Assembly (NCBI GenBank): GCA_005888115.1
Contig: VBKO01000045.1
Location: forward strand, 1 to 50,798
Reading direction: 5' to 3'
Length of the DNA: 50,798 bases
Source of the DNA: Deltaproteobacteria bacterium
Lineage (GTDB): Bacteria > Myxococcota > Myxococcia > Myxococcales > 40CM-4-68-19
The translations under genes and the position numbers were made by a program. The notes beneath the pieces were generated by a model. That model was not told where the DNA came from and did no database searches. It saw only the letters and a program-made list of their open reading frames with translations. This document shows, in pieces, positions 1 through 50,798 of the stretch (position 1 is the first letter of the stretch; each line of letters begins with the position of its first letter).

Positions 1-856
1 GGCGCCCTCCAGTCCGTTCGACCGCGACCGTTTCGAGCGGGGCGTGCGGGCGCTGCAGGACATGGGCTTCGAGCCGCGCTTCGGGGAGGGAGTGCATGCC
101 CGCCATGCGGGGTACCTGGCGGGTCCCGACACGCGCCGCCTCGACGAGCTTCTCCGCGCCTTGCGCGATCCGTCGGCGCGCGCCATCGTGCTCGCCCGGG
201 GCGGGTACGGCCTGTTGCGCATCGCCCGGAGCATTCCGCCGCAGGAGCCGATCGCGAAGCCGGTGGTGGGCTACAGCGACGCGACCGTCCTGCACGAGCT
301 GTGGTGGCGCGCCAAGATGCCCAGCGTGCACGGCCCCATGTGTACCCAGCTCGCCGACGACGCGACCGCGCTGGCGCGGCTGCGGGCGCTCCTCTACGGC
401 GCCGTGCCCGAGCCGTTGCGCTGGACCGCGCGAACGGTGCGGCCTGGCCGCGCGGAAGGTCCCCTGCGTGGAGGCAACCTGGCGGTCCTCGCGTCGCTGT
501 GCGGCACACCTCTGCAGCCGAGCTTCCGCGAGGCCATCGTCCTGCTCGAGGACCTGAACGAGCCTCCCTACCGCCTGGACCGGCTCTGCACCCAGCTCCT
601 TCTCTCCGGCGCGTTCGAGGGAGCCGTGGGGTTCGTGGTCGGCGACCTCGCGGCCGAAGGGGAGGAGAACGACGGGCGCGACGAAGCCGTCGGGGAGCGC
701 CTCGCCACGCTGGGCGTACCGGTCGTTCTCGGCGGCCCCTTCGGACACGCCGGCCGGAACCAGCCGGTCGCCTTCGGGATCCCGCACACCCTCGACGCCG
801 ACGAGGGCGCGCTCGTCCAGATCGACCCGATGCTGGAAAAGCGCGGCCGCGTCTGA
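1..856 (+). CDS. ldcA: LD-carboxypeptidase (peptidase S66), 5'-truncated by window edge
   Basis: Frame is open from base 2 (APSSPFDRDRFERG...). S66 motifs RGGYG, VGYSDAT, GGNL, LEDLNE and FGH are present. Adjacent to mpl. Confidence 0.85.
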   Translation, partial: APSSPFDRDRFERGVRALQDMGFEPRFGEGVHARHAGYLAGPDTRRLDELLRALRDPSARAIVLARGGYGLLRIARSIPPQEPIAKPVVGYSDATVLHELWWRAKMPSVHGPMCTQLADDATALARLRALLYGAVPEPLRWTARTVRPGRAEGPLRGGNLAVLASLCGTPLQPSFREAIVLLEDLNEPPYRLDRLCTQLLLSGAFEGAVGFVVGDLAAEGEENDGRDEAVGERLATLGVPVVLGGPFGHAGRNQPVAFGIPHTLDADEGALVQIDPMLEKRGRV

Positions 857-880
857 CGCCGTGTTACGGTCCGCGGCGCG

Positions 881-2284
881 ATGAACGTCTACCTTCTCGG
901 CATCGCCGGCACCGGGATGGGCTCGTTCGCGGGCTTGCTGCGCGCCGCCGGCCACCAGGTTTCCGGCTCGGACGAGAACGTCTACCCGCCCATGTCCGAC
1001 AAGCTGGCCGAATGGCGGATCAAGACGTACACGCCGTACGCCGCGGCGAACCTCGAGGCGGCGAAGCCGGACCTGGCCGTGGTCGGGAACGTCATTCGCG
1101 CGGAAAACCCGGAAGCCAAGGCGCTACGGCGGCGCGGCATCCCGCACATGAGCTTCCCCGAAGCGCTCGAGGAGCTGTTTCTTGCTTCGCGCCACCCCGT
1201 CGTCGTCACCGGCACGCATGGGAAGACGACGGCGACCAGCCTGCTCGCGCAGGTGCTGCACCACGCAGGGCGCGATCCGAGCCTGCTGGTCGGAGGCGTG
1301 CCGCTCAACTTCAACGAGGGATTCCGGCTCGGGAAGGGCGAGCACTTCGTCCTCGAAGGCGACGAGTACGACACCGCCTACTTCGACAAGGGGCCCAAGT
1401 TCCTGCACTACCGGCCGCGCACCGCGATCGTCACCGGCGCCGAATTCGATCACGCGGACATCTACCGCGACACTCCGCACTACGAGAGCGCGTTCGAGAA
1501 ATTCTACGCGCTGATGCCGCCCGGCGGTTACGCCGCGGCCTGCTCCACCTTCCCGAACTGGAAGCGGCTCGCCTCGTTCGCGCGCTGCCACGTGGAGAGC
1601 TACAGCTCGAAGGACGGCGCGGAGGCGGACTGGACGGCGCGTCGCGTCTCTCTCGGTCCCGCGGGCGCCTCGTTCGAAGTTGCCTTCCGCGGTTCTCGCG
1701 AGCTCCGCGTCACGCTTCCGGCCGCCGGGCGGCACAACGTGGAGAACGCCCTCGGCGTGTTCGCGGCGTGCCGCGCCCTCGGCCTGCGAGCGGAGGAGAT
1801 CGCGGCGGGCTTCAGCTCCTTCCGCGGAGTGAAGCGCCGGCAAGAGCTGCGCGGAGAGCCGCGCGGCATCGCCGTGATCGACGACTTCGCGCACCACCCG
1901 ACGGCCGTGCGCGAGACGATCGCGGCGGTGGCGGCGCAGTATCCGGGCCGGCGGCTCGTCGCTGTGTTCGAGCCACGCAGCAACACGGCGATGCGCAAGA
2001 TCCACCAGGACGAGTACGCGCATGCCTTCGCCGGAGCGGACGAGGCGCTCATCAGCCAGCCCACCGCCATCGCCAAGGTGCCGGAGTCGGAGCGCGTCGA
2101 CGCCCGGCGGATGGCCGAGGACATCGCCGCGGCAGGTACGCCCGCGCGGTGGATGGAGGGCCCCGACGCGATCGTGGCGCTGCTCGTGCGCGAGGCGCGG
2201 CCGGGCGACGTGATCCTCGCCATGTCGAACGGCAGCTTCGGGGGCCTTCACAAGAAGCTCCTCGACGCCCTGGCGGCGCGATGA
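881..2284 (+). CDS. mpl: Murein peptide ligase (peptidoglycan recycling)
   Basis: LGIAGTGMG, GSDENVYPPMS, GTHGKTT, EGDEYDTAYFDKGPKFLHY, DDFAHHPT, FEPRSNT, MSNGSFGG. Confidence 0.93.
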   Translation: MNVYLLGIAGTGMGSFAGLLRAAGHQVSGSDENVYPPMSDKLAEWRIKTYTPYAAANLEAAKPDLAVVGNVIRAENPEAKALRRRGIPHMSFPEALEELFLASRHPVVVTGTHGKTTATSLLAQVLHHAGRDPSLLVGGVPLNFNEGFRLGKGEHFVLEGDEYDTAYFDKGPKFLHYRPRTAIVTGAEFDHADIYRDTPHYESAFEKFYALMPPGGYAAACSTFPNWKRLASFARCHVESYSSKDGAEADWTARRVSLGPAGASFEVAFRGSRELRVTLPAAGRHNVENALGVFAACRALGLRAEEIAAGFSSFRGVKRRQELRGEPRGIAVIDDFAHHPTAVRETIAAVAAQYPGRRLVAVFEPRSNTAMRKIHQDEYAHAFAGADEALISQPTAIAKVPESERVDARRMAEDIAAAGTPARWMEGPDAIVALLVREARPGDVILAMSNGSFGGLHKKLLDALAAR

Positions 2285-3069
2285 CGCCCGCCGAGCTGGA
2301 GCGCATCTGCGTGGCAGCGGCGCAGGCCGGCGCGCGGGTCCTTCGCGAGCTGTTCGACAAGCCGCGCGAGATCGCCCTCAAGGGGCGCATCGATCTCGTC
2401 ACCGATGCCGATCGCGCGGCGGAAGAGCGCATCCTCGGGCTGCTGCGCGAGCGCGCGCCTGGCGCCGCCGTGCTGGCCGAGGAGAGCGGCGAGAGCGGGC
2501 GCGGCGAGCTGCGCTTCATCGTCGACCCGCTGGACGGCACCACCAACTACGCGCACGGCCTGCCGCTGTTCGCCTGCACGGTCGCCGCGGAAGTCGCGGG
2601 GGAGCTGGTCGCGGGCTGCACCGTCGACCCGATGCGCGCGGAGACGTTCCGCGGACACCGCGGAGGGGGCGCCTTCGTCGGAGCGCGCAGGCTGTCGGTG
2701 TCGAACGCAACCAGCCTGGACGAGGCAGTGGTCTGCACCGGTTTCCCGTATGGGCACCGCAACCACCTGCCCGAGATGGTCGCCGCGTTCGGACGCTTCA
2801 CCGAGCTGGCGCGCGGCACTCGCCGGTTGGGCAGCGCGGCGCTGGACCTGGCCTACGTCGCTGCCGGCCGGCTGGACGTCTTCTGGGAGCAGGGCCTCAA
2901 ACCGTGGGACATCGCCGCCGGCATCGTCATGGTCCGCGAAGCGGGCGGCCTCGCCACCCGCTTCGACGGCTCCCCGCTGGCCATCCCGGACGGCGAGATC
3001 CTCGCCTGCACCCCGTCTCTACGCGATGCCGCCCGCGAGGTCCTGCGCGAAGCCCGTTCCCGCCACTGA
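2281..3069 (+). CDS. suhB: Inositol monophosphatase family protein
   Basis: ATG overlaps the mpl stop (ATGA). Motifs DLVTDAD, EE, DPLDGTTNYAHG, GSAALDLAYVAAG, WDIAAG. C-terminal part of ORF 301..3069. Confidence 0.9.
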   Translation: MTPAELERICVAAAQAGARVLRELFDKPREIALKGRIDLVTDADRAAEERILGLLRERAPGAAVLAEESGESGRGELRFIVDPLDGTTNYAHGLPLFACTVAAEVAGELVAGCTVDPMRAETFRGHRGGGAFVGARRLSVSNATSLDEAVVCTGFPYGHRNHLPEMVAAFGRFTELARGTRRLGSAALDLAYVAAGRLDVFWEQGLKPWDIAAGIVMVREAGGLATRFDGSPLAIPDGEILACTPSLRDAAREVLREARSRH

Positions 3070-3108
3070 CGGGGACTGGAAGCGCTTCGCGGGAAACGCA
3101 GTCGGTCC

Positions 3109-3663
3109 TTACTTCGACTGGTACGAGGCGGGGATGGCCGTCAGGTCGTCGCGGCGGTTCTGGCGCCAGGCTTCCTCGTCGTGGCCGGCGGCCTTCGGCT
3201 TCTGGTCTCCAAAGCTGATCGCCGTGAGCTGCCTGTCGTGCGCCCCCATCGACGTCAGGTAACGCTTGGCCGCGTCCGCGCGGCGCTGCCCGAGGGCGAG
3301 GTTGTACTGCTCGGAGCCGCGCTCATCGCAGTTCCCCTCGATGCGCACCTTCAGGTCCGGGTACTTCGCCAGCACGGTGCCGACGGCCGAGAGCTTGTCC
3401 TTCGCCTCGCTCGTCAGCGTCGACGAATCGAACTCGAAGAAGACGCTCACGTTGCGCAGCGCCTCCATGGCCCTCTCCAGCTCGGCCTGGCCCTGGGCGT
3501 TGTTGGTATCGGTCGCCGGAGCGGGCTTCGCCGCCTCCACGGCGGGCTTCGCCTCCGCGTTGTTCGCCTGCGCGTCGGGCTTGGGCTGCGCGCCGGAGCA
3601 GGCCGTGAGACCGGCGGCGAGCGAGATCGAAATCACGTGATCAGTCAGCTTCTTGAACCGCAT
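3109..3663 (-). CDS. pal: Peptidoglycan-associated lipoprotein (OmpA family)
   Basis: Lipobox LTAC, FEFDSS, IEGNCDERGSEQYNLALGQRRA, SFGDQKP, NRR. GAGGAGG Shine-Dalgarno upstream. Confidence 0.88.
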   Translation of the reverse strand: MRFKKLTDHVISISLAAGLTACSGAQPKPDAQANNAEAKPAVEAAKPAPATDTNNAQGQAELERAMEALRNVSVFFEFDSSTLTSEAKDKLSAVGTVLAKYPDLKVRIEGNCDERGSEQYNLALGQRRADAAKRYLTSMGAHDRQLTAISFGDQKPKAAGHDEEAWRQNRRDDLTAIPASYQSK

Positions 3664-3922
3664 GAGGTCCTCCTCGGGGTGACGCGCCTTGGAACATCGC
3701 GCTGCGCTGTTCTATGCCAACGCTGTCTCGCATATACTTTGCCCTCAAACAATACCACTCGCGAAACCCCCGGGCTCATACATCGCCCCACACGGACTCC
3801 CTGCGCAAGTGTGCGGGATCGCTCGCTTCGCGCCAGCGCTGCCGCCAGACTCGACCTCGGAAGCGCTGCGCTCCGAAAGGCGTAGCGCCGCCCCATCCGC
3901 GGCGGCTAGGCTCGGCACAGGC

Positions 3923-5263
3923 GTGGAGCGGCGCACCAGACTGCAGGCAGGACTTGCCCTGACGGGCGTGCTGCTCGGGACGATGCTGCAGGCGGTCGAC
4001 GGCAGCATCGTCAACGTCGCCATCCCGCAGATCCAGAACGAGCTCGGGGCCTCGCTGGCTACCGTCGGCTGGGTAGTGACCGGGTACGCGCTGGCCAGCC
4101 TGATCGCGATGCCGCTCTCCGCTGGCGTCGCCGCGCGCGTAGGCGTGCGGGCGTACTTCGTCGCCCAGGTGGCGACCTTCACCCTCGCCTCCGTCGCCTG
4201 CGCCGCCTCGCGAAGCGCCCCGACCCTCATCGCCTTCCGCATCCTGCAGGGGTTCTCGGCCGGCGGGCTGTTGCCGCTCTCGCAGGGCATCCTCATGTCG
4301 CTCTATCCGGGCGAGCGCCGCGGGACCGCGGTCGCCCTGGTGGGCGTGGCCGCCGTGCTGGGCCCGCTCTTCGGGCCGCCCCTGGGAGGCGTGCTCACCG
4401 ACCACTTCGGATGGCCGACGATCTTCTGGGTCAACGTCCCGCTGGGCCTTTTGAGCCTGCTCTTGCTGCGCAATCTCCAGGTGCAGCCCGCTCCCCGCCC
4501 CGAGGGCTTGGATCTGCGCGGCGCGACGCTCCTCGCGGCGGCGCTCATCTCGCTGCAGCTCGGTTGCGCGCACCGGGCGTGGCTGCTCGCCCCCGCACTG
4601 CTTTTCGGCTGGCTCTTCGTCAAGCGCGAGCGCACCGCCCGTTCTCCGGCGGTCGACCTGTCGGTGCTGCGATACCGTCCCTTGGCCGGCACCCTGGCCG
4701 CGGCGCCGCTGTACGGCATCGGCCTGTATGCGAGCATCTTCCTCATCCCCTTGCTGTTCGAGCGCCAGCTCTCGATGACGGCCGCGACGACGGGCCTCGC
4801 CCTGGCGGTCGGCGCGGTGACGAGCGGCGTCCTGATCGTCTGCGCGCAGCCGCTCCTCTCGCGGTTTCGCGCCCGCTCGCTGTGCGCCGCGGGAGCGGTG
4901 CTGTTCGCGCTGGCCATGCTGCTCCTGGCGCGGATCGCGCTGCGCTCCTCGGGCGACGTGTACTTCCCTCAAGCCCTCCGCGGCGCCGGGACGGGCCTCC
5001 TGTACATCGGCATGAACGGATTCGCGTTCGAGGGGATCGACGGCCACGATCTCTCCACCTCGGCGAGCCTGTTCTACATGCTGCGCCAGTTGGGCGGCAC
5101 CGCGGGCGTCGCCCTCGCCGCCTCCGCGCTGGACGGATTCGGGCAGACCGGAATGGTTGCGGCGCTGGTGGTGCTGGCAGTGGCCGCGCCGCTCTCGCTG
5201 GTCCCGATGGCTGCTGCGAACCGCCGCGCGAGCGCCGAGGAGCAGGCGCGCGTCAGCGCGTGA
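3923..5263 (+). CDS. MFS transporter, DHA2 (EmrB/QacA-like)
   Basis: DGSIVNVAIP, FRILQG, GPPLGG, WPTIFWVNVPLG, many TM helices. GTG 3923 chosen as start over 3689. Confidence 0.85.
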   Translation: MERRTRLQAGLALTGVLLGTMLQAVDGSIVNVAIPQIQNELGASLATVGWVVTGYALASLIAMPLSAGVAARVGVRAYFVAQVATFTLASVACAASRSAPTLIAFRILQGFSAGGLLPLSQGILMSLYPGERRGTAVALVGVAAVLGPLFGPPLGGVLTDHFGWPTIFWVNVPLGLLSLLLLRNLQVQPAPRPEGLDLRGATLLAAALISLQLGCAHRAWLLAPALLFGWLFVKRERTARSPAVDLSVLRYRPLAGTLAAAPLYGIGLYASIFLIPLLFERQLSMTAATTGLALAVGAVTSGVLIVCAQPLLSRFRARSLCAAGAVLFALAMLLLARIALRSSGDVYFPQALRGAGTGLLYIGMNGFAFEGIDGHDLSTSASLFYMLRQLGGTAGVALAASALDGFGQTGMVAALVVLAVAAPLSLVPMAAANRRASAEEQARVSA

Positions 5264-6032
5264 CCGCGAGGTATACGCCGATGGCGATGCCCACGCAGGC
5301 CGCGACCCCGCGCAGCGCCGTTGCTGGGAGCCGGCGCGCCACCCGCACTCCCGCCCAGCCCCCGACGACCGATCCGAGCGCGAGAGGAAGCGCGGCGTGG
5401 AAGTCGAGCGCTCCGGTGGGGTGCAGCGCTTCCAGCGCGATGAAGGTGAGCGCCGCCACCGCGTTGTTGATCATCGCGTTCAGGATGCGGAGCGCATTCA
5501 GCTCCCCGATCGGCCGCGGCAAGAGGAGCCCCATCGCGGCAAGAAACGGGATGCCCTGGGCGGCGCCGAAGTAGCCGCCGTAAATCGATACTCCGAACGG
5601 GACCACGACCGTCGCGGCGGGGTACCCATGTTCCGGGCGGTGCCGCGCCAGCCACCGGTTCACCAGCGGCTGGACCGCGATCAGGACTGCCGAGACGACC
5701 AGGAGCCACGGGACGACGCGGGCGAAGACGCGCCCGCCCAGGCTGAGCAGCAGCCACGCACCCAGCACGCCGCCCAGCGCCGACGGGAGGAGCTGGCGGC
5801 GCGCATCGCGCCGCAGGCCGGCGGACAGCTCGCGCCAGTACCCACCGGTAGATGCGATGATCCCGGGGAGCAGGCCCACCGTGCAGGTCGTATTCGCTAC
5901 CAGGGGGGAGAGATGCGCGACGCCGATGAGCACCGGAAACGCGAGCAGGGTCCCGCCGCCGGCCGCGGCATTCACGCTGCCGGCCAGGAGGCCGGCCAGG
6001 AAGATCCACAGGTCCGTCGGCACGGCCCGCAT
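5253..6032 (-). CDS. TauE/SafE (sulfite exporter) family membrane protein
   Basis: AGSVNAAAGGGTLLAFP, ANTT, YGGYFGAAQG. Confidence 0.88.
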   Translation of the reverse strand: MRAVPTDLWIFLAGLLAGSVNAAAGGGTLLAFPVLIGVAHLSPLVANTTCTVGLLPGIIASTGGYWRELSAGLRRDARRQLLPSALGGVLGAWLLLSLGGRVFARVVPWLLVVSAVLIAVQPLVNRWLARHRPEHGYPAATVVVPFGVSIYGGYFGAAQGIPFLAAMGLLLPRPIGELNALRILNAMINNAVAALTFIALEALHPTGALDFHAALPLALGSVVGGWAGVRVARRLPATALRGVAACVGIAIGVYLAVTR

Positions 6033-6100
6033 CCTCGCTCAACGCGCGGAAAACGGAAGCTCCGCGAGTGAGGAGTCGCGGGAGGACCTGCGCCGATCCC

Positions 6101-6382
6101 TCAGACGGTGCGGCGGCGGCCGCCCGCGAGCGCCAGGTAGGCCCAGAGGACGATGATCGCGCCGATGATCGACGAGATCCAGCCGCCGGGCGTGAAGCCC
6201 CAGCTGCCGTCCGCGGCCGATCGGTTGCCGAACAGCGCGTGCCCGATGAGTCCGCCCACCAGCGAGCCGACCATGCCCAGCACGGCGGTAGAGAGCCAGC
6301 CCATCTGCTGGCGGCCCGGAAAGACGGCCCGGGCGATGAGGCCGATGACGAGGCCGAAGATCAGGAATCCAATGATGCTCAT
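6101..6382 (-). CDS. GlsB/YeaQ/YmgE family small membrane protein
   Basis: MSIIGFLIFGLVIGLIARAVFPG...GMVGSLVGG...SIIGAIIVL; GGGGAG SD upstream. Confidence 0.85.
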   Translation of the reverse strand: MSIIGFLIFGLVIGLIARAVFPGRQQMGWLSTAVLGMVGSLVGGLIGHALFGNRSAADGSWGFTPGGWISSIIGAIIVLWAYLALAGGRRRTV

Positions 6383-6485
6383 GCGTGCTTCTCCCCGAAG
6401 AGGTCTGGCCACAACGTATGCACGGCGAGTACGCCCCCGCCTGCCCGCGCGGCCGGAGGGCGTCGGCGGGCGGTGCGGCAGGACC

Positions 6486-7019
6486 TCAGCGCACCCGCAC
6501 GGCGTAGCGCAAACGCGCGATCGCGATGAGCGCGAGTCCGATCGCCGCGCCCAGTACCCAGCCCGCGACCACGTCGGACGGGTAGTGCACCCCGAGGTAG
6601 ACCCGGGAGACGCCCACCAGCAGCGCGATAGCCAGGGCGAGCGGTGCGAGCGCCGGCGCCGCCCAGCTGACCACGGCGGCAGCGGCCGCTGTGTCCGCCG
6701 CGTGCGCGGAGGGGAACGACTTGCCCGATCCACAGCCAAGCGGCGCGCGGACAGAAGCGAGCGAGTGGCACGGCCGCTCGCGGTCGATGGCCGGCTTCAC
6801 CACGCGCACGGAAACCAGGTCGGCGACACCCACTGCGACGAGGAGGAGCGCGGCCGCCACCCAGCGATGCGGGGAACGCACGCCCAGGTACACGGCGAAC
6901 GCGGCGGCGAGCGTCAGCAACAGACCGCGATTCGACGCTGCCGCCATGACGTGGTCCAGCGCCGGCGACGCATGGTCGTTGACCAGGCGCAAGAACTGGA
7001 GATCCAAGGGCGACGCCAC
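6486..7019 (-). CDS. PAP2 family phosphatase
   Basis: KPAIDRERP, SFPSAH and SRVYLGVHYPSD motifs; GTG start inferred. Confidence 0.88.
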   Translation of the reverse strand: MASPLDLQFLRLVNDHASPALDHVMAAASNRGLLLTLAAAFAVYLGVRSPHRWVAAALLLVAVGVADLVSVRVVKPAIDRERPCHSLASVRAPLGCGSGKSFPSAHAADTAAAAAVVSWAAPALAPLALAIALLVGVSRVYLGVHYPSDVVAGWVLGAAIGLALIAIARLRYAVRVR

Positions 7020-7118
7020 GTCCGGGACGGTATCATGCCGGCGCCTGCCCGCTCGCCTGCCGCCGCGCGGCGAGCCGTGAGGCGATCTCGGTGATACACA
7101 AAGCGGCAGGAGGTGCCG

Positions 7119-7397
7119 ATGGCGCGGATGGTGAAGTGCGTCAAGCTCCAGCGCGAGCTGCCCGGCCTGGAGTTCAAACCGTTCCCCAACGACCTGGGGC
7201 AGCGCATCTACGAGAGCGTCTCCCAGGAGGCCTGGAAGATGTGGCTGGAGCATTTCAAGATGATCATGAACGAGTACCGGCTCGCCGGCGGAAGCGAGCA
7301 GGCGAACCAGATCCTCTTCGACCAGGCGGAGAAGTACTTCTTCGGGGAAGGCGCGGCGCTCCCGCCCGACTACAAGCCGCCGCAGGCCAAGGGGTAG
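7119..7397 (+). CDS. yggX: Oxidative damage protection / Fe(II) trafficking protein
   Basis: [17 protein letters not shown]...[16 protein letters not shown]...NEYRL; AGGAGG SD. Confidence 0.92.
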
Positions 7398-7398
7398 G

Positions 7399-8793
7399 GT
7401 GCGGAACCGCGGCGACATCCTCGTCGTGTCCTGCTACGAGCTCGGGCGGCAGCCGGTGGCGGCGGCGACCGCATTGGCCGAGCTGCGACGGGCGGGATTC
7501 GCGCCGGCCGCACTGGACGTGTCCGTGGAAGCCGTCGACGACGAAGTCCTCAGGCGCGCCAGCCTGGTCGCCATCTCGGTGCCGATGCACACCGCGCTGC
7601 GGCTCGGAGTACGCGTGGCGCAGCGCGCGCGAGAGGACGCCCACGTCTGCTTCTTCGGGGTGTACGCGCAGCTCAACGCGGAGCACCTGCTGGATCGGCA
7701 CGCGGACTCGGTCATCGGCGCCGAGGCCGACGTGCCGCTGCGCCTGCTCGCCGAGGCGCTGGAGCGCGACGATACCGCGGCGGTGCCCGGCGTGCGCACC
7801 GCGGGCGCAGCGCCGCTGCCTGCGCGCGAGAAGCTCGCTCCAGCGGTGCCCAGCCGCGCTGGGCTCCCCGTGCTCGACCGGTACGCGCGGCTGGAGATCG
7901 AAGCCGAAACGCGGCTCGTCGCTTCCGTCGAGGCGTCGCGCGGCTGCAAGCATTCGTGCCGCCATTGCCCGATCGTGCCGGTGTACCGCGGGCATTTCGT
8001 CGCGGTGCCGCGCGACACGGTATTGGGGGACATCGAGCAGCAGATCGAAGCGGGGGCGCGCCACGTCACCTTCGGAGACCCGGATTTCCTCAACGGGCCT
8101 ACGCATGCGCTGCGCGTGGTGCGCGAGCTGCACGCCCGCTGGCCGGACGCCACGTTCGACGCGACGATCAAGATTGAGCACCTCCTGCAGCACCGCGAAA
8201 TCCTGGCGGAGCTGGCCGCTTGCGGTTGCCTGTTCATCACCAGCGCCGTCGAGTCGCTCAACGACTCGGTGCTCCTGGCGCTCCGGAAGGGCCACACGGC
8301 GGCCGACGTCCCGGTCGCCTTGCGGCTGGTCCGGGCGGCGGGGATCGATCTGCGGCCCACGCTGTTGCCCTACACGCCCTGGACCGCGCTGGGCGACGTG
8401 GCCGAGTTGTTCGAGTTCGCGGTGCAGCACGACCTCGTCGAACAGATCGACCCGGTCCAGTACACGCTCCGGCTGCTCATTCCGCCGGGGTCGGCGATCC
8501 TGGACGGCGACGAGCCGCGTCCGTGGCTGCGGACGTTCGAGCCCGATCAGTTCGGCTGGAGCTGGACCCACCCGGACCCGCGCGTCGACGAGCTGTGGCG
8601 CGCGTCGGCCGCGCTGGCCAAGGCGCAGGTGGAAGCCGGGGCGGATCCGATGGACACCTTCCGCAAGCTGCGCGCACTCGCCGATCCGCAGCCGCACGAG
8701 GCTCCCAGGCGCGCTTCCCGCAAGGTGCCGCGGCTCACCGAGCCGTGGTTCTGTTGAACGGAGCCCACCACCGGCCAGGTCGGCCGGACCTAG
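7399..8793 (+). CDS. CUAEP/CCAEP-tail radical SAM selenoprotein (UGA 8755-8757 read as Sec; tail WFC-U-TEPTTGQVGRT)
   Basis: SCYELGRQP N-terminus, ISVPMHTA, CKHSCRHC, TFGDPDFLN. The frame continues past TGA as TEP... to TAG 8791-8793, and a SECIS-like hairpin follows the UGA. Confidence 0.85.
8755..8787 (+). promoter_or_regulatory. Bacterial SECIS element
   Basis: TGA, a 13-nt spacer, then CCGGCC-AGGTC-GGCCGG (8771-8787). The loop resembles the AGGUCU apical loop of the E. coli fdhF SECIS. Confidence 0.75.
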
Positions 8794-8802
8794 AAATGCG
8801 GT

Positions 8803-10053
8803 TCAGCGGGGGCGGGCCGTGGGGAGCTTGGGGTCGAGAAGCGGTTCGATGAAGGAGCCGGCACGGCGCAGCGCCGATTCCACTTCCGCGGGTGTTTCGC
8901 CGCGGGCGAAGGCGAAGCCCAGGTAGCTGGCGCCCTCGGGGAGTGGGACCAGCTCCTCGTCGGCGTGCGCGGTGACCACCACGTCGGTGACGCCGGGCAC
9001 GGCCCGTGCCTCGGCAAGGCCGCGCACCTCGCGCAGGACGCCGCCGCGGCGGATAGGCAGCATCAGCACGCCCGACGCCGCGTTCTCCCGGACCAGCACG
9101 GGTGGGCCGCCCAGCGCGTGCAAAAGGAGCAGCTCCTCCAGGGTGACTCCCACGCCGAAACGCAGCGCGCGGCCGCAGAGGCCGCCGATCGATCGCGCCG
9201 CCACTTCGAGGATACGCGGTCCGTCCCCGGTCAGCCGCAGCTCGGCGTGGATGGGCCCGTGCGTGAGCCCTAGCGCTCGCGCCGCCGAAGCCGTCGCGCG
9301 CGCCACCGCTTGCTGCAGCTCCTCGGGATGACGCGACGGGGTGACGTAGAGGGTCTCCTCGAAGTACGGACCGTCCAGCGGGTCCGGCTTGTCGAACAGC
9401 GCCAGGACGGTCAGCTCCCCTCGCGTCAGCAGCCCTTCCACGGCCACTTCGGGGCCGGGGAGGAACTCCTCGACCAGGACGCTCGCGAGCTCAGCGTCGC
9501 GCCGGACGGCCACTTGCGGCGACCGGAGCAGCCGGCCGACGCGATCCAGTGCGGCTTGAAGCTCCGCTGGGCCGTCCGCCCGGATCACGCCGCGGCTTGC
9601 CGACAACACCAGAGGCTTTACCACGCAGGGAAAAGGCACGCCGTCCGGGATCGGGCCGCCCAGCTGCACGACCTGGAAGCGCGGCACAGGCACGCCGGCG
9701 TTGCGCAGTCGTTCCCGGGAGAGGCGCTTGTTCCGCGCCGCCTCGACCGCTTCAGGTGGGTCGTGGAGCAATCCGAGCAGCCGGGCTGCGCGCGCGGCGA
9801 TGACGGCCGTCTGATCGTCGGTGCCGAGCACGGCCACGGGTTTGCGCGGGCGGACGGCCTCGGCGAGGGACCGCGCCGCGCCGTCGGGGTCGGTGAAGTC
9901 CAGCGGGAGCGAGCCCTCCGTCCACTGCTCGGCGAGGACGTGGCACCGGTCCGAGGCCACGAACAGGTCGACGCCCACACGCGCGGCGGCCGCGAGCAGA
10001 TCGTCGCCGCGGTAGCTGCTCTGCGGCAGGAGCACGGCGACGCAAGGGCGCAT
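8803..10053 (-). CDS. ATP-grasp domain protein (amino-acid ligase-like)
   Basis: [45 protein letters not shown]. Confidence 0.88.
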
Positions 10054-10250
10054 TGCAGCAGCATAACGGCGCTGTCCCGCGCAAACGAGCGACCCGGACA
10101 ATCGGTCGGGTGCCGGCGCCGAGCGATCCGCCGAAAAGCCAACGCGTTTCCGGCGGCGCCTCGCCGCGTTCGAGGCGTCTCGGTCAGGGATCCGACTGGC
10201 GCGCCGTCGCGCTCCGCGTATCGGTCGTACACGACCTCCGGAGAGAACCC

Positions 10251-11513
10251 ATGACCGAGATTGCGCGCGCCCTCCAGCTCGTCCCCGAACTCGATGCAGG
10301 CGCGATCTCGGTAGGCGCGCACGCGCAGAACCAGGTCGTTCTGGAAGACCGCTTCGTTTCCGGTTTTCACTGCCGCTTGCATGTGCGCGATGGCCGGGTG
10401 TGGGTGAAGGACCTCGCCTCTACCAACGGCACCGTCGTGGACGGATCGCGGGTCGCCGAAGCCGAGGTGTCCGCCGGGTCCACGCTGCGCGTCGGATCGC
10501 AGGTCTTGCGGATCGAGCGCGACTCGCCCACCGCACCGGCGCCGCTGCCCGGAGTGATCACCTGCGATCCCGTCCTGGGCGGCGCGTTGGAGATGCTCCG
10601 GCGCGCTGCGCCGTCGAGGCTGCCGGTGCTCATCCTGGGAGAGAGCGGCAGCGGAAAGGAAGTGGCCGCGCGCGCCGTTCACGAGCTGTCGCCGCGCGCG
10701 GGCGAGGCGTTCGTGCCGGTGAACTGCGGAGCCATCTCGCCCGAGCTGGCCGAGGCCGAATTGTTCGGGCACGAGCGCGGGGCGTTCACCGGGGCGGTGG
10801 GGTCGAGCCCGGGCGCATTCGGTGCCGCCGACTCCGGGACGCTGTTCCTGGACGAGATCGGGGATCTCCCGCCTCCGCTGCAGGTCAAGCTGCTCCGCGC
10901 TCTCGAGGCAGGCGAGATCAAGCCGGTGGGTTCGCCGCGTCCGCGCCGCATCGACGTGCGCATCGTCTGCGCCACGCACCGCGACCTGAGGAAGCTCGTC
11001 CGGGCGGGATCGTTCCGCGAGGACCTCTACTACCGCCTGGCCGGGCTCTCGGTGGAGCTCCCGCCGCTCCGCGAGCGCAAGGAGGACATCGTCCCGCTGG
11101 CCGAGCATTTCCTCGCGCAGGAGGGAGACGGCGTGCAGCGAGGCTTCTCGGCCGACGCGCGGTCCCGCCTGCTCGCACATCGCTGGCCGGGGAACGCGCG
11201 CGAGCTACGCCACGTGGTCCAGCTCGCGGTCGTGCTAAGCGATACCGCGACGATCCGCGGGTCTGCGCTGCGCATCGACGACGGCTCGCGGCGTTGCCCC
11301 GAAGGCAGCGAGGCAGCCGATCCCCGCGAGCTGATCGATCTGCGCGGCAGGACGCTCGAGCAGATCGAGGCACTGGCGGTCCGCTCCGCCTGGGAACGGC
11401 ACCGCGGGCAGCGCGGCGCGATGGCGCGCGAGCTGGGCATCGCTCGGTCCAGCCTCTTGCGCAAGCTCGACGAGCTGGGCCTGCGCGAGCCTGCCCCCGT
11501 GGCCGGCGGATGA
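10251..11513 (+). CDS. FHA-domain sigma-54 enhancer-binding protein
   Basis: FHA ([14 protein letters not shown]), [30 protein letters not shown]-terminal HTH. Start is uncertain and may lie upstream. Confidence 0.9.
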
Positions 11514-11577
11514 TTGTCGGCCGCCCCAGGCACGGTCCCGTTCGAAAGCGCAGCGCCGCCGAATACGGCGGCGGCTG

Positions 11578-13518
11578 TCAAACGCTGCCGAGGTAGGTGT
11601 ACCCCCGCATCGCCTGCTCGTAGAAGTCGGTGAGCGAGACGGACTCCTTCGGCTTGACCGACCCTTCGCGAACCTTCGCGTCCAGCGCCTGCTTCACCCG
11701 CTTGGCGAGGTCGCTGGGCTCGTACTGCACCCGCACCAGCACCCGCTCCAGCGTGTCCCCGGGGATGACCTCCTCGATGTAGTAGTCCTCGGGGTCCTCG
11801 TCGTCCACGAACACGTGCACCTCGTGCACGCGGCCGAAGAGGTTGTGCATGTCGCCCATGATGTCCTGGTAGGCGCCGGTGAGGAACATTCCCAGGTAAT
11901 AGGGCTCACCCTCGCGCAAGGGATGGAGCGCGATGGTCTCGTCGACCGTCTCGTTCTCGATGAAGCTGTCGATCTTCCCGTCCGAGTCGCAGGTGATGTC
12001 CACGATGGTGGAGTCGCGGGTGGGCACCTCGTCGAGCCGGTGCAGCGGCACGATGGGGAAGAGCTGGTCGATCGCCCAATGGTCGGGCGCGCTCTGGAAG
12101 ACCGAGAAGTTCGCCATGTACTGGTCGGCGAGCCGGTCCTCCAGCCCGCGCGTCTGGCCGGGGACCCGCTTGCGGCGCTTGTTGATCCCCACCAGCTTCC
12201 GGCACAGGCGCCAGAAGAGCCCCTCCACGATGGCGCGCTCCTCGAGGCCGAGGATCCCGAGCTTGAACATCGTCAGGGCCTGCTCCTTCTTGGAGACGGC
12301 ATCGTTGTACGTCTCGCCCGAGTTCTTCGGCGTCAGCCCCGCCACGATCTCGCGCATCTCGCGGACGATCGGCGTCTCGGGCGCGTCCGGCACCGGCGTA
12401 ACGACGCCGTCCGAGATCTCGGCTCCGTTCTCGCCGAACTCGATGTGGCCGAAGACGTTCATCAGGATGCAGGAGTGGTGCGCGGTGAGGGCGCGTCCGG
12501 ACTCGCTCACGATATGCGGCTCGGACACGCCTTCGTTCGTGCAGATCTGCTGGACCGTGTAGACCACGTCGGCGGCGTACTCTTCGACCGAGTAGTTGAG
12601 CGACGAGACGTAGGAGGTGCTGCGCGCGCCGACGTAGTCGACACCCAGGCCGCCGCCGACGTCGAAGTACTCGAGCACGACACCCATCTTGCGCAGCTTG
12701 GCGTAGATGCGTGCGCCCTCGTTCACCACGTCCTTCACGGTGCGGATGTCGGTCAGCTGGCTGCCCACGTGGAAGTGGAAGAGCTTCGCCGCGCCTTCCA
12801 TCCCGCGGTCCTTCAGCATCCGGACCGCCTGGATCAGCTCCGGCGTGGTGAGCCCGAACTTGGCGAAGTCTCCCGACGAGGACTCCCACTTGCCGGTGCC
12901 CTTGGTGGAGAGCTTGCTGCGCAGCCCGATCAGCGGCTGCACGTTCATCTCCTCCGAGAGCCGGAGCAGCTCGGGAAGCTCGGACAGCTTCTCGATGACC
13001 ACGATGATCTTGCGGCCCAGCTTGCGGCCCACCAGGGCGAGGCGCAGGTACTCCTCGTCCTTGTAGCCGTTGCAGATGGTGAGCGCCTCGGGGTCGGTGT
13101 TCAGCGCCAGCACGATGAGCAGCTCGCCCTTGGAGCCCGCCTCCAACCCGAAGTGATAGGGCGCGCCGGCGTCGAGGATCTCCTCGACCACCTCGCGCAT
13201 CTGGTTCACCTTGGTCGGATAGACGCCGAAGTACTGGCCCTTGTACCCGTGCTGCGCGATCGCGCTGCGGAAGGTCTCGTTGAGCTGCTTGACGCGGGAG
13301 CGGAGCACGTCCTGGAACCGCACCACGCAAGGGAAGCCCAGTTTGCGTTCCCGGATGTCGTCGACGACGTCCATCAGATCGATCACCGGGCCCGGCTGCC
13401 CGTTCGGATGGACGACCAGGTGACCCTTCGAGTTGATGTTGAAGTACCCCGCGCCCCAGTTCGGGATGTTGTAGAGCTGGAGCGCGCGCTCGATGGACCA
13501 GTCCTGCGGATGCAGCAT
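11578..13518 (-). CDS. speA: Biosynthetic arginine decarboxylase
   Basis: YPTKVNQ, GLEAGSKGEL, HFHVGSQ, DVGGGLGVDY, DITCDSDG, GAYQDIMGDMHNLFG. Confidence 0.95.
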   Translation of the reverse strand: MLHPQDWSIERALQLYNIPNWGAGYFNINSKGHLVVHPNGQPGPVIDLMDVVDDIRERKLGFPCVVRFQDVLRSRVKQLNETFRSAIAQHGYKGQYFGVYPTKVNQMREVVEEILDAGAPYHFGLEAGSKGELLIVLALNTDPEALTICNGYKDEEYLRLALVGRKLGRKIIVVIEKLSELPELLRLSEEMNVQPLIGLRSKLSTKGTGKWESSSGDFAKFGLTTPELIQAVRMLKDRGMEGAAKLFHFHVGSQLTDIRTVKDVVNEGARIYAKLRKMGVVLEYFDVGGGLGVDYVGARSTSYVSSLNYSVEEYAADVVYTVQQICTNEGVSEPHIVSESGRALTAHHSCILMNVFGHIEFGENGAEISDGVVTPVPDAPETPIVREMREIVAGLTPKNSGETYNDAVSKKEQALTMFKLGILGLEERAIVEGLFWRLCRKLVGINKRRKRVPGQTRGLEDRLADQYMANFSVFQSAPDHWAIDQLFPIVPLHRLDEVPTRDSTIVDITCDSDGKIDSFIENETVDETIALHPLREGEPYYLGMFLTGAYQDIMGDMHNLFGRVHEVHVFVDDEDPEDYYIEEVIPGDTLERVLVRVQYEPSDLAKRVKQALDAKVREGSVKPKESVSLTDFYEQAMRGYTYLGSV

Positions 13519-13527
13519 CGAGGCTCT

Positions 13528-14241
13528 GTGCCACAACGCACGCCGGGATCACAAGATGCGAATCGGATTTTTTCGGCGAGGCGGATCACCCCGCCGGCCG
13601 GCCTCGTCCGCGTCCTCGACGCCGCCCTCGACGACGCGCTGGTGCGGCGGGCGCGGCGCGCCATCGGACGGCTCGGCCCGGAGCGTCTCGGGCAGAGCTA
13701 CTTCACGACTTTCTGGATGCCGCGCGGCGAGCCGGCCACAAACCCCGTCGAGGAGGCTGTCCTGGCGCTGTGGCGGCTCGCCGCTCCGGACGCGCGGTGC
13801 GCCGGGGCCGAGTGGTGGATCGGGCGATCGTACACGAACGACGTGCCCGTCGGATTCCACTTCGACCAGGACGTGCGCGCCGCGCGCGGGCTGCGGCACC
13901 CGCTAGAGTCCAGCGTGTTCTTCTTCAACCGCGTCAGGGGCGGGCAGCTGGCGGTGACCGACCAGCGCGCCGGCCGCCGAGGCGAGCCGACGCCTGCAGC
14001 CGCCGGCGATTTGCAGGTGGTCTCGCCGCGACCCAACCGGTACGCGGTCTTCGACGGCGGGCTGTTCCACGGCGTGCTCGACGCGCGGGGGCGCACGCCG
14101 GGGCGGAAGCTGCCCGGACCACCGGGCAGGCTGCGCGTGACCCTGGTCGTGAACTTCTGGGACCGGCGGCCGGCGGGCGTCCCGCGTTGGCGCGATGCGC
14201 GCGTCTACCGGGCGCTGGCCGGCGGGCGAGTGCGGCGCTAG
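13528..14241 (+). CDS. Putative 2OG-Fe(II) oxygenase-like protein (start uncertain)
   Basis: C-terminal part of ORF 11815..14241: EWW, HFDQD (HxD), NRYAVFDG..FHGV (distal His), RVTLVVNFW. Confidence 0.65.
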   Translation: MPQRTPGSQDANRIFSARRITPPAGLVRVLDAALDDALVRRARRAIGRLGPERLGQSYFTTFWMPRGEPATNPVEEAVLALWRLAAPDARCAGAEWWIGRSYTNDVPVGFHFDQDVRAARGLRHPLESSVFFFNRVRGGQLAVTDQRAGRRGEPTPAAAGDLQVVSPRPNRYAVFDGGLFHGVLDARGRTPGRKLPGPPGRLRVTLVVNFWDRRPAGVPRWRDARVYRALAGGRVRR

Positions 14242-14253
14242 AACCTCTTCGCG

Positions 14254-15285
14254 ATGCACCTGGCCGGACAGACCGAAGCGGACCTCGCCGCCTGGGCGAC
14301 TTCGCGCGGGGCTTCGCGCGGCGGCGCCCGCGTGCTGGCGCGCGCCCTGGTCGCTGGGCTCGCCGGGCGGCCGGTCCGCGAGCCACCGGCGCGGGGTCTC
14401 TTCGCCGAGGCGCGGTCGCGCTTCGAGACGGACATGCCTGCCGCGGAGGTGGCGCAGGATGCGGACGGCACGGTCCGCTTCGCCGTGCGGCTGGGCGACG
14501 GCAACCTCGTCGAGACGGTCGCCATCCACCAGCCCGCCTCGCGCCTACGCGCCAAGGAGCGCTGGACGGTGTGTCTCTCCAGCCAGGTCGGGTGCGCGCG
14601 CGGTTGCGTGTTCTGCGAGACGGGGCGGCTGGGCCTGGTGCGCAACCTGGACGCATCGGAGATCGTCCTCCAGTACGCCCTGGTCGCCCGGCACCTCGGA
14701 TTCGCGCCGCCCAACGTGGTCTTCATGGGGATGGGCGAGCCTCTCGACAATCTCGAGGCGGTGCTGCGCGCCGTGGCCGTGTTGCGGGAACCCGCCGGAT
14801 TCGCGGTGCCGGAGCGGCGCATCACCGTGAGCACGGTGGGGATCGTGCCGCGCATGGACGATCTCTTCGCGCGCTCGCGCGTGAACCTGGCCGTCAGCCT
14901 GCACGCCGTCGATCCGGCCGCACGGCTCGCGCTCCTGCCCGTCGCGCGGCGCTTCAGCCTGGGCGAGGTGCGCGCCGCGATTGCGCGGGCGCCGCGCACG
15001 GTGCTGCTGCAATGGACGCTCATCCAGGGAGTGAACGATTCGGACCGCGAGGCGGACGCGCTGGCGGACTTCGCGCGCGGCCTGGACGTTCGCGTGAACC
15101 TGATCCCGCTCAACCCCGGTCCGGATCCGCGGCAGGTGGCGCCGCCGCTCGCCCGCTGCCGCGCCTTTCAAAGGCGGCTCGCTGCCGGCGGAGTGCGGAC
15201 GCTCCTGCGTCTCCCGCACGGTCAGTCAGTGGGCGGCGCCTGCGGTCAGCTTGCCGGATCCCTGCGGACACAGGCGCAAGGCTGA
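14254..15285 (+). CDS. RlmN/Cfr-family (class A) radical SAM methyltransferase paralogue
   Basis: VETV, VCLSSQVGCARGCVFC, FMGMGEP, STVG, SLHA, GACGQL. Confidence 0.85.
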   Translation: MHLAGQTEADLAAWATSRGASRGGARVLARALVAGLAGRPVREPPARGLFAEARSRFETDMPAAEVAQDADGTVRFAVRLGDGNLVETVAIHQPASRLRAKERWTVCLSSQVGCARGCVFCETGRLGLVRNLDASEIVLQYALVARHLGFAPPNVVFMGMGEPLDNLEAVLRAVAVLREPAGFAVPERRITVSTVGIVPRMDDLFARSRVNLAVSLHAVDPAARLALLPVARRFSLGEVRAAIARAPRTVLLQWTLIQGVNDSDREADALADFARGLDVRVNLIPLNPGPDPRQVAPPLARCRAFQRRLAAGGVRTLLRLPHGQSVGGACGQLAGSLRTQAQG

Positions 15286-15371
15286 GCGCACGCCCCGCGA
15301 CTGTGCTCGCGGCTGCACTCCCGCCGGGGGTCACCTGACAGCGCCAGCAGGCGGACGTAGCTTTGGCGGCC

Positions 15372-17941
15372 ATGGATGCGCCTGCAAAGAGGAAATGGCC
15401 GATCGTCGTCGGCGCCGTTCTCGGCGCGCTGATCCTGGTGGTCGTCATCGGGCTGTTCGTGCTCGACTCCGTCCTCACCAGCAAGGCGCACGACGAGGCG
15501 GCGAAGCTGTCGCAGCAACTCGGCCGGCCGGTGACCATCGGGTCGGTCTCCACCAAGGTGCTCACCGGCCTCGGGGTTGCGGTCAGTGACGTGGGCATCG
15601 GCCCCGCGGCTGGCGAAGGCGTTCCGCTCGCGCAGGTGAAGCGCATCGACGTCCGTGCCGCGCTCCTCCGCGCGATCCGCACCGGCGGCAAGGACGTGCT
15701 CATCCGTTCCGCCGAAGTGGATGGGCTGAACGTGAACCTGATCCGGTTCGACGACGGCACCACCAACCTGGACCGCCTGCAGAAGAAGCTCGCCGAGACC
15801 CAGCCGAAGGAGCCCGAGGCAAAGAAGCCGGCCGAGGAGCAGAAGCAGGGCGACCTCTCCTTCTTGCGCGTCGACCACGCCGCGCTGCGCGACGCCCGCA
15901 TCGCGCTGGTCGATCGGTCTGGACGCGCGCAGAGGCAGCTGGCGATCCAGCACCTCGACGTGACGCTCGAGGACCTGCGCGCCGGCAAGCCGCTGGACGT
16001 GGTGGTGACCGCGGCCGTCCTCGCCGAGCAGAAGAACTTCGAGCTCCGGCTGCACGCCGCGCCGCTTCCGCCCACCCTGGTGCCCACGCCGGAGAAGGTC
16101 ACTCTCAAGGTGCAGCCCATCGACCTCTCTCCGCTGGCCCCCTTCGTCCCCAAGGACGTCGGCCTCGAGGCGGGCCGGTTGGATGCGAACTTCGAGGCGC
16201 AGCTCGGCGCGGCGGTGCCGGGCGGCAAGGGCCCGACCAGTATCCAGGGAGCGGTGCGTGCGCTCGGGCTCAAGTTCGCCGGGGCGGAAGGTGGAAGGGC
16301 CCTGGACGTCGTGCTCGACACCGACGTGAAGGGCGACGCCGAGAAGGGGGACGTGCAGATCTCCAAGCTCCGCCTCGACCTCGGGCCGGCGGGCATCACC
16401 GGGCAGGGGCGTGCGTCGGCCCTGAACACGCCGTCTCCGCGCATCGACGGTCTGGAGATCCGCAGCCACGACCTCGACCCTGCCCGCCTCGCCGCGTACT
16501 ACCCGCCGCTCGCGAGGCAACTGAAGGGCCAGGTGGCGGGACCCATCGGGCTGCTCGTGCACGCGAGCGGGACGCAGGCGTCGCAAGCGCTGGAAGTGCG
16601 CGTCGATCTCACGCCGGTGAGGCTGGCGCTGCCGCAGACGATGACCAAGGCGGCGGGCGCCCCGATGACCCTGGTCGCCCATTTGAAGGGCGCCGCGCAA
16701 GGCAAGCTCGCGTTCGACGCGAACGTCGATCTCGCCGGCGCGGACCTGCGGCCCGGGCAATCGCTGGACAAGCCGCCCGGCCAGCGACTCGAGCTCTCGG
16801 CGAAGGGGACGCGCAGCTCCTCGGGGACGACGGCAAACCCGCAACAGCGCATCGAGCTGGAGGCGGTCGCGCTCCACGTGCTCGACGACCGCATCGACGC
16901 GCACGGCTGGGCAGAGACGAAGGGCGCGGGCGACAAGGCGACCAAGCAGTTCGAGCTGCTGGTGACCAGCGAGCACCTCGACCTCGACCGGATGCTCCTC
17001 GTCTCGAAGACGCAACCGGAGGAGAAGCCGCCGCCCGATCCGAAGACGTTCGCCGGACTCTCGGGGCATGCGACGGCGAAGCTTGCCCGCGTCACGTACA
17101 AGAAGCAGCAGTTCCAAAGCGTGGCGGCGGACGTGACCATGAAGGAGGACGAGATCGCCGTGCAGACGGCGTCGATCCAGGGACTCGGCGGGCAGATCGA
17201 CGCAGGCGGCACGCGCATCAGGCTCGCGCACCCGAAGGACCCGTGGCACGTCGCCACCAAGGTGCGCGGAATCGACCTGGAAAAAGCCGCCGCGATGGGC
17301 TCGCCGCGGAAGGTGCTGGCGGGCCGCTTCGACGGAGACGTCACATTCGACGGGCGGGGCCAGGACATCGCCAACCTGACGAAGTCGCTCTCGGGCGTGA
17401 TGCTCGGGCACGTCCTGGACGGAAAGTTCTACGGCAAGGACATCGTCGCCTCGGCGGCCTCGCCGGTGATGGGAGCGCTGCCCGGAGCGTTGCGCGGGAA
17501 GGTGCCCCAGAGCGGGGTGACGGACTTCGGCAAGGACCTTCCCTTCGGGCTCACCGTGAAGGATGGGTGGGCGCGCCTGAAAGAGCCGCTCAAGGCGTCG
17601 ACGCCGCAGGCGGAGATGAGCTTCTCGGGCGGCATCCGGCTCGACGGCACCCTGGACATGCCGGGGACACCAACGTTCCCGTCGGGCTCCGCATCGTGGG
17701 ACCGCCCACGAGCCCGAGCATCACCGACCTCGACATCCGGGGCGCGGTGGAGGCGATCGTGAAGTCCGCCGGGTCGAGCCTCATCTCCGGGGTCCTCGGC
17801 GGCCCCGCCGACCAGAAGAAGGAGCAGGGGCAACAGGTCGCGCAGCAGAAACAGCAGGAGCTGGAACAGAAGGCGCAGCAGCAGGCCGAGAAGGCGAAAC
17901 AAGACGCCGCGAACAAGCTCAAAGGCGTGTTTGGACGTTGA
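15372..17941 (+). CDS. AsmA family protein, frameshifted near 17666-17672
   Basis: N-terminal TM helix, GTTNL motif and beta-rich body. The C-terminus (VPVGLRIVGPPTSP...KLKGVFGR) is in another frame (ORF 17243..17941). Confidence 0.75.
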
Positions 17942-18037
17942 CATCGGCCGTGGCGAAGATTTCGCTCGCGCTTCGCGGCGCCACCGGATAGATAGATCGC
18001 GTTCCAACCTTCCTGCGCAAAAAAACGCAACAATCAT

Positions 18038-18652
18038 ATGGCCCAACGAAACAGGGATGCCTCTTTCCGCGCGCTGATCGAGCGGTTCGCGCAAGACCTG
18101 AGCTCGGCGATCGGCGAGCTGGTGCAGCGCCAGGTGAAAGATGCGGTAGCGCGCGCCTCCGCCGGCCGCGTGGAGGTCGACGGCCGTCGGGCTGGCCGGC
18201 TGTGCCCGGTTCCGGGCTGCGGCGAGCCGGGAGCTGGCCCGCGCAACCGCTGGTTCTGCCGCGAGCACTCGAAAAAGCTTTCCGCGGCGGAACAGAAGAG
18301 CATCGTCGAGCGCAACAAGCGGCTGGCGGCGGAAGGGAAGCTGCCCACCGCCGTCCCCGCCCAGCGCATCGTGCGGCTGCCCCCCAAGGCGCCACGGGCC
18401 CGCCGCACGCTGGACATGAGCTGCCGCGTGGACGGCTGCCCGAATCGGTCGCGGGGCCCGCGGGCCGGTTTCATCTGCGACCTGCACCGTGCCCAGCTGT
18501 CGCCCGAAGAGCAGCGCGACACGCGCGAGCGCTGGAATGCACGGCGCCGCGGCGTGGCCCTGGCCGAGCCCGAGGTGCGGCACGACCCGCCCGTGATCAC
18601 GCCCGTGCCGCCCATCGTGCGGAAGGCCGAGCCCGCCGCCGAGAGCTCGTAA
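18038..18652 (+). CDS. Basic protein with N-terminal amphipathic helix and two Cys3His zinc-finger-like repeats
   Basis: CPVPGC-x12-CREH and CRVDGC-x12-CDLH, each followed by LS[A/P][A/E]EQ..[V/R]ER; AT-rich leader. Confidence 0.7.
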   Translation: MAQRNRDASFRALIERFAQDLSSAIGELVQRQVKDAVARASAGRVEVDGRRAGRLCPVPGCGEPGAGPRNRWFCREHSKKLSAAEQKSIVERNKRLAAEGKLPTAVPAQRIVRLPPKAPRARRTLDMSCRVDGCPNRSRGPRAGFICDLHRAQLSPEEQRDTRERWNARRRGVALAEPEVRHDPPVITPVPPIVRKAEPAAESS

Positions 18653-18720
18653 CTCTTGAGCTGGCGGGGTCGAGGCGGCCGCTGTAACGATCCTGGCGCA
18701 TCGGGGACAGGGAGGAAGTG

Positions 18721-19653
18721 ATGCGCATCCGGTCGTCGGAGATCACCTCGAAAGCGCTCTACCTGCGCCGTCGCGAGTTCCTCGCCCTCGGAGCAGCCGG
18801 CGCCGGCGCGCTGCTGCTCCCGCGCCACGCGCGGGCGGCCGAGACGCCGCACGGGCGCAAGCTCGACGGCGTCAAGCCGGGCCAGCCGTCAACGGAGGAG
18901 AAGAAGAACTCCTTCGAGGAGATCACCCACTACAACAACTTCTACGAGTTCGGCACCGACAAGGACGATCCAGCACGCCACGCAGCGAAGCTGCAGACGC
19001 GGCCCTGGACGGTGAAGGTGGAGGGCGAATGCGCGAAGCCCGCCGCCTTCGACATCGACGAGCTGCTCAAGCTGCCCCTCGAGGAGCGCGTCTACCGGCT
19101 GCGCTGTGTCGAGGCGTGGTCGATGGTCATCCCCTGGGACGGCTTTCCCCTGGCCACGCTGCTCGAGAAGGTGCAGCCCACCTCGCGCGCGAAGTACGTC
19201 GCGTTCGAGACGGCCGTGCAGCCCAAGAACATGCCCGGCGTCGGCGCTTTCGGGGCCATTCCCTTCCCGTACCTCGAGGGCCTGCGCATCGACGAGGCCA
19301 TGCACCCTCTCACCCTGCTCGCGGTCGGCATGTACGGCGAGGAGCTGCCGAAGCAGGACGGCGCTCCCATCCGCCTGGTGGTCCCCTGGAAGTACGGGTT
19401 CAAGTCCGCCAAGTCGCTGGTCAGGATCCGGCTGCAGGAGACGCAGCCGCCTACCACCTGGTCGCAGTACGGCGGGGGCACCGAGTATGGCTTCTATGCC
19501 AACGTGAATCCCGAGGTCGACCACCCGCGCTGGAGCCAGGCGAAGGAACGGCGGATCGGTGAGCTCTTCCGCAAGCCCACCCAGAAGTTCAACGGCTACG
19601 CGGACCAGGTGGGGAAGCTCTACGCCGGAATGGACCTGAGGAAATTCTTCTGA
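18721..19653 (+). CDS. msrP: Protein-methionine-sulfoxide reductase, catalytic subunit
   Basis: Tat motif [48 protein letters not shown]. Confidence 0.95.
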
Positions 19654-20279
19654 TGAACAAGGCTGCGAAGCAGCCGTGGCTCAAGCCGCTCGTCTTCGCC
19701 GCCGCGCTCTCGCCGCTTCTGTGGCTCGCGTCGCGGGCCGTGCGCGGGACACTCGGTCCGGATCCCGTCGCCGAGGTGCTGAACCGGCTGGGGCTGTACG
19801 CGATCTCGCTTCTCTTCTGCTCGCTCGCATGCACGCCGCTGCAGATCGTCGCCGGTTGGAGCTGGCCCTTGCGCGTGCGCCGGATGCTGGGGCTGTTCGC
19901 CTTCTTCTACGCTTGCCTGCACCTCTCGACGTACTTGTTCGTCGATCAGGGATTCGACTTCGGCGGAATCGCCAAGGACGTCGCCAAGCGGCGCTTCGTC
20001 ACGGTGGGCTTCGCCGCCTGGTGCGCGCTCGTCCCATTGGCGATCACCTCCACGCAAGCGTGGGTGAAGCGGCTCGGGTTCCGCCGCTGGAAGTCTCTAC
20101 ACCGCCTGGCGTACCTGGCGGGCGGGCTCGCCTGCGTCCACTTCATCTGGCGGTTCAAGACCGCGTTGCTGCAGCCGGTCCTCTTCACCGCGATCCTCGT
20201 GGTGCTGCTCGGGATCCGGCTCGCCGCCCGGGTACGGGCGCCGGCGCGCAGGATGTCCGTGCCGTCGCAGTCGAGGTAG
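19653..20279 (+). CDS. msrQ: MsrQ heme-binding membrane subunit
   Basis: RRMLGLFAFFYACLH, LAITS, WKSLHRLAY, conserved His; coupled to msrP. Confidence 0.92.
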   Translation: MNKAAKQPWLKPLVFAAALSPLLWLASRAVRGTLGPDPVAEVLNRLGLYAISLLFCSLACTPLQIVAGWSWPLRVRRMLGLFAFFYACLHLSTYLFVDQGFDFGGIAKDVAKRRFVTVGFAAWCALVPLAITSTQAWVKRLGFRRWKSLHRLAYLAGGLACVHFIWRFKTALLQPVLFTAILVVLLGIRLAARVRAPARRMSVPSQSR

Positions 20280-20288
20280 ACTCGGGAG

Positions 20289-21665
<1,377 letters not shown>

Positions 21666-21680
21666 CGTCCGCTGGCCCGC

Positions 21681-23249
21681 TCAAGCCGGCCTCGGCTGGA
21701 CGGGCAGCACGATCGAGAATGTCGATCCTCTTCCGAGCTCGCTCTCCACCGCGGTGTCTCCACCGTGGGCGACGACGATCCGGCGCACGTTGGGAAGGCC
21801 CATGCCCACGTGAGCGCCGGTGCGCTTGGTGGACTTGAAGGCGTCGAAGATGCGCGGCAGTCGCTCCTGCGCGATCCCCGGGCCGCGGTCGGTCACCTTG
21901 AGCGTCGCCACGGTGTCCCGCTGCGACACCTCGATCGAGACCTGCACGCCGGGGGGCGAGGCCTCGATGGCGTTGGAGAGCAGGTTCAGCGCGGCGCGCT
22001 CGAGCAGGTAGCGGTCTCCGTTGACCCAAGGCGCCTCGGCAGCGGGCATGACGGTGATGTGCACGCCAGCCTTCTCTGCGTGCGGGACGGCGGTGCGCCC
22101 GATGCTGTGGGCGAACGCATTCAGGTCGAGCGGGAGGAACTGGTCCGGCGATACCTCGCGCGAGAGGTCGGCGAAGTCGGCCACGAACTTCTTCAAGGTG
22201 GCGGTCTCCGCGCGCAGGTTGTCGCGGATGAGCGGGAGGTACGCGGGGTCGTTCGCCTCGGCGAGCGCGGCCGTGGACTGCAGGATGGCGAGCCGGTGCC
22301 CCAGATCGTGCGAGATGCCGGTCGCGATGCGCCCTGCGGTGCGCCACCGTTCCTCGGTCTCCAACGTATCGAGGACGCGCCGGGACTGCGCGGCGCCGAG
22401 GGCCAGCGTGACGAACAGCGCGGCCACCGCAACCGCGGAGAGACCGATCAGCGCGTTGCGCATCGGCGCCAATGCTTCGCGCTTGGGCTCCTCGACCACC
22501 ACCGTCCAGCGCGGGTCCGACAGCCGCGCCCACCCGGCCAGGACGTCTTCGCCGATGGCCCCGTGCAGCTGGGGGGGCGCGGGCTCTCCACGCGCTACCC
22601 TGCTCGCCAGCGGCGACTCGGCGATTGGCTCGCCGGTCAGCACGTTGGCGCGGAGCGCGGGGGCGCCCGCGGCGAGGAGGCGGCCCTCGGCGTCGAAGGC
22701 GAGCGCGAACCCGCTCTCGCCGATGCGGATGCGCTGCACCTGGCGCTGCAGCTCGAGCAGGTCGAGCGTGGCGCACACGGCGGTTCCCGCCGTCGCTCCG
22801 GCGGGGACGCAGACGTCCATCGCCGGGGTCAGGTCCTCGCGGAAGTACAGGGCCGAGGCGACCTCGCGGCCGGCCAGCGCCGCGACGACGTCCGCGGGCG
22901 CCAGGCGCTGAGGGAGCCGGTCCGCCGGGGTGCGCGGAGTGAGCAGCGTCACGTGCCCCAGGCTGGGGGCGTCGAGCGCTACCTGCGCGAGCCGCCGCTC
23001 AGCCTCCGTGATGCCCGTGACCAGCCCGGCGAGGGCGCGCAGCATCTCGCGCTGGTGCGAGAGATAAGCGCCGATGCGCGAGGCCGCCTGCTCCGCGATG
23101 ACCGCGAGCGCCGCCTGGGAGCTCCGCTCGGCGCTGCGCCGCAGGAGGAAGATGGCGGAGAGACCGACCAGAGCGATGAGAATCCCCGAGCTCGCGACCA
23201 GCACGAGGAGCTTCCGCGCCATCTCCTGTCGGCTCGATCGGTCGTTCAC
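21681..23249 (-). CDS. Membrane sensor histidine kinase with large extracytoplasmic (Cache-like) domain
   Basis: Two TM helices, H-box ISHDLGH, NLLSNA, DRGPGI, GMGL. The GTG start overlaps the upstream TGA (GTGA). Confidence 0.9.
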   Translation of the reverse strand: MNDRSSRQEMARKLLVLVASSGILIALVGLSAIFLLRRSAERSSQAALAVIAEQAASRIGAYLSHQREMLRALAGLVTGITEAERRLAQVALDAPSLGHVTLLTPRTPADRLPQRLAPADVVAALAGREVASALYFREDLTPAMDVCVPAGATAGTAVCATLDLLELQRQVQRIRIGESGFALAFDAEGRLLAAGAPALRANVLTGEPIAESPLASRVARGEPAPPQLHGAIGEDVLAGWARLSDPRWTVVVEEPKREALAPMRNALIGLSAVAVAALFVTLALGAAQSRRVLDTLETEERWRTAGRIATGISHDLGHRLAILQSTAALAEANDPAYLPLIRDNLRAETATLKKFVADFADLSREVSPDQFLPLDLNAFAHSIGRTAVPHAEKAGVHITVMPAAEAPWVNGDRYLLERAALNLLSNAIEASPPGVQVSIEVSQRDTVATLKVTDRGPGIAQERLPRIFDAFKSTKRTGAHVGMGLPNVRRIVVAHGGDTAVESELGRGSTFSIVLPVQPRPA

Positions 23250-24420
23250 TCCGAGATCTCCCAATCCGGCAAAGTCTCCAGATAGCCGTACGGGCCGACC
23301 TGGGGATTCTTGACGCGGCTGTCCACGACGGCCAGGCGCTCGGGGGTGCAGATGAAGGCGACCGGCGGGTCTTCGCGCAACTCTTGCAGGGCGCGTGCCC
23401 AGTCACCGCCTCTCAGCGCGGCGTCGACCTTGGGATTGCTGTAGCCGATTTGATTATAGGGCGAATCGGACGCCCAGACGAGCGCCGCCGAGCTGGCCGG
23501 CCAGACGAGGGGCCGGAGTAACAACAGATCGAAATCCTGACTCTTGGCAAGTCGGAAAGCATCAGCGACAGAAACCAAACGGACGTCGCCCCCGTGCCGT
23601 CCCAGGGCTCGCGCGACGGCCAAGGCGGTGCGCTCCAAGGCGAGATCCTGCCGGAAGACGGTGATCTCCAATGCTCTGGCGGGCAGGACGGGGTTTTTAT
23701 CGCGGCCGACGGAAAAGGCAGGACATTCATTTCCGAAGACGAGCCTGCTGATGCTATCCACCGGAAGCGCCGCGGCGATCGCACTGCGGGTTGCGCGGCT
23801 GAGCCGGTTGAGGCCCATGGCGACGGCGATCGCGTTCGCGCCGTGCGCACGAATGATGCGCAACCGGCTGATGCCTTGGAAGAACTCCAGCTGCTTCGGA
23901 TCGGTCACGATCAAGAGGTCTGCGTCTCCCGCCAGCGTGCGCGCGAATGGATCCCGGGGCGTGGGAAACCCGAGCAAGAGGACCTCATCGATTTTTCCAA
24001 GACCCGGGACCACGCGGCGGAGCAAGAGCCGTTCGGGGTCGAACGAGACTCGATCAAGAGGCCGCGTGTCTGCTCGCGGACCTCGAGCCCGGCCTCTCGG
24101 AGGGACTGCCGGACGTTTTCTGGCGTGATGGCAGATCCGTCGCTGAACTTCGCCCCATTGCGAATCTCCAACAGCACGCGCGACGGGCTCGAAAATTGGA
24201 ACCGGCTGGCGAGTCCGGAGATCGCCGAGCCGTCAGATGCAGTGCGCAGTAGCGGCTCGAATACCCATTCCTTCGCATACCCGCTGGCGCTGGGTTGGGC
24301 GCCCGGCGTGAGCGCCGTGAGCGGACCGACCAGCGCGATGCGCAGCCGGAATTCTCCCTTCGTCTGCGAGGGCCTGCAGGCGAGAGCTGCGGTGAGGAAC
24401 GCGAGCAGGAGGCGGCGCAC
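23246..24420 (-). CDS. ABC-type (family 5, OppA/DppA-like) substrate-binding lipoprotein, frameshifted near 24040-24050
   Basis: Lipobox ALAC, VFEPLLR, GLASRF, KFSDGSAITPENV (ORF 23911..24420). C-terminal half with AGDADL and GYSNPKVDAAL is in ORF 23246..24025. Confidence 0.75.
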
Positions 24421-24444
24421 GAGGCCCCCAAGCCTCGTGGCGCC
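24414..24444 (-). promoter_or_regulatory. Stem-loop downstream of the precursor gene, overlapping the SBP start codon
   Basis: Minus strand GGCG(C)CACGAGGC-TTGGGG-GCCTCGTG-CGCC; no U-tract. Confidence 0.55.
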
Positions 24445-24455
24445 ATCGCATTACG

Positions 24456-24536
24456 TCAAGAAATGTTGGGCACGAGAATCATGATGCAGGGCGCTGCCTT
24501 GCGGGTGCTCTTCCGGGCGCTGCGCTTGATCTTCAT
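24456..24536 (-). CDS. Putative RiPP precursor peptide MKIKRSARKSTRKAAPCIMILVPNIS (26 aa)
   Basis: Read manually (below the ORF-track cutoff). GGAG SD 6 nt before the ATG, 20 nt after the rSAM stop. Basic leader and a Cys-containing hydrophobic core. Confidence 0.78.
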   Translation of the reverse strand: MKIKRSARKSTRKAAPCIMILVPNIS

Positions 24537-24556
24537 GGTTCGCTCCATTTGCGGCC

Positions 24557-25839
24557 CTATGCCGCGGCGGTTGCGGGGGACGACACTTCGGTGACGGGGA
24601 ATTCCGCGAGGTAACGGCGCACGATCGTCTCGCGGAAGCTCAGCTCGTACTTCTCCTTCTTGCAGGCGACTTCATCCATGCGGCCGGTCTTGAGGTACTT
24701 GCCGCCCAGGCATCCGCCGACACAGACAGGGAGGTATGGGCAGTCTCCGCACTTCTCCCAGGGCCGCAGGGCCACGAGCGGCGCGACCTTCTCCGGGCCC
24801 GTTCCCGCGACGTGCGCCACTTCCAACCCGGGGATGCCCGCCACTACCGGGCACTTGTAGACGCGGCCCTCGGGGTCGATGGTGTAGTTGTTCTTCCAGT
24901 GCAGCTCGCATTGTTGAGCTGCACCAGGACCTGCGACTCCTGTTTGTCGCCGCAGCCCGTGCAGCTCGCCTTCGCCTTCTGCGTGTCGACGATGGGCTTG
25001 AAGTTCACGCCCGCGAGCTTTCCGCGCAGGCCCGCCGCCTCGATCCGGTCGAGCAGCCGTTCGAAGCTCTCCCTTTGCTCGGGCAGGAAGTTCCCGTTGA
25101 CGAGGATCCGGACGAGGTCGGCGCAGGCGACCACGTTGTCGAAGATCTGGTCGAAGCTCCCGCGGCCGTTCCGGTAGACGCGCATCTGGTCGTGCGTCTC
25201 GCGATCGCCGTCGAGCGTCACCATGAACAGGCCGTCGCCGAAGCGGCGCATCTCGAGGGCGAAGTCGGGGGTGAGCCCGATCCCATTGGTGGTGCACGAC
25301 CAGCGGAACCGGCCGCCGCGCGCCTCCATCGAGGCGCTCAGCACCTCCGCGGTGCGAAGCATGAAGTCCTTGCGGGTGAGCGGCTCGCCTCCGAAGTAGT
25401 GTACGTGCAGGACGCGCAGCGCGCGCTCGTCCAGCGTGCGCAGGATCCACTCGAGGGTGGAGTCCTCCGTGCGCTCGTGCATCTTGGTGAAGGCCGGGTG
25501 GTCCTTCTGGAAGCAGTAGGTGCAAGCGAGGTTGCAGGCGAGCGTGGGCATCAGGGTGACCTGCATGGTCCCCGGTTCGCCCTCGGCGGCCCGGTCGAGG
25601 AATGCGCGCAGATTCGCGTCATCCTCCGCGCGCGAGCGCACCAGGAAGCCTTCCTCGAGCAGCACCTGCTGCGTCTCGCGCTCGGCGGCGTCCGCCGGGC
25701 GGCGCCCGCGCGTCCAGCGCTCCAGCGCGTCGGACGTGGCGTCGTCGATGCCGACGTAATGATCGGCGAGGACGCTGTAGAGCACGTGCTCGCCGGGTCG
25801 GATGTCGCGGTAAGAGACGACGAACCGTGACAGCTGCAT
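24557..25839 (-). CDS. Radical SAM/SPASM peptide maturase, frameshifted near 24910-24915
   Basis: RRE-like N-terminus ending LEEGFLV, CNLACTYC, YFGGEP, TTNG, TLDG. The SPASM part (CELHW..YKC..CGDCPYLPVCVGGC..C) is in a second frame. Confidence 0.85.
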
Positions 25840-25854
25840 GGACGACGCAGCTAC

Positions 25855-25869
25855 GCAACGCGAGTGCCA
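25855..25869 (-). promoter_or_regulatory. Sigma-54 (-24/-12) promoter of the rSAM operon
   Basis: Minus strand TGGCAC-TCGCG-TTGC matches TGGCAC-N5-TTGC exactly. Confidence 0.8.
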
Positions 25870-25945
25870 GGGTGCGCCCGCCGTGCGGCGTGCGAGCGCG
25901 GATCGGCGCAAATCGGGAGCCTGCGCAGGAATTCCAATTCGAATA

Positions 25946-25979
25946 GCCAGGAATCGAGCCCCAGGCCAGGATTCGAGCC
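25946..25979. repeat. Tandem 15-bp direct repeat, candidate enhancer (UAS)
   Basis: GCCAGGAATCGAGCC (25946-25960) and GCCAGGATTCGAGCC (25965-25979); one mismatch, 19-bp period. Confidence 0.65.
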
Positions 25980-26126
25980 GCGCAGGGATGGTCGATCGGG
26001 CCCGGAGTCTGGCCGATGGCCGCTTCCATGCCCGCTTCCGCGCACGATAAAAATGTTTTAAAACCAATTACTTATCATTGGTGGCCGAGATCCGGGCCAG
26101 TGGGGCCAATCGGCTGGCCTGGGCGA

Positions 26127-26142
26127 TGGCGCGCGACTTGCT
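26127..26142 (+). promoter_or_regulatory. Divergent sigma-54 promoter
   Basis: TGGCGC-GCGAC-TTGCT just upstream of the gene at 26155. Confidence 0.65.
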
Positions 26143-26154
26143 CAAGGGAGCCGC

Positions 26155-26385
26155 GTGACCGATCAAAAGCTCATCGGCGTGTGCCACCTCCGATCCGAAG
26201 GCCGCAGGATCCCCGTCCTGCTCTTCCGCAACGGCCCCACCTCGGTCGCGGCGCGTTGCCTCATCCATCCCGGTGACACGCCCATCCTCGACGGGCCCTC
26301 GCCGGAAGCGGTGCTCGCGCTCCTGGCTGGCGTGATCGACGATCTGCTGCTCGCACGCGGGGCGATCACCGTTCCGCCGATTTAG
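26155..26385 (+). CDS. Hypothetical protein (76 aa)
   Basis: Globular-looking ORF with coding-like codon use (RRIPVLLFRN..AARCLI..DTPILDGP). Confidence 0.7.
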   Translation: MTDQKLIGVCHLRSEGRRIPVLLFRNGPTSVAARCLIHPGDTPILDGPSPEAVLALLAGVIDDLLLARGAITVPPI

Positions 26386-26398
26386 TCCGCGCCGCGCA

Positions 26399-27079
26399 TC
26401 AAGCGCGTCGCCGGGGCCGGAGCCGCCGCGCCGCAGCCACTCCGATGATCGCGGCGGCGGCAAAGCTGCATCCGACCAAGGCCCAGACGAGTGCTCCGGG
26501 GACTTCGTGCCGCTCGAGCGCCGCCGCGCTGGGCACCAGCGATCCCGCCCACACGTACAGCGCAATTCCCGGAGCCATGCCGAACAGCGTTCCCAGGACC
26601 AACGCGCGCGGCTTCAGCCCGGTGAGACCCAGCACGGCGTTGCTGGGAGTGAAGGGAAGCAGGGGAGAGATGCGGATCAGGGCCACCGTGGCCATTCCGC
26701 CGTCCTCGGCGAGCTGCGCGAGCGCGCGGGCTCGGGGCCGGCCGAGCAGCCAGCGCGCGAACGCGCCGCGGCCCAGCGCTCGCGCGATCCCGAACGAGGT
26801 GGCCGCGCTCGCCACGGCGGCAGCGAGCGAGATGGGGATTCCCCACAGACCGAAGAGCCAGCCCGATGCGAGGATCAGCGGAATGATTGGTACGAGCAGC
26901 AGCGTGGCGAGGTAGATGCCCGCCCCCCACAGAAGCGCGCCGGCGAGACCCGCGCCCTGCAGCCTCGCGGCAGCCACCGCGATCCAGTGCAGCAGCGGCA
27001 GCTCGGCTCCGATGATCCACAGCGCGAACAGCACCGCGACCACGGCGGCGAGCCGCAGCGCGGTACGCGAGGGAGGCAT
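26399..27079 (-). CDS. DedA/VTT (TVP38/TMEM64) family membrane protein
   Basis: SGWLFG, FGIARALGR, LIRISPLLPF, GTLFGMAPG. Confidence 0.88.
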   Translation of the reverse strand: MPPSRTALRLAAVVAVLFALWIIGAELPLLHWIAVAAARLQGAGLAGALLWGAGIYLATLLLVPIIPLILASGWLFGLWGIPISLAAAVASAATSFGIARALGRGAFARWLLGRPRARALAQLAEDGGMATVALIRISPLLPFTPSNAVLGLTGLKPRALVLGTLFGMAPGIALYVWAGSLVPSAAALERHEVPGALVWALVGCSFAAAAIIGVAAARRLRPRRRA

Positions 27080-27084
27080 CTATC

Positions 27085-27616
27085 TCATGTCCCCTTCGGT
27101 CGGCGCCGCCCCAGCGTCTTGCGCGGTCCCGCAGGCGCGGGCTCGGACGAGGAGGGTGAGGCTGGAGTCGAGGTCGACGTCGACGAGGACGACGAGGTCG
27201 GGGTGGAGGGAGAGGGAGAGGTGGGGGTCGAGGTCGAGGGGGAGGCCGCGCTCGGGGGGAGCGCCGTGCTCGCCGCCACTCCTTTGAAGAGTGGATCGTC
27301 GGCCAGCTGTCGGTGCGCTTCGGCTCGCGCGTCGGCGCGGAGCGCCTGGTACTCCCGGCGCTCCGCCTCGTCCATCTGGTCCAGCGCGAAGTTGAGCTTC
27401 GCGCGGGCCTTCACCACGCGCGTCCGGGCGTCATCGGTGAGCCGACGGCCCTCCTCGAGCAGATCGGCGGCGGCAACCGGTTTGAGCCCGGGATCTCGCG
27501 CGCGCTGCAGCTTGTCCTCGCCCTCGCGCTGCTGGGCTTCCGCGGCCGCGCTGCGCGCGCGCCTGCGCCTCGAGGTGCTGCATCTTCAGGATCAGCTCGT
27601 CCACCTCGTCCGGCAT
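27085..27616 (-). CDS. Hypothetical coiled-coil protein with S/T/P tail, frameshifted in a (GC)n tract near 27553-27562
   Basis: MPDEVDELILKMQHLEAQAR joins, after a frame change, SAAAEAQQREGEDKLQRARD...VVKARAKLNF (ORF 27085..27417). Confidence 0.6.
27140..27245 (-). repeat. Low-complexity hexamer repeat (TCGACC-like) encoding an S/T/P linker
   Basis: Encodes PSTSTPTSPSPSTPTSSSSSTSTSTP; a similar STSTSTATST tract lies at about 30855-30885. Confidence 0.6.
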
Positions 27617-27682
27617 GGGCAGAGCCTAGCACGCGCCCGCGGCGCGCAAGCCGGGCCTGACATGGTGAGGTACGCTGGAGAG

Positions 27683-28720
27683 ATGGGTGCGCTCCTCCTC
27701 TCGGCCGAGCTGTGGATCGCGGGCGGACGGCTGCTCGATGCGCAGGGGACGCGTTCGGCGGCGCTGGCCGTCGAGGCAGGCCGTATCGCCGGCGAGGCGC
27801 GCAGGCCGCCAACCGGCGCCAGGACCGTCGACGCGAGCGGGCTGCTCCTGCTCCCGGCGTTCGTCGACGCGCACGTGCACCTCTCGGTCGCGGGGAACGT
27901 GGCCGAGGTCGCGGCGGCCGAGCTGCGCGGAGGGGTCGCGGCGGTGCTCGATCTCGGCGAGCCCGAGCGGACGTTGCCGATGGGCGCGCCTCCGTTGCGG
28001 GTGCGCTTCGCGGGTCCGCTGCTCACCGCGCCGCGCGGGTACCCGACGCAGAGCTGGGGCGCGAACGGGTACGGGCTGGAGCTGGCCACGCCCGAAGAGG
28101 CTCGAGCGGCCGTGCAGCGGCTCGGCAAATCTGGCGCGCGGTTCGTGAAGCTGGCCTTCGACCGGCGCTTCCCGCTGCTGGATCCCGAGGTGGCGCGCTC
28201 GGCAGCCCAGGAGGCGCATCGTCTCGGACTCCGCGTCGCTGCTCACGCGCTCGACGTCGACGCCGTGCGCCGCGCACTGGCCGCGGGCGCGGACGTGCTC
28301 GCGCACACGCCGGTCGAGCCACTGCCGGACGACGTCGTCCGGGAAATCGCCAGCCGGAAGCTATGGGTCATCTCCACCCTGCATGCCTTCGGGGGCACCA
28401 CTGGCGCGCTCGACAACCTGCGCCGTCTGCGCGCCGCCGGCGTGCGCGTCGCTTACGGCACCGATCTCGGCAACCAGGGCACCGCACCGGGGATCGATGC
28501 GAAGGAGCTGGCTCTGCTCGGGCGAGCGGGGCTCTCGTTGCGCGAGGCGATCGACGCGGCGACCGCCGCCGCCGCGGAGCTGCTCGGCGAGCGCGATCTC
28601 GGGCACCTGCGGCGCGGGGCCGCCGCGTCGGTCATCGGCGTGCCCGAGGCGGCCCTGCAGGACGCGCGGCTGCTGGCCCGTCCGGCCCTGGTGCTGATCG
28701 AGGGTGCTCCGCCGCCTTAA
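27683..28720 (+). CDS. Amidohydrolase family protein
   Basis: LLPAFVDAHVH, FVKL, AAHA, LAH, YGTDLG; C-terminal part of ORF 26507..28720. Confidence 0.88.
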   Translation: MGALLLSAELWIAGGRLLDAQGTRSAALAVEAGRIAGEARRPPTGARTVDASGLLLLPAFVDAHVHLSVAGNVAEVAAAELRGGVAAVLDLGEPERTLPMGAPPLRVRFAGPLLTAPRGYPTQSWGANGYGLELATPEEARAAVQRLGKSGARFVKLAFDRRFPLLDPEVARSAAQEAHRLGLRVAAHALDVDAVRRALAAGADVLAHTPVEPLPDDVVREIASRKLWVISTLHAFGGTTGALDNLRRLRAAGVRVAYGTDLGNQGTAPGIDAKELALLGRAGLSLREAIDAATAAAAELLGERDLGHLRRGAAASVIGVPEAALQDARLLARPALVLIEGAPPP

Positions 28721-29889
28721 CCCACCGGCGTTTGCGCAGGAAAAAGTCGCAGCAAGGTAATCTCCGCGGGCGCGAAGACGCGCATCGGTGGACCCCAGAA
28801 CCCGGTTCCGCGGCTCACGTACAGCTGCGCCTCGCCTAGCCGGTGGAGGCCGGCGATGTACGGTTGCACGAGCGCCACGAGCCAGGAGAACGGCCAGATC
28901 TGCCCGCCGTGCGTGTGTCCGCTGAGCGTGAGCGAAACGCCGTGCCGCGCCGCCTCACGGAACTGGCGTGGCTGGTGCGCGAGGAGGACGACGGGCCTGT
29001 TCGCGTCACGCCCGTCGAGCGCGGCTGGCAGGTCGGGAGCGTAGCGCCCACGCCCCGTCGGATCGTGGATGCCGGCCACGTCGAGCCCGGGAGCGGCCTC
29101 GACCCGCTCGTTGGCGAGCGGCCGGATCCCGAGCGTCGGCAGGTAGCGGAGCCAGTCGTCGACGCCGGAGTAGTACTCGTGGTTGCCGGTGCTGAAGTAG
29201 ACGCCGCGGGGCGCCTCGGCCAGTCGGGCGAGAGGCGCGACGTGCTCGCGCAGCTCGTCCACCGTGCCGTCCACCAGGTCGCCGGTGATGGCCACCAGGT
29301 CAGGCTTCAGCGCGCGGACGCGCGTCACCACTCCCTCGACCCACTCTTTCCGCAGGAGCGGACCGATGTGGAGATCCGAGATCTGCACCACGCGCAGTCC
29401 GGCGAGCGCCGGCGGCAGATCGCGAATCCGCACCAGCACGTCCTTGATGCGCAGCCCCGCCAGCGCCGATCCCACGCCGACCGCCGACAACCCGGCGACG
29501 ACGCCGCCCACGCCGACCGCCAGAGCGCGCGCGAGGAGGACGCGACGCTCGGGGTCGGCGGGGGTGTCGGGCGAGGCGAGCTTGCGGGCCACCCAGGCGA
29601 GCGCGCGCCCCGCGTCGGCGAGCCCGAGAAACGCGGAGAGCAGGAACACGACTCCCATCCAGAGGAACGCGATCCAGACCATCGGCCGGGGCGCGCCCCG
29701 GGTGCGGGAGAGGACGAGCGTCGCGGGCAGCACCAGCGCCATGGTGGCGAGCAGCGAGGTGAGGAGCCTCGCCGTGGCGGCCGACAGATGGGGATCGCGC
29801 ACCAGGCGCGCCCACACGTAGTAGTGCATGCCGGTGAGCAGCAGCAGCGCGACGGCGACGAAGGCGAGGAAGGGAAGAAGACGGGCCAC
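28717..29889 (-). CDS. Membrane-anchored metallophosphoesterase (YkuE-like)
   Basis: SDLH, TGDLVD, GNHEYY, LAHQP, SGHTHGGQ. Confidence 0.92.
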   Translation of the reverse strand: MARLLPFLAFVAVALLLLTGMHYYVWARLVRDPHLSAATARLLTSLLATMALVLPATLVLSRTRGAPRPMVWIAFLWMGVVFLLSAFLGLADAGRALAWVARKLASPDTPADPERRVLLARALAVGVGGVVAGLSAVGVGSALAGLRIKDVLVRIRDLPPALAGLRVVQISDLHIGPLLRKEWVEGVVTRVRALKPDLVAITGDLVDGTVDELREHVAPLARLAEAPRGVYFSTGNHEYYSGVDDWLRYLPTLGIRPLANERVEAAPGLDVAGIHDPTGRGRYAPDLPAALDGRDANRPVVLLAHQPRQFREAARHGVSLTLSGHTHGGQIWPFSWLVALVQPYIAGLHRLGEAQLYVSRGTGFWGPPMRVFAPAEITLLRLFPAQTPVG

Positions 29890-29929
29890 TTTTGTCCTCT
29901 CGGAAGGATGCCCCAAGACGGGGTCCGAT

Positions 29930-31396
29930 TCACTCTTCTGTCGAAAGGAGCGCGGCCAGGCGCGCGCCGTCGAGGCGCACCCGCAGCGTGCGTTCCTGGG
30001 TGGCGATCACCGAGCCTTCCGCGGCGCCCTTCGGCTTCCGCACGTGCTTGCGCCGCGTCCAGGAGATCTCGGCCGCATCCTCGCCACGCGCGCGAGAGAA
30101 GTGGGCGGCGAGCAGCGCTGCGTCACCCAGCGTGCGCGCGTCCGGAGCGTCGCCGGCGCCGCGGACGACGACGTGCGACCCTTGCACACCTCGCGCGTGC
30201 AGCCAGACGTCGTTGCCGCGCGCGACGCGCAGGGTGAGCTCGTCGTTGTCGCGCGCGCTGCGGCCGACCAGGATCCGCGCGCCGCTGGCCGAGCGGAACG
30301 TGCGGTAGGGAAGGCGCGCCATACCCCCCCGATCCGAAGGGCGCGGCGCCCGAGCCGCCAGCGTCGTCCCAGCCTCGGACTCGACGGCGCGCAACGCGGC
30401 TGCATCGGCAGCGGCGGCCGCGCGCGCGAGCAGCTCCTCGGCGCGCGCCAGGCTGCCCTTGACCTCGTCCCTCCGGCGCGCGATGCGCGCCGCCGCGGCC
30501 TGGTAGCGCTGCGAACGGCGGAACCAGCGGTCCGCGTTCCGGGCGGCCGAGAGGGCCGGGTCGAGCTGCAGCGTCACCTCGCGCGGGGCGCCCTGCTCGT
30601 CGAGGTCGCTCCAGTCGGGCACGCGCGCCTCGCGAGCGCCGCGCGGGATCCGCGACTGGTGGGGGACGAGCAGCTCCGCCCGTTTCCGGTCTTCCTTCGC
30701 TTGGGCCGCCCGTGCGGCGTCGCCCTCGACCGCGGCCAGGGTCCGGCGCAACCGCTGCACGCGCGCTCGCAGCCTTTTCTCCAGCTCGCGCCTGCGCAGC
30801 GCGAGGCCCGAGGCCTCCTCGGCCGCTAGAGCGGCGCGGACGAGCGCAGCGTCGTCGGTCGAGGTTGCCGTCGAGGTCGAGGTGGAGGCGGATTCGCCGG
30901 GATGGACCTCTCGCACCTCCGGATACGCGGCTCCCGGCCTGCGCTCGACTCCGGCGCCGGCGGCGGCCCAGACGATCCGCCCGCCGCCGTTCGCCGGCGC
31001 GACCAGCAAGAGCGCCGGGCCGTCTCCGGCGATCAGCGCCCTCGGTCCTGCGTCCGTCTCGAATTCAAGCCGCACCGCGATCCCGGTGCCGTGGAGCGGG
31101 TGCTCGAGCCGCGCGAAGAGGAGCCGCGCTCCTTCCAGCGCCGCGCGTAGCGTCGCCTGCGAGCGCGGCGCCGACTCGGGCGAGGTGGGCCGGTCGTCCG
31201 CGACCGCCGCAAGCCCCAGGCGGGCATCCAGCACGGCGAGCGCGGTGCGCCCCGGAACGCGGAGCTGCAGGACCGCGACCGCGGCCGACGGCAACCACAG
31301 CTTCTGGACGTTGGCGCCGGCGAGAGCACGCACGCCGTCGAGCAGGCGCGCACGCCGTTCGAGAGTCAGCTCATCGCCGGGAGGGATGCGGGCCAC
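29930..31396 (-). CDS. NFACT/FbpA (RqcH-like) protein with NFACT-R domain
   Basis: LDPALSAARNADRWFRR coiled coil, VGRSARDNDELT, WLHARGVQGSHVV, KHVRKPKGA. Confidence 0.8.
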   Translation of the reverse strand: MARIPPGDELTLERRARLLDGVRALAGANVQKLWLPSAAVAVLQLRVPGRTALAVLDARLGLAAVADDRPTSPESAPRSQATLRAALEGARLLFARLEHPLHGTGIAVRLEFETDAGPRALIAGDGPALLLVAPANGGGRIVWAAAGAGVERRPGAAYPEVREVHPGESASTSTSTATSTDDAALVRAALAAEEASGLALRRRELEKRLRARVQRLRRTLAAVEGDAARAAQAKEDRKRAELLVPHQSRIPRGAREARVPDWSDLDEQGAPREVTLQLDPALSAARNADRWFRRSQRYQAAAARIARRRDEVKGSLARAEELLARAAAAADAAALRAVESEAGTTLAARAPRPSDRGGMARLPYRTFRSASGARILVGRSARDNDELTLRVARGNDVWLHARGVQGSHVVVRGAGDAPDARTLGDAALLAAHFSRARGEDAAEISWTRRKHVRKPKGAAEGSVIATQERTLRVRLDGARLAALLSTEE

Positions 31397-31428
31397 GCGG
31401 TGGAAGCCTACCGCGCCAGGGGCCCGAG

Positions 31429-31452
31429 GGGCGGCCTCGGACGAGGCCGCCC
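31429..31452 (-). terminator. GC-rich hairpin downstream of the small basic ORF
   Basis: Perfect 10-bp stem GGGCGGCCTC-GGAC-GAGGCCGCCC; lacks a U-tract. Confidence 0.45.
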
Positions 31453-31468
31453 GGGAGCTGCCGGGCTA

Positions 31469-31552
31469 TTACTTCTTCGAGCCCCTTCTCTTCGTCGACC
31501 GCTTCGCGCCCTTCTTCGTTCCCTTCCGTGCGCCCTTCTTCTTCGTCGGCAT
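31469..31552 (-). CDS. Small Lys/Arg-rich protein MPTKKKGARKGTKKGAKRSTKRRGSKK (27 aa)
   Basis: Read manually; GGAGG SD, tandem TAA TAG stops, own promoter. Confidence 0.72.
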   Translation of the reverse strand: MPTKKKGARKGTKKGAKRSTKRRGSKK

Positions 31553-31619
31553 CGTTTCCACCCTCCGAAAACGTTGTTGGTGGTGCGGAGCATCGCGCGC
31601 GCGCAACCACTAGCCGCGC

Positions 31620-31648
31620 ACGATAGAGAGCGCGATCCACACTGTCAA
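31620..31648 (-). promoter_or_regulatory. Sigma-70 promoter TTGACA-N17-TATCGT
   Basis: -35 at 31643-31648, -10 at 31620-31625, AT-rich tract upstream (about 31672-31712). Confidence 0.75.
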
Positions 31649-31939
31649 GGAAGCGGCCGCGCCGATCACCGCGATTTTTAAGAGTGAAATCGATTTAACT
31701 CACAGTGAATAGAGATCGGCGCCGCGCGCCGCGCTCGCAAACGCGGTGGCGCCGGACACGGCTTCGCGGCGCCAGTCAAGTGCGCTCGATGTGGAGCTCG
31801 AGCGCGACGAGCCCCGCGCCGCCGATCCATGTCGACGGATGTGGGCGCGTGCACGACCGCTCGCCTGCCTGCTCACCCAGAGGAAGCGCGAGCACCTGTT
31901 GCTCAAGCGATCGGCCTGCCCCTAGAGTGGAAGCCGGGC

Positions 31940-32698
31940 ATGAAACCGACGCAGCTCCCCCTCTTCTCTTCCCGTGCGGCTGACCGTGCCGCAACCCTCC
32001 CGGCATGGCCGGAGCCACAAGCCGCCGCATCTCTCCTCGCCGAGCGCATCGGACGCCTGCTCCGCGAGCCGGTGGACGTGCACCTGACCGACAACGCCTG
32101 GACCATGGTGTCGTTCAAGCGCCTGCAGGGCCGCGTGCGCTTCCGGCTGCATCACATGTTCTCGGCGGCGAACGACGACGTGGTGCGGGCGCTGGCGGGG
32201 TTCACTGGACGGAACCGACGCACGCACGGGCGCGCGATCGACGACTACATCCGGGACAACCGCGACCTGATCCGCGTCGTACCGGAGCGGCCGCAGCAGA
32301 ACGTCACCGAGCGCGGGCGCGTCCACGATCTCGGCGAGATCTTCGCGCGGCTCAATGCGGAGCACTTCCACGGGAGCCTGGAGGCGCGGATCGGGTGGGG
32401 CCGCCGTGGTCCGGGCGGGCGGCGGCGGTCGATCAAGATGGGCGTGTACTTGCACGACCACAAGTTGATCCGGATCCACCCGGCCCTGGACGACGCGCGC
32501 GTGCCGCGCCACTTCGTCGAGCTGGTCGTGTTCCACGAGATGCTCCACCAGGCGATCCCACCGGTCAGCGGGCGCGACGGCCGCCGGATGGTGCACGGGC
32601 GCGACTTCCGCGCCCGCGAGCGGCGCTTCCCCGGCTACGAGCGCGCGCGCGCCTGGGAGAAGCAGAACCTGCATCTGTTGCTTCGCCAGCGTCCCTGA
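31940..32698 (+). CDS. SprT-like zinc metalloprotease domain protein
   Basis: LNAEHF, IRIHPALD, HEMLH, HGRDFRARE. Confidence 0.8.
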   Translation: MKPTQLPLFSSRAADRAATLPAWPEPQAAASLLAERIGRLLREPVDVHLTDNAWTMVSFKRLQGRVRFRLHHMFSAANDDVVRALAGFTGRNRRTHGRAIDDYIRDNRDLIRVVPERPQQNVTERGRVHDLGEIFARLNAEHFHGSLEARIGWGRRGPGGRRRSIKMGVYLHDHKLIRIHPALDDARVPRHFVELVVFHEMLHQAIPPVSGRDGRRMVHGRDFRARERRFPGYERARAWEKQNLHLLLRQRP

Positions 32699-32747
32699 AG
32701 CCGGCGCAGTGCAAAAGTGGCCCGGGCTCGACTACCCTGCTCCGGCC

Positions 32748-34823
32748 TTGCGCACGACCCTGCCCCTCTTCTTGCTGGCGCTCTGCGCTTGCGCGACGCC
32801 CTCGACGCCGTTCGAGGGCAGGCCGGTGCTGGTGGGGATCGACTTCGTCGGCAACAAGAGCATCTCGTCGGGGGAACTGCTCGAACACATCGCCACCGCT
32901 CCGACCAGCGGCTTCTTCACGAAGACGGCGCGGTACTACGACGCGGACCTGTTCGCCATCGACGTGAAGCGGATCGTCCGCTGGTACAACGAGAAGGGCT
33001 TCTACGAAGCGAAAGTCACCGGCCCCGACGAGGTGCGGGACGAGAAGGGGCGGGTGCGTCTCGTGGTTCGCATCGAGGAGGGCCGCCGCGCATACGTCAA
33101 GGACATCTGGTTCGTCGATACGGACGGCGTCACTCCGGACGAGATGGCGGACATCGATCGCGCCCTGGAGCTGCACCGGGGCGACGCCTTCGACGAGGAT
33201 CAGTACGAGCGCTCGAAGGACCAGCTGGTCGACCAGCTCAAGCAGCGTGGATTCGCCGAGGCGCAGGTGAAAGGGCAGGTGCGCGTGGCGCCGGAGGATG
33301 CCACGGCGTTCATCACCTACCAGCTCGATCCCGGGCCCCGGTACACCTTCGGGCGCGTGGTCGTGACCGGGAACCGCGCCATCGACACTTCCGAGATCAC
33401 CCGCGCGACAGGGATCCGCCGCGGCGACCTTTTCTCGCCGCGGGCCCTGCAGCTCGCGCAGCAGCGGGTTTACAACCTGGGCGCGTTCGCCGGGGCGCGG
33501 GTTTCGCTCGAGCCGCTGGGAGACAGCCCGGTGGCGGCGGTGCGGGTGACGGTGCGCGAGGCGCCCTTCCAGACCATCCGGGCGGGCATAGGAGGGCAGA
33601 TCGAGGAATTCCGCTGGGAGCTGCCGCGCCTTCGCGCCGACTACACCAACCGGAACCTCTTCGGAGGGCTGCGCCGCCTCGAGCTGAGCTCGACCTTCGG
33701 CTACGCGTTCGTGCCCAGCCTTCCGGACGTGATCCGGCGACCGCCGAACGTGAACACGCAGACGGGTCCCGTCACCTTGACCAGCGCGCAGATCGTCACG
33801 CCCAACATCCTCTTCCCAGGCCTCGACTTCGTCAGCCGCATCGAGTTCGCACGCGAGCTGCAGCAGGGGTTTGCCTACAACGAGATTGCAGGCAGGTTCG
33901 GTCCCCTTTACCGCTTCGACAGACACACGATCGCCGCGTCGCTGAACTTCGTGCGCTACTTCGACGCGCTTCTGAACGGCGTCGATTTGACCCAGCTGCT
34001 GCAGCAGGGCGGGCCGACCAACCTGGTGGGGTGCGACAAGGCCTGCACCCTCACCTATCCGGAGCTGCGGTACACCTACGACTCGCGCGACAACGTGCTC
34101 GAGCCGACCACGGGCTTTCTCGGCACCTTTTCGCTGCAGCAGACCCTCAAGCCTGGCTCCTTCAGCTACTTCCGGCTGGAGCCCGAGGTGCGCGCCTACT
34201 TTCCCATGACGCCGTGGCTGGTGTTCGCCGCCCGCGCGCAGTACGGCGCCCTCCTCCTGGAAGGGACTTCGGCGAGCCCGTTCACCCAGCGGTTCTTCGG
34301 AGGTGGGCAGAGCTATCAACGCGGGTACGCCTCGTTCGGCCAGGGACCGAAGGTGGGCGGGTCGCCGACGGCGGGCGTCGGCCAGGCGCTGATCACGCCG
34401 TTCGGTCCCGTTCAAAGCTACTGGTCGACATACGCCTCGGTCGGCGGAAACGGCGCCGCCTTGCTGTCCGGCGAGCTGCGCTTCCGCACGGACTTCCTGC
34501 TTCGGCACAGCGGGATCGTTCTGTTCACCGATGCCAGCCGCATCACGGCCAACCCGAGCCTTCCGTGGGAGGGACGGTTGGAGGTCGCGCCGGGCATCGG
34601 GCTCCGCTACATCACTCCATTCGGCCCCATCCGGTTGGACGTCGCCTACGTGCTGAATCCGGCAGCGGTGGTCGCGGGAGGTCTGACGGCCGTGGATCCG
34701 GGCACGGGATTACAGCGACCGGTCGCGGACACGCCGATCGGGCCGGATTGCATCGAGGCCACGCATACCTGCATCTTCCAGCGCCGCTGGTCCTATCACC
34801 TGACCCTGGGCGAGGCGTTCTGA
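32748..34823 (+). CDS. tamA: Omp85 family TamA-like outer-membrane protein
   Basis: Lipobox LCAC, POTRA repeats, RFFGGG..RGY, GLRYITPFGPIRLD, terminal GEAF; directly upstream of tamB. Confidence 0.85.
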   Translation: MRTTLPLFLLALCACATPSTPFEGRPVLVGIDFVGNKSISSGELLEHIATAPTSGFFTKTARYYDADLFAIDVKRIVRWYNEKGFYEAKVTGPDEVRDEKGRVRLVVRIEEGRRAYVKDIWFVDTDGVTPDEMADIDRALELHRGDAFDEDQYERSKDQLVDQLKQRGFAEAQVKGQVRVAPEDATAFITYQLDPGPRYTFGRVVVTGNRAIDTSEITRATGIRRGDLFSPRALQLAQQRVYNLGAFAGARVSLEPLGDSPVAAVRVTVREAPFQTIRAGIGGQIEEFRWELPRLRADYTNRNLFGGLRRLELSSTFGYAFVPSLPDVIRRPPNVNTQTGPVTLTSAQIVTPNILFPGLDFVSRIEFARELQQGFAYNEIAGRFGPLYRFDRHTIAASLNFVRYFDALLNGVDLTQLLQQGGPTNLVGCDKACTLTYPELRYTYDSRDNVLEPTTGFLGTFSLQQTLKPGSFSYFRLEPEVRAYFPMTPWLVFAARAQYGALLLEGTSASPFTQRFFGGGQSYQRGYASFGQGPKVGGSPTAGVGQALITPFGPVQSYWSTYASVGGNGAALLSGELRFRTDFLLRHSGIVLFTDASRITANPSLPWEGRLEVAPGIGLRYITPFGPIRLDVAYVLNPAAVVAGGLTAVDPGTGLQRPVADTPIGPDCIEATHTCIFQRRWSYHLTLGEAF

Positions 34824-34880
34824 CACTTAGCGTCCGACGAAGCTGCCGCCGCGTTCCACCGCAGCTAAAATTGCAAGCGC

Positions 34881-37800
34881 GTGAGCGAACCCCACCCGCC
34901 CGAGACGACGCCTGTCTACGTGCCCCGGCCAGGCGCGCGGCCGCCGATGCGCCGCCGCCGGCGCCCGGCGCTGCGCGGAATCGGGGTCGCCGCGGCAGCG
35001 CTGCTCGGTCTCGTGCTGCTGGCGATCGTGGTGGCGCTCGTCTGGCTGCACACCGGGACCGGTGCCCGCAAGCTGGGCGAAGTCGTCACCGAGCAGGCGC
35101 GCAACGCGATCCGCGGCCGGCTGACGGTGCGCGCCCTCGAGGTACGCGGCTTCTTGACCATCTGCGCGGACGGCGTGGACCTGCGCGACCCGGACGGGAA
35201 CCCGGCGCTCGCCGCCGACCGGGTCTGCCTGCACGTGAACCCGATCGCCCTGCGGACCAACAAGGTGTTGCTCAGCGACGTGCAGCTGATCCGGCCACGC
35301 ATCGACATCGCGACGGTGACGGGACCGGACGGCAAGCCGGCGACGACGCTCAGCCGCGCGCTCGAGCCGCGCATCCCGCCGGCGGAAACCCAGCCGCAGA
35401 GCGGTCCGTTCAAGTGGGTCATCGACGTGACCCGCCTCCGGCTCGAGAACGGCAGCATCGCCCTGCGTCCGGCGCCGCGCGCCGATGCGAGCTTCGCGCT
35501 CGAGGGCGCCGCGATCACCGCGCCGCATGCGCGGTACGCCGCCGACGGCGCCGATGCGCGGCTCACCTTCCAGGCCGAGCTGACCTCGCCCGGAACGGAC
35601 CGGGTCGCGCTGGAGGTCGATGCGCAGCTCACCGGCTCCGCGAAGACTGGCAGCGCCGAGGTGCGCGCGCTCCAGGTGGGGCTGGGGGAGAGCGGATTCT
35701 CCGGCCAGGGGCGGTACGACCTCGCGGCGCGTACCGGGGAGCTGCATCTCCAAAAGCTTCGGCTGGCGCCGCGAGATCTCTCGGTCCTGCTGCGCGGCCA
35801 GCCATCGCCGCTGTCGGGCGAGGTGCGGGGCGAAGCCGACGCCCGGATGCAGGGCGACTCCATCGCGCTTGCGGCGCGCCTCGAGGTCGGTGGCGGCCGG
35901 GCGCAGCTCGACGCCGACGTCACGCTGGGAACGCCTCCGCGGTGGCAAGTGGCGCTCACACTGGACGGCGTCGATCCAGCGCGCGTCGCCGTGGCCGGGC
36001 CGGAAGGCGAGGTGAGCGCGCGACTCGAGGCGCGCGGCCGCGGCGTACCGCAGCTCGACGCGCACGGAGTCCGCGGCGACCTGGGCCTGCGCGCCCATGT
36101 CGGGCCGGCGCGCATCGACCGCGTCGGCGAGGTGCGCCTCGACGTCCAGGCCGACGTGCAGGGCCGCGACGCGCTGGTGCGCGCCTTCACTGCGACCGCG
36201 CTCGGCCTCCAGGTCTCGGCGCACGGCACTGCCTCCTTCGATGCAGTCGCGCTCGACCTCGACGTGAACGCTCCGGACCTGCGCGTGGTCGGCCGCGCAG
36301 TGGGCGCTCTGCAGAAGCAGCCTTCGCTGCCGCTCTCGGGCTCGGCGCACCTCGCGGCGCACCTCACCGGGTCGCCGCGTGCGCCCGATGCCCAGGTGCA
36401 TCTGCGCGTCCCCGAGGTCCGGCTGGACGGCCAGTTCGCCGCCCGGACCCTGGCCGTCGACGGGAACCTGCGCGGGACGCTCGCGGCGCCGGACGGCAAC
36501 CTGCGGCTGACGGCGGCATCGCTCGACGCCGGTCAGATCGCCTTGCAGTCGCCGCGTATCGACGCCACGCTGCGGTGGCCGTGGGCGAACCTGCGCATCG
36601 ACTCCGCGGTCGCGCAGGGCCGCGTGCTGCTCGCCGGCGACGCACGCATCGACGACGATCGGGACGGGCTGCGCCTGGCCAACTTCACCGTCGCCTGGCC
36701 TGGCAACGAGCTGCGCCTGGCGCACGATACGCGCATCCACTTCCGCGAAGGGGTGACCATCGTCGAGCCGCTCGACCTGGTGGGTGACCACGGATCGCTG
36801 CGCTTGTCCGCCCAGCTCACGCCGGTCCGCGTGGACGCAGCCGCGGTGGTGAAGGAATTCGACCTCTCGCGCCTGCCCGCCTTCGCGCTGCCGCCGGATC
36901 TGGGACTGCACGGGCGGCTGGACGGGAACCTGGTGGTGAACGGTCCCAAGTCCCGGCCCGAGCTGGACCTGGAGGTGGACGTGCTCGGCGCGGGAGTGCG
37001 GCAGACCGTCGATCTGCCGATCGATGCGCACACGCACGCGCATCTGCACGGCGGGCGGTTGCGCGCGGAGGGCTTCGTGCGCGCGCAGCGTGGAGGGCCG
37101 GAGCTGCGCTTCGACGCGGACGCGCCCGTGCAGGCGCTGCCGGATCTGCCGCCCACCACGCCCGTGCGCGCCGACGTCCAGCTGCGCGGCGCCGACCTGG
37201 CGCAGATCGGCGCGCGCTTGCACCTGGACCGCCTGCGCAGCCAGGAGCTCCAGGGGGCGGTCGATGCCCGTCTGCTGGCGACCGGCACCCTGGGTTCCCC
37301 GCGCGCTACGCTCTCCATCGAGGCCCTCGGCGTCGCTACGGCGCGCGTGCGCGACGTGAACCTGCGCGCCGGCGTGGTGCTGGACAAGGGCCGCGCCGCG
37401 CTGGACGGCGCGCTCACGGTGGGCGGCGAGCCGGCGGTGAGCCTCTCCGGGCAGACCCCGTTCGACCTCTCCCGCGCGTTCCGGGACCATTCCTATCTCG
37501 CAGGGGCGCTGCGGCGCCCCGTGCAGCTCGACCTGGCCGTGGTGCAGCTGCCGCTCGAGCGGCTCGCCCGGGCCCGAGCGCTGCCCGACAATGCGAAGGG
37601 GGAAGTGAGCCTCTCCCTCCATCTCACAGGAACGCCGCTGGCGCCGCAGCTCGCGGCGTCGGCGCGCGGCGAGGGCATCACCTCGGGGAAGGTGCGCGGG
37701 CTCTCCTTCCAGACGCAGCTCGCCGTCGACGAAGGCGTGAAGCTTTCCTTCGGGGCGCAGTCGAACGGCGACCCGATCGGCAGGCTGGAGGCGACCGCGG

Positions 37801-39632
37801 CGCTCTCCGGCGCGGAGCTGGTGGAGCTCGCGCGCGCCAAGGTCGATCCGGCGTCGCTCGAGCCGCTGCTCGGGCGCGGCCTTTCCCTGACCCTCGACGT
37901 GCCGGGGCTGCTGGTGGGCCGCGTCGCGAATCTCGCTGGCCAGGATCGAAGTCCTGCCGAGGGGCGGCTGCAAGGCCGCCTGGCCCTGAGCGGCACGGCC
38001 GCCTCGCCACGCCTGCAGGGACAGTTCCAGCTCCGCGACGTCGAGCGCGAACGCAAGCACCTCGGCAACGCCGACCTGTACGTCGAGGCGACGCGCGACG
38101 GCGCCCTGCTGCACCTGGGCATCAACCCGCCGGGGGGCGGCAGCTTCCTGGGCCACGCGAACCTGATCGCGGATCTCGGCGCGCGCACACTGCTGCGCAA
38201 GGGAGCCGCCTCCGTGCTCGACGGCGAGCTGAGCGGACAGGTCGACGCGCGCCACCTGGACCTGGCGTTCCTTTCGGGCGTCGCGCCGCGGCTGCGCGGC
38301 ACCGGCGGTACGCTCGACGCGCAGGTCAAGGTGAGCGGCCTCTTGGGAAAGCCGAAGCCGGAAGGGAATGCGCGTCTGCGCGGCGGCCAGTTCGACGTGG
38401 TCGGGCAGGGCGTGTTCCAGGACGTATCGCTTGCCGCGACTTTCTCGCCCAAGGAGGTCGTGGTCGAGCGGCTGAGCGGGTCGCTGAGCGGCGGGACGTT
38501 CTCGGCGGTGCTGGTCGGTTCGCAGCGGGCGGGCGCCACCGCCGACGCGGCCGGCGCGATCGATTTCACGGGGGAGGTACACCTGGGCGACGACGAATCG
38601 GTGAAGGGGCGCGTCGTCGACGGGAAGCCGGTGCGGAAGGCCGCGGTGCCGCTCCGCCAGGCGGGCGAGGAGCGCGCCACCGTGGAGGGCGAGCTGGACG
38701 TGTTCGGCGATTTCACGGACGGTATGCTCACCCTGAACGCCAAGATCCCGGATGCCAACGTTCGCGTCCTGCAGCTCCCGAGCAAGAAGCTCCCCGGCCT
38801 CGATCCACATCCCGACGTGCTGCTGGTGCACGCCGGCGAGAAGGCGCACCCGCCGGGCAAGGAGCCCGATGAAGTGGAGCGCGAGATCGAGGCGCAGCGC
38901 ACGGCGAACTTCCGCCTGCACGCGAAGCTCGATATCGAGCACCTGTACGTCGCCGCCGAGGACTTCGAGTTCCCGGTGGAGAGTCACCTCACCTTCGACT
39001 ACGACGCGCAGCATCCCGACCAGCCCACCGCCGATGGGACAATCGTCGTGCCGCAGGGTTCGTTCAGCGCGCTTGGCCGCCGGTTCGTCATCGACCACGC
39101 GAAGATCACCGAGACCGGCGGCGACCTGGCCGACCCGGAGCTCGACATCCGCGCCCGATTCGAGAGCGCGAAGGCGACGGTGAACATCGTCATCTCCGGC
39201 AGCGCCAAGGAGCCGCAGGTCGATCTCACTTCCAATCCAGCGATGGATCAGGACGCGATCGCGTTCTTCCTCGCCACCGGCCGCATCGAAGGGCGCGCGA
39301 CGCAGAACGGCGGAGGCGTCGACCTGTCGGGCGCGGCGAGCAGCGTGCTGGGCAGCCTGCTGTTCGGCCAGCTGCGCAAGACTCTCGCGAGCGTCCTGCC
39401 CGTCGACGTTCTCACCATCGAGACGCAAGGGACGGGAGTGGCGCAAGCCAGCGTGGGCAAGTACATCGGCGACCGCATCTTCATCGGCTACCGGCAGCGT
39501 CTCACGCCGGCTCCCAACGAGAACACGGTCGAGGGCCGGCTGGAATACGAGATCAGCAAATCGCTCACTGCCGAGGCCACCATGGGCGACGTGTCCAGCG
39601 AAGTGTCCATCCTGTACACGCACGACTTCTGA
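34881..39632 (+). CDS. tamB: Translocation/assembly module TamB
   Basis: N-terminal TM, long beta-taenia-like body, DUF490-like end (DPELDIRA, VGKYIGDRIF, EYEIS). Confidence 0.85.
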   Translation: MSEPHPPETTPVYVPRPGARPPMRRRRRPALRGIGVAAAALLGLVLLAIVVALVWLHTGTGARKLGEVVTEQARNAIRGRLTVRALEVRGFLTICADGVDLRDPDGNPALAADRVCLHVNPIALRTNKVLLSDVQLIRPRIDIATVTGPDGKPATTLSRALEPRIPPAETQPQSGPFKWVIDVTRLRLENGSIALRPAPRADASFALEGAAITAPHARYAADGADARLTFQAELTSPGTDRVALEVDAQLTGSAKTGSAEVRALQVGLGESGFSGQGRYDLAARTGELHLQKLRLAPRDLSVLLRGQPSPLSGEVRGEADARMQGDSIALAARLEVGGGRAQLDADVTLGTPPRWQVALTLDGVDPARVAVAGPEGEVSARLEARGRGVPQLDAHGVRGDLGLRAHVGPARIDRVGEVRLDVQADVQGRDALVRAFTATALGLQVSAHGTASFDAVALDLDVNAPDLRVVGRAVGALQKQPSLPLSGSAHLAAHLTGSPRAPDAQVHLRVPEVRLDGQFAARTLAVDGNLRGTLAAPDGNLRLTAASLDAGQIALQSPRIDATLRWPWANLRIDSAVAQGRVLLAGDARIDDDRDGLRLANFTVAWPGNELRLAHDTRIHFREGVTIVEPLDLVGDHGSLRLSAQLTPVRVDAAAVVKEFDLSRLPAFALPPDLGLHGRLDGNLVVNGPKSRPELDLEVDVLGAGVRQTVDLPIDAHTHAHLHGGRLRAEGFVRAQRGGPELRFDADAPVQALPDLPPTTPVRADVQLRGADLAQIGARLHLDRLRSQELQGAVDARLLATGTLGSPRATLSIEALGVATARVRDVNLRAGVVLDKGRAALDGALTVGGEPAVSLSGQTPFDLSRAFRDHSYLAGALRRPVQLDLAVVQLPLERLARARALPDNAKGEVSLSLHLTGTPLAPQLAASARGEGITSGKVRGLSFQTQLAVDEGVKLSFGAQSNGDPIGRLEATAALSGAELVELARAKVDPASLEPLLGRGLSLTLDVPGLLVGRVANLAGQDRSPAEGRLQGRLALSGTAASPRLQGQFQLRDVERERKHLGNADLYVEATRDGALLHLGINPPGGGSFLGHANLIADLGARTLLRKGAASVLDGELSGQVDARHLDLAFLSGVAPRLRGTGGTLDAQVKVSGLLGKPKPEGNARLRGGQFDVVGQGVFQDVSLAATFSPKEVVVERLSGSLSGGTFSAVLVGSQRAGATADAAGAIDFTGEVHLGDDESVKGRVVDGKPVRKAAVPLRQAGEERATVEGELDVFGDFTDGMLTLNAKIPDANVRVLQLPSKKLPGLDPHPDVLLVHAGEKAHPPGKEPDEVEREIEAQRTANFRLHAKLDIEHLYVAAEDFEFPVESHLTFDYDAQHPDQPTADGTIVVPQGSFSALGRRFVIDHAKITETGGDLADPELDIRARFESAKATVNIVISGSAKEPQVDLTSNPAMDQDAIAFFLATGRIEGRATQNGGGVDLSGAASSVLGSLLFGQLRKTLASVLPVDVLTIETQGTGVAQASVGKYIGDRIFIGYRQRLTPAPNENTVEGRLEYEISKSLTAEATMGDVSSEVSILYTHDF

Positions 39633-39638
39633 GGCCCC

Positions 39639-40106
39639 TCAGCGGTGCCGCACCCGGATGGCCCAGCCCAGCTGCAGGAGGCCCTTCAGGACGCGCGGAA
39701 CGCGCCGGATCCAGGGCCGGCCGTCGTTCGCGCCGCGCATCGCCTTGGAGCCGACCACCAGATCGGCGCCCTCGGCGATGAGCGGGAGCGCGCGTTGGTA
39801 GAAGCCCACGTCACACAGGTCGATCTCGTCGCAGATCACCACCCGGCCGCGCGCTTCGAGGATGCCGCGCTTCAGGGCGCGCCCGTAGTTGGGCTGTTCC
39901 TCGTGGAACCAGCGCACGCGCGGATCCGACAGCGCGAGCTGGCGCAGGGCGTCCTCGGTGCCGTCGCGCGAGCCGTTCTCCGCCAGCACGATCTCGTAGT
40001 CCCAACCCAGCGCGTCGAGCTTGCGGCCCAGGTCGTGGACGGCGTCGCGAACGATGCTCGCCTCGTTGTAGACGGGGATGACGACCGAGATCTCCGGCGC
40101 GCTCAT
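39639..40106 (-). CDS. Glycosyltransferase family 2, apparently internally deleted (155 aa)
   Basis: SVVIPVYNE, ENGSRDGT, NYGRALKRG, DEID, DLVVGSK, then an abrupt jump to a C-terminal helix. Confidence 0.7.
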   Translation of the reverse strand: MSAPEISVVIPVYNEASIVRDAVHDLGRKLDALGWDYEIVLAENGSRDGTEDALRQLALSDPRVRWFHEEQPNYGRALKRGILEARGRVVICDEIDLCDVGFYQRALPLIAEGADLVVGSKAMRGANDGRPWIRRVPRVLKGLLQLGWAIRVRHR

Positions 40107-41416
40107 GCCTTGAGCGCCCGCGCGGCGGCCCGGCCGGAGAGGATCGCGTCCTCCATCGAGCTGTATTCCCAGTTCCCGTACCGGCCGGCGACGTGCACGC
40201 CGTGCCGGCGCAGGTGCTCGACCACGTACGCCCGGGCGGCGGCGTGATCGTGGTCGAACAGGACGTACGCGACGGGAATGGTGCGGGTGCGCAAGAGCCG
40301 CACGCGCGCGCGGTCGAGGAGCCCCAGGCCGTGCAGCGATTCGACCGCATGCGCGGCGAGCGGCTCCGTCTCGATCGCTCCCTGATGCGAGAATTCGACC
40401 GCGAAGCTGCGCATTCCGTCGGGCGCGAGGCGCGGATTCACCTCCGACGGCGAGCCCACGCGGTAGAAACGGAAGCGCTCCTCGGGGAAGTAGGCCCAAT
40501 GGAAGCGCTTCCCGAAGACGTCGTCGGCGCCGATCTCGACCACCGTGACGCTCACCGCGCGGAGCTTGCGTGCGGCCTCCAGCACGTCGGCGGGGCCGTC
40601 GAGCAGCCGCGCCACGGCCGAGAGCGGCAGGGTGAAAACGAGCTCGCCGTACGCAATCTCCTCGCCGGACGCGAGCCGCACCCGCCGTCCCGCGAGGTCG
40701 AGCGACGCGATGCGCGCGCGCAGACGCACCTCCCCGCCCTTCAGATCGGCGGCGATGCCGCGCGCCAACGCCTCGATGCCGCCTTCCCGCGGATACCAGA
40801 AGGTCGCGTTGTAGCCGGCGCCGCCCGGCGGGATCCCCAGCGCCCCGCGTACCACCTCCTCGAGCGTCGGCCGCGGGATGAAGCGGCCGCCCCACTCGGG
40901 CGACAGCTCCTCGCAAGGCACGGTGAACAGCTTGCGGTTGTAGGGGAACATGAAATGGCGGGCGAACCCGTCCCCCAGGTGCCGCTGGATGAACTCGGCC
41001 GCGTTGCGCAGCGGCCGGTCTCGGAGCGCGCGCCCCGTCTCGCCCGCGGTCGCCTGCACGAATCCGATCAGGCAGTCGGCGACCGTCCGCGCCGGGAGCC
41101 CGTGCAGGTTGTGCTGGTAGGGAAATTCCGTCCAAACGCCCTCACTGTGGACGAGCGCGCGCCGCTCGACTTCGAGGAGGTTGCCGCGCAGCCACCGCTC
41201 CTCGACCAGCGCGCGCACCTCGGCGTCGCGCGCGTGGAACCAGTGGCCGGTGAAGTCGAAGGAGAAACCCTGCACCACCTCGGTTCGCACGAGGCCGCCC
41301 ACGCGATCCTCCGCCTCGAGCAGCGTGAAGCCCGAGCCGAGCTCGCGCGCACACGACAGGCCCGCGAGCCCGCCGCCGGCGATCACGGTGTGGGAGAGCG
41401 GCACAGGGGGACGCAT
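40103..41416 (-). CDS. FAD-dependent oxidoreductase (HemY/UDP-galactopyranose mutase-like)
   Basis: IAGGGLAGL, LEAEDRVGG, FDFTGHWFH, PYNRK, FWYP, GRYGNWEYSSMEDA. Confidence 0.82.
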   Translation of the reverse strand: MRPPVPLSHTVIAGGGLAGLSCARELGSGFTLLEAEDRVGGLVRTEVVQGFSFDFTGHWFHARDAEVRALVEERWLRGNLLEVERRALVHSEGVWTEFPYQHNLHGLPARTVADCLIGFVQATAGETGRALRDRPLRNAAEFIQRHLGDGFARHFMFPYNRKLFTVPCEELSPEWGGRFIPRPTLEEVVRGALGIPPGGAGYNATFWYPREGGIEALARGIAADLKGGEVRLRARIASLDLAGRRVRLASGEEIAYGELVFTLPLSAVARLLDGPADVLEAARKLRAVSVTVVEIGADDVFGKRFHWAYFPEERFRFYRVGSPSEVNPRLAPDGMRSFAVEFSHQGAIETEPLAAHAVESLHGLGLLDRARVRLLRTRTIPVAYVLFDHDHAAARAYVVEHLRRHGVHVAGRYGNWEYSSMEDAILSGRAAARALKA

Positions 41417-41532
41417 CTTCCCCGCCATTCCCGTGGGCTGTCCAATCGAAAATGTCCCGAATTTCCGCAGATCGACGTCCGGCCGTTTCGTTGCTGCGCG
41501 CTGCGGCCGTCTGTTACCGTCGACTCTCTCCG

Positions 41533-42339
41533 ATGAGCGAGCCGCTGCACGGTCTTTTGCATCTCGTGCGCCGCCACCCGGCGGGGACCGTTCTCTTTCG
41601 CGAAGGCGATCCGGGCGAGAAGATGTTCCTCATCCGCGCCGGCAAGGTGAACATCGTGAAGCGGATCTCCGACAGCGAGATCACGCTGGCGGTGCTCGGG
41701 CCCGGGGAGTTCTTCGGGGAGATGGCGCTGCTGGAGAAGCTGCCGCGCAGCGCCAGCGCGACGGTCGCGGAAGACGCCCAGCTGATCGAGATCGAGCAGG
41801 AGCACTTCGACACCCTGGTGCGCAAGAGCGGAGAGATCGCCATGCGGATGCTGCGCCGGCTCTCCGGACGGCTGCGCGAGGCCGGGCGGCAGATCCAGTC
41901 GCTGATGAGCCGCTCCGGCGCGGCGCGCGCGCTCACCCTGCTGCGCACGCTGGCGGAGCCGCCCGATGCGGAGGGAGCGCGCTGGCTGCCCGTCGGGACC
42001 ACGGTGGCACAGCTCACCGCGCGCGCCGGGCTCAAGGTGGACGAGGCGGACCGGGTGGCGCGGACGTTCCAGCGCGCCGGGCTTCTGGTGCTCCGGGGCG
42101 ACCGTCTGGCGCTCGGGCCGGACAAGCTGCTGAACGAGTTCCTCCTCTACGTCGATCTTCAGGAGAGGTACGATCCGCTCGACGTGAGCGAGCTGGCCGA
42201 GCTGACCGGGCTCGCCGAGCAGGAGGCCCACGCGATCGTCAAGCGCGTCCTGGCGGCGCGGCTTCTGGAAGCGCGCGGCCGCGACCCGGACACCTACACG
42301 ACCTATCTCTCGCTCAAGCAGCGCTTCGAGTACGCCTGA
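41533..42339 (+). CDS. Crp/Fnr family cNMP-binding regulator
   Basis: LFREGDPG, GEFFGEMALL..PRSASA, HTH-like C-terminal regions. Confidence 0.85.
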   Translation: MSEPLHGLLHLVRRHPAGTVLFREGDPGEKMFLIRAGKVNIVKRISDSEITLAVLGPGEFFGEMALLEKLPRSASATVAEDAQLIEIEQEHFDTLVRKSGEIAMRMLRRLSGRLREAGRQIQSLMSRSGAARALTLLRTLAEPPDAEGARWLPVGTTVAQLTARAGLKVDEADRVARTFQRAGLLVLRGDRLALGPDKLLNEFLLYVDLQERYDPLDVSELAELTGLAEQEAHAIVKRVLAARLLEARGRDPDTYTTYLSLKQRFEYA

Positions 42340-42355
42340 GGAGCGACGGACGGCG

Positions 42356-45300
42356 ATGCGGATCCAGTGCCCCAACTGCCCCGCGGCATATGAGCTGGAC
42401 GACGGCCGGGTTCCTCCGGCGGGCCTGTCCATCAAGTGCCCGAAGTGCAAGACGCCGTTCACCGTGCATCGCCCGAAGCCGGGCGAGGGCAAGGCGGCGG
42501 GACAGAAGGTGCCGCTGCACGGGACGGGAGCGCCGCCCGCTCGGCCGGCCGGGGCGAAGCCCCCGGCAAAGGGCGTGGTGCCGTTGCCGGGGACGCAGGC
42601 ATCCGCCGCGGCGCCGAAGAAGCCGGCCGGCGCCGTTCCGCTGCCGGGACTCGATGACGAGATGCCCGCGCCCCCGCCGGGCGGCGCGATGGATTTCCCG
42701 CCGCCCCCGCAGCAACCCGACCTCGATGCGGCGTTCGCGTCCCCTCCCGGGAGCGGACAGGGCTCGCTCGACGACGCGTTCCCGGTCCCGGACGAGACGG
42801 CGCTGACGCCGAAGAGAGAGCTGGGGGAGACCGACCTGGCTCCGAAGCAGTTCGCCGGGCAGGGCGATACGCACCTTTCCGCTCCGCCGGCTGACGACGG
42901 CGCCCCGAGCTTCGACTTCGTCGATCCCGGTCCGGCGCGGCAGCCGGCTCCCCCCGCCCCGCCGGATCCACCCGAGGTGCTCGACTTCGGCGGCGAGCAG
43001 CCCCGGCCATCGCCTTCCACGGGCCGCGCTCCGCCGCCCATGATCGCGCCTGCCTCGGCGAAGGCAGACAAGAAGCGCCCCGCCTTCCGGGGAAAACCAT
43101 CGCTCCTGCGGCCGCGCAACGTGGTCGTGTTCCTGCTGCTCGGAGGCGTAGGCGCCGCGGCGGCGCTGGGCGTGCGCGCGCGAGGCACTCCGGCGGGCCT
43201 GTTCTGGCGCAACAACCTGCTGGCGGTCTCGCGCGCCAGGCCGAGCACCGCGACACTGGCGGTGGTCGCTGCCGGGCAGGCGAAGCTTGCGCAGGGAACA
43301 TTCTCCTCCGCGCGGGAGGCGCTCGGCGCGGCCGCACAGCTCCTCGGCTCTGCGCCGGACGACGACGACGCAAAGGCCTTCTTCGTGCTCTGCGCGGCCG
43401 AGCTGAAGGTCTGGTACGGGCAGGGCGGCGGCGACTGGGACCAGGCGAAGCGCGTGGTGGAGAGGATCAGGGGCAACGCCGCGCCGCAGAACCGGGCGCG
43501 CGGCGCGTTCGCCCTGGCGGTCGGCGACACGGGCAAGGCCCGCCAGCTCCTCTCCACGCTCTCGGAGTCCGACCTCGAATCGGCCTGGCTCTTCTCCCAG
43601 GCGCTGACTCGCACAGGCGACGTGCAGCGCGCCGCGCAGGTGCTGGATCGCGGTCTCAAGGGGGAGAACGCTGGTTCCCCCAAGCTGCTCATCGCCCGCG
43701 GCATGGCGGCGAAGGCGCTCGGGGCGCTGCCGGAGGCGACCGCGTTCTTCGAGAAGGCGCTCGTGGCGCAGCCGGATCACGGGCGCGCGCTGGTCGAGCT
43801 GGCGGACGTGAAGCTCCTGCAGAAGGACACCGAGAAGGCTGCGCAGCTGCTCGACAAGGCGCTGGGTCAGGACGCGCGCAAGACGCTGGACGCCTCGGAG
43901 GAGGCGCGCGGCGCCATCTTGCGGGGCAAGCTGCTCGTCGCGCAGCACCATGGCAAGGAAGCGGAAGCGGCGTTCGAGCGCGCCGTGCAGCTCGACCCCA
44001 ATTCGGGCGACGCGCACGCCGCCTATGGGGCCTTCCGCCTGTACCGGCGCGAGTCCGAGAAAGCGCAGAAGCAGCTCGAGGCGGCGCTCGTGCTGGACCC
44101 GGGGAACGCGCGCGCGTTCGCCGACCTGGCGCGCGCGTACCTGGGCACCAACCGGCTGCTGGAAGCCGACAAGCGGATCCAGGAAGCGGTGGCCCGGGAC
44201 GCGAACGATCCCCAGGTCCTCTTCGTGCAGGGGCGGGTAGCGGAGGCGATCGGAAAGCAGGAGGACGCCTACAAGGCCTACGAGAAGGCGCTGCAGAAGA
44301 AGCCCGACCTGGCCGAGGCGCTCATCGCCCAGGGGTCGATCTGGTTCTCGCGCGGCGACAAGCAGAAGGCGCGCGAGAGGCTCGAAGCGGTGCTCAAGAC
44401 GCCGTCGCGCACGGCCCGCGAAGAGGAGGCCGCCGGGGATCTGGCGCTCGACCTCGGGGACGGCAAGACCGGGAAGGAATGCTACCAGCGCGCGCTGCAC
44501 CTCGATCCGGAGGACGCGCAGGCGCACTCGGGCCTGGGCCGCGCGCTCGCCGCGCTGGGCGACCTGCCCGGCGCGCGTGCCGAGCTGGAGTCCGCGCTGC
44601 GGCAGGTGGATACGGACGCGGTGCTGCACTACGAGTACGGATCGCTCCTGCGCCGCATCGGCGACGGGCAAGGCGCGCTCTCGGCGCTGCAGCGCGCGGT
44701 GCAGCTCGATTCGAAGGACCACCGCTTCCGCGCGCGCCTGGGGACGCTCCTGGTCGAGCGCAAGGAGTACGAGAAGGCGGAGGTGGAGCTTCGCGGGGCT
44801 CGCCTCGGCAACGACCGCTATGGCGAGACCTGGTTCAACCTCGCCCGCGCGCTCGCCGGGCAGGGCAAGCTCGGGGAGGCGATCGACACCATGCGCCGCG
44901 CGGTGGAGATCGAGCCGGACAACGCCGAGTACCTCTACTGGCAGGGGCTGATCTACGAGCAGGGACAACAGATTCAGGACGCCGTGGAGAGCTTCGAGAA
45001 GTCGATCGCGAGGAACCCGAAGAACGCCGACGCGTACGAGCACCTCGGCCAGAACCTGAACGTGCAGAACCGCTTCCTCGAGGCGGTGACCGCGTTCAAG
45101 AAGGCCACCGGGCTGGATCCGTCGCGCGCGCGCTTGTGGGCGCAGATCGCCGACTCGCAGCAGCAGGCCGGCGATCTCGACGGCGCCATCGCCAGCTACC
45201 AGAAGTCGCTCGCGCAAGACTCCAACCAGCCCGGGGTCTGGAGCCGGCTCGGGATCGCGTACAAGGACCGCGGTTGCACCGGGTGCAAGAACCGCGCGAT

Positions 45301-45508
45301 CGAGGCGTTGAAGCGCGCGGAGGTGGTCGATCCCAAGGACTGGGTGGCCCACCACGAGCTCGGCTACCTGTACAAGGACGACGGGCGGAGAGCGGAAGCG
45401 ATCGCGCAGTTCCGCAAATACCTCAACCTGCGTCCGGACGCGGGCGACGTCGAGACCGTCAAGGACGACATCTACTTCTTGCAGGAAGAGAGCCGGCGCA
45501 CCCCTTGA
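42356..45508 (+). CDS. Zinc-ribbon (MJ0042-type) / Pro-rich linker / TM / TPR-repeat protein
   Basis: CPNC...CPKC, Pro-rich linker, TM VVVFLLLGGV, numerous TPRs. Confidence 0.85.
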   Translation: MRIQCPNCPAAYELDDGRVPPAGLSIKCPKCKTPFTVHRPKPGEGKAAGQKVPLHGTGAPPARPAGAKPPAKGVVPLPGTQASAAAPKKPAGAVPLPGLDDEMPAPPPGGAMDFPPPPQQPDLDAAFASPPGSGQGSLDDAFPVPDETALTPKRELGETDLAPKQFAGQGDTHLSAPPADDGAPSFDFVDPGPARQPAPPAPPDPPEVLDFGGEQPRPSPSTGRAPPPMIAPASAKADKKRPAFRGKPSLLRPRNVVVFLLLGGVGAAAALGVRARGTPAGLFWRNNLLAVSRARPSTATLAVVAAGQAKLAQGTFSSAREALGAAAQLLGSAPDDDDAKAFFVLCAAELKVWYGQGGGDWDQAKRVVERIRGNAAPQNRARGAFALAVGDTGKARQLLSTLSESDLESAWLFSQALTRTGDVQRAAQVLDRGLKGENAGSPKLLIARGMAAKALGALPEATAFFEKALVAQPDHGRALVELADVKLLQKDTEKAAQLLDKALGQDARKTLDASEEARGAILRGKLLVAQHHGKEAEAAFERAVQLDPNSGDAHAAYGAFRLYRRESEKAQKQLEAALVLDPGNARAFADLARAYLGTNRLLEADKRIQEAVARDANDPQVLFVQGRVAEAIGKQEDAYKAYEKALQKKPDLAEALIAQGSIWFSRGDKQKARERLEAVLKTPSRTAREEEAAGDLALDLGDGKTGKECYQRALHLDPEDAQAHSGLGRALAALGDLPGARAELESALRQVDTDAVLHYEYGSLLRRIGDGQGALSALQRAVQLDSKDHRFRARLGTLLVERKEYEKAEVELRGARLGNDRYGETWFNLARALAGQGKLGEAIDTMRRAVEIEPDNAEYLYWQGLIYEQGQQIQDAVESFEKSIARNPKNADAYEHLGQNLNVQNRFLEAVTAFKKATGLDPSRARLWAQIADSQQQAGDLDGAIASYQKSLAQDSNQPGVWSRLGIAYKDRGCTGCKNRAIEALKRAEVVDPKDWVAHHELGYLYKDDGRRAEAIAQFRKYLNLRPDAGDVETVKDDIYFLQEESRRTP

Positions 45509-46413
45509 TCTTCAGCGTCTCGGTCGACCTCGATGGACTCGGCTGCTACGCAGCCATCCACGGGCTCGATGCCGCGTCGCTGCCCGAGCAGGCGCTGCAG
45601 GCGGTGCCCGTCGTGGCGGTCTCCCGGCTGTGCGATCTGTTCTCGACGCTGCGGCTCCGCGCCACCTTCTTTGCCATCGGCGGCGAGCTGGGCATTGCCG
45701 GCAGCGCGCGCGCGTTGCGCGCGGCGGCGGCCTCCGGGCACGAGGTCGCCTCGCACTCCCACGGTCACGACTATGCGCTCTCCCGGCGGACGGCGGACGA
45801 GATCGACGGGGACCTCGCGAGGGCCGAGCGCGCCATTGCCGAGGCGGTGGGAAAGGCGCCGCGCGGGTTCCGTGCGCCGGGATATACCTTGTCTCCCGCG
45901 CTGCTCGAGGTGGTGCGGACGCGCCGCTATCTCTACGACAGCTCGCTGTTGCCCTCGCCGCCCTACTACGCGGCGAAAGCGGCGGCCATCGCGCTGCACG
46001 CGCTCCGCGGGCGGCGCAGCCGCAGCATTTTGGGCGGAGCCGGACAGCTGTTCTCGCGGCGCGCTCCACACTGGCGGGGCGGGGTACGCGAGCTTCCCGT
46101 CGCCACGCTCCCGGTGCTCCGCGCGCCAGTGATCGGGACGGTCGTGCTCGCCGCGCGCGAGCGCCTCGCGGCGGGGCTCGCGCGCGCGGCCGCGGCTGGA
46201 GGTCACTTCAACCTGGAGCTGCACGGGATCGACGTGCTCGATGCGTCCGACGCGACTCCGGAGCTCGCCGCCCTGCAGCCGGGCCTGCGCCTCGCAGCAG
46301 CGGAGAAGCTCCGGCGCCTCCGCGCGCTCCTCGAGTCACTCCGCGCGACGGCCGAGCCTCTCACTCTCGAGCAGGCTGCGCTGCGGCTGCTGCCGCAAGG
46401 CGTGAGCCACTAG
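45505..46413 (+). CDS. Polysaccharide deacetylase family protein
   Basis: SVDLD, ATFFAIG, HEVASHSHGH, GFRAPGY, YDSS; TTG start overlaps the upstream TGA. Confidence 0.85.
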   Translation: MIFSVSVDLDGLGCYAAIHGLDAASLPEQALQAVPVVAVSRLCDLFSTLRLRATFFAIGGELGIAGSARALRAAAASGHEVASHSHGHDYALSRRTADEIDGDLARAERAIAEAVGKAPRGFRAPGYTLSPALLEVVRTRRYLYDSSLLPSPPYYAAKAAAIALHALRGRRSRSILGGAGQLFSRRAPHWRGGVRELPVATLPVLRAPVIGTVVLAARERLAAGLARAAAAGGHFNLELHGIDVLDASDATPELAALQPGLRLAAAEKLRRLRALLESLRATAEPLTLEQAALRLLPQGVSH

Positions 46414-46435
46414 CCGCAAGCCGCGGATCGGTGGG

Positions 46436-46464
46436 TTGACCCGGTCCGCCGCGGGGACTACACC
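46436..46464 (+). promoter_or_regulatory. Sigma-70-like promoter TTGACC-N17-TACACC
   Basis: Correct spacing; -10 element ends 9 nt before ATG 46474. Confidence 0.5.
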
Positions 46465-46473
46465 CCACGGACC

Positions 46474-47298
46474 ATGGCCTTGCGCGCTCCGGTCGAGAGC
46501 CAGTCCACCGCGATGGTGCGGTTCGATCCCGAGCGGCCGAAGGGGCTCCTGGGCCGCCTGCGCGGCGCGATGGAGAAGTGGACCCTGCAGCAGGGCGGCA
46601 AAGACCTCGAGGCCCGCCTCGCGCGCCTGGTCGCGCCGCAGAACGAGTACGGCGTGGACCCCTTCGGCCTGGACCTCGAATTCACCAAGGCCGCCCTGGC
46701 GCCGGCGCTCTGGCTGTACAAGAACTGGTTCCGGGTCGAGACGCGCGGCATCGAGCACATTCCCGCCGGACGAGCGCTGCTCATCGCCAACCACTCGGGG
46801 CAGCTCCCGTTCGACGCGCTGATGATCGGCATCTCCATGCTGGTCGAGGCCGAGCCGCCGCGCATCTGCCGCGCCATGGTCGAGAGGTGGGCGCCCACCC
46901 TGCCGTTCGTGGCGCCCTTCTTCGCCCGCATCGGGCAGGTGGTGGGGACGCCCGAGAACGCACGCCGGCTGCTGGCGGCCGGCGAGACGCTGATGGTGTT
47001 CCCCGAGGGCACGCGCGGGCTCAACAAGACGTTCGAGAAGAAGTACCAGCTGCAGGATTTCGGGCTCGGCTTCATGCGGCTCGCGCTCGAGATGCAGGCG
47101 CCGATCGTGCCCGTCGCCGTCGTCGGCGCGGAGGAGCAGGCGCCCGCGCTGTGGGACTTCAAGGCCGCCGCGAAGATCCTCGGTTTTCCCTCCCTGCCCG
47201 TCACGCCGACGGTGCTGCCCGTTCCGCTGCCGGTGAAATACCGGCTCCACTTCGGCGCGCCGATGAAGTTCGAGGAGCGGAAAGCGATCTTCTTCTAG
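46474..47298 (+). CDS. Lysophospholipid acyltransferase (PlsC-like)
   Basis: NHSGQLPFD, FPEGTRG, PIVPVAVVG; the C-terminal helix looks shortened. Confidence 0.88.
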   Translation: MALRAPVESQSTAMVRFDPERPKGLLGRLRGAMEKWTLQQGGKDLEARLARLVAPQNEYGVDPFGLDLEFTKAALAPALWLYKNWFRVETRGIEHIPAGRALLIANHSGQLPFDALMIGISMLVEAEPPRICRAMVERWAPTLPFVAPFFARIGQVVGTPENARRLLAAGETLMVFPEGTRGLNKTFEKKYQLQDFGLGFMRLALEMQAPIVPVAVVGAEEQAPALWDFKAAAKILGFPSLPVTPTVLPVPLPVKYRLHFGAPMKFEERKAIFF

Positions 47299-47347
47299 CC
47301 GCCGCCAGTCGCCCCACAGGGCGGCGCTGCGCTTTTTCGAGGCCTGG

Positions 47348-48304
47348 ATGCGCGACACCGTCCTCATCACCGGCATCAGCGGCAACCTGGGGCGGACGCT
47401 TGCGCGCAGCCTGCACCGGACGGAGAAGGTCGCGGGACTCGACCGGCGCCCGTTCGCCGGGAAGCCCAAGGACCTCGAGCTGCACCAGCTCGACATCCGC
47501 AAGAAGAAGGTCGAGGACGTTTTCCGCAGGGGCGAGATCAAGGCGCTCCTGCACATGGCGATCATGCACGACCCACGCCTCTCGCAGAGCGAGCACCACA
47601 GCTTCAACGTGCTGGGCACCAAGGCGGTCCTGGAGTACGCCGCCAAGTACGGCGTGGAGAAGGTGGTGGTGCTCAGCTCGACGAACGTCTACGGCCCGCG
47701 CCCCGACAACGACAACTTCCTCACCGAGGACGCGCCCCTGCTCGGCTCGCAGAACTTTCCCGACATCCGCGACCTGATCGAAGTCGACATGTACGCGCAG
47801 CAGTACATTTGGAAGCACCCCGAGGTGGAGACGGTGATCCTCCGGCCGGTGCACATCGTCGGGCCCCACGTGCGCAACGCGCCTTCCAACTATCTGCGGC
47901 TCAAGCGGCCCTGGGTGCTGGCGGGTTTCGACCCGATGGTGCAGCTCATCCACGAGGAGGACGTCGCGCGCGCGATGCAGCTGTCGCTCAGGCCCGGAGC
48001 GCGCGGCGTCTACAACGTCGTCGGCCCGGGCGAGGTCCCGCTCTCCACCATCCTGCGCGAGCTGGGGCGTCAGCCCATCCCGGTGCCGCACCTCCTGGCG
48101 CGGCCGCTGCTCGACCGGCTCTGGACGTATCGCATCACTGGCTTTCCCCCGCCCGAGCTCGATCACCTCCAGTTCCTCTGCACGGTGGACGGTTCCAAGG
48201 CCGAGAAGGACCTCGGCTATCGGCCTTCGTCCACCCTGCGTGAGACGATCCGCAGCGTGCTCGGCGAGACTCCGGCTCGCGCGAATCTGTCGGTGGTGAC
48301 CTGA
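47348..48304 (+). CDS. NAD-dependent epimerase/dehydratase family protein
   Basis: ITGISGNLG, NVLGT, SSTNVYG, ILRP, IHEEDVARA. Confidence 0.88.
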   Translation: MRDTVLITGISGNLGRTLARSLHRTEKVAGLDRRPFAGKPKDLELHQLDIRKKKVEDVFRRGEIKALLHMAIMHDPRLSQSEHHSFNVLGTKAVLEYAAKYGVEKVVVLSSTNVYGPRPDNDNFLTEDAPLLGSQNFPDIRDLIEVDMYAQQYIWKHPEVETVILRPVHIVGPHVRNAPSNYLRLKRPWVLAGFDPMVQLIHEEDVARAMQLSLRPGARGVYNVVGPGEVPLSTILRELGRQPIPVPHLLARPLLDRLWTYRITGFPPPELDHLQFLCTVDGSKAEKDLGYRPSSTLRETIRSVLGETPARANLSVVT

Positions 48305-48344
48305 TTCCCCGGCCGGGCGGCTGGCGCGGGGTTATCTTCCTCGC

Positions 48345-49316
48345 ATGCGCGATCAGCTGCTCGTCTTTGCAGCCGCCGGCGCTGGAGCCCGCCTCGCCGT
48401 CTGCGTCGCGCCGAAGCTTTCGCGCGAGGCCGCTGGCCGCCATGCGCTCGCCCCGGGTAGCGCCTCCGCGCTGGCGCAGGCGCTCGCCGGGACGCTGCTG
48501 CTCGCAGCCTCGGAGCGCAGGCCGCCGCAGGCGCGCGTGGACGTGCAGCTCGAGTGCGGTGGGCCGCTCAAGGGGCTGCTGACCGACGCGGACGCATCCG
48601 GCGCCGTCCGGGGCCTGGTCCGGGTGAACGGCCTGCATCGCGACGGCTCGCGTGCGGCATCAGCCGGCGGGCCCGCCTCGGGGGAGCCGCTGCAACGGTT
48701 CGATCCACGGCCGCTGCTGGCCAGCGGGCACGACGAGCGCGCCGGCATGCTGTCCATCGTGCGCGCCACGCCCGGCTCGGACGAGCTGCATCGGGCCGCC
48801 TTTCCCTTCGCCGGCGCGGATCTGGCAGCGGCTCTCACGCTCTTCCTGCGGAACGATCGCGCCCGCGGAGGCGAGATGGCGCTGGAGGTGCTCTTCCGGC
48901 CCGGGGAGCCCCTCGCCGCGGTGGCGGGGGCGCTGCTCTGGGCGGAGCGAGAGGACGACGCGGACGACCTGCGGGCGCTGGGCAAGCCGCTGCGCCAGCG
49001 CGTCCTGCACGAGTCGCTGCTTAGAGTCGAATTGGCGGGAGCGAGCGGGGACGCACGCGCGCTCGCCGAGGACCTCGCGCGCGCGCTGGAGCTGGGTTCG
49101 CTCGAGCTGCAAGGAGAAGTCAAGCCGCGGTTCGCCTGCCGCTGCTCGCGCGACCGGGTAGTGCGCGCGCTCGCCACCCTGGCTCGGGACGAGCTGCGCG
49201 ACATGGCCGCGCGCGACAATGGCGCGGAGGCGAGCTGCGATTTCTGCGGCGCGCGCTACGGCATCTCCGCCGCCGAGCTGCTGCAGCTCGCCGGCGACGG
49301 CCCTTTGCCGGCCTGA
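48345..49316 (+). CDS. hslO: Hsp33 redox-regulated chaperone
   Basis: GGPLKGL..DA..VRG, C-terminal CRCS and CDFC zinc motifs. Confidence 0.85.
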   Translation: MRDQLLVFAAAGAGARLAVCVAPKLSREAAGRHALAPGSASALAQALAGTLLLAASERRPPQARVDVQLECGGPLKGLLTDADASGAVRGLVRVNGLHRDGSRAASAGGPASGEPLQRFDPRPLLASGHDERAGMLSIVRATPGSDELHRAAFPFAGADLAAALTLFLRNDRARGGEMALEVLFRPGEPLAAVAGALLWAEREDDADDLRALGKPLRQRVLHESLLRVELAGASGDARALAEDLARALELGSLELQGEVKPRFACRCSRDRVVRALATLARDELRDMAARDNGAEASCDFCGARYGISAAELLQLAGDGPLPA

Positions 49317-49318
49317 CG

Positions 49319-49870
49319 TTAGTCCGCGCCGCCGAGCCAGGTCTTCAGCCTCTGCACGGCGTGATGGAAGTCCACCTTCGCGTTCACTTCGGTGATTCCC
49401 AGCGCCCCCGCAATCTCGGCGAATGGCAGATCGCCGTCGATGCGAAGCAGGAGGACCTCGCGTTGCCGCCGCGGGAGGCGCGCGATCGCCGCGCGGAGCG
49501 CGCGCTGCCGCTCTGCCCGCTCGAGCAGGTCGTGCGCCTCGGCCGGTGCCGGCGGCGCCTCACGCTCGTGGGCCTCCTCGCTGCGGTCGAACCGCGCCAC
49601 GTCGCGCAGGTGGTTCTTCGCCAGGTTCACCACGATGCGAAACAGCCACGACTTGAACGAGCCTCCCCGCCAGCCGGCCGCGCGGCCCGCCGCGTTGATG
49701 AAGGCGCGTTGCGCCAGGTCCTCGGCATCGTCCTGATCGCGGGCGAAGCGGCGCGCGATCGCCAGCACCGGCGCCTGGTAGCGGCGGACGAGGGTCTCGA
49801 ACGCGCGCGAGCTCCCCGCGCGGAACGCGGTCAGGAGCTCGGCGTCCGAAGGGGATCGCTCGTCCGGCAT
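49319..49870 (-). CDS. ECF RNA polymerase sigma factor
   Basis: AFETLVRRY, DAEDLAQ, FKSWLFRI..N, LPRRQREV, EIAGALG. Confidence 0.9.
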   Translation of the reverse strand: MPDERSPSDAELLTAFRAGSSRAFETLVRRYQAPVLAIARRFARDQDDAEDLAQRAFINAAGRAAGWRGGSFKSWLFRIVVNLAKNHLRDVARFDRSEEAHEREAPPAPAEAHDLLERAERQRALRAAIARLPRRQREVLLLRIDGDLPFAEIAGALGITEVNAKVDFHHAVQRLKTWLGGAD

Positions 49871-49897
49871 CGGAAGGGGAACACCTGTAGCAATTGA

Positions 49898-50798
<901 letters not shown>

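Follow-up and report, generated by a model that had tools for sequence, protein, structure and literature searches.

A single-cysteine peptide gene beside a geopeptide-maturase-like radical SAM/SPASM enzyme in a conserved sensor gene cluster of soil Myxococcota

The closest described counterpart of the locus reported here is the geopeptide system, a pairing defined in silico by the models TIGR04229 and TIGR04280, which it resembles in placing a short Cys-containing peptide beside such an enzyme. Our full-text literature search returned no paper using the geopeptide name, TIGR04280, or TIGR04229, but only 'gageopeptide' lipopeptides, and the searchable portion of the 2013 TIGRFAMs paper names SPASM, not geopeptide (PMC3531188). 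Within the portions of the literature retrieved, no paper was found describing a comparable combination of radical SAM/SPASM enzyme, precursor, and histidine kinase in Myxococc- taxa. Among enzymes of solved structure, CteB from Clostridium thermocellum (PDB 5WGG/5WHY, 'Thioether Bond Formation in the Biosynthesis of Sactipeptides') appears to share the three-part RRE/radical SAM/SPASM build, differing in a sequence identity of only 18-19% and in its host, a Firmicute. The models for the PapB/freyrasin ranthipeptide maturase (NF047865), CefB (NF038107), and TIGR04463 gave 114-170 bits with the enzyme studied here, against cut-offs of 340-600. The substrates of PapB, CefB, and TIGR04463 carry repeated Cys motifs, whereas the peptide reported here has one Cys. 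CteB, a member of the SCIFF/ranthipeptide class, acts on a peptide with several cysteines and is not known to be attached to a sensor circuit.

The locus lies in a stretch of DNA of 50,798 nucleotides (hereafter, the window, meaning the whole stretch analyzed), which is contig C314 of a 571-contig metagenome-assembled genome (MAG); all genomes with which it was compared are likewise MAGs of uncultured bacteria. The maturase gene occupies the minus strand in two parts, an N-terminal part (24911-25839) with a putative RRE-like domain and a CxxxCxxC radical SAM core (TIGR04280, 178 bits; PF04055, 69.5 bits against a threshold of 29.5) and a C-terminal SPASM part (24557-24910) in a shifted frame (TIGR04085, 40.2 bits against a cut-off of 27). 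Intact homologues measure 445-450 aa, and both the CxxxCxxC cysteines (C102, C106, and C109) and those of the SPASM region (C335, C354, C388, C391, C397, C401, and C417) are invariant in 23 homologues. An AlphaFold model of the maturase (mean pLDDT 73) placed three strands and three helices in residues 7-84 (beta3-alpha3), suggesting that the N-terminus forms an RRE-like domain. CteB was the best fold match (Foldseek E ~4e-14, TM 0.57-0.64 at 18-19% identity, full-length alignments of 451-476 columns) and also the best profile match (hmmsearch E 2.3e-17). We classify the maturase as a predicted radical SAM/SPASM protein.

Our model searches identified TIGR04280 as the best NCBIfam model for the maturase, aligned over positions 1-423 of 428 and followed by the Cys-peptide maturase models TIGR04463, CefB, PapB, and SCIFF. 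The five intact homologues searched all scored 218.8-262.1 bits with TIGR04280 against a cut-off of 400, the two enzyme pieces of the window gave 178.2 and 66.4 bits, and none of 401 Myxococcota genomes exceeded the 400-bit cut-off. On the peptide side, no NCBIfam model matched any of 25 peptides at E<=10. TIGR04229 (22 positions, cut-off 30 bits) had no match at the peptide locus, and its six-frame search of the window's genome yielded only matches of 13.6 and 11 bits on other contigs. The preliminary description had pointed to a resemblance to the geopeptide pair; its enzyme half stands insofar as TIGR04280 is the best model, whereas membership in the geopeptide system was rejected with the enzyme at 219-262 versus 400 bits and the peptide without a TIGR04229 match. 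Because the enzyme is sub-threshold to TIGR04280 and the peptide matches no NCBIfam model, we place the pair as an unnamed sister family of the geopeptide system, not as geopeptide itself. The same genome (G000) contains a second, distant radical SAM/SPASM gene on another contig (C346:5612-6556, plus strand; 43.7 bits to TIGR04280), adjoined by a TonB-dependent receptor gene (C346:7684-8961, minus strand), which may represent a different peptide system.

The precursor peptide gene (24456-24536, minus strand) comprises 26 codons and a TGA stop, with the ATG at 24536-24534 and the stop at 24458-24456, and its 26-aa product MKIKRSARKSTRKAAPCIMILVPNIS divides into a leader (residues 1-16), Cys17, and the tail IMILVPNIS. 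As the preliminary description had noted, the ORF is well placed for translation: the maturase stop codon (TAG, 24559-24557) is followed by a 20-nt spacer, in which a Shine-Dalgarno GGAG (24543-24546, minus strand) lies 6 nt upstream of the ATG. An alternative in-frame ATG at 24548 (MERT...), four codons upstream, was ruled out as the start, since a stop codon separates the two ATGs in the congener L006. Since 90 ORFs of at least 20 aa were counted in the 9 kb of GC-rich DNA around the locus, a 26-codon ORF is uninformative by itself, and conservation decides the matter.

Close maturase homologues (60-86% identity over the first 301 residues) occur in most other genomes of the same family (28 of 33), and none was detected at E<=1e-20 in 27 genomes from other families of the order. 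The 29 same-family enzyme loci consist of 24 with more than 100 nt past the enzyme stop, one cut by the contig end inside the ORF, and four lacking DNA there. Collecting small ORFs downstream of homologues, a check that the preliminary description had proposed, returned a matching ORF in all 24 same-family loci with DNA at that position, with an enzyme-to-peptide spacing of 13-32 nt in 22 and 102-108 nt in two, and with GGAG or GGGG preceding each complete peptide copy. Alignment of 25 distinct peptides (A2) revealed R12 and C17 as invariant and M1, K2, I3, R5, S6, and K9 as nearly so, giving the same-family leader motif MKIKRSxRKSxR, while the tail after the Cys is hypervariable and 5-10 residues long, with longer extensions in two peptides. 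The bipartite architecture proposed for the precursor, a basic leader followed by a Cys-led C-terminal core, is thus borne out by the alignment, the leader being the conserved part and the core the variable one. Across 23 within-group pairs, which are not independent of one another, leader codons showed 76 synonymous versus 49 non-synonymous differences, and tail codons showed 45 versus 108; the leader appears to be under purifying selection. A contig from soil run X4, about 94% identical to the window and spanning 24401-24655, represents a co-occurring strain with another peptide allele (A15V, I18T, M19A, I20V, and I25V); four of these five substitutions lie in the tail, and none of the eight nucleotide changes in the ORF is synonymous. 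Because of this conservation, the pattern of codon changes, and the soil-strain allele, we regard the ORF as a genuine gene with a constrained leader and a diversifying core.

The peptide had been described as unannotated, and an exact look-up of 10 peptides in a collection of 15 billion proteins agreed with this: seven, including both forms from the window, were absent, and the other three were unnamed or recorded as 'hypothetical protein'. The peptide gene is mostly uncalled by gene callers, and the family has no model in NCBIfam or Pfam, which is why RiPP families of such size stay invisible in MAG annotation. In public records, all of which are MAGs labelled Myxococcales or Deltaproteobacteria, mostly from soil, the enzymes themselves go under no name other than 'radical SAM protein' or 'uncharacterized protein'. 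Among 20 listed sequencing runs with this DNA, none was an RNA data set.

Two genes of the window contain frame breaks. Relative to five congeners, the maturase lacks 73 nt at 24910|24911, and relative to two congeners (L062 and L038), the binding-protein gene downstream lacks 97 nt at 24047|24048. No other large break interrupts the 13 kb of synteny, and the one 864-nt block enclosed by the two gaps (24047-24910) contains the peptide gene. In the public contigs of four soil runs, none of the pieces listed bridges either joint in the form seen in the window. One contig of run X2, differing at two of 368 nt, carries other letters precisely within the 24910|24911 joint, and a contig of run X3 has 24 unmatched letters before 24911; at the other joint, an X2 contig is identical over 24047-24210 and continues with 76 letters whose start matches the segment missing relative to the congeners. 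Because near-identical independent contigs carry extra letters at the joints, we read the gaps as a probable assembly artefact, with joints flanking a strain-variable block rather than gene decay, and the enzyme gene is probably intact in nature. The suggestion that the enzyme would have to be repaired before co-expression is not supported here, the 73-nt break being absent from near-identical public contigs. If the gaps were real, the window copy would be inactive. Apparent pseudogenes of this kind are most likely assembly joints, which calls for caution in inferring gene decay from MAGs.

Beyond the same-family genomes, a TIGR04280 search of the 401 Myxococcota genomes returned 28 with a match at E<=1e-40, distributed over the window's family (12/16), two other families of the order (10/67 and 3/172), and another family of the class (2/5). 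Downstream of enzymes of about 50% identity in other Myxococcota families, a small ORF of the same build follows at 10 of 13 loci with DNA and was not found at the remaining three (L099, L059, and L060). The leaders in these families are, for example, of the M-x-[ILV]-K-[IT]-S-x-R-x-S-[TV]-R type, and the peptides end in Pro-Cys plus 5-7 residues; at L102 and L103, in another Myxococcota family, the peptide gene is tandemly duplicated, with copies differing by 1-3 residues. The more distant loci L058-L060 are devoid of the binding protein and kinase, and two of the three have no recognizable peptide. At L058 (a Polyangiaceae MAG, ~7360-7510), a longer peptide with an unrelated leader and the ending ...PLPCSNIIF, that is, Pro-Cys plus five residues, follows a 52%-identical enzyme and adjoins a different kinase/activator pair. 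L060 belongs to a Terriglobia-labelled MAG (G419), the sole high-scoring genome among 201 in a sample of that phylum; its enzyme is 57% identical, with no peptide or sensor genes after it. Mis-binning of the contig or a transfer may account for this copy, which was left out of the evidence. The same 201-genome sample contained six genomes with more divergent enzymes (30% identity in L117 and 33-36% in the other five). A sigma-54 activator of 50% identity adjoins the enzyme in five of these six Acidobacteriota-phylum loci, and an ORF with a basic leader and a single Cys directly follows the enzyme in three of the four with DNA there, a fifth ending at the enzyme. Compared with these Acidobacteriota relatives, the Myxococcota branch has a leader motif and a tail of its own.

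Upstream of the maturase, the motif TGGCAC-N5-TTGC (25855-25869, minus strand) ends 15 nt before the ATG and is the sole exact match in the window. TGGCA[CT]-N5-TTGC recurs at -29 to -32 from the enzyme ATG in all 29 family loci, and we interpret it as a conserved predicted sigma-54 promoter with -24 GG and -12 GC elements. Because this predicted promoter lies so near the ATG, the mRNA leader of the maturase would be only a few nucleotides long, transcription being predicted to begin about 4 nt ahead of the ATG. The enzyme and peptide genes would be transcribed together from it, the enzyme almost leaderless and lacking a Shine-Dalgarno sequence and the peptide with a strong one. Both direct and inverted repeats are conserved upstream of the promoter. 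Two direct repeats, GGCTCGAWTCCTGGCY (25945-25979, minus strand), are conserved in an alignment of eight upstream regions and are candidate activator sites, and further upstream, additional repeats of the GGCCAG...TGGCC type with an AT-rich stretch (25999-26119, minus strand), conserved in the same eight regions, form a candidate enhancer or bending region. The twin repeats, GGCTCGAATCCTGGCC and GGCTCGATTCCTGGCT, also look like the T-arm end of a tRNA gene. A search of 23200-26400 gave no promoter of the sigma-70 type; the single terminator-like site in that interval (23579-23595, minus strand) does not exceed what shuffled sequences yield (1 versus a mean of 1.8), and Rfam gave no match in 23000-27000.

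Downstream of the peptide gene lie an orphan family-5 solute-binding lipoprotein gene (23246-24420, minus strand; split by the 97-nt gap) and, with its start overlapping the end of that gene, a dCache histidine kinase gene (21681-23264, minus strand; HATPase_c 88 bits, dCache_1 38 bits, below the cut-off of 45). Convergent with the kinase is an NtrC-type sigma-54 activator with receiver, AAA+, and HTH domains (20289-21665, plus strand; Sigma54_activat 234.5 bits, Response_reg 99.5 bits). PF00496 (SBP_bac_5) scored 46.5 bits against a threshold of 32.4 with the intact binding-protein homologue L062 and 18.4 and 16.4 bits with the two window pieces, and a signal peptide ending in Cys was present in 18 of 19 homologues. 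Among related loci with DNA there, 24 of 27 have the binding-protein gene next in order; the kinase is kept in 21 and the activator in 16. The window contains neither an ABC permease nor a TonB receptor, and the conserved block lacks genes for a leader peptidase or an exporter.

Of the proteins of the locus, the binding protein evolves fastest (mean distance 0.50 versus 0.25-0.36 for the others), and across 17 loci, its variation tracked that of the peptide tail (partial Mantel r 0.37, p 0.0002). With better-trimmed proteins from 11 loci, the tail tracked the catalytic part of the kinase as well as it tracked the binding protein, suggesting that the signal is not specific against other locus proteins and mostly reflects phylogeny. 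A complex prediction for the L061 binding protein (residues 16-423) with the 43-aa peptide of the same genome returned a score of 0.02, which gives no answer and counts neither way.

Between the peptide and binding-protein genes, a stem-loop (24414-24444, minus strand; MFE -24.9 kcal/mol) covers the GAGG and GTG start of the latter and has no following T-run; it may serve translation attenuation or transcript stabilization. Comparable hairpins occurred in 13-14 of 16 loci in single-sequence folds, with at least four stem-sequence types between lineages, and RNAalifold on a MAFFT alignment of the 16 spacers gave no common pairs, the stems being out of register. A TTGAC element is retained about 35 nt before the binding-protein start in all 16 aligned loci (A3), at 24455-24459 (minus strand) in the window, where it overlaps the peptide stop; no sigma-70 -10 partner was found for it, and it may act as the half-site of a regulator or as an internal promoter.

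The peptide is very probably the precursor substrate of the adjacent radical SAM enzyme. The precursor directly follows a radical SAM/SPASM enzyme whose nearest characterized relatives make Cys thioethers, in keeping with the thioether crosslink put forward earlier. As in sacti- and ranthipeptide precursors, a potential donor, Cys17, lies in the core (25/25 peptides), and the gene sits beside the maturase. A thioether ring on the Cys is the likeliest modification because CteB, the closest solved relative, forms thioethers, and a link from Cys to carbon is favored because an invariant Cys adjoins an enzyme of the Cys-thioether class; for the thioether itself, we consider the case evenly balanced. 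The basic leader would probably be bound by the RRE-like N-terminal domain, and the maturase would then act on Cys17, joining its sulfur to a carbon within the next five residues in a small thioether ring (-2 Da). Asn24, which had been named as one candidate acceptor, is unsupported as a general one because Asn occurs in some tails only; it is not conserved, and the shortest tails, of five residues, impose no Asn/Asp requirement. Within the window's family, aliphatic residues occupy tail positions +3 and +4, which elsewhere are Gly-, Ala-, or Ser-rich; the shortest cores consist of the Cys plus five residues. Because there is no conserved acceptor side chain, a backbone C-alpha (sactionine-type) or side-chain-tolerant link would fit better than an Asn/Asp-specific one.

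In our overall account, the ORF specifies a precursor that is made on the ribosome and then modified (a RiPP precursor) within a sensing operon; taking this account as a whole and weighting it to its first two layers, we favor it, though by no wide measure. The operon would run on into the orphan peptide-type binding lipoprotein and the dCache kinase, with the neighboring sigma-54 activator as the kinase's partner. Because the operon holds a peptide-type binding lipoprotein, a kinase, and a partner activator, we propose that the peptide, presumably after removal of its leader, probably reaches the periplasm or the exterior of the cell, that the lipoprotein would then bind it and the kinase sense it, and that the activator could feed back on the sigma-54 promoter. 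The hypervariable tail would supply lineage-specific signals. The earlier idea of an autoinducer-like peptide sits well with the conserved binding protein, kinase, and sigma-54 context, and a self-sensed peptide signal is a reasonable possibility, to which we assign somewhat less than an even chance.

In one alternative, the peptide matures into an antimicrobial bacteriocin resembling a sactipeptide or ranthipeptide, and the two-component system merely autoregulates or senses it without communication, for which nisin-type regulation offers the precedent of a bacteriocin sensed by a two-component system. The enzyme class and its closest relatives, which are thioether RiPP maturases, agree with this, as does the hypervariable core, a feature also typical of bacteriocins; however, the conserved block contains no immunity, ABC-exporter, or peptidase genes, some cores extend only 5-6 residues past the Cys, and a dedicated orphan binding lipoprotein and kinase are conserved alongside, leaving this reading unlikely. 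It is improbable that the peptide instead gives rise to a PQQ-, mycofactocin-, or methanobactin-like small cofactor or metal binder cut from the C-terminus and recovered or sensed by a NikA-like protein. Such a product would suit a SPASM-class enzyme and a core placed at the very C-terminal end, three of the tails terminate in VY, and the weak PDB matches of the binding protein are NikA nickel/metallophore binders (E ~1e-3), but a single conserved cofactor cannot be reconciled with a hypervariable tail, the model for the mycofactocin maturase matched the window enzyme at only E 0.036, no more tailoring enzymes are conserved, and the TonB receptor and permease are absent from the contig. Still less probable is a translated regulatory uORF that would act with the hairpin to tune only the expression of the binding-protein and kinase genes after it and would not be an enzyme substrate: a hairpin over the start of the next gene does follow the ORF in most loci, whereas the invariant Cys and conserved leader beside a maturase of the Cys-peptide class with a putative RRE, the tandem duplicate copies, and the persistence of the pairing in a changed context (L058) all speak against it. 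A chance ORF in GC-rich DNA counts as refuted, for although ORFs of at least 20 aa frequently arise by chance in the window DNA, the position, Shine-Dalgarno sequence, leader, and Cys are kept in dozens of genomes, and the leader shows more synonymous than non-synonymous changes.

The modified-peptide account can be carried one step further. Soil Myxococcota, with related modules in Acidobacteriota, may possess a quorum-sensing-like RiPP circuit in which a single-Cys peptide cyclized by a radical SAM enzyme is sensed through an orphan binding lipoprotein and dCache kinase, a sigma-54 activator then turns on the producing operon, and the tail defines lineage-specific 'pherotypes', a picture that we put forward tentatively and hold to be doubtful in its entirety. 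Peptide-based cell-to-cell signalling is regarded as a Gram-positive trait. If the picture were true, these Gram-negative soil bacteria would have a peptide pheromone system built on a new peptide family and would provide a testable counter-example that combines a modified mini-peptide, a periplasmic receptor, and sigma-54 feedback. The minimal core of one Cys and six residues in all is moreover a simple substrate for probing this radical SAM/SPASM branch.

Comparison with known signalling systems concerns ways of working only, with no homology claimed. LuxP-LuxQ is a binding-protein-dependent sensor kinase system, and the pairing of an orphan periplasmic binding protein with a kinase is where the present locus resembles it. 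The staphylococcal AIP is a cyclic peptide pheromone, and the likeness to it is that a small, lineage-variable, Cys-based cyclic peptide would be the signal here. The Agr system employs AgrB and a thiolactone, with no radical SAM enzyme, and the hosts here are Gram-negative. Set against the geopeptide models, the window peptide is encoded downstream of its enzyme, its one Cys precedes a C-terminal tail, and no TonB receptor is found on the contig. Compared with these systems, the locus presents an undescribed peptide family paired with a geopeptide-maturase-like enzyme in a conserved sensor circuit.
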